A stretch of 64,000 bases of DNA from Gemmatimonadota bacterium (GCA_036679605.1 JAZDCZ010000386.1:32001-96000); one strand, 5' to 3'; numbered from the stretch's first letter, positions 1 through 64,000 are shown. Notes: generated by a model not told the origin, from the letters alone. Program-made: numbers and translations.

Positions 1-2
1 AG

Positions 3-149
3 GCGATTGTCTTTGGGGATATCAACGATCCCAACTCGCGGGTCCGGGCGTTGGCGGACGACGGCCGTGGCTACCACGTGTTAGGAAGTCTCAACACGCG
101 GCCTGCGGTGACGTACCTGAAGAAGGTCCGTAACGTGACCGAGGCATAG
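3..149 (+). CDS. actB: Alternative complex III subunit ActB, C-terminal fragment (5' end outside window)
   Basis: Frame from nt 3 reads [48 protein letters not shown], stop TAG 147-149. This is the typical NrfC/DmsB-like C-terminus and lies directly upstream of actC. Confidence 0.8.
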
Positions 150-155
150 CTCGAC

Positions 156-1508
156 ATGACGACAGTAGCACAGCCGGAAGCCCAGGCGGCCCTGCCGACC
201 TACGACGAGATAACAAGGGACATTGCGGGCACGCTCGGCAAGCCTGCTAAGGGATACTTTATCCTGCTGGGGATTACGCTGGTGATCTTGGCTATAGGCG
301 CCGGCGCCCTGCTATACCAAGTCCGTTTCGGACTGGGAGTAGCCGGGTATACACCACCTGTGTTGTGGGGCGTGTACATCACGACATTTGTGTTCTGGGT
401 TGGTATCGCGCACTCCGGCACGTTGATATCCGCAATCCTCTATCTCTTCCGGTCGAAGTGGCGCACGGCGGTCTACCGCACGGCTGAGGCGATGACAGTA
501 TTTGCGGTGATGACAGCCGGATTGTTCCCATTGATCCACGTCGGTCGAATCTGGTATGCGTATTGGCTCTTCCCGTATCCCAACCAGCGGCAGCTCTGGG
601 TGAATTTCAAGTCGCCGCTCGTGTGGGATGTTTTTGCGGTATCGACCTACTTTACTGTTAGCACTGTTTTCTTGATCGTAGGTTTGATTCCCGACATCGC
701 CTCGCTCCGAGACATCGCTACTGGATGGAGAAAGAAACTCTATAGCATCACCTCGCTGAACTGGCGCGGTACCGACCAACAGTGGCGTCACTATACCCGG
801 GCGTATCTGTACCTCGCCGCGCTCGCAACCCCGCTGGTTCTGTCGGTGCACAGTGTCGTTTCGTGGGACTTTGCGATGGCCATCGTTCCCGGATGGCACG
901 CCACGATTTTCGCGCCCTACTTCGTGGCGGGAGCGATCTATTCCGGCGTGGCGATGGTGATTACGCTGTTGGTACCGCTGCGAAAGGCGTTTCGACTCGA
1001 GCGGTACATCACGGTCCATCACTTCGAGAACCTCTCAAAATTAATGTTGCTGACGGGCCTAATAGTAGGATACGCCTACGCCATTGAATATTTCATGGCA
1101 TGGTACAGTGCGAATCCGTTTGAGCGGGCATCGTTCTGGAACCGCGCATTTGGCGATTACTGGTGGGCTTCCTGGACGATGCTCATCTGTAACGGCATGC
1201 TGCCTATGTTCTTCTTCTTCAAGAAAGTGAGACGGAGCATCCCAGCGCTGTTCCTACTCTCGTTGTTCGTCAATCTGGGAATGTGGTTCGAGCGGTTTGT
1301 GATCATAGTGGTGTCGCTTTCGTTCGAGTATGAGCCCTATGCAATGGGACACTACACACCCACTTGGGTTGAGTGGGCGATATTGGCAGGCAGCTTCGCA
1401 TGGTTCTTCATGTGGTTCTTATTGTTCGCAAAGAACTTCCCAACGGTCTCGATCACTGAAGTGAAGGAGATTATCCCGCTGCCAAGAAGGAAGGCGGCAC
1501 AATCATGA
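156..1508 (+). CDS. actC: Alternative complex III subunit ActC (NrfD/PsrC-family quinol-binding membrane subunit)
   Basis: About 10 TM helices; motifs FVFWVGIAHSGTLISAIL, AEAMTVFAV, HVGRIW, SPLVWDVFAVSTY, LSVHSVVSWDFA, GMWFERFVI. Confidence 0.92.
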   Translation: MTTVAQPEAQAALPTYDEITRDIAGTLGKPAKGYFILLGITLVILAIGAGALLYQVRFGLGVAGYTPPVLWGVYITTFVFWVGIAHSGTLISAILYLFRSKWRTAVYRTAEAMTVFAVMTAGLFPLIHVGRIWYAYWLFPYPNQRQLWVNFKSPLVWDVFAVSTYFTVSTVFLIVGLIPDIASLRDIATGWRKKLYSITSLNWRGTDQQWRHYTRAYLYLAALATPLVLSVHSVVSWDFAMAIVPGWHATIFAPYFVAGAIYSGVAMVITLLVPLRKAFRLERYITVHHFENLSKLMLLTGLIVGYAYAIEYFMAWYSANPFERASFWNRAFGDYWWASWTMLICNGMLPMFFFFKKVRRSIPALFLLSLFVNLGMWFERFVIIVVSLSFEYEPYAMGHYTPTWVEWAILAGSFAWFFMWFLLFAKNFPTVSITEVKEIIPLPRRKAAQS

Positions 1509-2008
1509 AGAGTCCAAGTGGAATTGTGGCCGTCTATCGTTATGTCGATGCAGCCGCCGATGCCATTCGCGCACTCAAGGAAATGGGGTACCGGGACTTC
1601 ACGGTCTACACTCCGGTCCCGAACGCCGAAATAGCGGAGGCGGTCGGGCACAAGGTAAGTCCAGTTCGACTATGGACACTTATTGGCGGACTGGTCGGTC
1701 TCACCGCCGGGTTTGCCATGGCACTGTGGATGTCATATGACTACCCGATAGTGGTGGGCGGCAAGCCTCTAGGGTCGGTTATTCCCTACGTTGTCATCGG
1801 GTTTGAATTGACGATCTTGATCGGAGCGCTGTCGACGGTCGCCGGGTTGGTGATCCACAGCTTGCTGAGCTACCGGAAAGCGGGCTTCGACGGCCGGTTC
1901 ACGAACGACTGTGTGGGAGTGTTTGTGCCTTGTCCTGTGGAGCGAAGACCAGCGGTAGAAGAGTTGTTGCGGTCGCATGGCGCGGAGGAGGTGCGGGTTG
2001 AAGCGTAG
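1505..2008 (+). CDS. actD: Alternative complex III subunit ActD (DUF3341-like)
   Basis: ATGA overlap with actC; YTPVP, two TM helices, DYPIVVGGKP, FELTIL. Confidence 0.88.
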   Translation: MKSPSGIVAVYRYVDAAADAIRALKEMGYRDFTVYTPVPNAEIAEAVGHKVSPVRLWTLIGGLVGLTAGFAMALWMSYDYPIVVGGKPLGSVIPYVVIGFELTILIGALSTVAGLVIHSLLSYRKAGFDGRFTNDCVGVFVPCPVERRPAVEELLRSHGAEEVRVEA

Positions 2009-2540
2009 TCTTGCGGTAGTTGCTTTGATGGTACTCGCCGGAGGTTGCACTCGCGACGCGTGGCAACGATTGCCCGGGCCGGATGACGCTGTCGCTCTGG
2101 TGCCGTGGTTTGCCGTTATGCATCGCGGTATTGCCATTCAACCCTACAAGATGATGCGGCCGCCCGTTGAAGGTACGGTGCCGGTCACCGGTATTGAGCC
2201 GCCGCTCCCAGTGCTTCCGGCCAACTACTCAGCGATCGACAGGTTGGAGAACCCCGCCGAACGTACCGCTGAATCGTTGAATACCGGACGCAAGTACTTC
2301 GAGCGGTTTTGCACGCCCTGCCACGGGCCGACTGGGGCTGGAGACGGGTTGGTCAATGCCAAATTCTTCATCGCCCCCAGCCTTCTGACCGATAGAGCGA
2401 ATGGCCTTTCCGACGGAATGATTTACGCCATCATCCGGCACGGACGCGGGGCGATGAATGCGTATGGCGAAGGGGTCCGGGGAATGAACCGCTGGCACGT
2501 GGTGAACTATGTGCGTCAGTTGCAGGGGGCGTCACAGTGA
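1998..2540 (+). CDS. actE: Alternative complex III subunit ActE, monoheme cytochrome c lipoprotein
   Basis: TTG start at 1998 after GGAGGAGG; lipobox LAGGC; CTPCH heme motif; distal GRGAM. Confidence 0.88.
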   Translation: MKRSLAVVALMVLAGGCTRDAWQRLPGPDDAVALVPWFAVMHRGIAIQPYKMMRPPVEGTVPVTGIEPPLPVLPANYSAIDRLENPAERTAESLNTGRKYFERFCTPCHGPTGAGDGLVNAKFFIAPSLLTDRANGLSDGMIYAIIRHGRGAMNAYGEGVRGMNRWHVVNYVRQLQGASQ

Positions 2541-3790
2541 GCGCAACAGTCGATCAAGACATTTTTAGGCGCGGAGCGAACGCTCCCGCGCAAGGATTGT
2601 TGGTCGGTGGCGCCGTATTGGCCGTACTTGGCGCAGGGCTGTTCCTCATGCTCTTGAGTGGTGACGACCCCGCGCGAGCCTGGCGCGTGTTCCATATCAA
2701 TTTCTTGTTCTTCACGGGCCTGTCGCAGGGTGCGATCATCTTTGCCGCAATACAGAAGGTGGTAAAGGCCCACTGGTCGGGGCCCATAGTGCGGTTCGCC
2801 GAGGCGACAGTAGCGTTCTTGCCGGTGTCGCTCATCTGTTTTCTCATCCTTTTCCTGGGGAAGCACCACCTGTTTCCCTGGATCGAGCATCCCACACCGG
2901 CGCGCGGTAATTGGCTGACGGTGCAGTGGGTGTTCTGGCGTGATCTCACTGCGTTGCTCGCCGTTTTTGGTGTAGCGATCGCATTCGTCTATAACGACCT
3001 CAAGCCGGATGTATCTCAACTCAGGGAGCACGTCACAGGGTGGCGACGGGCTCTGTACGACAAGATTGCGGGCGACTTTACTGGCGATCCCGAACAGCTC
3101 CAGAAGATCGAGCAGAGAATCCACTGGCTCGCCCCGCTGTTGATCATTCTATATGCCTACACGTTCTCGATCGTCGCTTTCGACCTCATCATGTCTCTGG
3201 CACCGTATTGGGTAAGCAATTTGTTTGGAGCGTTCTTTTTCATGGGGGCGTTCCTGACTGGGCTTACAACCCTGGCGCTGGCGATGGTATACTGGCGTAA
3301 GCAACTGGGCATGGAGTCTGTCATTGGCATTCATGATTTCCACGATCTCGGCAAGCTCATCTTTGGCTTCTCGATCTTTTGGGCCTATCTGATGTACAGC
3401 CAGCTGTTGGTTATCTGGTATGGGAATCTGCCGGAGGAGACATCGTTTCCGTTCTATCGGCTCTGGGGAGACTGGCAACCGATCGCGATTACCGTGGGCC
3501 TCATGGTTTTCCTGATTCCGTTTTGGGGCCTGATTTGGGTCAAGTCCAAGATTACGCCGTTCACCTTCACGCTGTTTTCATTAGTTAGTCTTGCGGGCGT
3601 GTGGCTCGAACGCTACCTGCTAGTCCAGCCTTCACTGACAGAACATGGGCCGGAATTCGGATTACCCGAGTTTGCGGTAACGGCAGGTTTCTTGGGACTC
3701 TTCCTCCTGGCGTACGGATTCTTTGCCCGTACGTTCCCGATGGTGAGCCCACGGCTTGTCGAACGAGCGACAGTGGTGCACCGACACTAG
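2537..3790 (+). CDS. actF: Alternative complex III subunit ActF (NrfD-like membrane subunit)
   Basis: GTGA overlap; polytopic; FDLIMSLAPYWVSNLFG, HDLGKLIFGFSIFWAYL, SQLLVIWYGNLPEE. Confidence 0.88.
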   Translation: MSATVDQDIFRRGANAPAQGLLVGGAVLAVLGAGLFLMLLSGDDPARAWRVFHINFLFFTGLSQGAIIFAAIQKVVKAHWSGPIVRFAEATVAFLPVSLICFLILFLGKHHLFPWIEHPTPARGNWLTVQWVFWRDLTALLAVFGVAIAFVYNDLKPDVSQLREHVTGWRRALYDKIAGDFTGDPEQLQKIEQRIHWLAPLLIILYAYTFSIVAFDLIMSLAPYWVSNLFGAFFFMGAFLTGLTTLALAMVYWRKQLGMESVIGIHDFHDLGKLIFGFSIFWAYLMYSQLLVIWYGNLPEETSFPFYRLWGDWQPIAITVGLMVFLIPFWGLIWVKSKITPFTFTLFSLVSLAGVWLERYLLVQPSLTEHGPEFGLPEFAVTAGFLGLFLLAYGFFARTFPMVSPRLVERATVVHRH

Positions 3791-3818
3791 TTCCGCGGGC
3801 CAGGTGCTATGTTTGCGG

Positions 3819-3866
3819 CCCGCTTCCCGCTTCCCGCTTCCCGTTAATCCCTACTCCCTACTCCCT
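3819..3866 (+). repeat. Intergenic heptamer tandem repeats
   Basis: CCCGCTT x3 plus CCCGTT (3819-3845), then CCCTACT x2 plus CCCT (3849-3866). Confidence 0.85.
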
Positions 3867-3896
3867 GCCGGTAGCAGGTCTTCGTAGCTTTAAGGC

Positions 3897-4904
3897 ATGA
3901 GAGATCGAGCCCTCATTTGGTCTACCGCTCGCGAACTGGCCGAGTGCGATGCAAGAGGCACGCTGGTCACGATTTCCAGCCGACGCGGTTCCTTGCCCAT
4001 GGGGAGCGACGCCAAGATGCTGGTCGCGCTGAACGGCGATCGCCGAGGAACGGTGGGCGGTGGGTGTGTCGAGGGAGATGTGATACGACAGGCCCTCGAG
4101 GTGGCACAACGAACGCAACCCGAGTTTGCGCGACACAAACTGGATGCAGACTCTGCCGGCGATATCGGACTTTCCTGTGGCGGCACGGTCGAGTTCTTCT
4201 TGGAGCCCGTAGTCGCGTCCGACGAGATGGCACAACTCTATGGAGCGGTAGCTGGAGCCATACTGAGTCGGCGTCGCGCTACGGTATACACCGGTGGCGA
4301 CTGGAGTAACGGCCCGTGCAAGGCGGTTCGGTTGGATTCGGGTCTCCGGCGGGTGGGCGACTTGGAGGAAACTCCCGCCTTATCTGACGACGGCACATAC
4401 TTCGACTCGGCAACCAACACCTTGGTGGAGTCGATTCGGCGAGTTCCCCGCGTGGTGATCTTTGGTGCCGGGCACGTCGGTAAGGAAATCGCGAAGGTCG
4501 CCGCAGGCGCAGGATTCCAGGTGACCATCGTCGACGACCGTGCGGAGTTCGCCGATCCGGAACGCATACCATGGGCCGACGAGGTGGTGGCAGAAGATTT
4601 CCGCACCGTCCTGGATCGCATGGTGTTCGATGAGGATGATTTCGTACTGTCCACAACGCGCGGCCACAAGTTCGACGCCTACGTTGTGGAGCGGACTGCG
4701 GGATCTCCGGCACGGTACGTGGGCATGTTGGGCAGCCGGCGCAAGCGTAAGGTCCTCTTGCGTGCGCTCGAGCAGGGCGGAGTGTCACAGCAGTCGCTGG
4801 ACCGAGTCAAAACCCCGATCGGCCTGGACATCGGCGCCGATACGCCGGAGGAGATCGCGGTGTCCGTGGTAGCGGAGCTGATCAAGATTTGGCGGCTGGG
4901 GTAA
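3897..4904 (+). CDS. xdhC: XdhC/CoxI family molybdenum-cofactor insertion chaperone
   Basis: GTVGGGCVE, GLSCGG, Rossmann-like FGAGHVG, YVGMLGSRRK, PIGLDIGADTPEEIAVSVVAELI. Confidence 0.88.
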   Translation: MRDRALIWSTARELAECDARGTLVTISSRRGSLPMGSDAKMLVALNGDRRGTVGGGCVEGDVIRQALEVAQRTQPEFARHKLDADSAGDIGLSCGGTVEFFLEPVVASDEMAQLYGAVAGAILSRRRATVYTGGDWSNGPCKAVRLDSGLRRVGDLEETPALSDDGTYFDSATNTLVESIRRVPRVVIFGAGHVGKEIAKVAAGAGFQVTIVDDRAEFADPERIPWADEVVAEDFRTVLDRMVFDEDDFVLSTTRGHKFDAYVVERTAGSPARYVGMLGSRRKRKVLLRALEQGGVSQQSLDRVKTPIGLDIGADTPEEIAVSVVAELIKIWRLG

Positions 4905-4994
4905 TTAGGGAGCACTCTTGCCAACCCCGGTACCCGACTGCAGCTTCGTCGAGTTGTCTGTTGGTACTTGCATCTAGTCCTCGCGGGAGGAATC

Positions 4995-7745
4995 ATGAAA
5001 CGCCGTTCAGCCGTATCAATTCTGGTGGCCACCGCCCTGTTATTGCCTCTCGGTTTGTCGACGGCGGTAGCCCAGCAACCAACGAAAGTCACGTCAGTCG
5101 AAGGCATCACGCAGTATGTCTTACCCAACGGACTTCAGGTGCTGCTGTTTCCCGACGCCAGTAAGCCAACTATTACTGTCAACATCACGTTCTTTGTTGG
5201 GTCCCGGCACGAGGGCTACGGTGAAACAGGCATGGCCCATCTCTTGGAGCATTTGGTCTTCAAGGGTACTCCAAATCATCCCGATATTCCGCAGGAGCTG
5301 ACCGAGCACGGCGCTCAGCCCAACGGGACTACATCGTTCGATAGAACCAATTATTTCGAGACCTTCCAGGCTGCCGACGAGCACCTCGATTGGGCGCTGG
5401 ATCTAGAAGCAGACCGAATGGTGAACAGCTTCATAGCCAAGAAAGCTCTCGAGTCGGAGATGACGGTGGTTCGCAACGAAATGGAGCTACGCGAAAACAA
5501 TCCGTTCGGGATTCTGATGGAACGCACCATGTCCACTATGTATCTGTGGCACAACTATGGAAAGTCGACCATCGGTGACAGGGCCGATGTCGAGAACGTT
5601 CCTATCCAGCGGCTTCAGGCGTTTTACAGGAAATATTATCAGCCCGACAACGCAATGCTCATTGTAGCCGGCAAGTTCGATCCCCCCAAGACGCTGGATC
5701 TCATCGTAGAGAAGTTCGGGTCAACCCCGCGTCCCGATCGCACGGGAGCAAACCGTATCTATCCAACCTATACGAGCGAACCCACCCAGGATGGTGAGCG
5801 TTTGGTGACACTGCGTCGAGTCGGTGATGTGCAGATTGTAATGGCCGCGTATCACGTTCCCCCTGGCTCTCACGAGCAGTATCCCGCGATCAGCGTATTG
5901 GCACATGTGCTTGGCAACCAGCCGTCGGGGCGGTTGTACCAGGCATTGGTCAAAAACGGTAAAGCCGCCGGAATCGGAGCGTTTGCGTTTCAATTGAAGG
6001 AGGCAGGGCCGTTGCTGACTTTTGCCCAGGTGCGTGAGGAAGACTCGTTGGATGAGGCAGCTCAGATTCTACGCGAAACTCTGGATGCTGTTGCGGAGCA
6101 ACCAATCACAGATGAGGAAGTAGAGCGGGCCCGCACTTCCTTGCTCAAGAATATCGATCTCACGTCCAACTCATCACAGCGAATCGCGTTGGGCTTGAGT
6201 GAATGGGCAGCTATGGGAGATTGGAGGCTCTTTTTCATTCACCGCGACGGCATACGGGCCGTAACCACCGAAGAGGTAAACCTCGCGGCTGCCGCATACT
6301 TGAAGTCACAGAATCGTACAGTGGGAATGTTCGTCCCAACGGAGACGCCGGACAGGGCGGCCATCCCTGCCGAGCCGGATGTTGCAGCAATAGTCAAAGA
6401 CTACACGGGGGACGAAGCCATTGCCGAGGGCGAAGAGTTCGATCCGTCGCACGAGAACATAGAAGCCCGCACAACGCGGAATACGCTTTCCAGTGGTTTC
6501 AAGGTTGCGCTCCTGCCCAAGGACACACGCGGCGAGACCGTCGTAGTCACATTTAGAATCCTGTTCGGTACCGAATCATCGCTCATGAACAAAGGTGCCG
6601 CGGGCGATTTGGCGGCTTCAATGTTGATGCGAGGCACGATGGAGCACAGCCGACAGGAAATATCGGACGAGTTCGATCGACTCAAGGCTCGCGTGTCCAT
6701 CGGTGGTGGTGGTAGCTCAACCAGTGGATCGATCGAGACTACGCGAGAAAACCTACCTGCCGTGTTGCGGCTCGTACGAGAAGTGCTGCGCGAACCGCGA
6801 TTTGATCCGGATGAGTTCCAGCAACTCAAGGAGCAGAGGCTGGCGGGATTGGAGTCGAACAAATCGGAGCCGCAGGCGTTGGGTTCGATAGCTTTCGGCC
6901 GACATATGTCACCGTGGCCCAAGGGGCATCCGCGTTACGTCGCCACAATCGACGAAGAGATTGAAGCCATCAAGTCGATCACCGAAAATGATGCGAAACA
7001 ATTTCATGAGCAGTTCTACGGTGCGGCGAGAGGACACATGGCAATCGTAGGTGATTTCGATGCCCCGGAGGTGCTGGAGATCGTAGAGCAAACCTTTGGC
7101 GATTGGACAGCTGAGATGGAGACTGCGCGCCTGCCGAGCGTTTACCGTGACATCACCCCCGAGAGAATAGTCATTGAGACACCGGACAAGGCCAACGCTT
7201 TCTTCCGAGCCGGAATTAACCTGGACATGGGTGATGACGATCCCGATTATCCGGCAATGGTGCTGGCAAATTACATGATGGGAGGTGGCTTCCTGAACTC
7301 GCGACTGGCGACCCGTATCCGGCGGAAGGACGGGTTGAGCTACTTCATAGGCTCGATTTTCTCGGCCCATCCGGTGGACCACAACGGGCAGTTTGGGGCT
7401 GTTGCGATATACGCGCCCGAAAACCGCGATCCGCTGGAGGCGGCCTTCCGCGAGGAGATCGAACTGGCCCTCGAGAAGGGATTCACTGCCGATGAAGTTG
7501 CTAAGGCCAAGGACGGGTATCTACAGTCCAGAGGAGTAGGTCGTTCGCAGGATCGTGCCCTTGCCGGCATGTTGTCCCAGGGATTGTACTTCGACCGCAC
7601 CATGGGTTGGGACGCAGAACTGGAACGGAAGATCGCCGATTTGACCCCCGATCAGATATTGCAGGCAATGCGCCGCCATATCGATCCTGACAAAATTACA
7701 GTTGTCGTTGCCGGTGATTTCGAGAAAGGTGTAGTGCCGGAGTAG
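4995..7745 (+). CDS. Secreted M16 (pitrilysin/insulinase family) zinc peptidase, fused two-module form
   Basis: ATG 4995 after GGGAGG; signal peptide; inverted zinc motif HLLEH; NGTTSFDRTNYFE; C-terminal module with IRRKDGLSY. Confidence 0.92.
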   Translation: MKRRSAVSILVATALLLPLGLSTAVAQQPTKVTSVEGITQYVLPNGLQVLLFPDASKPTITVNITFFVGSRHEGYGETGMAHLLEHLVFKGTPNHPDIPQELTEHGAQPNGTTSFDRTNYFETFQAADEHLDWALDLEADRMVNSFIAKKALESEMTVVRNEMELRENNPFGILMERTMSTMYLWHNYGKSTIGDRADVENVPIQRLQAFYRKYYQPDNAMLIVAGKFDPPKTLDLIVEKFGSTPRPDRTGANRIYPTYTSEPTQDGERLVTLRRVGDVQIVMAAYHVPPGSHEQYPAISVLAHVLGNQPSGRLYQALVKNGKAAGIGAFAFQLKEAGPLLTFAQVREEDSLDEAAQILRETLDAVAEQPITDEEVERARTSLLKNIDLTSNSSQRIALGLSEWAAMGDWRLFFIHRDGIRAVTTEEVNLAAAAYLKSQNRTVGMFVPTETPDRAAIPAEPDVAAIVKDYTGDEAIAEGEEFDPSHENIEARTTRNTLSSGFKVALLPKDTRGETVVVTFRILFGTESSLMNKGAAGDLAASMLMRGTMEHSRQEISDEFDRLKARVSIGGGGSSTSGSIETTRENLPAVLRLVREVLREPRFDPDEFQQLKEQRLAGLESNKSEPQALGSIAFGRHMSPWPKGHPRYVATIDEEIEAIKSITENDAKQFHEQFYGAARGHMAIVGDFDAPEVLEIVEQTFGDWTAEMETARLPSVYRDITPERIVIETPDKANAFFRAGINLDMGDDDPDYPAMVLANYMMGGGFLNSRLATRIRRKDGLSYFIGSIFSAHPVDHNGQFGAVAIYAPENRDPLEAAFREEIELALEKGFTADEVAKAKDGYLQSRGVGRSQDRALAGMLSQGLYFDRTMGWDAELERKIADLTPDQILQAMRRHIDPDKITVVVAGDFEKGVVPE

Positions 7746-7754
7746 CTTCACCCT

Positions 7755-8834
7755 CTACCGCGGTTTGAGGCGTACTAGTTGCATCAACGCCCGCAACGAG
7801 TCAACAGGTAACGCACCGTTGAGGGTTATTTGGAGTCCGTTACGCAGCGCACGTGCGCTGTTGAGCGTACCTAGCCCGGCAGCGCTACGGAGTTGATCTG
7901 CAGCTGTGCCCTCGGCCCGACCGCGAGCGAGACGGTCGGGCGAGTCCACCTGTTGTACGATCAGTTCCACAATCAGTTGGCGATCAAGTCGCTGCCTAAC
8001 GCGTACTAAACCTCTGCCTGCCACGGTGCTGGTTGCATAGTCGATTACCTCGACACCCGCTATGACAGGAACGCCGCTGGCCAGTGACGTCTCTGCATCT
8101 TTCTCACTTGCAACCATCCAAACCGTTCGTTCGGCTCCAACACCTGCGGCACTCCGGGGCGCTAGGCTGACACGACGGACACTCTCATCGGCCGCGACCT
8201 TTCGCGCTTCGAGAACTTCTCGAAACTCAACCGGTGCTGGACGGTCGGTCCGAGGTTCCGGTGCGGCCGCAACTTGCTCCAGGGCGCGATCGAGATCAAG
8301 AGGAGTCGTCACATCGCGAGCAGTAGATTCTTTGGCAATGGAGTCAGACATTGACCGATCGAGTGTCGGTGAGTCCTCAGCTCGCTGCGCTTGCGCCAAT
8401 GTCGGGGCCAACTCGTCGAGATCGCTCACGGGCACCTCAGATCGATTCTCCATCGGAGTAGCGCTCTGTACTGTCTGAGCCGGAGCGGGACCACCAGTTA
8501 TCAAGGCCGCGCGAGCATACCAGCCGGCACCCACGGCCAGAACAATGGTGGCTGCCCAGCCAACGGCTTTCATACGGCCAAGCGCCGGCACTGGGCGGGA
8601 CGTGTTCGGCTCGTCACGGAGAGCGCGCAGCTGCGCAAAGGGAGGAGCCGACACATCGGGCGGGCCTGACGCCGACAAAATCTGTGCAGCCCGGTCTTTG
8701 ACTCGTCGTGCATCATCCAGCGCGGCAGAGCATTTGCCGCATTCGGCGATGTGTTCGTCTATTGCCTGCTTGTCGTGCGCACCGCACTCGCCGTCCAGGT
8801 ATGCATGCAGCGTTTCTTTATCCACGTGCGACAT
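7755..8834 (-). CDS. Zinc-finger (zf-HC2/ZAS) transmembrane anti-sigma factor
   Basis: Likely start MSHVDKETLHAYLDGE at 8834; HIAECGKC (HxxxCxxC); one TM helix; overlaps the sigma gene. Confidence 0.85.
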   Translation of the reverse strand: MSHVDKETLHAYLDGECGAHDKQAIDEHIAECGKCSAALDDARRVKDRAAQILSASGPPDVSAPPFAQLRALRDEPNTSRPVPALGRMKAVGWAATIVLAVGAGWYARAALITGGPAPAQTVQSATPMENRSEVPVSDLDELAPTLAQAQRAEDSPTLDRSMSDSIAKESTARDVTTPLDLDRALEQVAAAPEPRTDRPAPVEFREVLEARKVAADESVRRVSLAPRSAAGVGAERTVWMVASEKDAETSLASGVPVIAGVEVIDYATSTVAGRGLVRVRQRLDRQLIVELIVQQVDSPDRLARGRAEGTAADQLRSAAGLGTLNSARALRNGLQITLNGALPVDSLRALMQLVRLKPR

Positions 8835-9327
8835 TGCCGGCCTCCAATGAGTCGTACGCCTCAACGAGCTTGGTGCGGGCACGCGCCAGTGTCGTACCGA
8901 CTGCGCCCTTTGAGAGCCCCATCTCCTCCGCGATCTCCTCGTAATTCAACCCGCCGTCCCACAACAACAGGACAGTCCTATCACGTTCGCTCAATTCGCT
9001 CAGCGCCCGCCGGACTAGCTCCATCTCTTCGAGGCGCTCTACGTCAGCGCTTGCGTCCGGCTGCGATTCTTGGTGCGCCTCGGCTTCTCCCTTGAGGAGA
9101 ACAAGATGTCTCTTGCGGCGTATCGCGGCTCTGGCTTCGTCCCGCGCAGTATTGTTCGCTACCGTAAACAGCCAGGTACGCGCATTTTGAGGATCGGCGT
9201 CGAGCGCTCTCACGAACACCTCCTGCGCGAGGTCTCGGGCCCGGTCCGCATCCCATACCTTGCGGTGAAGGAAGCGGACCAGGTCCGAGTAAGTCTCGCG
9301 GTACACCTGCTCCCAGTCAGTGGCCAC
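8818..9327 (-). CDS. ECF RNA polymerase sigma factor
   Basis: Region 2 ARDLAQEVFVRA and WLFTVANN; region 4 LNYEEIAEEMGLSKGAVGTTLARAR. Confidence 0.92.
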   Translation of the reverse strand: MATDWEQVYRETYSDLVRFLHRKVWDADRARDLAQEVFVRALDADPQNARTWLFTVANNTARDEARAAIRRKRHLVLLKGEAEAHQESQPDASADVERLEEMELVRRALSELSERDRTVLLLWDGGLNYEEIAEEMGLSKGAVGTTLARARTKLVEAYDSLEAGNVARG

Positions 9328-9363
9328 GAGGGCAAGATACAGGGACTTGCGTCAAGTTGTGAG

Positions 9364-11580
9364 TCACTTGCCCCGAAACGCTGCGACTATGCGTCGCAGA
9401 ACGAGTGGTGATAGTTTCTCGGAGCCACTGTCGGCAACCTTTACGCTCATGTTCTTGCCGGCCACCAAGACGGCCTCAAACTCGCTAAAGTATCGCGCAA
9501 GTTCCGGAATTCGTTCGAGCACCGCGAAATACGCCTCGCTGAACGGTACGACCACGATCACATCCAGCGAATCGGCGTGATTCATGTCGATCCAAGTACC
9601 CTGATCGTGGATGAACATCCGTCCTGCGACACTACGCACATTGGGACCGTGTCCGCGTCCGATCAGCACGTCCTCGGCGGCGTCCAGGTCTATCTGACTC
9701 CGTACCTCGCGTCTCTCAAGTGATTGCTGCGCCCTGTTGACGGCGGTGGCCCCAGAGGCTTTCCTGGCGACAGAGTCATGCATCCCGAGACCGGGGGCAG
9801 CTTGGAGCGATCTGACAGGCAGGATACCTGCTGCCACATCAACCGGTTCCTGGACCAGGTAAGATGTGTATTCGGAAATGAGCCCATAGCGCAGAGCCGT
9901 ACTCTTTATCTCCTCGATCAGTTCGTCGTTAGGACCGTTTAGACGAAGGGTCCGAGAGAGGTATCCGATCTTCCGGGAGGCCCACAGCCGTGGAATGAAA
10001 TCATTGCCCGATTGCCGGACAGGAAAACGTACGTCGGTTCCGAAACGCTCCACCCGATTGTTTCTGCGACCGGAGATAGTGAGAGTGCCCGAGCGATCTT
10101 GCCTGGAGGCACGATAGCGTCCGAACACTACTAGTTCTTCGCCGGCGAAGAGATCGGACAGGCGCTCGGGATAGATCTCGGTCAGTTCGACAGGGCTATC
10201 GTCCAGACTGAGATCGGCCAGAACAGGATGTTGGACTTTTGCCACCAGTTGACCGACCGCGCTTTCTACGCTCTCTCCAGGTCGTACGTACTCTGTAGAG
10301 CCGCGGCCTGCATCGGAGAGGCGATCCAATAGGTAAGTGTTGACGTCGTATCCCACGCCGAAGGCAAACACACGTGTGTCACCGCGAGCACGCTCTGCAA
10401 GTTGCGCGAGCAGTTCCGGATTCTGCTCACCAACCGATGGCAATCCGTCGGTGAGGAAAATGACCATCGGTAGCCGTCCGGATCTGCCGTCGAGGCGAAA
10501 GGCCTCGGTCAAAGCACCCTCGATGTTGGTGCCACCATCTGCGGAAAGATTCTCAACCCACTGGCGAGCGTCCTCGATTTGGGTGCCACGAGGACGACTC
10601 CAGTCCGTTTGGTAGGTTCGCACGCGACTGCTGAAGGCGATGAGCCTGAATCGGTCTGCAGGCTGCAATGACGATAACAGTTGCAGCAGTGCGAGCTTGG
10701 CTTGCTCTATCTTTTCGCCCGACATGGAGCCGGAGACATCTACTACGGCTGTGATGTCGCGCGGAAGAGTCGAACCCACGGCCGAGCCCGGGGACAGGGT
10801 CAGCATGAAGTATCCGTCTTCCCCGGCGGGCCGGTGCGTCGCGACCGTGACTCCCACAACGTCGCGTGCAAAAGGGAGAAACAGTGTAAAATCTCCGGTC
10901 AGGTCAGTCTCGGGGCGCACGGTGAGTTTTCCGTGTTCGTTACCGATTACCACGTCGTGCGTCGGTGAGAAGGGCCGTCCGAACGTGTCGCCGCTATCGG
11001 CAGTCAGCTTGAGTGACACCGGGGAGTCGTTGCGTCTGTGCAAGGGTCTCTGGTTCTCCACGGTAGCCGGTCGTCCTACAGTGGCACCGCCGCCGGCATA
11101 CTGAAATTGAAGAGCGTTGCCGGCCCGCTCGAGAACCTGGGTGTACCGCAGTGTGATCTTTCGACGCTCGCCGGGATTGATCGGAAATACCCGGGCCCTG
11201 ATCAGTCCGTGGCCTACTAATTCGATGAGTGCAGGGTCTTTTTTCCTTCGAACGATCGCCTGATAGATTTCACGCGCCGTCCGCGCATCCATCGTCTCGC
11301 CACGCAGTTCCCGATCGCCCTGGAACAGCGAAAAGTTGCTAAACACTGCCTCACCCGGGAGCGGGTAGAGGTAATCGCCCTCTCCCAGCCGCGGCCCCCT
11401 GTTTTGGAACCACTCCTCGATCTCTACGTGGGCGATCCGGCCCGTCACATGTACCGAAACTGTCGTTTGGACGCGTTCAACCCACGGCTGTCCGCGTCCA
11501 GGAAGAGGCTCGATCCAGCCTTGTGCCGCGAGCGGTCCCGCAAGCAGGCTGGCCGTTGCTATTGCCATTATCGTGCGCAT
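9364..11580 (-). CDS. Secreted VIT plus vWA domain protein (inter-alpha-trypsin inhibitor-like)
   Basis: Likely start 11580 with signal peptide; VIT motifs EGDYLYPLP and ARVFPINPGE; MIDAS DVSGSM, GGTNI, FLTDG. Confidence 0.88.
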   Translation of the reverse strand: MRTIMAIATASLLAGPLAAQGWIEPLPGRGQPWVERVQTTVSVHVTGRIAHVEIEEWFQNRGPRLGEGDYLYPLPGEAVFSNFSLFQGDRELRGETMDARTAREIYQAIVRRKKDPALIELVGHGLIRARVFPINPGERRKITLRYTQVLERAGNALQFQYAGGGATVGRPATVENQRPLHRRNDSPVSLKLTADSGDTFGRPFSPTHDVVIGNEHGKLTVRPETDLTGDFTLFLPFARDVVGVTVATHRPAGEDGYFMLTLSPGSAVGSTLPRDITAVVDVSGSMSGEKIEQAKLALLQLLSSLQPADRFRLIAFSSRVRTYQTDWSRPRGTQIEDARQWVENLSADGGTNIEGALTEAFRLDGRSGRLPMVIFLTDGLPSVGEQNPELLAQLAERARGDTRVFAFGVGYDVNTYLLDRLSDAGRGSTEYVRPGESVESAVGQLVAKVQHPVLADLSLDDSPVELTEIYPERLSDLFAGEELVVFGRYRASRQDRSGTLTISGRRNNRVERFGTDVRFPVRQSGNDFIPRLWASRKIGYLSRTLRLNGPNDELIEEIKSTALRYGLISEYTSYLVQEPVDVAAGILPVRSLQAAPGLGMHDSVARKASGATAVNRAQQSLERREVRSQIDLDAAEDVLIGRGHGPNVRSVAGRMFIHDQGTWIDMNHADSLDVIVVVPFSEAYFAVLERIPELARYFSEFEAVLVAGKNMSVKVADSGSEKLSPLVLRRIVAAFRGK

Positions 11581-11768
11581 TTTTACACCTCGTAGACTTG
11601 GTTCTATCTTGTAGGACGATTGAGGCGGCAATGTTTGCACATCGGTCAGGTGGGCTGTGGAGGGAACCTGGGAACCACCGGACCCCCGGGTGGGGTTAGC
11701 GGGTAGATTAGGCGGGAAAGGCGACTCCCACAGCCTGGGTTGCTATAAACGGAATACTGGAGATGTGA

Positions 11769-13922
11769 ATGACAGGTTCGAGGTATTGGCACGGAATTGG
11801 GATCGCACTAGCGACGTTGACGCTTGCCGCACCGGCAGCGGGTCAGAATGCGCGCAGGCCCACTCTTCTACAGAAATGGGATGTACTTGCGGCGCCTCAA
11901 GTCGATCTGTGGTATCACGCCCTGGCCATTATCGAATTCGACGATCGGGAAGACTTCCCGCTTTATAATCCGGAGTACGTGTCACGTGTTTGGGATGCGA
12001 AGCAGGAGCTTGGGATCTATCCCACCCGTCTAGACAGCCTTGCCGGCGAGCTACGGAAGGCATTTTCAAAGGACCCTGCATTTCAGCAATTCCATTTCCT
12101 CCCGCTCTATTTTCCGAAGGCGACACTCGAGCAAATGATGCAGTCGCTCAAGGCCATAGCCAAGAAACGCATCAAACAAGAGGGAATCTTGACCGACGAA
12201 ACGAGGCGCGGAATCCAGATCGTCTCGGGCACGTTTCAGAAGGGCGGTCAGCGCAAACTCCTCGCCAAGTTCGTGGACGCACTCGAGAATGAGTGGGATG
12301 TGTTCTACCGCGACTATTGGGAGCAGAACTTCGCTTCGGACTCGGGCTACTACACCAGGATCCAGCAGCGTTGGACAGACGAGGTGGCTCCGGCGATCGA
12401 ACCATTCCTAACGAAGCAGCGGCTGCAGGGAGGCAGAATCTTCATATCGCCGGCAGTGGGTCCGGAGGGGCGGCTATTTCAAGGAAACGTGTTTCGTCGT
12501 ACGGAGAGTGCTGTGGCGGTTTGGTGGCCCCAGTGGGATGACTTGGATGCCAGTCTGTTTTCTGCGGTCAGAGAGTTGTGCTTTTCGGTGGTGGATGACG
12601 CGATCGTCACAGCAGGAATAAGAGCTTCCGAAAAAGCTAGTAGCAACGCAGCAGTGCGGTGTGGCGCGATGCTGCTCGCGCAGGATGATCCCGAGGGTTT
12701 CGTGGAGTACAGACGATCTTTTTTGCGAGCGGTTGGGGTGGAGGCCGAGGGGCCGCAGTTGGCGAGCGCCTTCGAGGACGCATATGAGGTGGACGAAAGT
12801 TTGCTGGAAGCGCTTAGACGTCATGTACAGCCCGCGCCGCCCCGGACTACCGCACGCGCGGAGAGAAGTGGACGAGCTACCGAGCGCACTGATATTGGGC
12901 GCGCGCTTGGAGCTTCGCCTCGACGACGCCCCAGCACTGAGGCAAAGCCGGCGCGTACCGGTTGGACAGTGAAGGCGGAGCCGCAGACTGATCTTTGGTT
13001 CCATGCCTTGGCTGTGATTGCGGCCGACGAACCTGGCCCGTTAGGGCTCTACAGTGCTGATTACGCGTTGAAGATTCGGGAGATCAAACAGGCACGTGGC
13101 GTCTACCCGACAATGCTCGATTCTCTGGCGGGCACGCTGAGAAAGCAAATCGCGAAAGCGGACGTCCAGAATCTGCATTTCGTACCCCTCTGGTTCCCGG
13201 AGGTAAAGCCCGACCGTCTGTTCGAGGTTCTAAATGCGATTGCGGACGGCAATACCAGGGGCGCCACGTTTTCGCGGAGCGATGTCCGGGTGGGCGTTTT
13301 TCAAGTGGGGCAGTCTATGAGTAGGAATCACCGGTTGCTGCGCCAGTTGGTGAGGGCGATCGAGGACGAGTGGAATGTCTTTTATCGAGATTACTGGGAG
13401 AAACAGCGGGCGGACAGGGGGGCCCATAACGCCGAGATCCAGACGATGTGGGATTCAGTCATGGTGCCAAAGCTCGGCGAGTTTCTCAAACGGAGGAGAT
13501 TGAGTGCCGGGTTGATTATGCCGTCGCCCGGACTCGGACCTGAAGGGCGCATCATAGACATCGACAATTTTGACCCGGCAGACCAGATCGTGTCCATCCA
13601 GGTGCCGCCCACAACTACCCGGGCCGACGCCACAGTCTTCGCGTTCCTCAAAGAGCTGTGCTTCCTGATCATCAACGAAAGGGTCGTTGGGCCGCCCACC
13701 GGAGACGATCTCTTGTATGAGGATCTACGAAGGCGAACTGCGGTGAGGTGCGGTGCGCTCATCCTGGAGTTCTACGCTCCGACGCTCACGCCCCGCTACA
13801 GGAGGGTCTTCCTAGACGCTGTAGGAGCCGAAGAGAGCGCGACTCAGGCGGCGTTCGAACGTGTGTACATGCTCGATCCCAAGGTCTACCAGCGACTCCG
13901 GCAGGTAATAAGGGGCGGATGA
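11769..13922 (+). CDS. Secreted hypothetical protein made of two homologous ~320-aa domains
   Basis: Signal peptide; internal duplication is obvious (see findings); family not recognised. Confidence 0.8.
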   Translation: MTGSRYWHGIGIALATLTLAAPAAGQNARRPTLLQKWDVLAAPQVDLWYHALAIIEFDDREDFPLYNPEYVSRVWDAKQELGIYPTRLDSLAGELRKAFSKDPAFQQFHFLPLYFPKATLEQMMQSLKAIAKKRIKQEGILTDETRRGIQIVSGTFQKGGQRKLLAKFVDALENEWDVFYRDYWEQNFASDSGYYTRIQQRWTDEVAPAIEPFLTKQRLQGGRIFISPAVGPEGRLFQGNVFRRTESAVAVWWPQWDDLDASLFSAVRELCFSVVDDAIVTAGIRASEKASSNAAVRCGAMLLAQDDPEGFVEYRRSFLRAVGVEAEGPQLASAFEDAYEVDESLLEALRRHVQPAPPRTTARAERSGRATERTDIGRALGASPRRRPSTEAKPARTGWTVKAEPQTDLWFHALAVIAADEPGPLGLYSADYALKIREIKQARGVYPTMLDSLAGTLRKQIAKADVQNLHFVPLWFPEVKPDRLFEVLNAIADGNTRGATFSRSDVRVGVFQVGQSMSRNHRLLRQLVRAIEDEWNVFYRDYWEKQRADRGAHNAEIQTMWDSVMVPKLGEFLKRRRLSAGLIMPSPGLGPEGRIIDIDNFDPADQIVSIQVPPTTTRADATVFAFLKELCFLIINERVVGPPTGDDLLYEDLRRRTAVRCGALILEFYAPTLTPRYRRVFLDAVGAEESATQAAFERVYMLDPKVYQRLRQVIRGG

Positions 13923-13973
13923 CGCCGCTCGGAACCAGCGGGCTCGCCGTGCCGTTGCTGAGTGCAGAACGAT

Positions 13974-14741
13974 ATGCCACGTAGACGCAGAAAACCGAAC
14001 TTCGTATTGCCCCCACAGCCCAAGGTTTATGGCCGGGAGGTTGGAGGGTCGGTTGCGCTACACGTAATTGTCGTCTTCCTGATGATCTGGGGCGGTTTCC
14101 GAGCCGCTGCCCAGGCGGCCGGGTCCGGAGGCGGGCTGGGCCCGGTCGGCGGCGGAGGTGGAGGTGGTGCGCCCAAGATAACCTACGTTGAGCTGCCACC
14201 CTTTCCCGCTCAGCCAGCGGCCCCGAAGGTGGCGGTTCCAGACGAAGACCCATTGGTGATCAGGATTCCCCGGCCCGAGATTAAACAGATCGTCAGACCC
14301 AAGACCAGGCTCAAGATCGTGAGGCCGACCGGACCCATCCTGAAGGCAGTTAAGGTGGGGCGTGGGAAAGGTACTAGTGGAGGAGTCGGGTCCGTGGCCG
14401 GCTCGGGTGGCGGAAAAGGTACTGGTGTCGGAACCGGGGCCGGACACAATCGAGGTCCCGGCACAGGTGGGAAGGGCGGTGCAGTGCTTGCGCCCGAACC
14501 TCGTGCGGTGATCTATCCGACCGACGGACCTCCTCAGTCGCTCAGGGGAAGTGTCCTCAAGATCCACTTTTGGGTGGATATGCGCGGTAAGGTCACCAAG
14601 GTGGAGATCAAGCCCAAGATCAAGGACAAAACCTATCGCAAGGCGCTACTGGATCGCATGTACCAGTGGACATTTTATCCCGCGAGAACCGCCGACGGCT
14701 CTCCGGTCAAGGGCGAACTGGAAATAACGCACACGCCGTAG
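13974..14741 (+). CDS. TonB-like protein (TM anchor, Pro/Gly-rich linker, TonB-C-like domain)
   Basis: SVALH TM motif; poly-Gly; C-terminal FWVDMRGKVTKV...WTFYPARTADGSPV. Paralog of 49549-50286. Confidence 0.7.
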   Translation: MPRRRRKPNFVLPPQPKVYGREVGGSVALHVIVVFLMIWGGFRAAAQAAGSGGGLGPVGGGGGGGAPKITYVELPPFPAQPAAPKVAVPDEDPLVIRIPRPEIKQIVRPKTRLKIVRPTGPILKAVKVGRGKGTSGGVGSVAGSGGGKGTGVGTGAGHNRGPGTGGKGGAVLAPEPRAVIYPTDGPPQSLRGSVLKIHFWVDMRGKVTKVEIKPKIKDKTYRKALLDRMYQWTFYPARTADGSPVKGELEITHTP

Positions 14742-14748
14742 GAGGTAG

Positions 14749-15573
14749 CTAGATCAGGCGGCACCCTGGATGGCCGGTCTCGTCTGGTCCGAAATCCGGC
14801 CACTCGTAGCATAGCGAAGGCTTTGCCCGCTGGCCGTTGGGCAGGATTCTGTCGTGCAGCCGGCAACCAGTGCCGTCTTCGGCCAGGTATCCACATGCCG
14901 ATAGCACCTCACACTCCATGGTCTCGTCGTCTTCACGCTTCACCTTGCAGAGGTAAGGGGACTTGCGGGCACGTAGCAGGGCCTCGAGTCGTCGCTGAGA
15001 AGAAGCTAGAAACACCTCGAGCGTGAGATCGCGACAGCATGCCGAGCCCTTGGTGTTATCGCCTGTGCGGCACGGGGCGTCGATGCAGGGGTTGTCAGAC
15101 TGAAGCACGGGAAGCGAGCGCTGCGCGGCCCGTTTGAGACGGAGATCGAGTTTTCGTCTCCTGTTCTTGTAGAAGATGGAGAACCGATTCTCGCCCAATA
15201 TCACCTTAAAGTCCTGCGCTGGTAGCTGAGTGCTCGCGGGCAACGGGCCGCGGAACCCATGTGCACTGCAGCGGACAACCTGCTTCTTCTTGTCGTTGGT
15301 GTGGTAGTTGGGCAGTCCGTCAGGTCGCACGGCAGGTTCGCCGGACGAAGTCCTTAGGTACTTGCACGGCACGTGGACCGTGCCCTCCACTCTGAGGTCG
15401 GAGCCAACGACATAGGGTTTGCCCCAGGTGATTCTCTCGGTGTGTCCCGTCATCCAGGTCACCGACGCGTCTTGGAGCGACCGACTTTCATCGTCGATGT
15501 CGGAGACACCGATTGTGAGAGTCAATTCACGGCACTGTCGGCCGAGCGATTTGCAGCGGGGAGGTGTTGGCAT
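14749..15573 (-). CDS. Cysteine-cluster protein, YkgJ/CxxCxxCC-like (Fe-S or Zn binding)
   Basis: C-terminal CIDAPC...ACC, CGYL, CRLH, KPSLCYEWP; a second degenerate Cys set in the N-terminal half. Confidence 0.6.
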   Translation of the reverse strand: MPTPPRCKSLGRQCRELTLTIGVSDIDDESRSLQDASVTWMTGHTERITWGKPYVVGSDLRVEGTVHVPCKYLRTSSGEPAVRPDGLPNYHTNDKKKQVVRCSAHGFRGPLPASTQLPAQDFKVILGENRFSIFYKNRRRKLDLRLKRAAQRSLPVLQSDNPCIDAPCRTGDNTKGSACCRDLTLEVFLASSQRRLEALLRARKSPYLCKVKREDDETMECEVLSACGYLAEDGTGCRLHDRILPNGQRAKPSLCYEWPDFGPDETGHPGCRLI

Positions 15574-15722
15574 TGTGTATAGAAATCCTTGAGTGGCGCC
15601 CCAAGGCCTGGGTCAATGAGAGGACGGGTTGCACATGGACGCAAGACAAGTTCGTATTTTTACGCCAAAGTTCAAGGTGTACGTTCGTGGGGCACTTCCG
15701 TCTGACTCGCCGGTATTTACAT

Positions 15723-15740
15723 TTGTGAACAGTTTCAAGA
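15723..15740 (+). promoter_or_regulatory. Rex-box-like (or CRP/FNR-like) imperfect palindrome
   Basis: TTGTGAA-CAGT-TTCAAGA matches 12 of 14 positions of the Rex consensus TTGTGAA-N4-TTCACAA; lies in an AT-rich intergenic patch upstream of the cupredoxin gene. Confidence 0.45.
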
Positions 15741-15811
15741 ACTAAGAGGAGTCCCGATGCGGTCCGGTCGGGACCATTTTTCTGATGGAGACACACTGAG
15801 GAGTTGGCATT

Positions 15812-16294
15812 ATGAGGAAGGCAATGGCAGCGCTTGCGCTGCTTACGATGGCATGTGGTGGTGGGGAACAAGCTGCTCAGGAAGACGAGCAGCTTGCGGC
15901 AGCCCCGCAGACCGGCGTTGCGACCGCCGCGACTGCGCCAGGGACTGGGGTAGTACACGAGATTCAGATGATGCAGAACCCGGACGGGAACTATATGTTC
16001 CAGCCAGCCGCTTTGACTATCAAGGTTGGTGACACGGTACGCTGGATCAACGTAAGCGGATTTCCGCACAATGTGGCCTTTTACGAGGACAAGATCCCAC
16101 AGGGAGCAGCGGATCAGCTAGCATCCCTACTCCCTACTGAGGGCAAGTTGGGTCCTCTTCTGGGAGCATTGCTCACGCAGGCCGATGAGACCTTTGAGGT
16201 ATCCTTTATCAACGTTCCAGCGGGAAGCTACGGGTACTTCTGCGTGCCGCACGAGGCTCTCGGAATGGTCGCGAGCCTAACGATCGAGCAGTAG
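15812..16294 (+). CDS. Plastocyanin/azurin-family type-1 blue copper lipoprotein
   Basis: Lipobox MAC; PHNVAF and YFCVPHEALGM supply the His/Cys/His/Met ligands. Confidence 0.9.
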   Translation: MRKAMAALALLTMACGGGEQAAQEDEQLAAAPQTGVATAATAPGTGVVHEIQMMQNPDGNYMFQPAALTIKVGDTVRWINVSGFPHNVAFYEDKIPQGAADQLASLLPTEGKLGPLLGALLTQADETFEVSFINVPAGSYGYFCVPHEALGMVASLTIEQ

Positions 16295-16436
16295 GAACAT
16301 TGGAACGTCCCTGTCTCTGGCTCCCGACCGCGCTGGGCCTGAGACGGAGGCACAATTAGCGAAGGGATCTGCACTGACGCGCATAATATCACTTCTGTTC
16401 AAGCGGAAATATGGCAACCAAGTCTGGGACGCCTTC

Positions 16437-17066
16437 TTGAGACTAACAGGCCTGGCCGCACTCGTTGCAATTCCCTTGGCCGAACTGGCTCCGCGAGCGG
16501 GAGGAATGGTGGGCTTCGCAGTCCTCACCATCTGGGTGAACGGTCCGATTTCCCCATTCCTGCCGTCAACTTACGAGCCGATGCTGATGGTTGTGGGTCG
16601 CGTGTACGAGCCGCTGCTGGTAGCCGTGGTCGGGACGCTGGGCACTATTTATGTCGAGTATCTGAACTACCACCTCTATCGGCGGATCATGACTCTAAAG
16701 GTCCTCGACCGGACAAAGCAGAACCAGAGTGTAAGGAAAGTGCTGCGTCTCTATTCGCGTGCGCCATTCTTCACGGTCTGGATATGTAGCTGGTCCATTT
16801 TCCCCTATTGGCCGGTGCGCTTCATGTCGCCGCTTGTCGGGTACGATGTGCGGCGTCACCTGTTCGCAACGCTTCTGGGAAGGTTCCCTCGCATTTGGTT
16901 CTTTGCGGCACTCGGTACATGGTGGAGCGTGAGTGTAGGGGCCCTATCAATGTGGTCCGCGGGGTCCATAACCCTTGCACTCCTGGTTTACTGGGTTAAG
17001 CGCCGACGTACAAAGGCGGCCAAGAGCCGTAAGGAGCTTGTTACGTTGGAGGTGGCGGAAGGATGA
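16437..17066 (+). CDS. DedA/VTT (SNARE-associated) family membrane protein
   Basis: Hydrophobic; PFLPSTYEP, VGTLGT, LFATLLGRFPR. Start uncertain because the frame is open from 16281. Confidence 0.7.
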   Translation: MRLTGLAALVAIPLAELAPRAGGMVGFAVLTIWVNGPISPFLPSTYEPMLMVVGRVYEPLLVAVVGTLGTIYVEYLNYHLYRRIMTLKVLDRTKQNQSVRKVLRLYSRAPFFTVWICSWSIFPYWPVRFMSPLVGYDVRRHLFATLLGRFPRIWFFAALGTWWSVSVGALSMWSAGSITLALLVYWVKRRRTKAAKSRKELVTLEVAEG

Positions 17067-18160
17067 TCTCCCCGTTTGGAACAAGATTGGCGGTAGCAGT
17101 CGTCACCACATTCTTGGTCACGCAAGCGGCGCCGGCCCAGGAGGCCACGAAGGTTCGATTGGTAAACGACGACAAGAATAACGAATTCGTGGTTATTGTC
17201 GGACCGATCGACCTTCCCGCCGGCATGATGCATTCGCACGGTGCACACGGTGCCGTGTTCCCGCCGGTTCAAACCGTTACAATCCCTGAGAGCGTCTACC
17301 TCACTGGGTTCAGTTACGAGGTGGTGGACGGCGAAGGTAAGGGTGTTCCGGCGGAAACGTTGCATCACTTCAATCTGATCAACCCGGACAATCGTGAGCT
17401 GTTTCTGCCGATCTCCCAGAGGATGCTTGCTGTTGGGAGTGAGACCGGCGAGCAGTCGATGCCTTGGTTGTTGCTGGGATATCCGGTGCCCGAGGGCACC
17501 CGAATGGTTGTTGCTTCGATGATGCACAATCCCACCGGCGAGTCATACTCCGGTGCGGAGGTGCGGGTACACTTGAAGTACGTCAAGGCGGGGCGGCCGT
17601 GGCCTTTGTTCAGTGTCTATCCGTTCCAGATGGATGTGGCGTTTCCAGCCGGCGACAAGTCGGTCGACCTGCCGCCAGGCAAATCACAGTTTTTCTACGA
17701 GGCTAGTCCGGCCAAGGAAGGTCGGATCATGGTGATCGGCTCGCACCTACATGCTCTTGCAGAGAGCATCCGGTTTTACGATGTGACCGAGAACAAGCTG
17801 ATCTGGGAAGGTCTCCCGGTCGAAAACGAGGCTGGCGAGCTAACGGGTGTGACGATCGGGCGCCTGTACAAGAGGATGGGTGTGAAGGTGTACCCCGACC
17901 ACAAATACCGTGTCAGTGTGACCTATGACAACCCCGGTACAGACACACTGTACGGGGGGGGGATGGGTGTGGTCGCAGGCGTATTTATGCCATCGGGCGG
18001 GGGAATGTGGCCCCGGGCTAACAAAGACGATGAACTGTATATCTTGGACCGGCAGCACTATCTGCGTGAGGTGCGAGGTGCGTATGAATTGATTGTGGGT
18101 GGTGGTGGAGTGTTACAGCCAGCTGCAGCCGATACTTCACATGGGGAACACGAGCATTAG
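17063..18160 (+). CDS. Secreted copper type II (PHM/DBH-like) monooxygenase homolog
   Basis: Signal peptide; H101-H102, H155, H228-x-H230 and M301 have PHM-like spacing; His-rich N- and C-terminal patches. Confidence 0.68.
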   Translation: MISPFGTRLAVAVVTTFLVTQAAPAQEATKVRLVNDDKNNEFVVIVGPIDLPAGMMHSHGAHGAVFPPVQTVTIPESVYLTGFSYEVVDGEGKGVPAETLHHFNLINPDNRELFLPISQRMLAVGSETGEQSMPWLLLGYPVPEGTRMVVASMMHNPTGESYSGAEVRVHLKYVKAGRPWPLFSVYPFQMDVAFPAGDKSVDLPPGKSQFFYEASPAKEGRIMVIGSHLHALAESIRFYDVTENKLIWEGLPVENEAGELTGVTIGRLYKRMGVKVYPDHKYRVSVTYDNPGTDTLYGGGMGVVAGVFMPSGGGMWPRANKDDELYILDRQHYLREVRGAYELIVGGGGVLQPAAADTSHGEHEH

Positions 18161-18188
18161 TGGTCTGCGCGGCCGACGTTACAGGCCA

Positions 18189-19049
18189 CTAGGAAGTTGC
18201 CCCGGCCCGCCGATTGATCCGAACGCCGGCGATGCCGGCCGGAATCCCAATTGCCAACCCAACGGCGGCGTCGATGCCGTAGTGCATCTGAAGGTAAACG
18301 GTGCCGACAACGAGTAAGATATTTGGCACCAGAAAGATTGCGGCCAGTTTTTTCCATTCGTGAAACAAGGCTACAGTAGTGGCGACACTTGCGGCGACAT
18401 GCGACGACGGAAAAGCCGTGCCGAACGCCGATCCACTCCCAAGCATCCAGTAGACCAATCGAGCGCTCCATACGTCACGCACCACACCCGTGGGATTTTC
18501 GAAAGCATAGTTGGGTCCCGCGACCGGGTAGAGAGCAAAAATCGTGTAGCAAATCATGAAGGCCAGCATGGTTGAGAACAGTACGCTTCGGGCACTAGAT
18601 CTGCGGCCCCTCACGAATAGGAGTACTGTGCCCAGAATGATTATGGGATAGTAGAAAAGATATGCGACATGCAGCAATCCGGACCAAAAGACTGACGGCG
18701 CTGCCCGGATCCATTCGTACGAAATTTGGCCACCAAATATCAGGGCTTCCCAGCGCTGTACTATGGCGTCCCTGGCATAGGTGCTCTCAATGCCCAACTG
18801 GAGCGAGAGTACGCCGAGTTCACCGTAGAGAACGGGTAGCAGGAGCAGCGGGAAAATGTCGTGGACTAGTCCTCCAATTTTCATTTCGGGCTTCACGTGC
18901 GCAAAGAGGAATAATGCTGTGCCTATCAGCGCGTGCAATCCAAACAGCATCCATGTGGCCGGATCGGTCAAAGCTCCGCGATACACAATGAGTAGCGTGA
19001 GGAATATCACGTAGCCGGCGACTAGTTTGTCGACTGGTCTCACAGCCAT
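18189..19049 (-). CDS. PAP2-superfamily AUR1/IPC-synthase-like membrane phosphotransferase
   Basis: Likely start 19049; polytopic; AYLFYY, LYPVAGP, AFPSSHV, HYGID. Lacks the KxxxxxxRP phosphatase motif. Confidence 0.72.
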   Translation of the reverse strand: MAVRPVDKLVAGYVIFLTLLIVYRGALTDPATWMLFGLHALIGTALFLFAHVKPEMKIGGLVHDIFPLLLLPVLYGELGVLSLQLGIESTYARDAIVQRWEALIFGGQISYEWIRAAPSVFWSGLLHVAYLFYYPIIILGTVLLFVRGRRSSARSVLFSTMLAFMICYTIFALYPVAGPNYAFENPTGVVRDVWSARLVYWMLGSGSAFGTAFPSSHVAASVATTVALFHEWKKLAAIFLVPNILLVVGTVYLQMHYGIDAAVGLAIGIPAGIAGVRINRRAGATS

Positions 19050-20032
19050 CCCTCCGCGCGATACCATTGTGTGGTTTGTCGCAGCCCCATCTCCATGTTT
19101 ATCTCCGCACGCCACGCAGTGGCACCTTCGAGAGCCGCCGGCGAACAAGTCCATGCCGGGGCCAAGAATTCTTTGCTCTTTTCAGGCGATAGGACACTCA
19201 CAGTTCCCGTCAGTTTGGAGACGACGCCGCTGGCCCACAGAGCCGCCCGCGTAACCGTCGCTGGAATAGAAATCACAACGGGGTGAGCCCTTTTTCGATG
19301 CTCTCCCTTGAGCGCCGCGTAGACCCCCTTCACGAGTGAGCCTGATGTGACGATCTCAGGGTGACAGATGAAGTAAATGTTGTTCGCTTCGCTGTCTGTC
19401 GCGGCATACACCATACCGCGTACGAGATCTGTAACGTATACGATAGAGAGTTGTTGGCGTGGCGAGCCAAAAACGGGCACGATACCCAGTCGAGCTATCT
19501 TGAACAATCTGAGAAACTGGACGTCGCGAGGGCCATAGACACTTGGCGGTCGGACTATCGTCCAAGGTAGGCCGCCTTCCCTGACAATGTTCTCGCCGGC
19601 CAGTTTGCTCGCCCCATAGTTGCTTACCGGACGTGGCTGGTCGGTCTCCGTTTTTACTTCGTCGCGCTTTACAGGGCCGGCGGCAGCTTGGCTGCTCACA
19701 TATACAAGTCGCTGAAGATCACGGGCCGCGTCTCTCGTCGCCCCGATGAGGTTGCGGGTTCCCTCAACATTCGTCTCAAAAAACTCGCTGCGATTTCGGG
19801 CCGCAGTTAAGCCCGCTACGTGGAAGACAACGTCGACCCCCTCACATCCTTTCCTTAGCGCAACTATGTCCGAGAGGTCGCCCGGTATGCCGGTGGGGGG
19901 ACGATCAGGAAATATGCGAGCCAACTTGGACGGATCGCGAACGAGACATGTGACATCGTCTCCCCGTTCGATCAAATGATCTACCAGTGCCGATCCGACG
20001 AAACCCGTTCCACCCGTGACAAATACTTTCAT
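19040..20032 (-). CDS. Extended SDR (NAD-dependent epimerase family), candidate 3-ketoceramide/3-ketosphinganine reductase
   Basis: VTGGTGFVG, YVSS, YGASK, VRPPSVYGP; function inferred from operon context. Confidence 0.8.
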   Translation of the reverse strand: MKVFVTGGTGFVGSALVDHLIERGDDVTCLVRDPSKLARIFPDRPPTGIPGDLSDIVALRKGCEGVDVVFHVAGLTAARNRSEFFETNVEGTRNLIGATRDAARDLQRLVYVSSQAAAGPVKRDEVKTETDQPRPVSNYGASKLAGENIVREGGLPWTIVRPPSVYGPRDVQFLRLFKIARLGIVPVFGSPRQQLSIVYVTDLVRGMVYAATDSEANNIYFICHPEIVTSGSLVKGVYAALKGEHRKRAHPVVISIPATVTRAALWASGVVSKLTGTVSVLSPEKSKEFLAPAWTCSPAALEGATAWRAEINMEMGLRQTTQWYRAEGWL

Positions 20033-21156
20033 ATTGGACGGTCGTAAATCCTCAAGGTCTTATAGTGCTCGAAACCGAGGCGAACGAGTCCGTTCTTCAT
20101 TGCGGCGTTATCTTCCAAAATCCAACCGGCCTCAGCCCATCTGTATCCGAGTGCATAGCCTTTATCCCAGATCCAGTGGTACATCAGCGCATCGGCGCCG
20201 GTGTTGCGGTATTCCTTGAGTAAGCCTAGCAGAAGGATTCGAACGCGGGTGATCTTGCGCTTGGCCCAAAGAACTTTGAAAATGCCGGGGAATAGACGGC
20301 CTGATGGGTTCGTTTTCAGAGCGACATTGAAGTCAGGAAGAACGGCTGCGAAACCTATCGGCTCATCGCCGCGCTCGGCGAAGATGAGCAACTCCGGCAC
20401 CAACACCGGCTTGAGATCCTTCGCCAGGTGATCGATCTCTGCATCGGTCATTGGGACGAAGCCCCAATTGTTGTCCCATGCCTGATTGTAGATCTGCTTT
20501 ATGCGGGCGACTTCTTCGTCGTAGCGGCTCATGTCGATGCTTCTGAGAGTGATCTTTTTCCGCTTCGTGATCAGCTGTGCTCCACGCAAGAGACGATCCG
20601 GAAGGTTTGGATTCACACTGTGGTACTGGAAGAGATCCTTGGCTTTCTTGAAGCCAGCGCGCTCTACGAGATCGACGTAATATGGTGGATTATGCGGATT
20701 GAGAATCGTTGGTGGTGTATCGAATCCATCGACCAGCAGACCGCACTCGTCATTGGTGGAGAACGATGCCGGTCCTCTCATGATCGTGAGCCCTCGGCTC
20801 GACAACCATTTGGCGGCCTCTGCGAACAGTGCGTCGGCGACCGCTGCTTCGTTCTCGCACTCGAAGAACCCGAAGAACCCCACTTTGTCTTTGTGAATAT
20901 CGTTGTGCGTGTGGTTGTGGATGGCCGCAATTCGTCCAACGATCTTGCGAGTGTCCCCGTTAGCGTACGCGGTGAAATACTCGGCCTCTCCGTGCTCAAA
21001 GAACGGATTCTTCGAGCGCGATAACATCTTCCGCACATCCATACGCAAAACAGGGACCCACGTGGGGTCCCTACGGTGCAGTCTATATGGAAAGGCGATG
21101 AATCGGTTGAGGTCAGCGGCCGACTCAACCGGCCGCACGACGATACCGCCGCTCAA
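20029..21156 (-). CDS. Tandem GNAT N-acyltransferase, bacterial ceramide synthase (bCerS)-like
   Basis: GRIAA, GFFGFFEC, HNPPYY, YNQAWDNNWGFVPMT, WILEDN; directly downstream of spt. Confidence 0.78.
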   Translation of the reverse strand: MSGGIVVRPVESAADLNRFIAFPYRLHRRDPTWVPVLRMDVRKMLSRSKNPFFEHGEAEYFTAYANGDTRKIVGRIAAIHNHTHNDIHKDKVGFFGFFECENEAAVADALFAEAAKWLSSRGLTIMRGPASFSTNDECGLLVDGFDTPPTILNPHNPPYYVDLVERAGFKKAKDLFQYHSVNPNLPDRLLRGAQLITKRKKITLRSIDMSRYDEEVARIKQIYNQAWDNNWGFVPMTDAEIDHLAKDLKPVLVPELLIFAERGDEPIGFAAVLPDFNVALKTNPSGRLFPGIFKVLWAKRKITRVRILLLGLLKEYRNTGADALMYHWIWDKGYALGYRWAEAGWILEDNAAMKNGLVRLGFEHYKTLRIYDRPI

Positions 21157-22355
21157 ATAACCCCCATCTCCCTTCCAAGCTTACCGAGTACATCGAGTAC
21201 CGAATCGAGCTGGTCGTCGGTGTGTGTGGCCATGAGGCTTGCCCGCAACCGGCACTGATCGGGTGGCACCGCAGGAGGTACGACGGGATTGGTAAAGACC
21301 CCTGCCTCGAACAACTTCCTCCAGGTCATGAAGGTTCTCTCAAGAGTACCAATGAGTATCGGGATAATAGGCGTTTGTGTCGCTCCAATTTCAAAGCCGA
21401 GGTTCCGGCAACCCTCGCAGAAGCGGCGGGTGTTCTGCCATAATCTGTCTCTTCGTTCCGGCTCCTCGATCATGATTTCCAACGCAGCCAGTACTCCGGC
21501 CGTATTCGACGGCGGCAGGGCGGCCGTAAACATCAAGGGCCGGCTATGGTGCTTGAGGTAGTGTACGACACTCTCCGATGCGGCTACGAATCCACCAATT
21601 GACGCAAGTGACTTTGAGAACGTTCCGACAATGACATCGACCTCGTTTATGAGCCCGAAATGCGATGCCGTGCCGTCACCCTTGGAGCCGAGTACTCCGG
21701 TCGAATGGGCATCGTCCACGGCCAATGCAGCGCCGTACTTTTGCGCGATCTTTACCAACTCAGGGAGGTCGGCGATATCACCTTCCATCGAGTACACGCC
21801 GTCCACGATGATCATGGATCCGCGACCAGATTTTCTTTCCAGCCTGCGCTCTAGCTGGGCCAGGTCGCCATGATTGAACCGCTCCGTCTCTCCGTACGAC
21901 AACTTCGCGCCGTCAACGATGGATGCATGATCGAGCTTGTCGATGAAAACCACATCGCCCCGTCCAACGAGACCGGAGATGAGGCCGAGGTTAGCTTGGT
22001 AGCCCGTAGAAAACACCAACGCCGACTCCTTCGAGAAGAAGTCGGCCAGCCGAGCTTCGAGTTCCTCGTGTAGTTCTATGGTGCCGTTGAGGAACCGGCT
22101 GCCAGTGCAACCCGATCCGAAATTCTCCAACGCCTTTCTTGCCGCTTCTAGCACCCGCGGGTGGTGCGTGAGTCCCAGGTAGTTGTTGGAGCCCATCATA
22201 ATGCGCTCGCGACCCTCGATGACAACTACCGTATCTTCCGCCTTGGAGATCGGCTTGAAGTACGGGTACATGCCCGCCGCCTGTATTTCCCGGGCCTTGG
22301 TGAAGTTGTTGCATTTCTCGAAAAGCTGAACCTGCTGTAAGATCTCTGTGTTCAC
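21153..22355 (-). CDS. spt: Serine palmitoyltransferase (PLP alpha-oxoamine synthase family)
   Basis: GSNNYLGL, GSRFLNGT, STGYQANLG, HASIVDG, DDAHSTG, PLP-lysine motif GTFSKS, SRPLMFTAALPP. These are SPT-type rather than BioF/Kbl-type signatures. Confidence 0.82.
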   Translation of the reverse strand: MNTEILQQVQLFEKCNNFTKAREIQAAGMYPYFKPISKAEDTVVVIEGRERIMMGSNNYLGLTHHPRVLEAARKALENFGSGCTGSRFLNGTIELHEELEARLADFFSKESALVFSTGYQANLGLISGLVGRGDVVFIDKLDHASIVDGAKLSYGETERFNHGDLAQLERRLERKSGRGSMIIVDGVYSMEGDIADLPELVKIAQKYGAALAVDDAHSTGVLGSKGDGTASHFGLINEVDVIVGTFSKSLASIGGFVAASESVVHYLKHHSRPLMFTAALPPSNTAGVLAALEIMIEEPERRDRLWQNTRRFCEGCRNLGFEIGATQTPIIPILIGTLERTFMTWRKLFEAGVFTNPVVPPAVPPDQCRLRASLMATHTDDQLDSVLDVLGKLGREMGVI

Positions 22356-22398
22356 TGTTTCTTAGACTCGGCGCCAAAACGTAAGTGGGGCAGATTTC

Positions 22399-23151
22399 AT
22401 GGGTTCAGGGGCAAGTACGATAGTACAGACGGCCTGTAAAACACACAAGCCCCGCCGCGCTGCTGTTGCCCTGGCGGTTATCTCCATAACTCTATTGCCA
22501 TCAACGAGTTGGGCGCAGACTGTGACGGTGCGAGAGCCCGTTGGCCGCTCGCAGGTCTTGTCTGTGGCAGCTAGCGGCGTTGTCTTCCTAATACCACGGA
22601 CATTGAACATCCGAGAAGGACCACCCGGTTGTGCTCCCTGTGCCCGCGGCGCGATCCCGGGGTACGATCGCTGGGCGCTGACTTCACTTGACCACGGATG
22701 GTCCGCGGCTAGCAGCGTAGCGCTAGGAGGATTGGCTGCCGTAACCTGGTTCGATATGGCGCGGGGTCGGGGCAAGCAGGGGCTATCAGAGTGGTCGGCG
22801 TCGGTTGAGTCGGTCTCGTGGGCTCTTGCGACAACCGAGATATTCAAGGCGGCATTGGCTCGCAACCGGCCGATTCTCTATACTGGCGACGCCGTGGACG
22901 TCGCGGATGTGACCGACAGCCGGCGATCGCTCCCATCTGGGCATGCCTCAGCTGCCTTCGCCTTGGCAACGAGTTATGCCATCGCGCAATGGCGGCGGGG
23001 CAACAAACTTCCCGGATGGTTGGCGATGGCTGCGGCCGGTGGTGTCGGAGCAATGCGTGTTATAGCGGGTCGCCATTTCCCATCGGATGTGGTGGCGGGA
23101 GCGGCCCTGGGCACTGCAAGTGCGGTGGTGATTCAGACCATAAGGTTTTGA
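22399..23151 (+). CDS. PAP2-family lipid phosphate phosphatase
   Basis: All three motifs present: KAALARNRP, PSGH, RVIAGRHFPSD. Start uncertain. Confidence 0.85.
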   Translation: MGSGASTIVQTACKTHKPRRAAVALAVISITLLPSTSWAQTVTVREPVGRSQVLSVAASGVVFLIPRTLNIREGPPGCAPCARGAIPGYDRWALTSLDHGWSAASSVALGGLAAVTWFDMARGRGKQGLSEWSASVESVSWALATTEIFKAALARNRPILYTGDAVDVADVTDSRRSLPSGHASAAFALATSYAIAQWRRGNKLPGWLAMAAAGGVGAMRVIAGRHFPSDVVAGAALGTASAVVIQTIRF

Positions 23152-23262
23152 GCTGGCGAAGTGGGATTCGTGATGCACGTCATGGCCACTCGGCCTAGAC
23201 TACTCCTACTTTGCGTCACGTGCATGGAACGGTCCTCGGTTCCCAAGGGTTATAGTTTACGC

Positions 23263-25752
23263 ATGCAAGCCTCGAAACTCGTAACGTGTCTGGCGCTCAA
23301 TATGCTTGCGCTGGCCGCGCTGCCCGCCCCCGCCATGGCACAGAGCGACGTGGAGGAACTCGGCAGGCGGTTTGGATCTACGCCGCCACGCGGGTACTAC
23401 GAGACAATGGCAGCCCGTCCCGACGCATTTCGGTTTTCCCGCAACAATGGATGGATCAGAAGAGCGCGAGTGGTTGCGTCGCGCCGCAATTTGCTTCGAG
23501 CCGAGGGAATGTCTGCGCTCATGACGGCACCGGGTGCCATTATCCAGCAGGGCCCGGCGGTTAGCGGGCAGCTCAACCTTCCGGTGTTCCTGATTCTGTT
23601 TTCTAACACGGACTCAGCGGCGCTCGTAGCGAACCTACCGCACTCTCTGATGAAGACCCGGCTATACGGCACCGATCCTGCGCCCCCCTATTCGATCACC
23701 TCGTATTACAGCGAGATCTCCAACAACACGTTGTCGGTAAACGGCCGAGTGTTCGATTGGACCCGGGTGCCCGGGTTGGATACTCAATACGAGGGTACGG
23801 GAAACGGGCTCGATGCGACGGGAGATATTCCCGGGTTGATAGCAGACATAGTCGGTGCGCTGGACGACACGGTGGATTTTGGGCAATTCGACAACGACGG
23901 CCTCGATGGGATTCCCAATTCAGGTGACGATGACGGTTTCGTCGATGCCATCGTGTTGATTCATCCCGAAGTCGATGGCTCGTGTAAGAACAAGAACCCA
24001 GCTGCGGCAACCAGTATATGGGCGCATCGGTTTAGGGCTTCGGCGTGGTCGGGCGGGCAGGCCTACACGACAAACGATGCATCGAATTCGGGGAGCGTCA
24101 ATATCCGCGTCGATGACTACATAATCCAAGGTGGCCAGGGAGGGAACGACGGCTGTACGAACGATGAACCGCAGGCAATGGGAGTGATCGCCCACGAGAC
24201 AGGCCACCTGTTCGGCTTGCCGGATCTGTACGACACGGGCAACACAGGTTTTGGGATCGGCCGCTGGGGCATCATGGGATCGGGGAACCAACAAGTTCCC
24301 ACGCGTCCTACACACATGTCCGCCTGGTCCAAGGCCGACTTGGGTTGGGTTACAGAGGTCCCGATCGCTCAGGAAACGACGCTCGTCGTATCGCCGGTGG
24401 AGATCTCGGATACTACGTACGTACTGCCGGTGCCCGGCACTCAAGAGTACTTCATTCTCGAGAACCGCCAGCGGATCGGTTCCGATTCGGCGATCATCTC
24501 TCCGGGATTGCTGATCTGGCATGTGGACTCACTCCAAGTCCGACTGCGTCGCGGGTTCAACGTTGTGAACGCCGCGCTTCCCAACGCGGTGGCGCTGGAA
24601 CAGGCCGATGGACGCGTTGATCTTCAGAACCGTATAAACAAGGGAGACGTGTCGGATCCATTTCCCGGCAGCGCGTCGAACAGATCGTTTGGCAGGGCGA
24701 CCACTCCGTCAAGTTTGGCGAACGACGGTTCGTTGTCTTTCGTCGAACTCGATTCGATCACACAGGTGAGTCCGAACGGTCCGATCAGCGTCAAGGTCGC
24801 TTTCGACCGGCCGGTGGCCATAGCCGCAACCGACACGAACGCAGTTTTTCGCTTGGACGGCGTCGAGCATAACCGGTTCGTAGAATTTCTCACGTCAGGG
24901 TCGGTACACACCCTCGACATGGACTTGGTTCAAACTGTCGATCAGGGTAGGCGACGATACACGTGGCTCTCGTGGTCCAACGGGCAACCGCGATCTCACA
25001 GCTTCACAGCCTCTCCGATGGGAAACACGATTGTGGCGAATGTCGCGTCGGAATTCGAACTCAAGGTGACTGCCACGTCCAACGTGGGCTCCGTGAGTGC
25101 AGATGCGGAGATCGACTTGGCGAACGGCACCCTGTTGCCCTCGGATTCGGTCGTGACGCTAGTGGCAAACATAGACTCGGCCGGTGCGGTGTTCGAACAG
25201 TGGCTTGGGCCCGACACCGTTGCCACGGGAGATACTCTGGTTGTCCGTATGACGCGCCCGTTTGCGATTGACGCGCTGTTTGCCGGGCGTCTCTTTGTCA
25301 CCGATGACACGCTGCCGGTGGGGCTCATGGGGTCGCCATACACTCATCAGATCGCCTCATCCGGTGGAACGGGAACGAATATCTGGCAGGCTTCGGGCGG
25401 CACGTTGCCGACAGGCCTCAGCCTGAGTAGCGCTGGACTCATTTCTGGAGTGCCGGAAGAAACCGGGGAGTTCCATATTGCCGTTTCCCTGTTCTCCGGC
25501 TCGCAGACCAGTAGCGACACCGTGAATCTAGAAGTGAGTGCGCCGGCACTGGTTGTGACAGGCGTGCTCGAACAGTTGATCGGATCGAACAGTACTCTGA
25601 GCGATACTGACCTGCGATATCTCGATCTCTTGGGCAATGGGAACAGTCGGTTGGACGTTGGTGACTTCCTAGCGTGGATCGAAGCGACCGGAGGTTCTGT
25701 GTCTGCAGCGGAGATCGCTGCGACTCTAGAGGCAGCGGGGAACAACCGATGA
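23263..25752 (+). CDS. Secreted M6 (immune inhibitor A-like) metalloprotease with Ig-like domains and dockerin/EF-hand-like C-terminus
   Basis: Signal peptide from ATG 23263; HETGHLFGLPDLYD, WGIMGSG, EYFILENRQ, GLLIWHVD; He_PIG-like LPTGLSLSSAGLISGVP; tail LDLLGNGNSRLDVGDF. Confidence 0.9.
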   Translation: MQASKLVTCLALNMLALAALPAPAMAQSDVEELGRRFGSTPPRGYYETMAARPDAFRFSRNNGWIRRARVVASRRNLLRAEGMSALMTAPGAIIQQGPAVSGQLNLPVFLILFSNTDSAALVANLPHSLMKTRLYGTDPAPPYSITSYYSEISNNTLSVNGRVFDWTRVPGLDTQYEGTGNGLDATGDIPGLIADIVGALDDTVDFGQFDNDGLDGIPNSGDDDGFVDAIVLIHPEVDGSCKNKNPAAATSIWAHRFRASAWSGGQAYTTNDASNSGSVNIRVDDYIIQGGQGGNDGCTNDEPQAMGVIAHETGHLFGLPDLYDTGNTGFGIGRWGIMGSGNQQVPTRPTHMSAWSKADLGWVTEVPIAQETTLVVSPVEISDTTYVLPVPGTQEYFILENRQRIGSDSAIISPGLLIWHVDSLQVRLRRGFNVVNAALPNAVALEQADGRVDLQNRINKGDVSDPFPGSASNRSFGRATTPSSLANDGSLSFVELDSITQVSPNGPISVKVAFDRPVAIAATDTNAVFRLDGVEHNRFVEFLTSGSVHTLDMDLVQTVDQGRRRYTWLSWSNGQPRSHSFTASPMGNTIVANVASEFELKVTATSNVGSVSADAEIDLANGTLLPSDSVVTLVANIDSAGAVFEQWLGPDTVATGDTLVVRMTRPFAIDALFAGRLFVTDDTLPVGLMGSPYTHQIASSGGTGTNIWQASGGTLPTGLSLSSAGLISGVPEETGEFHIAVSLFSGSQTSSDTVNLEVSAPALVVTGVLEQLIGSNSTLSDTDLRYLDLLGNGNSRLDVGDFLAWIEATGGSVSAAEIAATLEAAGNNR

Positions 25753-26141
25753 AGCTGCGAGTGCTTGGCGCGATAGCGATCATGGGAATCGTCGGTCAAT
25801 CTTGTGACGGCGGTGGGCCCAAGGACGGCGAACTGCTTGTCAATTTGGTCACGCCCAACTCCAACGATGCTGCGATACTCCTTCGAGTGGACGGTTCGGG
25901 ATCCAAGACGATTGTCGGTGCGACTGCCGCCTGTGCGGGATGTCAGATTTTTGCAATCTCTTCGAGTGAGACTCGACTGGATGCGGTCGTGACCGGTGCA
26001 CTCGCCTCCGGTCCGTTACTGCGGATATCGGTGTCGGATGTTGGGAGCAAGGGGTCGTACTCGTTGACGATCACGCAGGTGGCGGGCGCAGATCACAGGC
26101 TGCGTGGGCTCGTGGGTTACAAAGTCGAATTTGATCGCTGA
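25749..26141 (+). CDS. Small beta-rich lipoprotein, possibly cohesin-like
   Basis: ATGA overlap with the M6 gene; signal MKLRVLGAIAIMGIVGQSC; alternating beta-strand pattern. Confidence 0.7.
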   Translation: MKLRVLGAIAIMGIVGQSCDGGGPKDGELLVNLVTPNSNDAAILLRVDGSGSKTIVGATAACAGCQIFAISSSETRLDAVVTGALASGPLLRISVSDVGSKGSYSLTITQVAGADHRLRGLVGYKVEFDR

Positions 26142-26145
26142 CTCG

Positions 26146-26592
26146 TCAACGCCGCTTTATCAGAAGCCAGCGACGGTTGGCGCCGGTCATGGTGTCGGCT
26201 CCGAGGTTGAACACGCTCAGAGCGATCGTGTCACCGGTGACTCGCCCCCGAAACGCGATGCCCGGGGAGTTATCGGTGCTGCGGAGTATATTGATCGTAA
26301 TATCCCCACCCCTCTTCAACGAATCGGTGAACGGAGCAAACGCCTTGGTGTCGATCCCGACGTTGCCCGAAAAGAAATGGGAGAGATGGCCGAACAAGCT
26401 GCCGTTGGCCGAATCCACGGTCAATTCTATTCGGATGCCGGGCATGGTCTGCGGTGGGTCCGAGGCGAGGTACCAGACGCCCTCGAGGGATGATGTGCCG
26501 CCAATCTCGCTCTCGTTTGCCGAGTTGTGCTGTGCACATGCGGCAACTGATGCTAGTAGAGGGATCCAGAGTATTGCATGACTTGACTTCAT
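26146..26592 (-). CDS. Hypothetical lipoprotein
   Basis: Lipobox VAAC; GGAG RBS; beta-rich body (LEGVW). Confidence 0.7.
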   Translation of the reverse strand: MKSSHAILWIPLLASVAACAQHNSANESEIGGTSSLEGVWYLASDPPQTMPGIRIELTVDSANGSLFGHLSHFFSGNVGIDTKAFAPFTDSLKRGGDITINILRSTDNSPGIAFRGRVTGDTIALSVFNLGADTMTGANRRWLLIKRR

Positions 26593-26733
26593 AGGCGGCT
26601 CCGGACGCGTTTGTTGGTCTCCACTCTCGGCTGTCTGCTTAATTTTGCGGATGTACTTGTAACAGCCGGAACTAACGTTAACGTTCTATTCGATCGTTTG
26701 ACCAGTTTACAACCCTTAGAACAGGTACCAGCA

Positions 26734-29073
26734 ATGTCGATGTCTCGTATGAAGACGGCTCTAGTTGCCCTAGGCGCTACGTTTACGATTGTGGCTCCTC
26801 CATTACATGCACAGGACTTCGATCTCACGGTAGAGAACATAATGCGTGGCCCGGAGTTAGTCGGGACTGCCCCGAGGGCGCTTCGGGGTGGTGGGTTCTT
26901 TGGGGGCGGTGGCGGGTTTAGTTGGTCGCCCGACAGCCGGTATGTGTATTTCCGTTGGAAACAGCCTGGAGTGGACACTGGGGCAGTCATATATCGCGTT
27001 GAGGCTAGGGGTGGCCGGCCAGAGCGGCTCGACGATGTGGACGCAGACAAGATTTTGGCGGGTGCTGCGGTATGGTCACCCGATCGCAAGCAAGCAATCT
27101 TCGCTGTTGGAGGCGACCTCGTGCTGTGGCGAGCGAGTGGTTCGCGGTACATCACCAGGGGCGCCGGACGCGAGTCGAGTCCGAGTTGGTCTTCGGACGG
27201 ACAGATAGTCTATTACCAGCGCGATGGTAACATGTTCGCGTTGAACCTTGCCAATACCGAACTCAGACAGCTCACAGATATCAGACGCGGCGCCGCTCCC
27301 AAGGACGCTAAGAAAGCATCCGCCCAGCGCAAGTTCGTGACGGGGGAAGAGGAAAGACTGTTTGAGTTCATTCGCGACGGTGAGTTCGAGAAGCAACCGT
27401 GGGGGCGCCGTCCTGCCGAACCCGACTCGACGAAACCGCAGCCGTTTTATCCAGGTCAAAACAAGAGTGTTCAGGGAATGCGAGTTACGCCAGATGGAGA
27501 GTTTGTATTGATGACCATCTCCGAGCGTGCGCGAGACTCCAAACGAATCACCCTGCCTGTATGGATCAACCCAGAGGGGTATGTAACGACCTACACGGGG
27601 CGAGCCAAGGTTGGGGACGAGCAGGGGAAATTACGGGCAGCGATACTCGAGGTAGCGACGGGAAAGGTAACCTTCGTAGGTGATAGTGTTGGGGAGGGTG
27701 AGCGCAGTATCAACGGAATGGCTGTATCGCGCAATTCACGCCACGCACTGGTGCGCATCACCAGCGACGACGACGAAAACCGTTGGCTGGCAGTGGTCGA
27801 CCTGCCGAGTCTCGAGACGAGGGTGGTGGACGAACGTCACGACGCTGCTTGGATAGGTCGCATGCTATCGTTTACGATGGGCTTTCTCCCTGATGGAGAA
27901 ACCGTCTATTTCGGCTCGGAGAAAACCGGATGGTCTCACTTGTATACCGTGCCTGCCGCAGGTGGTGATCCCAAGGCCCTCACGAGTGGAGAATGGGAGG
28001 TGCAGGGTGCCAGGCTCTCGACAGACGGTCGGACCTTTTACATAACCGCCAATCGGGATGGGTTCGCGGAGGTCCACTTTTACACGCTACCGGCCAACGG
28101 AGGCAAGTTGACCCGCATCACATCGGCAATGGGACGGCAAGACGCGAGCGTCTCGCCGGATGGTCGCTGGTTGTCGATGTCGCATTCGGAAGCGAATCAC
28201 CCACCCGAACTCTATATCCAGGAGAACCGAGCCGGACGCGAGATGCGACAGATCACCGAGAGCACCACGGAAGAGTGGCGTCGCGGGTCGTGGATTAAGC
28301 CGGAGATCGTGATGATCAGGGCACGGGACGGCGTGGAGGTTCCGGCGCGGGTGTACCGACCGGCCGGAAACGTAGCGGCCGAGGGCAGTCGGCCGGCTGT
28401 GATCTTCGTGCACGGAGCGGGGTACTTACAAAACGTTCACAACTGGTGGTCCAACTATTATCGCGAGTACATGTTCCACCACCTGCTGGCCTCCAAGGGC
28501 TACACGGTGTTGGACATGGACTATCGCGGCAGCGCCGGCCACGGCCGTGATTGGAGGACCGCCATCTACCGTCATATGGGTGGTCAGGATCTAACAGATC
28601 AAGTAGATGGGGCGAAGTGGCTCGTAGAGAACATGGGCATAGATGCGGAACGCATAGGTATGTACGGCGGCAGCTACGGAGGGTTCATAACATTGATGGC
28701 GATGTTCACGACGCCCGGTGTCATCAAGTCGGGCGCCGCACTCAGACCCGTAACGGACTGGGCACATTACAACGACGGCTACACGTCCAACATCCTGAAC
28801 GACCCCCAAGAGGACTCACTGGCATACGAGCGTTCGTCGCCGATTAATTTTGCTGAAGGTCTCGAGGGCAACCTGCTCATCGCCCATGGCATGCTGGATG
28901 ACAACGTGCTGTTCTACGATACGGTGCGGCTCACTCAGCGGCTGATCGAGCTAGGGAAGAAGAACTGGCAGGTGGCAATGTATCCAGTGGAGCGCCACGG
29001 ATTTCAGCAGGCATCGAGCTGGACGGACGAGTACAGTAGGATCTTAAAGCTGTTCGAAACGACGCTGAAGTGA
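26734..29073 (+). CDS. Secreted S9 prolyl oligopeptidase / DPP-IV family peptidase
   Basis: Signal peptide; WSPD beta-propeller repeats; GGSYGG nucleophile, HGMLDDNV, ERHGF. Confidence 0.93.
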   Translation: MSMSRMKTALVALGATFTIVAPPLHAQDFDLTVENIMRGPELVGTAPRALRGGGFFGGGGGFSWSPDSRYVYFRWKQPGVDTGAVIYRVEARGGRPERLDDVDADKILAGAAVWSPDRKQAIFAVGGDLVLWRASGSRYITRGAGRESSPSWSSDGQIVYYQRDGNMFALNLANTELRQLTDIRRGAAPKDAKKASAQRKFVTGEEERLFEFIRDGEFEKQPWGRRPAEPDSTKPQPFYPGQNKSVQGMRVTPDGEFVLMTISERARDSKRITLPVWINPEGYVTTYTGRAKVGDEQGKLRAAILEVATGKVTFVGDSVGEGERSINGMAVSRNSRHALVRITSDDDENRWLAVVDLPSLETRVVDERHDAAWIGRMLSFTMGFLPDGETVYFGSEKTGWSHLYTVPAAGGDPKALTSGEWEVQGARLSTDGRTFYITANRDGFAEVHFYTLPANGGKLTRITSAMGRQDASVSPDGRWLSMSHSEANHPPELYIQENRAGREMRQITESTTEEWRRGSWIKPEIVMIRARDGVEVPARVYRPAGNVAAEGSRPAVIFVHGAGYLQNVHNWWSNYYREYMFHHLLASKGYTVLDMDYRGSAGHGRDWRTAIYRHMGGQDLTDQVDGAKWLVENMGIDAERIGMYGGSYGGFITLMAMFTTPGVIKSGAALRPVTDWAHYNDGYTSNILNDPQEDSLAYERSSPINFAEGLEGNLLIAHGMLDDNVLFYDTVRLTQRLIELGKKNWQVAMYPVERHGFQQASSWTDEYSRILKLFETTLK

Positions 29074-29127
29074 TCGGATGTATCTTTCGTGCAATATTTT
29101 TTTGAGACCCACAAGATTAGAGGTTCC

Positions 29128-30756
29128 GTGACAAAGCCAGAACCCGGAATTCTGACACGCCGTCTCGGAAGTATCCTCTTGGCAGTGACATTCATTGCCG
29201 CCTGTGGTGGCGGTTCGTCCACCGACGGCGGGAACAATAACAACAACAACCCTCCGCCTTCCACAACGGTGCCAAAAGCGACGTCCCTGGTCCGCGTGTC
29301 GGCCAGTCCGGATACGGGGATCGCGGGAGAGGCCCTGAGTTCTCCACTAGTAGCGCAAATCAACGATCAATCCGGCAAGCCGCTTGCCGGTGTTGTCGTG
29401 AACTTTTCGGTCACGTTGGGCGGGGGAAGCGTGTCGGCAAGCGTTGACACTACCGGTAGCAACGGGCAAGTGACGACGGTCTGGACCTTGGGGACAGGAG
29501 TCGGCTTTCAGCAGGCCAGGGCCACATCCGCCGGACTATCGGCGGCGGCGTTCGCCGCAACTGCCGTCGCCGGTCCTCCGGTGCTTATGACTGCCATCGC
29601 TCCCCTCTTGCAAAACACGGTGATCGGGACAGCAGTGAGCGGGCCTCCAGGTGTCAGAGTCACCGATCAGTTCGACAACGGGGTAGCTGGCATACAAGTG
29701 GTGTTCACCGTGGAGACCGGTGGCGGTAACCTGACGGGTGATACTGCGATAAGCGACTCTCAAGGGGTGGCAGTGGTGGGAAGCTGGATTGTAGGCTCGA
29801 CTGCGGGCCAGAACACCGTTTCGGCGCTCGCGACATCGATGGGCATAGCCGGGAACCCGATTGTCTTCACTGCGGACGGAGTCCTTACCGCGTTCGACCT
29901 GGAGGTGCGTTTCTCGGCGGGAGTCAACCCAACCGCTGGTCAGATGAAAGCCTTCGACGATGCGGCGGCAAAGTGGCGGTCTATCATAGTGGGAGACCTG
30001 GCAAACATTCCGTTCGATCCAGCGATTGCACAGCAACCGGCGTGTGGCCCGCCAGGGGTGATACCCACCCTGGAAGAGGAAATTGATGACATGGTCATTT
30101 TCGTTCAATTCGACAGTCTCGATGGACCAGGCGGCGTGTTGGGGCAGGCGGGTATATGCTTCATTCGGGTGGCGGACACCCTCCCAGTGGTCGGTTTCAT
30201 GCTGTTCGATATCGCTGACGTCCAGCAGCTGGAGGCTGATAATCAGCTGGAAAGTGTGATCCTGCACGAGATGGGTCATGTCTTGGGGATCGGCTTCCTA
30301 TGGGCCCCATTTGGGTTGCTGCAAGATCCGTCCGACACGGCATTTGCGGGTACGTTAGGTGCGGACACCCACTTTAACGGTGCGGCCGCAATTGCCGCAT
30401 TCGATTCGTTAGGCGGGACCGGGTTCACTGGGGCAAAGGTGCCGGTGGAGAACAACCAGGCGTCGTTTGGCTCTGGGGCCTTGGACGCGCATTGGCGGGA
30501 GGCAGCCTTGATCAATGAACTCATGACTCCCGTGCTGAATTCGACGTTGCTCAATCCGCTGTCAGCAATAACCACTGGGTCTCTCAGAGACCTGGGTTAC
30601 TCTGTTAACGTCAGCGCTTCAGATCCGTTTACCGTCCCAGCCCCTGGCAGCGTTGCGGGTTTGCTGAACATTGTACGCATGGTAGATGACATGTGGGGTG
30701 GTCCGATCTATTTCGTTAACACTGGGGTAACGATAAAACGGGCAACCCGTAGGTGA
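29128..30756 (+). CDS. Lipoprotein with two Big_1/Ig-like domains and a leishmanolysin (M8)-like zinc metalloprotease domain, copy 1
   Basis: Likely GTG start 29128; lipobox IAAC; DGPGGVLGQAG, HEMGHVLGIG, HWRE, ELMTP Met-turn, LRDLGY. Confidence 0.85.
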   Translation: MTKPEPGILTRRLGSILLAVTFIAACGGGSSTDGGNNNNNNPPPSTTVPKATSLVRVSASPDTGIAGEALSSPLVAQINDQSGKPLAGVVVNFSVTLGGGSVSASVDTTGSNGQVTTVWTLGTGVGFQQARATSAGLSAAAFAATAVAGPPVLMTAIAPLLQNTVIGTAVSGPPGVRVTDQFDNGVAGIQVVFTVETGGGNLTGDTAISDSQGVAVVGSWIVGSTAGQNTVSALATSMGIAGNPIVFTADGVLTAFDLEVRFSAGVNPTAGQMKAFDDAAAKWRSIIVGDLANIPFDPAIAQQPACGPPGVIPTLEEEIDDMVIFVQFDSLDGPGGVLGQAGICFIRVADTLPVVGFMLFDIADVQQLEADNQLESVILHEMGHVLGIGFLWAPFGLLQDPSDTAFAGTLGADTHFNGAAAIAAFDSLGGTGFTGAKVPVENNQASFGSGALDAHWREAALINELMTPVLNSTLLNPLSAITTGSLRDLGYSVNVSASDPFTVPAPGSVAGLLNIVRMVDDMWGGPIYFVNTGVTIKRATRR

Positions 30757-30760
30757 TGAT

Positions 30761-31390
30761 GTGCACGGTGAGACGAAGTGGGCTGAGTTGGTGAGCAAGC
30801 GCCCGACAAACATGTTGGCGCATGCAGCTGGTATAGCTGTTTTTCTGCTATCCGCGTGTACCGGGCGCCGCGAGTTTCGTACACTGGTGCCGTGGTGCGT
30901 TGAGCAAGAGGGTCAACTATCGGGCGCCGCGAGTGCGGATGGTATGGCTGGTGAGTATGCTCTTACGCTGGTAGCCACCACAGGGGCGCGGGTGGAAGGC
31001 AGGCTCACGCTCCTCAGAACGGACAGTGAGTCACTCCAGTTTATCGGAGTGAACGGATCACCAGATCTTTCGACGGTGGTGCCGGCCTACGGAACCGCCG
31101 AAATTGCGCTCGAGAAAGTTGGGGCCGTTCGACTGGGAGATCTCTCGTCGCGCGACGTCGCCAAGCCCGGAGTTGCTGTACTGCAAACCACTGCCGCCGG
31201 TGGCGGCGCTCCGTCAATCGTCGTACGTATCGGATCGCTGGCCAACGATCGCCGCATAGTGCGATTCGATGGTGGTTTCACGGCGCTCTACGTGGCCAAG
31301 ATCGATAGTTCTGGATTTGTGGGAGGTTGGCGCAGCGGAGTCCGGGGTACCGCTGCAGAAGGGTATTTCTGCGCCTTCCGCTATAAGTAA
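30761..31390 (+). CDS. Hypothetical lipoprotein, copy 1
   Basis: Lipobox LSAC (start may be ATG 30812); beta-rich; PWC...GYFCA cysteine pair; paralog of 33396-34037. Confidence 0.75.
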   Translation: MHGETKWAELVSKRPTNMLAHAAGIAVFLLSACTGRREFRTLVPWCVEQEGQLSGAASADGMAGEYALTLVATTGARVEGRLTLLRTDSESLQFIGVNGSPDLSTVVPAYGTAEIALEKVGAVRLGDLSSRDVAKPGVAVLQTTAAGGGAPSIVVRIGSLANDRRIVRFDGGFTALYVAKIDSSGFVGGWRSGVRGTAAEGYFCAFRYK

Positions 31391-31440
31391 AGGCTGATCG
31401 GAGAACCGACCTGCCGTATTGTCGAGGAACCTTGGTTACA

Positions 31441-31459
31441 GGCAACTAATCTAGTTGCC
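31441..31459. other. Perfect 8-bp hairpin at the duplication junction
   Basis: GGCAACTA-ATC-TAGTTGCC. Confidence 0.5.
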
Positions 31460-31474
31460 GTTCGTCACCCCGCC

Positions 31475-31713
31475 CGTCGCCGATTAATTTTGCCGAAGGT
31501 CTCGAGGGCAACTTGCTCATCGCCCATGGCATGCTGGATGACAACATGCTGTTCTACGATACGGTGCGGCTTACTCAGCGGGGGATCGAGCTGGGCAAGA
31601 AGAACCGGCAGGTGGCCATGTATCCGGTGGAGCGCCACGGATTTCAGCAGGCATCGAGCTGGGCAGACGAGTACGGTAGGATCTTGAAGCTGTTCAAGAC
31701 GACGCTGAAGTGA
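31475..31713 (+). pseudogene. Duplicated 3' fragment of the S9 peptidase gene
   Basis: Colinear with 28835-29073, about 17 substitutions in 239 nt by hand count and no indels; lacks the propeller and catalytic Ser. Confidence 0.88.
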
Positions 31714-31780
31714 TGGTATGTGACGGATGAATGTATCTTTCGTGCTATATTCTTTTGAGACCCACAAGATGAGAGGTTCC

Positions 31781-33394
31781 GTGACAAAGCCAGAAGCCGG
31801 AATTCTGACACGCCGTCTCGGAAGTATCCTCTTGGCAGTGACATTGGTTGCGGCCTGTAGTGGCGGTTCGTCTACCGACAGTGGGAACGACAATAACCCT
31901 CCACCCTCCACTGTGAATCCGAAGGAGACGTCCCTGGTACGCGTGTCGGCCAGTCCGGATACCGGGGTCGCGGGAGAGGCCCTGAGTTCTCCACTAGTAG
32001 CGCAGGTCAACGATCAATCCGGCAAGCCGCTTGCCGGTGTTGTCGTGAACTTTTCGGTCACGTTGGGTGGGGGAAGCATGTCGGCAAGCGTTGACACTAC
32101 CGGTAGCAACGGGCAAGTCACGGCGGTCTGGACCTTGGGGACAGGAGTCGGCTTTCAGCAGGCCAGGGCCACATCCGCCGGACTATCGGCGGCGGCGTTC
32201 GCGGCAACTGCCGTTGCCGGCCCTGCGGTGCTAATGACTGCCATTTCTCCCCTCACGCAAAACACGGTTATCGGAACCGCGGTGAGCGGACCTCCGCGTG
32301 TCAGAATCACCGATCAGTTCGACAACTCGGTACCCGGTATCGAAGTGGTGTTCACCGTGGAGACCGGTGGCGGTAGCCTGACGGGTGATACTGCGATAAG
32401 CGACTCTCAAGGGGTGGCAGTGGTGGGAAGCTGGATTGTAGGCTCGACTGCGGGCCAGAACATGGTTTCGGCGGTAGCGACGCCGATGGGTATTGCGGGG
32501 AGTCCGATTGTCTTCACTGCGGACGGCGTTCTTACGGCGTTTAACATTGATTTGCGCTACTCGTTCGGAACGACCCCCAGCGCAGGGCAGAGTGCGGCGT
32601 TCGACAATGCGGTGGCCCAGTGGCAGTCGATCATCGTGGGAGATCTGCCCGACATCTTGTTCGACGGTAGCCAGATGAATTGTGGGCCTCCGGGAGTAGT
32701 GCCCACGTTGAATGAGACGATCGACGACGTAGTGATCTACGCCCAATTGGATAGCATCGATGGACCTGGTGGCGTATTAGGACAGGCCGGGCCGTGCGTC
32801 ATTAGCAATTTGGACAGTTTGCCGGTCTTGGGTTTCATGATGTTCGACATTGCCGACCTGGCACAGCTCGAGGCAAACGGTCAACTGAAAAGCGTGGTCC
32901 TGCACGAGATGGGGCATGTCCTGGGCATCGGCACTTTGTGGAACCTCTTTGGGTTGCTGCAGAATCCGTCCGACACGGCGGCCGGGGGTACGTTGGGTGC
33001 GGACACTCACTTCACTGGTGCGGCGGCAATTGCCGCGTTCGATTCGTTGGGTGGGGCGGGGTTCTCTGGAGCAAAGGTGGCGGTGGAGAACAACCAGGCG
33101 CGATTCGGGAGTGGAAGTTTGGACGCGCATTGGCGGGAGTCAGTTTTGAACACTGAACTCATGACCCCCCAGCTGGATGGTGGGGCCAACCCGCTGTCTG
33201 CAATAACCAGCGCCTCATTGGCCGACATGGGCTATATGGTGAATATCGGTGGGAGCGATGCCTTTGTTGTTCCCGCCCCAAGTGCGGTAGCTGGGGGGCG
33301 GAACATTCTGCTACTGGAAAACGATATTTGGGACGGGCCGATCTATATCGGCAACACTGGGGTGACGATAGCACGAGCAACCCGCAGGCGGTGA
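31781..33394 (+). CDS. Big_1/Ig-like plus leishmanolysin (M8)-like metalloprotease lipoprotein, copy 2
   Basis: Likely GTG start 31781; lipobox VAAC; HEMGHVLGIG, HWRE, ELMTP all intact. Confidence 0.85.
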   Translation: MTKPEAGILTRRLGSILLAVTLVAACSGGSSTDSGNDNNPPPSTVNPKETSLVRVSASPDTGVAGEALSSPLVAQVNDQSGKPLAGVVVNFSVTLGGGSMSASVDTTGSNGQVTAVWTLGTGVGFQQARATSAGLSAAAFAATAVAGPAVLMTAISPLTQNTVIGTAVSGPPRVRITDQFDNSVPGIEVVFTVETGGGSLTGDTAISDSQGVAVVGSWIVGSTAGQNMVSAVATPMGIAGSPIVFTADGVLTAFNIDLRYSFGTTPSAGQSAAFDNAVAQWQSIIVGDLPDILFDGSQMNCGPPGVVPTLNETIDDVVIYAQLDSIDGPGGVLGQAGPCVISNLDSLPVLGFMMFDIADLAQLEANGQLKSVVLHEMGHVLGIGTLWNLFGLLQNPSDTAAGGTLGADTHFTGAAAIAAFDSLGGAGFSGAKVAVENNQARFGSGSLDAHWRESVLNTELMTPQLDGGANPLSAITSASLADMGYMVNIGGSDAFVVPAPSAVAGGRNILLLENDIWDGPIYIGNTGVTIARATRRR

Positions 33395-33395
33395 T

Positions 33396-34037
33396 GTGCA
33401 TAAACAGACGAAATTGGCAACGTTGGTGAGGAATCGAATGACGAGCATGTTTGCTCGGGCAGGTGTAGTAGCTGTTTTTCTGCTATCAGCGTGTATCGGG
33501 CGCCGCGAGGTTCGCACACTAGTGCCGTGGTGCGTCGAGCAGGAGGGTCAACTATCTGCCGATGCGAGTGCAGACGGTATGGTTGGCGAGTACGCTTTTA
33601 CGCTGGTAGCTACTACAGGGGCGCAGGAGGGCGAGCGGGTGGAAGGCAGACTCACCCTCTTCGCGACCGACATCGAGTCACGTCAGTTTGTCGGCGCGAG
33701 CGGATCTCCAGATCCTTCGACGGTGGTGCCCGCCTACGGAACCGCCGAGATTGCGCTCGAGAGAGTGGGGGCCGTTCGACTGGGAGATCTTTCCTCGCGC
33801 GACGTAGCCAAGCCCGGAGTTGCCGTCCTGCAAACCCAAGCCGCTGGTGGTGGGGCTCCGTCGATCGTCGTACGTCTCGGCTCGTTGGCCAACGATCGCA
33901 GCATAGTGCGGTTCGATGGTGGTTTCACCGCACTCTTCGTGGCCAAGATCGATGACTCCGGATTTGTCGGAGGTTGGCGCAGTGGAGTCCGAGGCATCGA
34001 TGCCGAGGGGTATTTCTGCGCCTTCCGCGATAAGTAG
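33396..34037 (+). CDS. Hypothetical lipoprotein, copy 2
   Basis: Lipobox LSAC; close paralog of 30761-31390, 4 aa longer (GAQEGER versus GAR). Confidence 0.75.
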   Translation: MHKQTKLATLVRNRMTSMFARAGVVAVFLLSACIGRREVRTLVPWCVEQEGQLSADASADGMVGEYAFTLVATTGAQEGERVEGRLTLFATDIESRQFVGASGSPDPSTVVPAYGTAEIALERVGAVRLGDLSSRDVAKPGVAVLQTQAAGGGAPSIVVRLGSLANDRSIVRFDGGFTALFVAKIDDSGFVGGWRSGVRGIDAEGYFCAFRDK

Positions 34038-34041
34038 CAGC

Positions 34042-36930
34042 CTAGTTTCCGTTCGTCACTCCGCCGCTCCACATAACTACCGAGTCGCGCAGCGCAACGC
34101 CCGTACCGTTTGCGTCACGGAGCGTGTTGCCCAGCAGTCGGAATGTCGCGCGCGCTCCCAACTCGTCATCCGAAGCGCGGAGTGCCTCCGCACGTAGGCG
34201 CAAGGCGATCGACCATGCGACTTGGTCCATGAAACCGACTGCGTATTCGAAGACAGTGGTCGCGGCCAAGACTTCGTCGTGATCTCCACGGGCCGCTGCT
34301 ACTCTGGCCCACTCCAAGCGGAGCGGCCACAGTGATGCTACGAAACCGAACGGGACGCGTTCGATGCTATAGCGCTCCGTCGCCTGTCGCCACGTCTCAT
34401 AAGCAGCGAGGGTGTCGCCCGCCGCCACCTGACTCAGCGCCGTCATGCCCTCCACTAAGCTTTGCTCCTGGGGGGTGGCAGCGGCCTCTGCAGCGAGCGA
34501 ACGCAGGCGTGCCAGCGCAGTTGCCGCGGCGCCAGGATCCCGCTCGCTGTACCACCGGGCCACCAGCCAGTTCGCGACGGGGTCTTCAACCGCTTGCGCC
34601 ATGAGTCGCGCGGCAGATCGGCTTTGCCCTTCTTCGTCGGCGAGCGGGACAGTCTCAGTTACGGCCGTCAAGACAATCCAGCGATCCAACTCAGTCCGCG
34701 GGATGTTCCGGCGTCGCGCCTCGCGCATCAGAGTGTCGACTGACGCGACCCGACCGGCTCCCAACGACGCTGCCATCTGCATGCGAAAGGTGATCGCCCG
34801 ATCCTGATCCGTAGTGGCCCGTTCCACGAGGGCGTCCAGCGCAAGCCCAGTCAGCGCCCGCTCGGGCACCCCCAAATCAGGATTGGCACCGCCCATCGCT
34901 ACAACTTCCAGCGCGGCCGTTGGTCTCACGTCGAACGACCCCGTTACACCGAGCGCCGCCTTGACGCCGCGATAGAGCGCCGAGTCGACCATGCGCACCA
35001 ACTCAGCCCATACCGAGATACTGTCGATGGCGAGATACGCTTCGAAGTAACGCTGGGCCGCACGCTTATTCTCCTGCAGCACTGCGATCAACCCGAGATG
35101 GGAGATTGCAGCGGCGAAGGACGGATCGAGTTCGTGTGCCCGGACGAGGGCGAACTGAGCGGCAGCCGGCGGTGTCCCAAAAAGCGGCCCGAAATAGACC
35201 TCCAGAAACCCCATGAGAAACCATGCGTCGGCCGCGTCGGGATGTTGGCTCACGATCTCCTGCAGGATGTCGTGAGACTGTTGCAGACGACCCTCGGCTA
35301 CGAGGATCTCGTACGCCCCGAGGAGGGCGTCCGTCGTTGGGTCGAGTCCGGCCCGATAGTCCCGCGCTGCATCGAGCGCAGACCGTATGGCACCGGTCAC
35401 GCGCGTCGGCCTCGCCCGGAAGACCTCGCATAACATCTTCTTGAAGTAGGCCGGTGCAAAGGTGGAGTCAGCGGCGATGACCGCTTCGTAACGCTCGATC
35501 GCCTGGTCGTATGCCGCGCTGCGATACAGTTCATCGCCGGCGAAATACGCCTGAATAGCACCCATCCCAATCGGAAGCGCCGAACTCCACCCGGTTTGCT
35601 CTCGGGCCAATTGCTCTGCAAATGTCTTCGCGACGAGGTCCGACACGATTCTTGACAGGCTGTCGACGGGACCGTCTGCGTCGGCACTTCGCAAGATCAT
35701 CCCGGTCGACGCATCTCGAATTTGCACATCCACCCGAATGCGGTCGGTCTCGACCTCAACACGGGCGACGAGCAGCTCTGAAGCACCAAATCGCGACGCC
35801 GCGAGACTCGCGACCGAGTCCCATTGCTGGACCGAATCTGCTACAACGGGCATTGCTTGGGCGAGGGCGGCTGACCCGACCACTCGGTGCTCGGGAAGCC
35901 AGCGGAGCTGATCCTCGAACGCCCGTGCAAGCCCTTGCTCCAACGCCGGGTCCGACCCGCCGGTCATGATCAAGGGTGCGACGGCGATCGTCTTCAAGTT
36001 CGCCGCCTCGGAAGTCTCGCCGAGCCAGCGCGACAAACCGATTCCAACTACCAACAGCACAGCGGCAACCGTCACGGCAGTCAGGATCCTCGCTGTGGGA
36101 TCTGACTTTCCTCTCGCTATCTCCAAGGTGTCGAGCCAGCTACGCACTGACTCGGGCCGGTCCTCACGATCGAAGGCAAGAGGCGCAATGAGAACACGTC
36201 GTACACCGGAACGAACATCCGGTCGAGCGGTGCGAAGTGCGTGCTCCACCTGTGCAGGATCACTGAGCTTGTACGCCGGCTCGCCGGTGAGCGCTTCAAA
36301 GGCCACTTCGCCTAAGGCAAAGAGATCCGCCCGCCCATCGACATCGGGCATTCCCATGGCCTGCTCCGGTGCCCAGTACGCTGGAGTGCCGACGGCCATG
36401 CCGGTCCCGGTAATCCCGGTCTCCTCCGGTTGAATGCCTCTGGCGATCCCGAAGTCCGCGATCAGCCAGCGTCCCGTCGCGTGTTCGCGGAGGATGTTGG
36501 CTGGTTTCACATCTCGATGGATGACGCCACGCTCATGTGCGTGGGCGAGGGCCGAGCCGATCTGTTCTACCAGCAGACGCACTTCAGAGAATTCCAGCCG
36601 GTTCTGCTTCTCGAGCAGCTCAGCGAGCGAATCGCCCTCTATGAAGGGCATAATGAAATACGCCAACCCTTTCTCTATCTGGAATTCGAAGACAGGCACG
36701 ATGTGTGGGTGTGGCAGGTTGGCTGCGAGGGTCGCCTCGCGCTTGAACCGTGCGAGTTCGCTGGAATCCGGCTCGGCGAGCATCGGCAGCACTTTGATGG
36801 CTACCTGTGAGCCCAACGAGCGATGCCGGCCGAGGAAGACAGCGCCCATGCCTCCTTTGCCAAGCAGCCGCTCCACCTCATAATTATCGTCGACAGCCGC
36901 TCTGACTTCGTTGAGGCTCGGTACGTCCAT
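34042..36930 (-). CDS. Hanks-type Ser/Thr protein kinase with TM helix and TPR-rich C-terminal region
   Basis: LGKGGMGAV, VAIK, HRDVKPANI, DFG, GTPAYWAPE; TM at about residue 282-302; helical repeats after it. Confidence 0.92.
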   Translation of the reverse strand: MDVPSLNEVRAAVDDNYEVERLLGKGGMGAVFLGRHRSLGSQVAIKVLPMLAEPDSSELARFKREATLAANLPHPHIVPVFEFQIEKGLAYFIMPFIEGDSLAELLEKQNRLEFSEVRLLVEQIGSALAHAHERGVIHRDVKPANILREHATGRWLIADFGIARGIQPEETGITGTGMAVGTPAYWAPEQAMGMPDVDGRADLFALGEVAFEALTGEPAYKLSDPAQVEHALRTARPDVRSGVRRVLIAPLAFDREDRPESVRSWLDTLEIARGKSDPTARILTAVTVAAVLLVVGIGLSRWLGETSEAANLKTIAVAPLIMTGGSDPALEQGLARAFEDQLRWLPEHRVVGSAALAQAMPVVADSVQQWDSVASLAASRFGASELLVARVEVETDRIRVDVQIRDASTGMILRSADADGPVDSLSRIVSDLVAKTFAEQLAREQTGWSSALPIGMGAIQAYFAGDELYRSAAYDQAIERYEAVIAADSTFAPAYFKKMLCEVFRARPTRVTGAIRSALDAARDYRAGLDPTTDALLGAYEILVAEGRLQQSHDILQEIVSQHPDAADAWFLMGFLEVYFGPLFGTPPAAAQFALVRAHELDPSFAAAISHLGLIAVLQENKRAAQRYFEAYLAIDSISVWAELVRMVDSALYRGVKAALGVTGSFDVRPTAALEVVAMGGANPDLGVPERALTGLALDALVERATTDQDRAITFRMQMAASLGAGRVASVDTLMREARRRNIPRTELDRWIVLTAVTETVPLADEEGQSRSAARLMAQAVEDPVANWLVARWYSERDPGAAATALARLRSLAAEAAATPQEQSLVEGMTALSQVAAGDTLAAYETWRQATERYSIERVPFGFVASLWPLRLEWARVAAARGDHDEVLAATTVFEYAVGFMDQVAWSIALRLRAEALRASDDELGARATFRLLGNTLRDANGTGVALRDSVVMWSGGVTNGN

Positions 36931-37203
36931 GCTTCCCGTCCCCCAGGGGTTAAGACCTTCCCCGACAAAGTTCCTCAGCCGTTCCTCGAGGCGCCAGCGT
37001 CCCCTAGGCTTCGGTTAGGAATGTCAGTCGGTCCTCCCAAAGTAGAACTGGGTGAGTCAACCGTCCAGTGAGTTTGATGTGCTTGCGGTCTGATCTGTGG
37101 GCCAGTGGACGCGAACGGGATGCAGGAGTCGCGTGTGGAAAGACCGTTACGCTAAGGTCTCCATTCATGGTAACCAGCCGGTTCCCGAGCTAGCTTACTC
37201 CGC

Positions 37204-38802
37204 ATGACCACCCAACTGGAGATGTTGCGCGAGGCGCTGCAAGGCCGCTACGATATTGTTCGCGAGGTCGGTAGAGGTGGGATGGCCACCGTCTATCTGG
37301 CCCAGGACGTGAAGCACAATCGGCCCGTTGCAGTCAAAGTGCTGCGGCCGGAGCTGGCCGCGTCGCTTGCGGTCAATCGGTTCCTCAAAGAGATCGAGAT
37401 CGCAGCGCAGCTAAACCATCCCCACATCGTGCCGCTCCTGGACTCCGGTGACCTGGACGGCGTGCTCCATTTCGTCATGCCGTTTGTGGAAGGACACTCG
37501 GTTCGTGGCCTCCTGGATGGAGAGCAGCCGATCACGCTGCCGACCGCACTTGCGATCACCAAGGAGGTGGCCGACGCCCTGAGCTACGCTCACCGCAAGG
37601 GCCTGGTCCATCGGGACATTAAGCCGGAGAACATTCTTCTCTCGGAGGGGCATGCGGTGGTCGCGGACTTCGGGATCGCCAAGGCCATCAGTACGGCGGG
37701 CGGTGACAAGCTCACGCGTACGGGGTTCCCCATCGGTACCGTCGGCTACATGAGTCCGGAGCAGGCGGCCGGCCGTACCGATCTCGACGAGCGGACCGAC
37801 GTGTACAGCCTTGCCAGCGTATTCTACGAGATGATGGTAGGGGAGGCGCCCGGCATGTGGGTGACAGACGAATCGATGAAGTACAAGCGCTTCGTCGACG
37901 CGCTTCCGGTGCATCGAGAGCAGCTCGACCGCCTCCCCGGTGCCGTCGAGCAGGTGCTCGTGCAGGCGATGAGCATACGTTCGGAGGACCGGCACATCAC
38001 ACCTAACGACTTTGCGGCCGCGCTCGAGCAGGCCGTACAGCGCAAGCCCGCATACAACGAGTCCCAAGCACGGTCCGTGATCCGGCAAGCAGCGGAGCAG
38101 CAGCTGGAGCATCCGACGGAGGAGGAGGGTGCTCTGTCGCTTGCGGGGATCCAGCGTATTGGCGCCGAGGTCGGACTATCGCCGGAACGGGTGCAGGAAG
38201 CTGCGCTGGCGGTGGCCGCGCCACCGGCAGTACCGGCGATGCCGTGGCGGGGAGGACTCTTCGGTGCTCCATCGAAGATCGACATGGAGCGCACGCTGGA
38301 TACGGAATTGCCGGCCGAGGCGTTCGAGGGCCTGCTGGAAGAGGTGCGGGCGATCACCGGCGAGGTCGGCCGCATCAACGAAACTCTAGGGAGGTCGCTA
38401 TCGTGGAACTCTCTCAGCTTCCAGAACTCGTTCGAGGGAACTGGACGTCTCATCCACGTGATGGTCAAACCGAAGGATGGCAAGACCCGCATCCGGATCA
38501 CCGAGAGCGCCGGGGTGCATCCGTTGTTGTTCCTGGGGACGCTGACAGGCGGAGGAGCGCTGGGAGTCGCGATGTCACTGGCCAGGTTGAACAACGGTGG
38601 TCCGTTCTGGCTGGCCGCTTCGATCCTCGCCGCGACCTGGGGCGCGACGTACGTCGTCGCCCGAACCGGGTTCCGTGGTTTCATCAAGCGGCGGGTCCGG
38701 ATCCTGTCGGGCCTGTTGAATCGTTTGTCGAACCACGTCACATCTACAGTCCCCGGTTCGGCCGTAACGCTCGCCGGAACAGATGAGGACGGTGGTGGGT
38801 GA
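37204..38802 (+). CDS. Hanks-type Ser/Thr protein kinase with C-terminal two-TM membrane module
   Basis: VGRGGMATV, VAVK, HRDIKPENI, DFG, GTVGYMSPE; two hydrophobic segments near the C-terminus. Confidence 0.92.
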   Translation: MTTQLEMLREALQGRYDIVREVGRGGMATVYLAQDVKHNRPVAVKVLRPELAASLAVNRFLKEIEIAAQLNHPHIVPLLDSGDLDGVLHFVMPFVEGHSVRGLLDGEQPITLPTALAITKEVADALSYAHRKGLVHRDIKPENILLSEGHAVVADFGIAKAISTAGGDKLTRTGFPIGTVGYMSPEQAAGRTDLDERTDVYSLASVFYEMMVGEAPGMWVTDESMKYKRFVDALPVHREQLDRLPGAVEQVLVQAMSIRSEDRHITPNDFAAALEQAVQRKPAYNESQARSVIRQAAEQQLEHPTEEEGALSLAGIQRIGAEVGLSPERVQEAALAVAAPPAVPAMPWRGGLFGAPSKIDMERTLDTELPAEAFEGLLEEVRAITGEVGRINETLGRSLSWNSLSFQNSFEGTGRLIHVMVKPKDGKTRIRITESAGVHPLLFLGTLTGGGALGVAMSLARLNNGGPFWLAASILAATWGATYVVARTGFRGFIKRRVRILSGLLNRLSNHVTSTVPGSAVTLAGTDEDGGG

Positions 38803-38852
38803 GCTGAGCCGAGGGAAGGCCACCCCGGCATGCGGGCCGAAGGTCTGAGCCC

Positions 38853-39125
38853 CTAGGTGATGATGTTATGGGTCTCGGAGATCTGCGGTTCCGGGGCTTC
38901 GATACCCACTTCTTCAAGGATCGGCGTGAGGGTCTCCCCGAATGCTTCGAAGGCTGCGAGCGACTCCCAAACATCCACGACGCCCAAATGGTCGGGTGTA
39001 CCGTGGCAAGTATGATGCTCACGCCCCGGAGGTGCTCCAGCCCCGGCCGCTTCTAGGCGACGAAGGACCTCTGCGTACTTATCGGCCGTCATGTTGGTAG
39101 CTGGGAAGATCACGGTAATGGACAT
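38853..39125 (-). CDS. Small hypothetical protein, probable dimeric alpha+beta barrel (ABM-like)
   Basis: GGAGG RBS; VVDVWESLAAFEAF pattern. Confidence 0.7.
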   Translation of the reverse strand: MSITVIFPATNMTADKYAEVLRRLEAAGAGAPPGREHHTCHGTPDHLGVVDVWESLAAFEAFGETLTPILEEVGIEAPEPQISETHNIIT

Positions 39126-39290
39126 ACAAACCTCCGAGGGAAAAGGGATCCAACAGCTTCGAATGTACGGGCCACCAGGGCGCTCGGTAAGATGCTGGGT
39201 GAGGGGCAGATTGCTACCCTGCGATCAAGATGATGTAGGTCTGGCGGAGGTATGCCACGCTACTTGCCCAGAAACTTGCCACCAATCATT

Positions 39291-39318
39291 TTGGCACCCC
39301 GTTAAGACCTGTTATGTT
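39291..39318 (+). promoter_or_regulatory. Putative sigma70 promoter of the tRNA gene
   Basis: TTGGCA-N16-TATGTT with a TGn extended -10. Confidence 0.45.
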
Positions 39319-39337
39319 GTTGTCGTTGCGCTACCTA

Positions 39338-39410
39338 GGGGCGGTAGCTCAGTTGGGAGAGCACCTGCCTTGCACGCAGGGGGTCGTGGGTTCGAGCCCC
39401 ATCCGCTCCA
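39338..39410 (+). tRNA. tRNA-Ala (anticodon TGC), CCA not encoded
   Basis: Acceptor GGGGCGG/CCGCTCC with G3:U70; anticodon stem CCTGC/GCAGG with loop CTTGCAC; GGTTCGAG T-arm. Confidence 0.96.
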
Positions 39411-39456
39411 TTCTTGCAACACAAGACTCCGCACCGAAGTGTGACGCTGGGAGCCC

Positions 39457-41928
39457 TTACTCCTCTCTGAGCGCCACTACGGGATCGATCCGCGTCGCGC
39501 GCCGCGCCGGCGCCCATGATGCGATGATCGCCACCACGATGAAGACAGCCGCCATCGCCGCGTACGTCGCCATATCGGTTGCGGGGACCTCCACCAATAG
39601 ACTCTGCATCAACCGCGTCGCCCAAAGGCTTCCGATCAAACCAGCAACCAAACCGATTCCGGTGAGCGTGATCCCCTGGCGTAGGACGAGTTTCAGGATG
39701 TTCCCTGCCTGGGCGCCGAGTGCCATGCGCACGCCGATCTCGCCGACACGTTGCCGCACGGTGTGAGACAGCACGCCGTAGATCCCGATGCTCGCAAGCG
39801 CAAGTGCCATCACCCCGAACGCTCCGATCAATGCCAGGGCAAACCGTGTTTCCGTCATGGCTTCATCGACGCGTGCCTCCATCGAGCGCACGTCTGACAG
39901 CGGAAGCATGGGATTGAGCTCATCGAGTTCGCGACGTACCTGCTGCACGAAGCGCTCGGGGTCCCTCGTGGTCCGCACGACGTACGCCATGTTCCCGAGA
40001 GTTCCGGCGTACAGGTTGGTCACGTAGATGCCTTCCGTTCCGTCCCTCGCCAAAGACGGTCCACGTTGATGCTCCACGACCCCTATTACCTCAACCTCTT
40101 GTGGATCGAGTGACGTGATACGAATCAGCAGTCGCTTGTGCACGGCGCTCGCACCGGGCGCAATGATCCCCGCCAGTACTTCATCGACGACCACAACCGC
40201 CGTGCTGTCGGCAAAATCGGCGGGTGAAAACAAGCGCCCCTCGATGAGGTTGGTCCTCATCGTCTCAAAATATCCGGGACGGATGGCGCGGTACGCCGCC
40301 TGGCCGTAAAGGCTCTCATCGGTGATGGCCTCGAGCGGACCGTACCGTCCTGTAAAGAAGTTGTTCTGCAGAGGCACAGTCGAGGCGGCCGACACATGCG
40401 TGACGCCCGGAAGCGATCGGAGTCGTTCGTCAAACGTGTTGAAGAAGATGACTTTCTCGGGATCCGGGTACCGGTTTCCCGGCAGCGAAATATTGAAGGT
40501 CAGAACGTTGTTCGGATCGTAACCCGGGTCTACCCTTTGCAACGCCATGAAGCTCCGTATCATGAGCCCTGCGCCAATCATGAGCACGAAACACAACGCG
40601 ACCTCCGTCACGATGATGCCGCTGCGGAACAGACGCTGCCTAGACAACGAGGACGACCGCCCGCGGTCTTTCAGGGAATCCGTGAGGGTTGGATTCGAAA
40701 CTCGAATTGCGGGAAAGAGCCCGAACAGCAGAGCCGTGGCCACCGACGCCACGACGGTAAATGCAAGAACGGGCAGATCGATGCTCACCGTCTCCATGCG
40801 CGGCAAATTTGCGGGACGCATGGCCAGCAAGAGACGATTTCCTCCTACGGCAAGCAGAAGACCGAGTCCACCCCCAGCGAGCGCGAGGACGCCGCTCTCG
40901 ACGAGCAATTGACGCATGACATGGGCGCGACTTCCACCCAGTGCGATGCGAATTGCGAATTCACGTTCGCGACTGCTGGCCCGGACGAGAAACAAGTTCG
41001 ACACGTTGGCGCACGCTATGAGCAGCACGAACACTACCGCGCCAAACAATGCTATGATTACGGGACGAATTTCGGCCGTCAGCTCCTCCAGCATCCCGTG
41101 GACATCAATCCGCCATCCGGCGGACTCCCGAAGGTTGGATTCCTCTCTGAATCGTGCGGTAAACGCATCCATCTCCGCCTGTGCCTGGGCGATGCTTACA
41201 CCTGACTTCAACCGCCCCACCACGGCCCAAACGACGTTGCGACGGGCTGGCCACGCCGCCACGTCGATTCGCGGGGTAGTCCACATGTCGACTCGCCGTG
41301 TGAGATTGCTTCCGGTACCGAAATGCAGTTCGGCGCCGGGCGGCATCACGCCGACGATCAGCGCGGCGTTGTTGTTGACTTCGACCGACCGCCCGATGAT
41401 CTGGTTCTCACCGCCAAACCGGCGCTGCCAGAGTTCGTAGCTGAGCACTACGCTGGCCGCGGGGATCGATGCGGCGTCGGTGTTCGGTGCGATCGGCTCC
41501 GCATCGGACGGCTCGAACCCTCGCCCAAGCAATGGCCGCACCCCGAGCACGTCCAAGAAGTTCACGGTCGTTCCCGCGACATCGATTACTTCGGGAGCGG
41601 CATCGCCGCCGGTCAGCGTCTGCGTGAAGGTGACCACGCCGCCAAGGTCCTCGTACAACGTTGCCTGTTCCTGAAAGTCACGGAGATCGGGAGGCGACAG
41701 GGGGAACTTGGGCTGATTCCGGTTCGTGAGGTTGGCCCAGATCACAACCAATTGTTCCGCATTATCATACGGCAGCGGTCGTAGCAGCACCGCTTGGACA
41801 ACACTGAAGATTGCCGTGCTGGCTCCAATGCCAAGCGCGATCGTGCCAACCGCGATCGCGGTAAACGCAGGTTGGCGCAAAAGGGAACGAACGGCGTACC
41901 GCAGGTCCCTCAGTAGTCCAGCTATCAT
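39457..41928 (-). CDS. Duplicated MacB/FtsX-type ABC permease (ADOP-like orphan permease)
   Basis: [56 protein letters not shown]; no adjacent ATPase. Confidence 0.9.
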
Positions 41929-41953
41929 GATCTCCTAGTTACCTAAGTGCTGC

Positions 41954-42562
41954 CTAGCCAGTCGCTTGTAGTCTCCTGGCGACTTCCTCCCAGTTGACCA
42001 CGTTCCACCAGGCTGCGACATAGTCGGGCCGCCTATTCTGGTAATTCAGATAGTAGGCATGTTCCCACACGTCCAGGCCCAGGATCGGGGTCTTGCCATC
42101 CATCAAAGGCGAATCTTGGTTCGGAGTGCTCTCGACAACCAAACCTCCGCCATCGAGCACGAGCCAGGCCCAGCCACTGCCGAACCTCGTGGCGGCGGCA
42201 TTCGAGAACGCTGTCTTGAACGAAGCGAAATCCCCGAACGCGTCATTGATTCCGTCTGCCAGGGCTCCGCCGGGCTCACCACCGCCGCCAGGGGCCATGA
42301 CCTGCCAGAAGAGCGAATGGTTGGCATGCCCTCCACCGTTGTTTCTGACCGCTCCTCTGATATCCTCAGGAACGTTGTTGATATCACCGATCAGGTCCTC
42401 GACACTCTTGCCCTGCAGGTCGCCGTGCTTTTCCAGGGCTGCGTTCAGCTTCGTTACGTAACCTTGGTGGTGCTTTCCGTGATGAATCTCCATAGTCCTG
42501 GTATCGATGTGCGGTTCCAGCGCATCGTGGCCATATGGCAGAGAAGGTAGTTCGTGTGCCAT
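41954..42562 (-). CDS. sodA: Superoxide dismutase, Mn/Fe family (Mn-type signature)
   Basis: Start [10 protein letters not shown] at 42562; [27 protein letters not shown]. Confidence 0.93.
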
Positions 42563-42669
42563 TACTGATTGCTCCTTTGTGAAACGCGATGAGGGACTCA
42601 TAATTAGTCACCACGGACGCTCCGAAACAAGGGAGCGAGAACGAGAAGAACTCTTGCCAAGGAGATGTC

Positions 42670-43131
42670 ATGAGTGGTCTCAAGGTGGGTGACTCGGCAC
42701 CCGAATTCACTCTTCCGTCCACGGGTGGCGGTGAAACGACGCTCTCGTCGTTCCGGGGCGAGTCGAACGTGCTGCTTGCGTTCTTCCCGCTGGCGTTTAC
42801 GGGCGTGTGCACCAGCGAAATGTGCGATTTCACCCATGATTTGGGGCAATTCAACGACGTGGACACCAAGGTGTTTGGGATAAGCGTAGACTCTGTTCCG
42901 ACCTTGAATGAGTTCAAACAGAAGAACGGGATAACAATTGATCTCCTGAACGATTTCAAAAGAGACGTGAGCCGGGCCTATGGCGTGCTGCTGGAGGATA
43001 AGTTCTTCACTCAGCGAGCCTACTTCATAATTGACAAGAACGGGGTGCTGACCTGGATGCATGTCGAAGATGAATTGGGCCACAAGCGTGACAACGCTGA
43101 GCTGTTGGAGAAACTCGGCCAGGTCGGGTGA
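42670..43131 (+). CDS. Peroxiredoxin (AhpE/BCP-like)
   Basis: [15 protein letters not shown] (PxxxTxxC), GISVDS, RAYFIID. Confidence 0.9.
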
Positions 43132-43186
43132 TCCCGGGTGGCGACCAAAAGGACGTCTTGCCTTTATATTGTCTACGTTCTGCGCA

Positions 43187-44758
43187 ATGAGCGAAGCCAT
43201 GTCTACTGAAACTCGCGGTCTTCGAATTCTCGAGGATGCAAGCAGCTATCTGGCCAGCGGCATAGGATCGAAGGGCGCGCTGATGGGTGTGGCCGGCGTC
43301 CTATCCCGTGGGCTCGAGAGCGATGAATGCCGTATTTGGGTCAGAACCCCTGACGGCAGTGGCTTCGATGCGATAACCGCTGAGGGCTATCCACCGCCAC
43401 CGGCCGGACACGCCGACCTAGTGCGGGGATGGCTAAAAGCACTCGTCACAGATGAGTTAGTTGGAGATACCTGGCAGTTGCGTGTACCGCTTGCCTACGA
43501 AGGAGAGCAACTCGGATTGCTCGAGGCAACGGTCGCTGACGGACCCGAAGTAGCAGTTCTCCGGCGAGTCGTCGCGACAGTAGCCAACGTTCTTTCGCCT
43601 CTTCTAGCTTCGGTCGAGTTGTCAGAGGATTTGGCTAGCGAGGTAGCCATGCGCACTCGCGAGACTGAGGCGCAGCGTCGGTTTACCTCGAAGATCATCG
43701 ATTCACTGCCGGTGGGTCTGTACGTGGTAGACCGGTCCTACAGGATCCAAGCCTGGAACCGCAAACGAGAATTAGGCACGCTAGGTGTTGAGCGCGGCGA
43801 GGTGCTGGGCAAGCAGGTGTTCGATGTGCTACAGCGCCAACCAAGTGAACTGCTGAGGCAAGAGTTTGACTCCGTTTTCAGTACGGGCCGCATAGAGCAG
43901 CTGGAGGCGGAGTCGAGTTCCAGCGGTGAGCCGCGGCACTATCGGATTACGAAGGTGCCCATGAGGCTGGATGACGAGGAAATCACACATGTCATCACGA
44001 TCGGAGAGGACCTGACGGACTCCAAGTTGGTCCAGCGCCAAATCTCCCAGACGGAGAAACTGGCTGCCGTGGGCCAGCTGGCGGCTGGCGTGATGCATGA
44101 GATCAACAATCCACTAGCAACGATTGGGGCCTGCGTAGAGGCTATCTCCATGAGGGGTGAGGGATTGAGCAGGTCGGAAAAGTCGTGGGCCGAAGAATAT
44201 CTTCGAATCATCGATTCCGAACTCGGTCGGTGCAAGGCGATCATCGATGGGCTCCTAGATTTCTCGCGACCGCAATCGCGGGCCATGGGTCGGGCCGAGG
44301 TGAATCAGGTCATCGAGGACGCACTCTTTTTGGTCAAGCACCACGACCGGTTTAGGCGGATTGAGCTTGTGCGGCTCCTGTCCGACGATCTGCCGGACAT
44401 TCGTGGCAATACCGAGCAGTTGATTCAGGTGTTCTTGGCTCTGATGTTGAACTCCATAGACGCTATGGAAGGAACGGGCACCCTAACGGTTAGGACTAAG
44501 GGGAGTCCAGGGTCCGACGGTTTGGTAGTTGCTGAATTCGAGGACACTGGGATGGGAATCCCGCAAGATGAGATTTCAAAGATCTTTGAGCCGTTCTTCA
44601 CCACTAAGCAGCCAGGTAGGGGTACTGGATTGGGCCTGTCGATTTGTTACGGCATTGTTCAGCAGCATGGGGGTACCATCAGCGTCGAGTCATCCATCGG
44701 CCGAGGTTCCAAGTTCAGCGTCACGCTGCCGACCTATAGCGAAGAGACCCTCTCATGA
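43187..44758 (+). CDS. Cytoplasmic GAF-like/PAS sensor histidine kinase (NtrB-like)
   Basis: [41 protein letters not shown]; no TM segment. Confidence 0.92.
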
Positions 44759-45423
44759 AGGTGCTGGTTGTCGAAGACGATCGCACTGTTGGCCAATTTG
44801 TCCAGCGTGGATTGGAAGAGCAGCGAATTCAGACGGACTTGATCGACGATGGTGGATCTGCGCTGGAGCGGGCGTCTCAGGCCAGCTACGACGTAATTGT
44901 TTTGGATTTGCGGCTCCCAACACTTAGTGGCATCGAAGTATTACGCACTCTGAGGGATCGTGGGGTGGCGACGCCTGTGCTGATTCTGACGGCGCAGGAC
45001 GCAGTTGAGTCCAAGGTCCAGGCGCTCCGCACAGGTGCAGACGACTACGTGACTAAGCCATTTGCGTTTGAGGAACTGCTAGCCCGCGTAGAAGCGCTCG
45101 GAAGACGGCCCAAGGATCTAGCCTCGCCGATACTGACGGTCGGCGATCTAGTGATGGACGTGGCCAAACACGAGGTCCGTCGAAAGAAGACACTATTGGA
45201 TTTGACTCCGAAAGAATACTCCGTTCTAAAGTATCTGATGCGGAACGCCGGCAGAGTCATGGCGCGGACTCTGATTACGGAGTACGCATGGGGCTATCAC
45301 TTCGACCCGGGAACCAACGTCGTGGACGTGGTGATCAACCGGCTGCGTAAGAAGGTGGATCACGGAAATAAACTGAAGTTGATCCACACGGTTCGCGGTG
45401 TCGGCTATGTCCTGAAGGACTGA
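44755..45423 (+). CDS. OmpR/PhoB-family response regulator (CusR/CzcR-like)
   Basis: VEDD, LDLRLP, GADDYVTKPF; winged helix TNVVDVVINRLRKKVD, HTVRGVGY. Confidence 0.93.
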   Translation: MKVLVVEDDRTVGQFVQRGLEEQRIQTDLIDDGGSALERASQASYDVIVLDLRLPTLSGIEVLRTLRDRGVATPVLILTAQDAVESKVQALRTGADDYVTKPFAFEELLARVEALGRRPKDLASPILTVGDLVMDVAKHEVRRKKTLLDLTPKEYSVLKYLMRNAGRVMARTLITEYAWGYHFDPGTNVVDVVINRLRKKVDHGNKLKLIHTVRGVGYVLKD

Positions 45424-46911
45424 ATGCAGACAATACGCGGGCGCCTGGCCGTATGGTATGCGGTTGCCATGGGCGCTACGTTGTTCCTGTTCACCGGAGC
45501 GGTTTATCTCGTCGAGCGTTCACCGAACGACGCCCAACTCATTGCTACGGTGCGGGCTCGGGCTGATCTGATCGCCGCGATTCTGGGCGAGGCCTTCCTT
45601 TCAAGAGACTCCGTGGTAGTTCAGGACCCCGCAACTCAGCGTACCGCCCTCGCCGCGGATCTCGAGGTGCTGCTCGAAGGCGTGCCGAATTACATACTTG
45701 TTCTTGGTCCGGACGGTGACCCACTTTTCGTTTCCGGAAGCGTACAGCCGGGTGATCAGGCGGTGGGCGCCATAATCGTAAGGGGACTTGGATCCGCGGA
45801 CGTGGGGAGGTTCGTAGACGCCGTTCAGGCCCAGATCACGGTGGGGGGCAGCGGGTCGGTCGATTTGGGATCTCCATTTGGCACAATCCGTTACTACGTG
45901 CGGCCCATTTCTACGGCGGGGCAGCAGGTGACCGCGGTGGTGTCGGGTATCTCAGAGGCGGGACTCGCACTCAGACCCCAGCGTTTGTTGGTCGTGATGT
46001 CGTTGATAGCTCCATTCTTCATCTTGGCGTCGATGGGGATCGCGTATGTTCTTGCGGGGCGGACGCTTCAACCCGTCGACAAGATCGTCGATGAGGTCGA
46101 GGATATCACCGACGGCCGAAGTCTGCATCGGCGTCTCGCAACTCCTACTACCAGAGACGAACTCTTCCGACTGACCACAACGCTCAACGAGATGCTATCC
46201 CGCCTCGAACGCAGTTTCGTAGCGTTGCGCCGTTTCACCGCAGACGCAAGCCACGAGCTGAAGACCCCACTCACGGTTCTGCGTTCAGGAATCGAACGTA
46301 GTATCACGCACCCTGATGTGAATCCAGAGGTGTTGGAGGTTCTCGACGAGACTTTGAGAGAGGTGAATCGGATGACGGAGCTAGTGGACTCGTTGCTGAC
46401 TTTAGCCAGGGCTGACGAGGGTCGCGCTCCGTTGCATCTCGAGTCGGTGGACATGAGAGATGTGCTGATCGAAATCGCCGAGACCGGTGGCATGTTGGGT
46501 GAGCAAGCCGATGTTGAGGTGTCGGTCGAAGTTCCCGAGCATACCGAGATCATCTCGGTCGACCGGAGTCGCATTCGACAGCTTCTCATGAACCTGCTGA
46601 CGAACGCCATCAAGTACACACCGGTGGGCGGCAAGGTGTCGGTCGTCTCGCTGCGGGAGGATGGCAATTTTGTGGTAAGAGTGAAAGATGCGGGGGTAGG
46701 CATTGCGCCCGGTGAATTACCGCATATCTTCGATCGCTTCTGGCGAGCCGATCCGGCGCGCAGCCGGACAGGTCAGCGTCCAGGCGCGGGACTGGGGCTG
46801 GCGATCAGTAAGTGGATCGCCGAGGCTCACGGTGGCTCGATTGAGGCCAGGAGTCGACTCGGTCGCGGTACAACGATGACGGTCACGCTGCCGGCGGACT
46901 GGGATCAGTAA
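45424..46911 (+). CDS. Membrane HAMP sensor histidine kinase
   Basis: Two TM helices, HAMP, FTADASHELKTPL, NLLTNAIKY, GAGLGL. Confidence 0.93.
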   Translation: MQTIRGRLAVWYAVAMGATLFLFTGAVYLVERSPNDAQLIATVRARADLIAAILGEAFLSRDSVVVQDPATQRTALAADLEVLLEGVPNYILVLGPDGDPLFVSGSVQPGDQAVGAIIVRGLGSADVGRFVDAVQAQITVGGSGSVDLGSPFGTIRYYVRPISTAGQQVTAVVSGISEAGLALRPQRLLVVMSLIAPFFILASMGIAYVLAGRTLQPVDKIVDEVEDITDGRSLHRRLATPTTRDELFRLTTTLNEMLSRLERSFVALRRFTADASHELKTPLTVLRSGIERSITHPDVNPEVLEVLDETLREVNRMTELVDSLLTLARADEGRAPLHLESVDMRDVLIEIAETGGMLGEQADVEVSVEVPEHTEIISVDRSRIRQLLMNLLTNAIKYTPVGGKVSVVSLREDGNFVVRVKDAGVGIAPGELPHIFDRFWRADPARSRTGQRPGAGLGLAISKWIAEAHGGSIEARSRLGRGTTMTVTLPADWDQ

Positions 46912-46916
46912 ACTGC

Positions 46917-46994
46917 ATGTCACGTAACTGTCATCGTTTTGTAATGTTATCAACACTGAACTGTCAGTCTAACTCTTTGCCGACGGTGTATAAT
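46917..46994 (+). promoter_or_regulatory. 11-bp-phased Pho-box-like direct repeats plus TATAAT -10 upstream of tonB
   Basis: ATGTCAC 46917, CTGTCAT 46928, TTGTAAT 46939, (TCAACAC 46950), CTGTCAG 46961; TATAAT 46989-46994. Confidence 0.65.
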
Positions 46995-47025
46995 TGGTTC
47001 GACGTTCAGACAAACTCGGAGGTGT

Positions 47026-47733
47026 GTGGTGTTCGATAACCTCGTAGAATCCGCCCCAAAGAACCTGCGCTTTGGACAGAAGCTATCCAGCAGCGGGGTT
47101 TCCTTGGGCCTACACACATTGATGATTTGGGGCGCTGTAACGGTCACCATGAAGGTCAAGGAAGAGATCACACAGGTGGCTGTCGATACGATGATGATCT
47201 TCATCGATGAGGAGCCGGAGGAGGAGCCGGAAGAAGCTCCGCCACCACCGAAACTCCTGAATCTGGCACCCCCCAAGGGATTCAAGATCCTCAGCGCGCC
47301 GATCGAGGTGCCTACCTCAATCCCGGACATCGATTTGTCAGATGAGTTCGATCCGCGTGACTATTCAGGCATCGGAGTCGAAGGTGGCATCTTCGAGGGC
47401 ATTGAAGATGGTCCAATCGATCTGGCGCAGATATTCAATGAGGCGGTCGTCGATGAGCCACCCGAGCGAATCTCCAGTCCGCCCTTAGAGTATCCTCGTA
47501 CGATGCAGCGTGCGGGCGTGGAGGGTCTAGTGCTTCTCCAGGGCGTCGTAGATACCACGGGGCATATCGAACCCAAGAGCATTGTGGTGGTCAGATCCGA
47601 TCAGAAGGCCTTTGAAGCTCCGGCCAAGCAATTGCTGCGCCGCAGCCTGTTCAGGGCCGGCCGAGTGCGCGGCCGTCCTGTCAGGGTGCTGATTCAATTA
47701 CCAATTCAATTCACGTTAATAGGTGGCCCGTAA
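47026..47733 (+). CDS. tonB: Energy transducer TonB
   Basis: SLGLH TM; EEPEEAPPPP linker; YPRTMQRAGVEGLV TonB-C domain. Confidence 0.88.
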   Translation: MVFDNLVESAPKNLRFGQKLSSSGVSLGLHTLMIWGAVTVTMKVKEEITQVAVDTMMIFIDEEPEEEPEEAPPPPKLLNLAPPKGFKILSAPIEVPTSIPDIDLSDEFDPRDYSGIGVEGGIFEGIEDGPIDLAQIFNEAVVDEPPERISSPPLEYPRTMQRAGVEGLVLLQGVVDTTGHIEPKSIVVVRSDQKAFEAPAKQLLRRSLFRAGRVRGRPVRVLIQLPIQFTLIGGP

Positions 47734-47795
47734 GCGGGTCGTTGGAATAGTAGTGAGCGTTCGATCTCAACTTTGTACGGAGGCCCAGTAGTCTT

Positions 47796-48536
47796 ATGCA
47801 AGTATCGTTACTAGCGCTTTGGAACGACGCCGGTGGATTCGCCAGGGGCATCATCCTCTTGTTGGCGATCATGTCTATTGCCTCTCTGGGCACCGCGACT
47901 GCCAAGTGGTGGAGGTTTAGGAAGAGCCGGAGGGCGACTCGCAGGTTCGCGCCCGAGTTTGCTCGTTTCCTTCAGGAGGAAGAACTGGACGGCGCCATAG
48001 AATTGGCTGAGAAAGAGAAAGTCTCGCACGTGGCGCGAGTGCTGGGTCAGGCGTTGTCAGAGGTGAAACCTCTGCTGCGCGACCGAGCCACTATCACGAG
48101 CGGTGACATCAACTCGGCGGAGCGCGCGGTCGAGAGACAGAGCCTCATTCTTCTGTCAGAACTCAAGACCGGTATGGCCATTCTGGCAACGGTAGGTGCG
48201 ACAGCCCCGTTCGTCGGTTTGTTGGGGACGACAATGGGGGTAGTGAACGCTTTCACGGGTATGGCTCTGACGGGGTCAGGTGGATTAGCGGCGATCTCCG
48301 CCGGTATATCTGAGGCGCTGATTACCACTGCCTTCGGCCTTGCCGTCGCCATCCCGGCTGTGTGGCTGTACAACTATTTCCAGACCAAGATCGAGAACAT
48401 CACGGTCGAAATGACCTATACGTCCAAGGAACTGATCGACTTCTTGATCAAGAGCGTTGGCAGTGAATTCGGCCGTTCGATTTTCACCAAGGAGTTCAAG
48501 GCCCAGCAGGCTGCGGCGACGGACCCGCAGAGCTGA
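47796..48536 (+). CDS. exbB: MotA/TolQ/ExbB proton channel
   Basis: APFVGLLGT, GISEALITTAFGL. Confidence 0.9.
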   Translation: MQVSLLALWNDAGGFARGIILLLAIMSIASLGTATAKWWRFRKSRRATRRFAPEFARFLQEEELDGAIELAEKEKVSHVARVLGQALSEVKPLLRDRATITSGDINSAERAVERQSLILLSELKTGMAILATVGATAPFVGLLGTTMGVVNAFTGMALTGSGGLAAISAGISEALITTAFGLAVAIPAVWLYNYFQTKIENITVEMTYTSKELIDFLIKSVGSEFGRSIFTKEFKAQQAAATDPQS

Positions 48537-48573
48537 TAGCCGGTGACCTGCAAGCTAAGGGGAGAGTCATCTC

Positions 48574-49032
48574 ATGGCCCGTGACCTAGTTCCGAAGAGC
48601 CAGGTAAAGAACGAACCCAACGTCGTGCCGATGATCGATGTCATGTTGGTGTTGCTAATCATCTTCATGATCGTGACACCAATTATTTCGGCAGGATTTC
48701 AGGCAAAGATGCCCTTCGCAAAGTCCCTCGAGTCACGGCCTGAAGAGGATGGCGACATAGTGCTCGGGATCGACAACGAGGGCAACTTCTTTCTGGATCC
48801 CGGAACCGGAAAAATCGGGCCTGTGCCGGGTGGTAAGCTGGAGGAGTACCTCACGAGCATCTTTGAGGCACGGACCAAAGACAAAATCATGTACTTGAAG
48901 GCACATAATGGCCTAGACTATGGTGTGGTCCAAGATGCCGTGGAAATCGCCAGGTCGGCGGGAGTGCGGGTCTTAGCGACTATAGCCGAAGAGCAAAGGG
49001 AAATGCCCAACCGCTCGACAGGCGGGAGGTAG
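48574..49032 (+). CDS. exbD: ExbD/TolR biopolymer transport protein
   Basis: NVVPMIDVMLVLLIIFMI. Confidence 0.9.
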   Translation: MARDLVPKSQVKNEPNVVPMIDVMLVLLIIFMIVTPIISAGFQAKMPFAKSLESRPEEDGDIVLGIDNEGNFFLDPGTGKIGPVPGGKLEEYLTSIFEARTKDKIMYLKAHNGLDYGVVQDAVEIARSAGVRVLATIAEEQREMPNRSTGGR

Positions 49033-49035
49033 ACC

Positions 49036-49461
49036 ATGGCAATGAGTGTCGGGAGTGACGATGGTGGATATCAGAACGAACCCAACATAGTACCGATGAT
49101 CGACATTCTCCTGGTCCTACTCATCATCTTCATGATGCAGGTGCCGCTCCAACGCAAAGCCATGGATGTGCAGGTGCCGCCCGTAGAGACTCGGACGCAG
49201 CAACAGAACGTCCAGAGCGATCAGATCGTTTTGGAATTGAAGGACGACCAGTCGTACGCGATAAACAGTAGGGTTGTCTCCAAGCAGGATCTCGACCGCG
49301 AACTTCACGATGTCTTTGATAACCGACCGACCAAGTTGATGTTTATCAAGGCTGCCCGGAACAGGAAGTACCAGGAGCTTATCGAGGTGATGGATATTGC
49401 TCGTGGAGCGGGAGTGCAGGTCATTGGGCTTACGCCGAGACCGAAGGATGAAGCCCAGTAG
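49036..49461 (+). CDS. exbD: ExbD/TolR biopolymer transport protein (second copy)
   Basis: NIVPMIDILLVLLIIFM. Confidence 0.9.
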   Translation: MAMSVGSDDGGYQNEPNIVPMIDILLVLLIIFMMQVPLQRKAMDVQVPPVETRTQQQNVQSDQIVLELKDDQSYAINSRVVSKQDLDRELHDVFDNRPTKLMFIKAARNRKYQELIEVMDIARGAGVQVIGLTPRPKDEAQ

Positions 49462-49548
49462 GTAAAGTTCTGACGAACTGGATTCAACACGGGCGTGCGG
49501 GCCGACATTGAGAGGACTGCGCGCCCGTTTGGTGTATACTATAGGACC

Positions 49549-50286
49549 ATGGATCGTTCGCCGAAGATTCCCAAATTCCGAGTGCCAGAGTCAAGTCGGA
49601 AGCTCGCTGGCGGCGTGATCGGCTCGGCCTCTGCCCACACGCTGTTTGTATTGATAGTTGCTTGGAGTGGGGGTGAGGTAACTGGTGGCATACACTGGAC
49701 CGCAGGGGTAGCGGAACCTCTGGGTGGAGGGGGTGGAGGAGGAGGCGCGCGCGTGCGGTACGTCGAATTACAGTCTGCTGGTAGCGTGGCGGCGGCTTCC
49801 ACCAAAACTGAGATTCCGATTCCAGCGCCTGTCGTGAAGCAGATAATGAGACGGGCGAGCCCGATGGACATCGTGGAGCGGGCGAAGCGGGTCGTTCTCA
49901 GCAATGGGCTAGCTAGAGGACTGTCAGGCGGAGCGCACGGACCCGCTGAGGGCTCTGGTGATGGTGTCGGGAGTGGGCAGGGCACCGGTATCGGCAGTGC
50001 CAATGGACGAGAAACGGGAGGGTCGGGCCCCGGGTTCGCTCCTCGTTCCAAACAAATGCTCTTGCCTCCCGATGCTCCCAAGTCGGTTAAGGGGCTGGAG
50101 TTCAAGGTACAATTCTGGATCGATCGGCGGGGCCGGGTCACGAAGGTGGGCGTCGTGCCTGAAATAGAGCATTCGGCATACCGGAAGAAGTTCATTGAGC
50201 GGATGCTCCGGTTTAGATTCTATCCGGCCCGTGGCAGCGAAGGGGCTCCGGTGGACGGATTTCTTGAGGTGATGGTCATTCCGTAG
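49549..50286 (+). CDS. Gly-rich TonB-like protein
   Basis: Likely start 49549; SASAH TM; poly-Gly then YVEL; FWIDRRGRVTKV...FYPAR. Paralog of 13974-14741. Confidence 0.7.
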   Translation: MDRSPKIPKFRVPESSRKLAGGVIGSASAHTLFVLIVAWSGGEVTGGIHWTAGVAEPLGGGGGGGGARVRYVELQSAGSVAAASTKTEIPIPAPVVKQIMRRASPMDIVERAKRVVLSNGLARGLSGGAHGPAEGSGDGVGSGQGTGIGSANGRETGGSGPGFAPRSKQMLLPPDAPKSVKGLEFKVQFWIDRRGRVTKVGVVPEIEHSAYRKKFIERMLRFRFYPARGSEGAPVDGFLEVMVIP

Positions 50287-50312
50287 ACACGGTATTCAAC
50301 AAGGGGGTTGCT

Positions 50313-52286
50313 GTGCGGCCTAGTCGTGTTCGTCACTTGTGCATCACATCAGCCCTATTTGCATTAACCCTGTCAGTCGTTGACAGGCTCCACAGCCAAG
50401 AATTCGAACTCGGTGCACCGCCCGCAATCCTGAAGGGAATTCCGTTTACGCTCACGGTGAGTGCGCAGGGAGCGCTGGATACCCTTGCTGTGGTCGTGCG
50501 GCTTGGAGACGGCACTGTGTTGTCGGATAGCGTTCTGCCGCCGCTCGAGTCTCTTTCCCTGAGAGACGTGATAGTCTCGTCGAGCGATCAACTTCCGATC
50601 CGTGTTGAACTTGGGAGTGTGTCTGAAGAACTCTCACCGCCGCTGCTGCCGGCCTGGTTCTCGATCCTTCCGCCGCTGATCGCGATCGCGCTCGCTTTGA
50701 TGTTACACGAGGTCGTGACGAGCCTATTCGTGGGAGTGTGGTTGGGTTGTTTCTTGCTCGCGGGATACAACCCGTTGGCCGCGCTCCTCATGACAATCGA
50801 TCAGTATGTCGTGCCGGCTTTGGCCGATGCGGATCACGCATCCATCGTGGTTTTCTCACTGCTATTGGGTGGAATGGTTGGGGTGATCAGCAAGATGGGC
50901 GGTGCCAAAGCGATTGTCGAGGCGGTCGCACCGTTGGCGACGTCTACACGACGGGCGCAGTTCGCCACTTGGCTTGCGGGGCTTGCGATTTTCTTCGACG
51001 ACTATGCCAATACGCTAATAGTCGGCAACACGATGAGACCGCTCACGGATCGACTCAAAGTGTCGCGAGAGAAACTGGCCTATATCGTCGACTCAACTGC
51101 TGCGCCGGTGACAGCCATTGTGTTCGTATCCACCTGGGTCGGATACCAGATCAGTTTGATTGGAGACGGCCTACAGCTGGCCGCTGCACAGAGCGGCAGT
51201 AACCCAGCACTCGCGGCCCAATTGGCTGCGGCTTCGCCATTCGATGTCTTCATTCGCTCAATTCCATACTTATTCTATCCGATCCTAGCAATATTCGCGG
51301 TCGCAGTCTTCATCCTGTCGCGCCGCGACTTCGGCCCCATGCTGCATGCAGAGCGCCGAGCAGCATCAGGCGGGGGACTCTACCGTCCGGGCGCACAGCT
51401 GGCGGCCGACCTGGATAGCGAATTGGGCTCCGTACCCGATAACGTTCCGATGCGTTGGTGGAACGGCGTTCTGCCAGTCTTTGCCGTGGTAGTTACGGTG
51501 ACAGTAGGATTGATTTACACGGGCGCCAATGCCCTCGGTGAAGGCGAGACGGTTAGCTTTAGCACCATTCTTGGAAACGCAGATCCGTTTGCCACGCTGC
51601 TTTGGGGATCGCTAGCAGGATGCATAGTCGGCATCTTGTTGGCAGTAGGCCAGCGAATTCTTTCTCTATCCGACGCGATCGGTGCACTAGTGAGCGGCGT
51701 CAAGGCCATGACGCTCGCGATTATCATTCTCTTGCTCGCGTGGTCGCTCGGCTCGGTCACCGGATCGCTCTCGACAGCATCATTTCTCTCGAGTGTCTTA
51801 TCGGACCGACTCCCCTTGGAGTTGTTGCCTGTCACCGTCTTCATCGTCGCCGCCACGGTATCGTTTGCGACGGGGACTTCTTGGGGAACCATGGCCGTAT
51901 TGATTCCGCTCATCCTGCCATTATCGGTGGCGATGGGCGCGAACTTGGGTGGCGGTGCAGCAACCGGATTGCTGTTGGGAAGTCTTGGTTCGGTGCTGGC
52001 GGGCTCGATCTTCGGAGATCACTGTTCTCCTATATCAGATACGACCGTGTTGAGTTCGATGGCGTCCGGCTGCGATCACGTGGATCATGTAAAGACACAG
52101 TTACCGTACGCTGTACTGGTGGCTGTCGTAGCCGTCGCAGCGTTGCTGGTGAGTAGCTTGATGTTCCGCTCCTCGCCGTGGGCAGCAGTGGGTTTGACCC
52201 TTGCTGGTTGCGGTGCGTTGTATGCCTTCGTCCGGATTTTTGGACAAGTGAGCGGTGAAGGTGGCGCCGTGGCACCAAGAGCCTAA
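50313..52286 (+). CDS. NhaC-family (ion transporter superfamily) membrane transporter with N-terminal extracytoplasmic domain
   Basis: SILPPLIAI, FFDDYAN, SREKLAYIVDSTAAP, SFATGTSWGT, GDHCSPISDTT, HVKTQLPYA. Confidence 0.88.
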   Translation: MRPSRVRHLCITSALFALTLSVVDRLHSQEFELGAPPAILKGIPFTLTVSAQGALDTLAVVVRLGDGTVLSDSVLPPLESLSLRDVIVSSSDQLPIRVELGSVSEELSPPLLPAWFSILPPLIAIALALMLHEVVTSLFVGVWLGCFLLAGYNPLAALLMTIDQYVVPALADADHASIVVFSLLLGGMVGVISKMGGAKAIVEAVAPLATSTRRAQFATWLAGLAIFFDDYANTLIVGNTMRPLTDRLKVSREKLAYIVDSTAAPVTAIVFVSTWVGYQISLIGDGLQLAAAQSGSNPALAAQLAAASPFDVFIRSIPYLFYPILAIFAVAVFILSRRDFGPMLHAERRAASGGGLYRPGAQLAADLDSELGSVPDNVPMRWWNGVLPVFAVVVTVTVGLIYTGANALGEGETVSFSTILGNADPFATLLWGSLAGCIVGILLAVGQRILSLSDAIGALVSGVKAMTLAIIILLLAWSLGSVTGSLSTASFLSSVLSDRLPLELLPVTVFIVAATVSFATGTSWGTMAVLIPLILPLSVAMGANLGGGAATGLLLGSLGSVLAGSIFGDHCSPISDTTVLSSMASGCDHVDHVKTQLPYAVLVAVVAVAALLVSSLMFRSSPWAAVGLTLAGCGALYAFVRIFGQVSGEGGAVAPRA

Positions 52287-53197
52287 GCTCGAAGAAGAGC
52301 GGCTGCCAAGCTGACTGCCCCCATCGCGGGGTCCACGGTGGCATCGCTCACTGCTACTCTGGACAGTGCTGCACTCAGGCGCACAACGAGTGCATCTCGA
52401 ATTGGAGAATCTTTGCCTAGCAAGCTGCCGGCAAGCGCCAGTTCCGGTCGTGCGTTCAATGAAAACTTCTCCGTCAGTGCTCTCGCGTGCTCGAAGAGAC
52501 TGTGCGCTGCTTCATCTATCAGCTCCAGTGCCACGCGGTCCTTCCTGGCGGCAGCCACCAGGACTTCACGAGCAAGCGCGGCTACGGCCGCCCTGTCTGC
52601 GGTCGCTACCCACCTGACCATGTCGTCGAGAGATCGACTATCCGTGGCGCTCGCGATCGACTCGTAGAGAATGGTCTCCGGTCCTCGTTGCTCGAACGCC
52701 CGCCCGGCTGCGCCCAGTGCGGCCCGTCCCAGGGCGTAGCCGCTTCCCTCATCACCGAATTGCCAACCCAAACCACCCGTTCGAACGGTTCGTCCGTCGT
52801 CGGTATGTGCGAAGGCGATGGATCCGGTACCGGACACAAGAACGATTCCTGGTCTTGATTGTGGGAACGCTGACTCGAGGGCAATCTCAGCATCTGTTGT
52901 AACACGGAGCAGAACATGCACACCAATCGACGAACCCAGAGACCTCGCCAGATCGTCGCATTCTCGATCGCGCCCGGCGCCCGCAACGCCTACAACGACG
53001 GCTTCCGGTCTCTGCCCGCGGCAGCAGTCTCGCAAGGCCTCATCGATAAGACCCGATATGACTCCTGCCGAGTGTTCTATCTGTTCAGGTGTGACTGCGG
53101 CGGCAGGTCCTCGTTTGCGGTACTGGACGTTCGTGCCGTCCGCAACGACGACTTCGGTATGTGATCCTCCGGCGTCTACTCCAACGAGAACGGTCAA
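52283..53197 (-). CDS. BadF/BadG/BcrA-family sugar kinase (GlcNAc/MurNAc kinase-like)
   Basis: GVDAGGS, SGTGS, GGLGWQFGDEGSGY. Confidence 0.85.
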   Translation of the reverse strand: MTVLVGVDAGGSHTEVVVADGTNVQYRKRGPAAAVTPEQIEHSAGVISGLIDEALRDCCRGQRPEAVVVGVAGAGRDRECDDLARSLGSSIGVHVLLRVTTDAEIALESAFPQSRPGIVLVSGTGSIAFAHTDDGRTVRTGGLGWQFGDEGSGYALGRAALGAAGRAFEQRGPETILYESIASATDSRSLDDMVRWVATADRAAVAALAREVLVAAARKDRVALELIDEAAHSLFEHARALTEKFSLNARPELALAGSLLGKDSPIRDALVVRLSAALSRVAVSDATVDPAMGAVSLAAALLRA

Positions 53198-54630
53198 GTG
53201 TGCTCACCTCGGCGCAGAATGAGGCTCATGCCAGTGCCAACGGCTATGGTGACCAATGTGCCGAGTGGCACGTACCATGGCCAGGCGAGGTTTGCGAATC
53301 CGGGCGGTTTAACAAACACGACCACGAGCATGGTTGCAGTCGCGACGGCGATCGCGGTGATCGCATCCACTTGCTTTGCACCACTTACGATGCCGCCCAA
53401 GATATAGGTGCCCAGCAGCGATCCGTAAGTAATCGAGGCGATAGAAAGTGCGAGAACTACGACGGGTTGGTCCGTGGACCGGAACGATAGCGCTCCGATC
53501 CCAAGAATCACGGCCCACGCCAGCGTGGCCCAGCGGCCAACCCTGAGGAGGTGACTTGGGTCATTGCTGCGGGTGATCGGGGCGTAAAAGTCGTGAGTGG
53601 TAGCAGATGCCAGTGCGTTCAGCGACGAACTGACTGTGCTCATGGCGGCTGCAAGCAGACCGGCGACGACCAACCCCGTGAGACCGATCGGGAGATGGTC
53701 GACGACAAACGTAGGGAAGAGTCGGTCACTTGAGATCGTACCGTTGTCGGCGCCGGCTGCCCATAGAAATGTCCCAACCAGCAGGAATATTGCGAACTGC
53801 AAGATTACCAGCACTCCCGATCCAATGAGTGCTCGTCGCGCATCTCCCAGATTCCTGGTTGCCAGTAATCTCTGCACTATGAGGTGGTCAGTGCCGTGTG
53901 ACGCCGCCGACAAGAGCGCCCCGCCCACCACGCCCCCGGCAAGAGTGTACGTAGTTGAAAACGACCATTCGAAGTTCAGCGTTCGGAGCTTGCCGGCCTC
54001 ACTTGCGGCCGACAGCACCGTGCCGATTCCACCGGCCAGTTTAGCAGCCACGATGATCGCTGCGAGACCTGCGACGGCATAGAGCCCCATCTGTACTACG
54101 TCCACCCACACAACGGCCTTGATACCTCCGGCCCAAGTGTACGCTACAGTTGCTCCTACCACCACCATGACGCTTAGCGGGATCGACCAGCCCGTCACGA
54201 TCGTAAGCGGGATGGCGGTTGCGAACACACGAACGCTGTCACCCAAGGCTCGTATCGACATGAACACAGCGGATGCGGTTTTCCGGGTGGCCAGACCGAA
54301 GCGGTGTTCGAGCCGCTCGTATGCTGTCTGTTGTTCACCCCGGAAATATCCTGGGAGGAGCCATATGGAAACACCGATCCGACCGACCAGATAACCCAAA
54401 GGCAGCTGAAGAAAGGTGAGATCGCCGCGCGCGCCGACGCCGGGGATGGAAATGACTGTGAGTGCGGAGGTCTCGGTCGCGACGATCGATAGCATCACGG
54501 CCCACCAGGGTAGACGGTGGCCTCCAAGGAAATATTCTGCGTCGTTGGTTTGGGTGCGCGCAAAATGTACGCCGATCGCGATGACGAGTGCGAAGTAGAA
54601 CCCCATCACAGCGAAGTCGATCGATGTCAT
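53194..54630 (-). CDS. Sodium:solute symporter (SSS family), probably for amino sugars
   Basis: YFLGG, SIVATETSALT, GGIKAVVW, VQRLL, LAAAMSTVSSSLNAL. Confidence 0.9.
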   Translation of the reverse strand: MTSIDFAVMGFYFALVIAIGVHFARTQTNDAEYFLGGHRLPWWAVMLSIVATETSALTVISIPGVGARGDLTFLQLPLGYLVGRIGVSIWLLPGYFRGEQQTAYERLEHRFGLATRKTASAVFMSIRALGDSVRVFATAIPLTIVTGWSIPLSVMVVVGATVAYTWAGGIKAVVWVDVVQMGLYAVAGLAAIIVAAKLAGGIGTVLSAASEAGKLRTLNFEWSFSTTYTLAGGVVGGALLSAASHGTDHLIVQRLLATRNLGDARRALIGSGVLVILQFAIFLLVGTFLWAAGADNGTISSDRLFPTFVVDHLPIGLTGLVVAGLLAAAMSTVSSSLNALASATTHDFYAPITRSNDPSHLLRVGRWATLAWAVILGIGALSFRSTDQPVVVLALSIASITYGSLLGTYILGGIVSGAKQVDAITAIAVATATMLVVVFVKPPGFANLAWPWYVPLGTLVTIAVGTGMSLILRRGEHT

Positions 54631-54665
54631 GGTTGCTTAGGGGTGTTCTGAAGAGGGTAAACAGC

Positions 54666-54697
54666 AACGGGGCCCGCTTCCTGCCGCGGGCCCCGTT
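54666..54697 (-). terminator. GC-rich hairpin, probable terminator after the HesB gene
   Basis: AACGGGGCCCGC / GCGGGCCCCGTT 12-bp stem, 8-nt loop; U-tract weak. Confidence 0.65.
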
Positions 54698-54724
54698 TGA
54701 TGTTCTGAGTTGCTCAAATGAATG

Positions 54725-55087
54725 CTAGGCAGAGAATGACTCACCGCATCCGCACCCGCCGCTAGCGTTGGGATTGTTAAACGTGAAGCCAGACTGCTGC
54801 ATCGTCGAGACGAAATCGATCGTGGTTCCCTGCAGATACTGTCCGCTAAACGCATCGACGAAAATCCGCAGGTCATCCTGCTGCACTATGAGATCGTCGT
54901 CCAGCGGACGCTCTTCTATATTCAGTCCGTACTTGAATCCCGAACACCCGCCCGGCAGTACGGAAACACGGAGTCCCGCAGTCTCGACCGGCACATCCTC
55001 TTGCTCTATGAATTGCCTTACCTGCTCGACCGCGGACACAGTCAAACTGACATCGACGGTTGTCTCGGGTCGTTGAGTTGTACTCAT
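54725..55087 (-). CDS. A-type Fe-S carrier (IscA/ErpA/HesB family)
   Basis: GGCSGFKY, NPNASGGCGCGESF. Confidence 0.93.
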   Translation of the reverse strand: MSTTQRPETTVDVSLTVSAVEQVRQFIEQEDVPVETAGLRVSVLPGGCSGFKYGLNIEERPLDDDLIVQQDDLRIFVDAFSGQYLQGTTIDFVSTMQQSGFTFNNPNASGGCGCGESFSA

Positions 55088-55237
55088 TCACACACCTCCG
55101 GTTGGACCACGCAACTTAGAATACTAGAGGCCAACTGTCAACGCCGCGATTCCATAACATGTTGTCTTGCAAGGTGTTACACGTGCGCCCCTACCGTGTG
55201 GTGGCTGAGTCGCCCGACTCGGGCCGAAACGGCTTGG

Positions 55238-57019
55238 TCACTGGCGCCTCAACGTCACTCCGAACCCCCGCGGGTACTCTGTGGAAAGCGTGATTGGAAG
55301 GTGCCCGGAAATTGGCGCACCTCCGGCTATTGCTCTTCCGGATGCCCTTTCCGTTGAGGGGAAGTCACTCCACGCTATGAGGTAGGCGCCGGCGAATCCT
55401 GGTAACTGATTCAAGAGGTACGGGCTCCCAAGTGAGAGGAGCAACGTCGGTTTCGCACGGCCCGTGGCTTGGATGAGGCCGGCAAGCGAGTCGGGCATCT
55501 GAACGTGTCCTCGACCGACAATGAAGCGCACGCCGGTTGCGAAAACGACTCGTGGGTTGTCGGCAATGATAACGCGCGCTGAGTCGTAAGAGAGCGACCC
55601 CGACGCCGGGTAAAGGCGGAAAGCATTGACCGTATCTCCGAAGCCCCTCAGCTGTCGAATCAGTTCGTTTCCCACAGTGAGATTTGTCTCTTCTGCATAG
55701 AGAATGACCGCCGTTCTTCCGCGCTCGCTGCGGAAATGTTGCATGGGGCCGGCGATCACCAGGGTGAGAGCTCGGGCTGCAATGTCGTCGGCGGCGTTCT
55801 GAAAGGCTTGCTTACCGATGATGTCGGGAATGCTCTCCAGTGCCACGCTGCGGTTCTGGAGGAGCCCCGCGTCGATCTTGAGTTGCAGGATCCGCCTCAC
55901 CGACCGATCCAATCGTTGGGCAGTGATGCGTCCGGCGCTCACCGCCTGCACCATAGCCTCGACCGCGGTGGCCGGATCAGGGGGGATGAGGAGAAGATCG
56001 CTTCCTGCGAGGAATGCCTTTACCACCGTCTCACCAGGGCCGTATTTGCTAACGATGGCACCCATGGTGAGTGCATCTGTTACGACAAGACCATCGAAGC
56101 CCAGTGAATCACGGAGTATCTCGTCCATGATTCTTGACGACATGGTTGCCGGCGGAGCGTCTGCGCCTCCGTCAATACATGGCATGGCTATGTGCGCGGT
56201 CATGATGGCGGTCACTCCCGCTGTGACAGCGGCGCGAAACGGAACCAGCTCCAGCGAGTCTAGTCGGTTCCAGCAGGCGCGCACCACGGGCATGCCGATG
56301 TGTGAATCACTCTCGGTGTCGCCGTGTCCCGGAAAGTGCTTGGCGGTGGTGTACAAGCCGTTGTCACGGGCGCCGCTTATGTACGCGGCGATCAATGTGG
56401 CCACGGAACGTGGATCCTCGCCGAACGATCGCGTGTTTATGATAGGGTTGTTGGGGTTGTTGTTGACGTCGGCGACAGGGGAAAAGGTCATGTGTATTCC
56501 GGCGGCACGAGCTTCCAGTGCGGTAACACGTCCGAGTTCGTAGGCGTCACGAGGGTCGCCGGTGGCGCCTATGGCCATGGCCATAGGAAATGAGGTGCCG
56601 CCAACGAGGCGCATCCCGGATCCCCACTCCAGGTCTGCCGCGATCAGAAGCGGTAGCCTCGATCTCTGCTGCAATTCATTCAGCTTGGCTGCGGCGTCGA
56701 GCGGAGACCCGACCGAAATAATGATCCCTCCCAATTCGAGCGAATCGATCCAGTGGGCCGCGTTTTCGAAGTCGTCCGTGTCGAACGCTGTGTAATTGCC
56801 GAGCAACCACGGCATGATGAGTTGAGCTACCTTTTGTCGAGTCGAGAGCGTTCCGAGGATGGAATCAGCTGATAATCTTGGCGTTGGCATTGGGACGACC
56901 ACGGGCGATGTGACTGGTACCGGGTCAGGGATCAGCGCGGGAGTTTCTGCTGCTTGGTGGCCACAGGATGCTCCCAAACTGACGACACTCAAGAATGCGA
57001 TTGCGGGGATATGGCGCAT
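55238..57019 (-). CDS. nagZ: GH3 beta-N-acetylglucosaminidase, two-domain lipoprotein
   Basis: KHFPGHGDTESDSH NagZ signature, VVTDAL nucleophile; lipobox GASC. Confidence 0.88.
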   Translation of the reverse strand: MRHIPAIAFLSVVSLGASCGHQAAETPALIPDPVPVTSPVVVPMPTPRLSADSILGTLSTRQKVAQLIMPWLLGNYTAFDTDDFENAAHWIDSLELGGIIISVGSPLDAAAKLNELQQRSRLPLLIAADLEWGSGMRLVGGTSFPMAMAIGATGDPRDAYELGRVTALEARAAGIHMTFSPVADVNNNPNNPIINTRSFGEDPRSVATLIAAYISGARDNGLYTTAKHFPGHGDTESDSHIGMPVVRACWNRLDSLELVPFRAAVTAGVTAIMTAHIAMPCIDGGADAPPATMSSRIMDEILRDSLGFDGLVVTDALTMGAIVSKYGPGETVVKAFLAGSDLLLIPPDPATAVEAMVQAVSAGRITAQRLDRSVRRILQLKIDAGLLQNRSVALESIPDIIGKQAFQNAADDIAARALTLVIAGPMQHFRSERGRTAVILYAEETNLTVGNELIRQLRGFGDTVNAFRLYPASGSLSYDSARVIIADNPRVVFATGVRFIVGRGHVQMPDSLAGLIQATGRAKPTLLLSLGSPYLLNQLPGFAGAYLIAWSDFPSTERASGRAIAGGAPISGHLPITLSTEYPRGFGVTLRRQ

Positions 57020-58231
57020 AGATCTAGATCCTTCGTCCTGATGCTTTGGTTGCTCTTTTCATGTCGGGCACCTCAACCGGCCAGTGATACCGAGGTACGA
57101 CCAGGCATCGACGTTCTGCTCACAGATTCGGTGCATCTTGTAGCCGATCGGAGTGTCGGTCTCCTCACCAACCAAACGGGCGTTGACCAGTTCGAAGTCA
57201 GTGACATCGATCGCCTGCTTCAGGCCAACGTAGAACTTACCGCGATCTTCAGTCCGGAGCATGGATTCGGTGGTGAACTCGACCAAGAAGGTATTGGCCA
57301 TGCCACGGATTCTGCCACGGGACTGCCAATCTATAGCCTCTACGGCGAGCACCGTGCGCCCACCCGGGAGATGCTAGCAGGGATCGAGGTCCTGCTGATC
57401 GATCTCCAAGATATCGGTGCAAGACCATACACCTATGCTTCTACGACGTTGCTGGCGATGGGATCAGCCGCGAGGGCGAACATTCCGGTCGTTATTCTCG
57501 ATCGGCCCAATCCGATCGGTGGCGAACTCATGCAGGGACCGGTGTTGATGACCGAGTTTGCGTCTTTCGTCGGCATGCTGGCACTTCCCCTGCGGCATGG
57601 TATGACCATCGGGGAGCTGGCGTTGCTTGGAAACGCCGAGTTGGGCCTTGGCGCTCAGCTGGCGGTTGTGCCCGCTGCGGGGTGGCGGAGGGATCGCTGG
57701 TTCGATAGCACGTCCTTGCCATGGCTGAGGCCGTCTCCCAACATGCCCGATCTGGAGAGCGCGAGTCACTACCCGGGTCTGGTACTCTTTGAGGGCACCA
57801 ACCTGTCGGTCGGGCGAGGGACACCGATTGCTTTTCAAGTGGTAGCTGCCCCGTGGTTGGACGCACCGGACCTGGCAAGTCGGCTGGAGGGACAGCCCGG
57901 CGTGGTGGTGTCGGACACTCTGGTGATTCCGAGAGCGCCTAGCGATGGGAAATACGCTGACCACTTGCTCCCGGCGATTAGACTGCATGTGTCTGACCGC
58001 AATTTGTACAATCCTGTGCGGCTGGCGCTCGAGGTTCTGGTCTTATTGCGAGAATCCTACCCAGATTCCTTTGAGGTGCGGAATGAGGCATACTTCAACG
58101 CCCGGGCCGGCTACGATTCGCTGTGGATCCAGATCCGCGATGGCCGGCACTCGGCAGAAATCTGGCGATCGTGGCGGGAACCCCTGGCCGAATTTGCTAG
58201 GCGAAGGGGTCCTTACCTGCTTTACCACTGA
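57011..58231 (+). CDS. namZ: Exo-beta-N-acetylmuramidase NamZ (DUF1343) lipoprotein
   Basis: GLLTNQTG, FSPEHGF, DLQDIGAR, DRPNP, RHGMTIGEL, PSPNMP, EGTNLSVGRGT. Confidence 0.88.
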   Translation: MAHRSRSFVLMLWLLFSCRAPQPASDTEVRPGIDVLLTDSVHLVADRSVGLLTNQTGVDQFEVSDIDRLLQANVELTAIFSPEHGFGGELDQEGIGHATDSATGLPIYSLYGEHRAPTREMLAGIEVLLIDLQDIGARPYTYASTTLLAMGSAARANIPVVILDRPNPIGGELMQGPVLMTEFASFVGMLALPLRHGMTIGELALLGNAELGLGAQLAVVPAAGWRRDRWFDSTSLPWLRPSPNMPDLESASHYPGLVLFEGTNLSVGRGTPIAFQVVAAPWLDAPDLASRLEGQPGVVVSDTLVIPRAPSDGKYADHLLPAIRLHVSDRNLYNPVRLALEVLVLLRESYPDSFEVRNEAYFNARAGYDSLWIQIRDGRHSAEIWRSWREPLAEFARRRGPYLLYH

Positions 58232-58258
58232 CATTTTGGCGGTTCGGAAAGGTCGAGA

Positions 58259-58287
58259 TTGCCGCAGTGCCAAGGCTCAATTATAGT
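58259..58287 (+). promoter_or_regulatory. Putative sigma70 promoter of the pgsA-like/ino1 operon
   Basis: TTGCCG-N17-TATAGT. Confidence 0.5.
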
Positions 58288-58309
58288 TAGCGGTTCCCCG
58301 CATGAGTAA

Positions 58310-59014
58310 ATGTTGCTGAGACAGAGTTCCTTGCGAAAGGGCTTCGAGGCCCTTTTGAGCCCGTTCGTCGAATGGCTGATCGCCAGGCGAGTCCATCCCA
58401 ATGCACTCACTACTGTTGGCACGCTCATCTTGGTGGGTGCTTCGGTCGCATTCGGAACTGGTTGGGTAAGGCTGGGTGGCACACTTCTGTTGGTCAGTGG
58501 CGTGTTCGATATGTTGGACGGTCGGGTGGCCAGAGCGGGAGGTGCAGAGACCAAGTTCGGGGCGTTTTACGATTCGACTCTAGATCGAATTGGAGATGCC
58601 TTTCTGTATGGCGGCATATCGCTGTATTTCGTCTCTGGGGCGGTACCGGCTTGGCTCGTGGCACCGGGCATTGTGGTGGGCTTGGTGGCATTGGCTGCAT
58701 CGCTAATCGTCTCGTACGCTCGGGCCCGGGCCGAGGGACTCGGGTTGGAATGCAAGGTCGGAATCGCTCAACGCGCCGAGCGTGTATTGCTCCTTGGGGT
58801 GCCATCGCTGTTTTTCGGGGCTGGAGCCCAAAGCATCCTGTTGTTCTCGATAGTATTTCTGCTGGCTCTGACGTCGACGGTAACCGTGGTGCAGCGTATT
58901 CGTCACGTTTACAAGATCACGCGGAGAACGGCACGCAACACACAAGTTCGCCACGCCCCACCGGCGTTGGCGGAGTTCACTGGGAAAGGAAGAGGTAGTG
59001 ACCGATTCAACTAA
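58310..59014 (+). CDS. CDP-alcohol phosphatidyltransferase, probable phosphatidylinositol-phosphate synthase
   Basis: PNALT, DMLDGRVAR...GAFYDSTLDR, SYARARAEGLG, RAER; overlaps ino1. Confidence 0.85.
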   Translation: MLLRQSSLRKGFEALLSPFVEWLIARRVHPNALTTVGTLILVGASVAFGTGWVRLGGTLLLVSGVFDMLDGRVARAGGAETKFGAFYDSTLDRIGDAFLYGGISLYFVSGAVPAWLVAPGIVVGLVALAASLIVSYARARAEGLGLECKVGIAQRAERVLLLGVPSLFFGAGAQSILLFSIVFLLALTSTVTVVQRIRHVYKITRRTARNTQVRHAPPALAEFTGKGRGSDRFN

Positions 59015-60329
59015 GAGATCTGTAGCACCTCCGGAGGGGAAACTCGGTGTTCTCCTGGTCGGTCTCGGTGCTGTTGCCACTACGTATGTGGCTGGTGTTG
59101 AGAACGTTCGAAGGGGAACCGGCAAGCCGGTAGGGTCGTTGGCGGAGATGGCTACGATCCGTCTCGGGAAACGCACAGAGGGAAGGGCTCCGCGCATCCG
59201 GGAATTTGTGCCACTTCCCGGATTGAACGATCTCGTTTTTGGAGCATGGGATCCGATTCCAGATGACGGATACGAATCGGCAAAGGTGGCGGGGGTGCTC
59301 GAGACACGCCATGTGGAGCCGATTGCTGAGTTTCTGAAGGGGATCAGGCCGATGCCTGCGGTGTTCGATCAGAGTTATGTGAAGCGACTCTCGGGAACGA
59401 ACGTTAAGCAGGGTAAGAACAAGCGGGAGTTGGCGGAGCAGATCCGGGAAGACGTGCGATCGTTCAAGAAGGAACATGGCTGCAACCGGCTCGTCATGGT
59501 TTGGTGTGCTTCCACTGAGATATTTCTGCGCCCGGGGCCGGCACACGAATCGGTGGAAGCGTTTGAAAAGGCGATGGATGAGAGCGATCCGGCAATCGCA
59601 CCGTCTATGCTGTATGCGTGGGCCAGCATTATGGAGGGCGTTCCGTTCGCCAATGGCGCTCCCAATCTGTCTGTTGATGCACCGGCCCTCCAACAGCTTG
59701 CCGAGGACCGCGGTGTTCCCATTATGGGCAAGGACTTCAAGACCGGTCAGACGATGGTGAAGACCGTGGTGTCGCCGATGTTTAAGGCGCGGATGCTGGG
59801 TCTTTCGGGGTGGTATTCGACGAACATTCTAGGGAATCGCGACGGCGAGATTCTGGACGATCCGGAATCGTTCAAGACAAAGGAAGAGTCGAAGCTCGGA
59901 GTGCTGGAACATATTCTGCAACCGGAGACCTACCCCGATCTCTATAGCGACATCTACCACAAAGTTACGATCAACTACTATCCGCCTCGGGGAGACAACA
60001 AAGAAGGTTGGGACAACATCGACTTTTTTGGCTGGCTCGAATACCCGATGCAGATCAAGATAGACTTCCTGTGTCGTGATTCGATTCTGGCGGCGCCTTT
60101 GTTGCATGATCTAGCTCTCTTTATGGACCTTGCGCACCGGGCCGGCCTGTCGGGTATTCAGGAATGGCTGTCGTTCTATTTCAAGAGCCCCATGGCTGCG
60201 CAGGGATTGATCCCTGAGAACGATCTCTTCATCCAGCACACCAAGCTCAAGAACACGCTCCGTTGGCTGATGGGCGAGGAGCAGATTACGCATCTGGGAG
60301 TGGAGTACTACGAGTACGAGAAGGCGTGA
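58998..60329 (+). CDS. ino1: myo-Inositol-1-phosphate synthase
   Basis: GLGAVAT, WCASTE, NGAPN, GKDFKTGQT, NILGNRDG, YYPPRGDNKE, CRDSILAAPL, FYFKSP. Confidence 0.93.
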   Translation: MTDSTKRSVAPPEGKLGVLLVGLGAVATTYVAGVENVRRGTGKPVGSLAEMATIRLGKRTEGRAPRIREFVPLPGLNDLVFGAWDPIPDDGYESAKVAGVLETRHVEPIAEFLKGIRPMPAVFDQSYVKRLSGTNVKQGKNKRELAEQIREDVRSFKKEHGCNRLVMVWCASTEIFLRPGPAHESVEAFEKAMDESDPAIAPSMLYAWASIMEGVPFANGAPNLSVDAPALQQLAEDRGVPIMGKDFKTGQTMVKTVVSPMFKARMLGLSGWYSTNILGNRDGEILDDPESFKTKEESKLGVLEHILQPETYPDLYSDIYHKVTINYYPPRGDNKEGWDNIDFFGWLEYPMQIKIDFLCRDSILAAPLLHDLALFMDLAHRAGLSGIQEWLSFYFKSPMAAQGLIPENDLFIQHTKLKNTLRWLMGEEQITHLGVEYYEYEKA

Positions 60330-60757
60330 GTCCAGTCGATGCCGTTGTTGTTGCGCTGGGAATCGCGCTGATCGGGGGGGAACTCTGGTTTTTCCTCGGT
60401 TCTAGAAAGAGTGTCTCCGAACCGAAGAGAACCGGCATCGGGGTCCAGGAAATAAAGATCTTGGTAAGGGACGGTTACCATCCCGAGACCATTCCCGTGG
60501 AAGTGGGACGGCCGGTGCGGTTGCTGTTCTACCGAGATGAGCGCGTGGATTGCTCAAACAGGCTGATTGTCGAGGATTTCGGAATCGACCTGGAGCTTCC
60601 CGAGTTTGAGACCACAGCAGTGGAGTTTACTCCTGAGAAAGCAGGCGATTATCCGTTCCACTGCGGATTATCGGTGATGCGTGGACGGGTGGTGGCGCAA
60701 GTGGGCCGCGAAAGCGCCAGATCAAATCTTGGTAAGGGGCATGCGAAGCATGGGTAG
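60326..60757 (+). CDS. Membrane-anchored cupredoxin-domain copper chaperone (CupA-like)
   Basis: GTGA overlap with ino1; N-terminal [22 protein letters not shown]. Confidence 0.8.
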
Positions 60758-63290
60758 CAGTCGGGTGACCTTGCCCATTGAGGGGATGACATGCGGCGCG
60801 TGCGCGGTGGCCGTACAAAAGCGCTTGCAGCAGGAACCCGGTGTTACGGACGCCGCCGTCAATTTCGCGACCGGTAAATCCACGATCACCTTCGATGAAG
60901 ATGCAGTTCGCGTAGCCAACCTGGTTAGTGCGGTACGTGATGCAGGATACGACTGTGCTAAGACCTCCATTTCATTCGAAGTGGAAGGGCTTCACTATGC
61001 AGCTGGGACCTCGCGCCTCGAGAGCGCCCTTTCGTCACTGCAGGGAGTGCTGTCGAGTACGGCGAATCAAGCCACGGAGCATGTGCATGTGGAGTATGTG
61101 CCGGGCATGGTTACCGCGAAGGAGATTGAGGACCGTGTAGCCGAATCCGGGTTCACAGTAACCGAGCCTCTGGCCGAAGACGATCCAGTTGAACGGGAGC
61201 GGCTGCGCCGGCGGAAAGAGATGAAGGTGCTCTCCTGGAAGTTTGCAGTGGCCGCTGTCGGTGCAGTTGCAACCATGGTGGGTTCGATGCCACTCATGGC
61301 TGCAATGACCGCTAAGGAGGGCGATCTATTCGCGCGGGCGACGCGACCGCTCGGGGACCTACTTCGCTCATTTGTGCCACAGCTGTATCAGGTCGATCCG
61401 ACGACGCTCAAGCTGGTGTTGCTGGGTATCACCTTGCCGGTGGTGCTCTGGTCCGGGCGCCAGTTCTATCGCGGAGCCTGGAGTGGTGTGAAGCATCGCT
61501 CGGCCGACATGAATACGTTGATCGCGGTCGGAACCGGCGCCGCTTTTTTGTACTCGTGCGTCGCTACTTTGGTCCCCACGATCTTCAGAAACGCAGGCCT
61601 GCCAGGTGACGTCTATTTCGAGGCGGTCAACGCGATTATTGCACTGATACTGCTGGGCCGTCTGCTAGAGGCTAGGGCCAAGGGACAGACATCGGAGGCG
61701 ATTAGGAAGCTGCTTCAGCTGAGGCCCAAGACGGCTACGGTTCAACGTGACGGCAGCGATATCGAAATCCCGGTGGAGGCGGTGAAATGTGGCGACCATG
61801 TGCTCATCCGACCGGGCGAGACGATACCCGTGGACGGCGTCGTGATTGAGGGAGAGTCTACTGTGGCAGAGGCTATGCTGACAGGTGAGCCGATGCCGGT
61901 GGACAAGAAGGCCGGCGACAAAGTGGTTGGTGGTACCACCAACGGATTGGGCTCGTTCACCTTCGAAGCAAAAGCGGTCGGCAAAGACACCATGCTGGCT
62001 CAAATCATCCGGCTTGTCGAGGAGGCGCAGGGTACTAAAGCCCCAGCGCAACGATTGGCCGATCAGGTGGCGGGCGTGTTCGTCCCGATCGTTATTGCGA
62101 TCGCCATCGTGGCCTTTGTCGTATGGTTTGTGATCGGGCCGCCACCACCGTTCGTCTTTGCGACTGTCGCGTTAGTAACGGTACTCGTAATTGCGTGCCC
62201 GTGCGCGTTGGGGCTGGCTACTCCCACCGCTATCATGGTCGGGACTGGTCGAGGAGCCGAACACGGCATCTTGATTCGTGGCGGTGAGGCCCTAGAGGTC
62301 GCACAACGAATCGATACCATCGTCTTTGATAAGACGGGCACGATAACAGAAGGCAAGCCCACCGTCACCCATATTCTCGGTGCGAAGCGGTCCGACGGCA
62401 GTACCGTCGGTGCTCCTGAACTGCTGCGGTTGGCTGCCGCAGTCGAATCCCGATCCGAGCATCCGATTGCTGCTGCGATAGTGACTGCGGCGGAGGGTAA
62501 AGACATATCGATTCCGTCGGTCGAGCGGTTTGTGGCAATGGAGGGACGAGGTGCTCGCGGCATCGTGGGGAAGTACTTGGTGGAAGTCGTGAGCATGCGT
62601 CACGCCACGGAACGAAGCCTGGATCTCGGCTCTCTTGCCAAGTCTGCGGAACGCCACATCCTTGCTGGGCGGTCACCGGTTGTTGTTGTCGTGAATGATA
62701 CGGTCCAAGGCGTCATCTTGATTGCTGACGCTACGAAGGAAGGGGCCAAGGTCGCGATCGATCGCCTCAAGGAAATGGGGTACGATCTCTATGTCTTGAG
62801 TGGTGATAGCAGAATCGCGACGGGATTGGTGGCAAAAGAGGTGGGCATCGAACGGGTTATTGCCGAGGTGGATCCGAGTGGCAAGGCGGACGAGATAAGG
62901 CGATTGCAAGCCGATGGCCGAGTTGTTGGGATGGTTGGCGACGGGCTTAATGACGCGGCGGCTCTGGCCCAAGCGGATGCGGGATTCTCGATTGGCACGG
63001 GGACCGACGTGGCAGTGGAGGCATCGGACATTACGCTGATTCGGGGTGATCTCGGCGCCATCGTTACGGCCATAGAGCTTTCGAGGCGCACAATGGGAAT
63101 CATCAAAGGGAATCTATTCCTTGCGTTTGTGTACAACGCTTTAGGGATACCCCTGGCTGCGGGTGTCTTGTACCCGTTCTTCGGGATTCTCCTGAGCCCA
63201 GTGGTAGGCAGTGCCGCAATGGCTTTATCGAGTCTGAGCGTTGTAAGTAACAGTCTACGTCTTCGGAGATTCACTCCTTCAATAACCTGA
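60750..63290 (+). CDS. copA: Cu(I)-translocating P1B-type ATPase
   Basis: GMTCGAC, TGE, CPC, DKTGT, SEHP, GDGLND, YN and MALSS. Confidence 0.93.
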
Positions 63291-63297
63291 AGCGACA

Positions 63298-63588
63298 ATG
63301 CGCTATTTTCACCGTACATCTCTGCCGATTGATCACGTTCTGACAGAAGCCGATAACTACTTTGGCCACCGAATGGCCAGAGACGAAACAGATGGATCCA
63401 ATAGGGTCTTCACTGGAACCATCGGGAGGATCTCGGTCGCTGTTCGCGCCGAGGGCGGACACTACACTTTGATTACGGTGGAGACCGACCAGGTAGGTGA
63501 GAGCGAGGCTGACAGGGTGGCCAAACGGTTTCTGTCGGTCGTTCACAACGTCGCTCAGCCGGATCATGTTCTCAGAGGTTCGTACTAG
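63298..63588 (+). CDS. Small hypothetical protein inside the cop cluster
   Basis: 96-aa ORF filling the gap between copA and copZ. Confidence 0.7.
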   Translation: MRYFHRTSLPIDHVLTEADNYFGHRMARDETDGSNRVFTGTIGRISVAVRAEGGHYTLITVETDQVGESEADRVAKRFLSVVHNVAQPDHVLRGSY

Positions 63589-63611
63589 ACAAGAAGGATA
63601 GGGGCAGAATT

Positions 63612-63827
63612 ATGGCGTCTGTTAGTTTGGATGTGACTGGCATGACCTGCGACCATTGTCGCGGTCGCGTGGAAGGGGCGCTCAAAGGAATTCAAGGCGT
63701 GTACGCAGTCTTTGTTGATCTAGACGCGAACCTCGCCGAAGTAGATTTCGACGCCGAGAAGGCGACTTCAGACTCCTTGATCGATGCTGTCACGCAGGCA
63801 GGGTACGGAGCCAAGGTAGCTCCGTGA
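63612..63827 (+). CDS. copZ: HMA copper chaperone
   Basis: GMTCDHC, C-terminal AGY. Confidence 0.9.
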   Translation: MASVSLDVTGMTCDHCRGRVEGALKGIQGVYAVFVDLDANLAEVDFDAEKATSDSLIDAVTQAGYGAKVAP

Positions 63828-64000
63828 TTTCCAAGGCTGGCCAAGTGCCGGCGACTGCCATACCTGCCGGTCTCTCCTCCAACCAACTGATTGATATTTA
63901 CTACTATCTGAGGCTCACTCGTTCTCTGGATGAACGGTTGGTGAGCCTGCATCGTCAGGGCAAGGTGATTGGGGGTTTGTTCAGCTCGCTTGGGCAGGAG
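63824..64000 (+). CDS. TPP-dependent 2-oxoacid dehydrogenase E1 alpha subunit, N-terminal fragment (runs off window)
   Basis: GTGA overlap with copZ; reads ...LIDIYYYLRLTRSLDERLVSLHRQGKVIGGLFSSLGQE. Absent from the ORF track. Confidence 0.8.
   Translation, partial: MISKAGQVPATAIPAGLSSNQLIDIYYYLRLTRSLDERLVSLHRQGKVIGGLFSSLGQE

What the first reader, a model, noticed from the sequence alone, without database searches (positions are those of the whole stretch)
18189..22355. Compact sphingolipid operon ending in an AUR1-like inositol-phosphoceramide synthase
Seen: four overlapping minus-strand genes, namely an alpha-oxoamine synthase with SPT-type GTFSKS, a tandem GNAT, an extended SDR, and a PAP2-like protein with AFPSSH/HYxxD but no KxxxxxxRP motif. 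Established: bacterial ceramide synthesis in Caulobacter uses Spt, a GNAT ceramide synthase and an SDR-type reductase, and AUR1-like enzymes transfer phosphoinositol to ceramide in fungi and Bacteroides. Inference: the gene order follows the pathway from serine to a headgroup-modified ceramide in a lineage (probably Gemmatimonadota) where I know of no characterised sphingolipid pathway.
Basis: partly seen in the sequence, partly recalled or inferred. Interest (0 to 1): 0.82.

Follow-up and report, generated by a model that had tools for sequence, protein, structure and literature searches.

The report
Ceramide operon with uncharacterised headgroup transferase
Four overlapping genes in a Gemmatimonadales bacterium likely make ceramide by the known bacterial route, and the fourth, an untested enzyme predicted to fold like the yeast inositol-ceramide synthase but unrelated to the known Bacteroides one, is predicted to cap it with a phosphate-linked headgroup, most likely inositol here.

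Summary
Genes 1-3 are the best genome-wide matches of Caulobacter Spt, bCerS and CerR (44, 39, 33% identity). Gene 1 groups with SPTs, not BioF/Kbl/HemA (100/100). Gene 4 has an Aur1-like predicted fold and His-His-Asp triad without phosphatase motifs. It is not an orthologue of the Bacteroides IPC synthase BT_1522 (19% identity, no NF052609 match). Its closer Bacteroidales relative follows a cerR-like gene, and one Prevotella record carries it beside a separate BT_1522-type gene. The headgroup is therefore open. For inositol: PIP synthase and MIPS lie 36 kb away in this window; one family lacks pssA/psd (0 of 11) yet keeps gene 4 (10 of 11) and MIPS (11 of 11); one genome lacks gene 4 and both PI genes. 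For ethanolamine: the Bacteroidales relative fits a Bacteroides EPC synthase that a 2022 study could not find. The four-gene order recurs in 44 of 61 loci. The scan noted this operon before on other DNA. Verdict: known backbone pathway plus an uncharacterised transferase subfamily; nothing is biochemically shown.

The parts
21153..22355 (-). spt: serine palmitoyltransferase (PLP lysine in GTFSKS, K248)
   Evidence: Best NCBIfam model NF047600 SPT, 533 bits (cut-off 640), against BioF 404 and Kbl 382. Best PDB sequence is SPT 8guh/3a2b, 430 bits, against 315 for the best BioF/Kbl-type entry. Tree clade with Caulobacter and Prevotella Spt, 100/100.
20029..21156 (-). bcerS: bacterial ceramide synthase, tandem GNAT
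   Evidence: 39% identity over 383 aa to Caulobacter bCerS, and its only hit in this genome. 21 of 23 invariant columns are kept in bCerS. Tandem GNAT fold.
19040..20032 (-). cerR: ceramide reductase, extended SDR
   Evidence: 33% identity over 342 aa to Caulobacter CerR and its best hit in the genome (111 bits against 45 for the next). Shares the C-terminal WYRAxGWL.
18189..19043 (-). Aur1-fold PAP2_3 membrane enzyme, predicted phospholipid:ceramide headgroup transferase (alternative start ATG 19049)
   Evidence: PF14378. H216/H255/D259 (numbered from 19046) invariant in 45 of 45. Fold search ranks Aur1 9vj4 and 9ivc first. Not BT_1522 family.
22399..23151 (+). Divergent canonical PAP2 phosphatase (KxxxxxxRP, PSGH, RxxxxxHxxxD); possible accessory lipid-phosphate phosphatase, link unproven
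   Evidence: PF01569, E 9e-21; motifs read from the sequence. Beside spt in 19 of 61 loci.
58310..59014 (+). Phosphatidylinositol-phosphate synthase-like CDP-alcohol phosphotransferase (predicted donor supply, unlinked)
   Evidence: NF045883 157.5 bits (cut-off 170). 35% identity to the BT_1523-type protein.
58998..60329 (+). myo-inositol-1-phosphate synthase (MIPS), overlapping the PIP synthase gene
   Evidence: PF07994 E 4e-95 and PF01658. 54% identity to the BT_1526-type protein.

Best explanation
These four overlapping genes likely form one operon that makes a ceramide and is predicted to cap it with a phosphate-linked headgroup, most likely phosphoinositol. Spt would condense serine with a long acyl thioester; bCerS would add the N-acyl chain; CerR would reduce the 3-keto group. 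These three steps are inferred from orthology to the tested Caulobacter enzymes, and the gene order follows the bacterial order proposed in PMC11087976. The Aur1-fold enzyme would take the phospho-headgroup from a glycerophospholipid through a phosphohistidine (H255, activated by D259), pass it to ceramide with H216 as base, and release diacylglycerol. This is inferred from the Aur1 mechanism in PMC13133130. The donor would be phosphatidylinositol made by the PIP synthase and MIPS pair at 58310-60329. The donor is the weakest step.
For: Backbone: best matches of all three Caulobacter enzymes; SPT clade 100/100 apart from BioF, Kbl and HemA, with the genome's other alpha-oxoamine synthase being tdh-linked Kbl. 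The genes travel together: spt 121, bcerS 133, gene 4 112 of 201 phylum genomes, with similar family patterns; four-gene order in 44 of 61 loci, reshuffled with gene 4 kept in 3 more. Transferase: Aur1 is the top fold match over nearly the whole chain (Foldseek E 6e-5, TM 0.62; Z 17.5, rmsd 4.0, 255 of 285 residues aligned). Triad spacing is 39+4, as in Aur1 H255/H294/D298. No C1 motif, and no Arg at the C3 position in 137 of 137 representatives with a readable motif. Where gene 4 is missing, other headgroup-type genes lie next to the operon: GT4 glycosyltransferases, LPG-synthase-TM, HAD and CDP-alcohol transferases, and an LTA-synthase-family gene in Rubrobacter. Inositol: PIP synthase and MIPS are in this window. 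Family f6 lacks pssA and psd (0 of 11 each, including single-contig genomes) yet keeps spt, bcerS and gene 4 (10 of 11 each) and MIPS (11 of 11). The two f6 genomes checked hold only PgsA-, PIPS- and Cls-like CDP-alcohol transferases. The two gene-4 genomes that seemed to lack MIPS break at that locus (G163 MIPS split over two contigs, G027 PIPS at a contig edge). G043 (99% complete) keeps spt-bcerS-cerR but lacks gene 4, PIPS and MIPS.
Against: No activity or lipid was measured. Gene 1 is below the NF047600 cut-off (533 against 640). Gene 4 is not a BT_1522 orthologue: 19% identity, 13 bits on the family profile against 136-146 for a different Bacteroidales gene that follows a cerR-like SDR. 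The Prevotella record holds both genes. BT_1522 deletion removes nearly all IPC in B. thetaiotaomicron (PMC8791184, PMC9246714), which suggests this family is not the main IPC synthase in Bacteroidales; I did not check B. thetaiotaomicron itself for the gene. The auxiliary Aur1 His293, kept in BT_1522 (HHY), is absent (MHY or FHY). MIPS is phylum-wide (190 of 201), so its presence says little. Gene 4 is missing from the operon in G110, G144, G153 and G154, which keep MIPS. The co-loss argument rests on one informative genome, since G097 belongs to a family without gene 4 (0 of 3). LpxE, a phosphatase, scores Z 16.5 (161 aligned), 1.0 below Aur1. PG is available in f6 too.
Confidence: 0.5

Rival explanations
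1. Same ceramide backbone, but gene 4 would be an ethanolamine-phosphoceramide (EPC/PE-DHC) synthase, or a transferase of relaxed donor choice that uses PE where PE is abundant and PI or PG elsewhere.
For: The closest Bacteroidales relatives sit directly after a cerR-like SDR in a Prevotella and a B. finegoldii record. They share PVxGP, AFPSSH and VYxQxHY with gene 4. The Prevotella record also has a separate BT_1522-type gene in a PIPS-GtrA-PgpA cluster. PE-DHC is made by all Bacteroides tested (PMC10191378); no EPC synthase was found by homology, and a trace of IPC persists without BT1522 (PMC8791184). This genome has pssA and psd.
Against: Family f6 keeps gene 4 without pssA or psd; so does G167. 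G043 keeps pssA and psd but lacks gene 4. Only three Bacteroidales records were seen, and the tree does not resolve their place among Gemmatimonadota rows.
Confidence: 0.25
2. Gene 4 would transfer phosphoglycerol from PG, giving ceramide phosphoglycerol.
For: A PgsA-like gene is present here and in the f6 genomes checked, so PG fits the psd-less family equally well. A probable phosphorylglycerol-DHC is reported in Porphyromonas (PMC9246714, section 10).
Against: It does not explain the joint absence of gene 4 and the PI genes in G043. No PG-using Aur1-fold enzyme came up in any call.
Confidence: 0.1
3. Gene 4 would be a hydrolase (lipid phosphatase or phospholipase-C-like) acting on sphingolipid phosphates, and the operon would stop at free ceramide.
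For: LpxE and PgpB are the best sequence-profile hits in PDB (E about 1e-3) and LpxE is third by fold. Databases name orthologues 'phosphatase PAP2 family protein'. Gene 4 is dispensable in several genomes.
Against: The phosphate-binding C1 Lys/Arg and C3 Arg of PAP2 phosphatases are absent throughout. The Aur1 match covers the extra N-terminal helices (255 against 161 residues aligned).
Confidence: 0.1
4. Gene 1 would be BioF, as databases annotate it, or condense another amino acid, so that the product is a non-sphingoid amino lipid.
For: Orthologues are annotated 8-amino-7-oxononanoate synthase. The score is below every SPT equivalog cut-off.
Against: SPT clade 100/100 excluding BioF, Kbl and HemA references. 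Flanked by bCerS and CerR matches, not by bio genes.
Confidence: 0.05

Closest known systems
Caulobacter crescentus Spt / bCerS / CerR (CCNA_01220 / 01212 / 01222; PMC11087976)
   Same: All three genes are the best genome-wide matches: 44, 39 and 33% identity over nearly full length.
   Different: Here the three are fused into one overlapping unit in reaction order. There is no acyl-ACP synthetase-like or cpg headgroup gene beside them, and an Aur1-fold gene follows.
Saccharomyces cerevisiae Aur1 IPC synthase (PDB 9vj4, 9ivc; PMC13133130)
   Same: Predicted fold over 255 of 285 residues; His-His-Asp triad with the same spacing; AFPSxH and HYxxD; no phosphatase C1 motif.
   Different: 15-19% identity; no His293 equivalent; no Kei1-like partner seen; donor untested.
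Bacteroides thetaiotaomicron BT_1522 PI-dihydroceramide synthase (NF052609; PMC9246714, PMC8791184)
   Same: Same Pfam family (PF14378), collinear, similar motifs. This genome also has BT_1523- and BT_1526-like genes.
   Different: 19% identity, separate clade, no NF052609 match. BT_1522 lies with the inositol genes, gene 4 with the ceramide genes.
Uncharacterised cerR-linked PAP2 of Bacteroidales (B. finegoldii WP_237923849.1)
   Same: Same subfamily motifs (PVxGP, AFPSSH, VYxQxHY), same position right after the SDR, 136-146 bits on the family profile.
   Different: 26-29% identity; not linked to spt or bcerS there; no function described in the papers searched.

Membership tests
Serine palmitoyltransferase | Groups with tested SPTs apart from BioF, Kbl and HemA | tested here: met
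   18-row clade, 100/100, in a 35-row tree; best PDB match is SPT
Serine palmitoyltransferase | Reaches an NCBIfam SPT equivalog cut-off | tested here: not met
   NF047600 533 of 640, NF047599 429 of 500, NF047603 360 of 670; these models are lineage-specific
Serine palmitoyltransferase | Condenses serine with long acyl thioester | not testable with these tools
   needs an assay
bCerS (Caulobacter CCNA_01212) | Full-length homology and best match in the genome | tested here: met
   39% over 383 aa, E 5e-82, single hit; 21 of 23 invariant columns shared
CerR (Caulobacter CCNA_01222) | Full-length homology, best match in the genome, linked to spt and bcerS | tested here: met
   33% over 342 aa; 111 against 45 bits for the next SDR
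CerR (Caulobacter CCNA_01222) | Reduces 3-keto-ceramide; periplasm-facing | not testable with these tools
   needs an assay and localisation
Aur1/Ipt1-like lipid phosphotransferases (PF14378) | His-His-Asp triad without the phosphatase C1 motif and C3 Arg | tested here: met
Aur1/Ipt1-like lipid phosphotransferases (PF14378) | Aur1 fold including N-terminal helices | tested here: met
   Z 17.5, rmsd 4.0, 255 aligned; LpxE 16.5, rmsd 2.7, 161 aligned
Bacterial PI-dihydroceramide synthase (BT_1522, NF052609) | Orthology or model match | tested here: not met
   No NCBIfam match at E 0.001, while the BT_1522-type control scores 561 of 480; 19% identity; separate clade
Bacterial PI-dihydroceramide synthase (BT_1522, NF052609) | Host makes PI (MIPS plus PIP synthase) | tested here: met
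   window 58310-60329; genes only, lipid not measured
Bacterial PI-dihydroceramide synthase (BT_1522, NF052609) | PI is the donor | not testable with these tools
   genome content points both ways
Canonical PAP2 lipid phosphatases (PgpB, LpxE) | KxxxxxxRP and SRxxxxxHxxxD motifs | tested here: not met
   KxxxxxxRP in 0 of 45 and 0 of 150; residue at His-6 is Ala, Thr, Val or Ser
BioF / Kbl | Groups with BioF or Kbl; bio or tdh context | tested here: not met

The most novel reading that the evidence does not exclude
Gene 4 defines a second, widespread bacterial family of Aur1-fold phosphosphingolipid synthases, tied to cerR from Gemmatimonadota to Bacteroidales and separate from BT_1522. Its donor has shifted between lineages: inositol in PE-less Gemmatimonadota, ethanolamine in gut Bacteroides, where it is the unassigned synthase of their main sphingolipid, ceramide phosphoethanolamine.
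Probability: 0.3. Interest if true: 0.75.

Novelty: new variant of a known kind. Interest (0 to 1): 0.5.

Why it matters
If right, a large share of an abundant, mostly uncultured phylum (95 of 96 genomes of this family, about 120 of 201 in the phylum sample) carries a sphingolipid pathway that databases hide under BioF, N-acetyltransferase and phosphatase labels. That bears on the source of environmental ceramides and phosphosphingolipids. The backbone itself is known, and Spt-like genes were already predicted in 38 phyla (PMC11334938). The more useful point is gene 4: an untested Aur1-fold subfamily whose Bacteroidales member gives one knockout target, in a tractable gut bacterium, for the unassigned ceramide-phosphoethanolamine step.

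Tried and rejected
Gene 1 as BioF or Kbl: rejected by tree and context. Gene 4 as BT_1522 orthologue: rejected. Fusions of gene 4: a 'longer' search found none among 7993 candidates, which is weak evidence; one 638-aa relative has a C-terminal half unrelated to bCerS. Viral contigs: no relative. Plasmid tblastn with gene 4 alone found nothing, although the profile later found the Prevotella relative, so single-sequence blanks are unreliable. Pseudomonadota sample: 2 of 201 matched the profile, one full-length and not beside ceramide genes in the 3.6 kb seen; Caulobacter itself had no match. MIPS was not found in the 1.77-Mb Prevotella record, which may not be the whole genome; not used. Promoter and terminator scan: at chance level. 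Sequencing runs: no RNA holder listed. The first gene-4 tree was only a quick tree with long branches; rebuilt with 19 of 30 rows, the backbone stayed unresolved. Whether B. fragilis or B. thetaiotaomicron carry the cerR-linked gene could not be tested, as no whole genome of either was reachable. Literature: no paper held all of 'bacterial ceramide synthase', 'serine palmitoyltransferase' and 'Gemmatimonad', nor 'Bacteroid', 'phosphoethanolamine', 'ceramide' and 'PAP2'. Searches (12 listed; 2 listed) showed nothing on Gemmatimonadota sphingolipids by title or abstract; one search was uninformative. The 2022 Nat Chem Biol paper on bCerS/CerR was not seen, and the supplement of PMC11334938 was unreadable; either may already list Gemmatimonadota as predicted producers.
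Full report
Observation. The four minus-strand genes are present as described: 22355-21153, 21156-20029, 20032-19040 and about 19043-18189. They are joined by 4-bp stop/start overlaps; gene 4 may start 6 nt earlier at ATG 19049. Named close relatives of gene 2 are from Gemmatimonadales or Gemmatimonadota. Databases label orthologues of the four genes 8-amino-7-oxononanoate synthase, N-acetyltransferase, NAD(P)-dependent oxidoreductase and phosphatase PAP2 family protein.

Backbone genes. Gene 1 scores best on the Bacteroidota SPT model NF047600 (533 bits, cut-off 640), ahead of BioF (404) and Kbl (382). Its best solved relatives are SPTs 8guh and 3a2b at 430 bits. I fetched the Caulobacter vibrioides cluster with a published spt primer; the bcerS and cerR starts match the published primers. 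Caulobacter Spt, bCerS and CerR each find the window gene as best hit in this genome: 44% (315 bits against 189 for the tdh-linked Kbl), 39% (only hit) and 33% (111 against 45 bits). In a 35-row tree gene 1 lies in an 18-row clade (100/100) with Caulobacter Spt, a Prevotella protein that passes NF047600, and Rubrobacter and Nonomuraea proteins; BioF, Kbl and HemA references lie outside. Gene 2 has no Pfam or NCBIfam match, nor does Caulobacter bCerS in NCBIfam; its model is a tandem GNAT. PMC11087976 (parts 1-2 of 4 and the supplement read) gives the proposed order Spt, bCerS, CerR, which is the gene order here.

Conservation. In one sample of 201 phylum genomes, spt matched 121 (E 1e-95; one at 45% identity is probably not an orthologue), bcerS 133 and gene 4 112. 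The window's family has 95, 95 and 89 of 96; families f2 and f7 mostly lack them. I fetched 60 of the bcerS loci, chosen for long contigs and spread over families. With the window, 44 of 61 have spt-bcerS-cerR-gene 4, 3 have cerR-spt-bcerS-gene 4, 10 have the three backbone genes only and 4 differ. Kin are not independent, so these counts show conservation, not a statistic. The tallies include one unpublished genome, G157, on which no claim rests alone.

Gene 4. It matches PF14378. In 45 orthologues H216, H255 and D259 (numbered from 19046), AFPSSH and PVxGP are invariant. The spacing equals that of the Aur1 triad H255/H294/D298, whose mutation abolishes IPC synthesis (PMC13133130; passages and section 11 read). 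KxxxxxxRP occurs in 0 of 45 orthologues and 0 of 150 representatives, and the C3 arginine is replaced in all 137 readable cases. The model (pLDDT 95.8) matches Aur1 best: Foldseek E 6e-5, and Z 17.5 with rmsd 4.0 over 255 residues; LpxE follows at Z 16.5, rmsd 2.7, over 161. The subfamily is large: 3191 clusters at E 1e-10, with atlas neighbours in Actinomycetota, Gemmatimonadota and Acidobacteriota. So it works like an Aur1-type phosphotransferase by motif and fold.

It is not a member of the one characterised bacterial IPC synthase family. A BT_1522-type protein, fetched with a published BT_1523 primer, passes NF052609 (561 of 480). Gene 4 has no NCBIfam match, is 19% identical to that protein and gives it 13 bits on its own family profile. 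A Prevotella record and a B. finegoldii record carry a gene scoring 146 and 136 bits directly after a cerR-like SDR. The Prevotella record also has a separate BT_1522-type gene in a PIPS-GtrA-PgpA cluster. In a 19-row tree the BT_1522-type proteins fall in a separate supported clade (97/97); the backbone joining the cerR-linked and Gemmatimonadota rows is unresolved. PMC8791184 (passages) reports that BT1522 deletion leaves under 1% IPC and that no EPC synthase was found by homology. PMC9246714 (passages, section 10) shows PE-DHC unchanged in that mutant. PMC10191378 (passages) says all Bacteroides tested make PE-DHC, and PMC12132519 (passages) gives EPC as 26% of negative-mode signal in B. 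fragilis. The Bacteroidales gene is thus a candidate EPC synthase. Only three records were seen, and B. thetaiotaomicron itself was not checked.

Which donor here? This genome encodes PIP synthase-like and MIPS genes in the same window, and also PgsA, PssA and Psd, so PI, PE and PG are all predicted. For PI: family f6 has neither pssA nor psd (0 of 11 each) but keeps spt, bcerS and gene 4 (10 of 11 each) and MIPS (11 of 11). Two single-contig f6 genomes hold three CDP-alcohol transferases: PgsA-like, PIPS beside MIPS, and a PgsA/Cls-like one. PE made by a phospholipase-D-type enzyme (recalled, not tested) is not excluded. Four genomes with a full-length bcerS match lacked MIPS. G163 and G027 break at that locus and have gene 4; G043 and G097 lack PIPS, MIPS and gene 4. 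Against: G097's family lacks gene 4 anyway; G110, G144, G153 and G154 lack gene 4 but keep MIPS; MIPS is in 190 of 201 genomes; PG fits f6 as well. I put PI at 0.5, PE or relaxed donor at 0.25, PG at 0.1, hydrolase at 0.1 and non-sphingoid product at 0.05.

The fourth slot looks like a headgroup module. Where gene 4 is absent, the backbone genes lie beside GT4 glycosyltransferases, LPG-synthase-TM, HAD and CDP-alcohol transferase genes, or an LTA-synthase-family gene in Rubrobacter.

Mechanism, shown and inferred. Shown here: gene arrangement, homologies, motifs, conservation and gene content. Predicted: folds. Inferred from orthologues: the three backbone reactions. Inferred from Aur1: phosphohistidine transfer to ceramide. 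Guessed from genome content: the donor. Nothing was assayed.

Novelty. The backbone is known. PMC11334938 (passages, section 20; supplement unreadable) already extends Spt-like genes to 38 phyla, though its main text does not name Gemmatimonadota. Searches found no paper on Gemmatimonadota sphingolipids or on a PAP2-type EPC synthase in Bacteroides; the library lacks most subscription papers, including the 2022 Nat Chem Biol study, which I did not see. 10.1101/2025.05.02.651985 (passages) added only that BT1522 matters for gut fitness. This scan has noted the same operon and the Bacteroides lead on other DNA; those notes are unchecked and are not counted as support. Rating: new variant of a known kind, interest 0.5.

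Noticed in passing
window 58310-60329: Overlapping PIP synthase-like and MIPS genes; MIPS is found in 190 of 201 phylum genomes, so most Gemmatimonadota may make inositol lipids whether or not they have the ceramide operon. In 32 genomes where I could read both positions on one contig, MIPS lies a median 48 kb from bcerS, probably plain synteny.
   Followed up: partly
G058, G082, G196 and others of family f6 (loci L072, L074, L227-L233): No pssA or psd in 11 of 11 genomes; proteins from two are named Candidatus Palauibacter. These may be PE-less Gram-negative bacteria whose membranes rest on PG, PI and sphingolipids.
   Followed up: partly
L071 3629-9593; L078 9243-14910: In two f2 genomes spt-bcerS-cerR is followed by LPG-synthase-TM or HAD, CDP-alcohol transferase, Gfo/Idh/MocA oxidoreductase and (L071) a class III aminotransferase; this resembles the 'alternative' inositol-lipid cluster of PMC9246714, perhaps with an amino-cyclitol headgroup.
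   Followed up: partly
L076 8103-10287; L184 9584-10834; L082 4255-5427; L085 3457-5895: GT4 glycosyltransferases beside the ceramide genes where gene 4 is absent: candidate glycosphingolipid synthases.
   Followed up: partly
L203 4716-10308 (Rubrobacter radiotolerans plasmid 1): spt-bcerS-cerR in the same order, followed by an LTA-synthase-family gene, on a plasmid of a cultured Gram-positive bacterium.
   Followed up: no
L194, L196, L197: Paralogues of gene 4 sit between two extended SDR genes (SDR-PAP2-SDR) away from spt in several genomes.
   Followed up: no
window 16437-17066: VTT/DedA-domain membrane protein near the operon's end in 8 of 61 loci; possible lipid scramblase, link unproven.
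   Followed up: no
G000 contig C154 31531-36474 (L105, L107): Nucleotidyltransferase-like and CDP-alcohol transferase genes, one 28% identical to the Caulobacter cluster's CDP-alcohol transferase. The assembly is 6.7 Mb with 6.3% contamination against 3.7 Mb for its congener, so this contig and the PAP2_3 genes on C15 and C366 may be foreign.
   Followed up: no
L201-L225 source collection: Several records filed as plasmids are chromosome-sized (Prevotella NC_022111.1, 1.77 Mb; Nonomuraea NZ_LT559118.1, 11.9 Mb).
   Followed up: no
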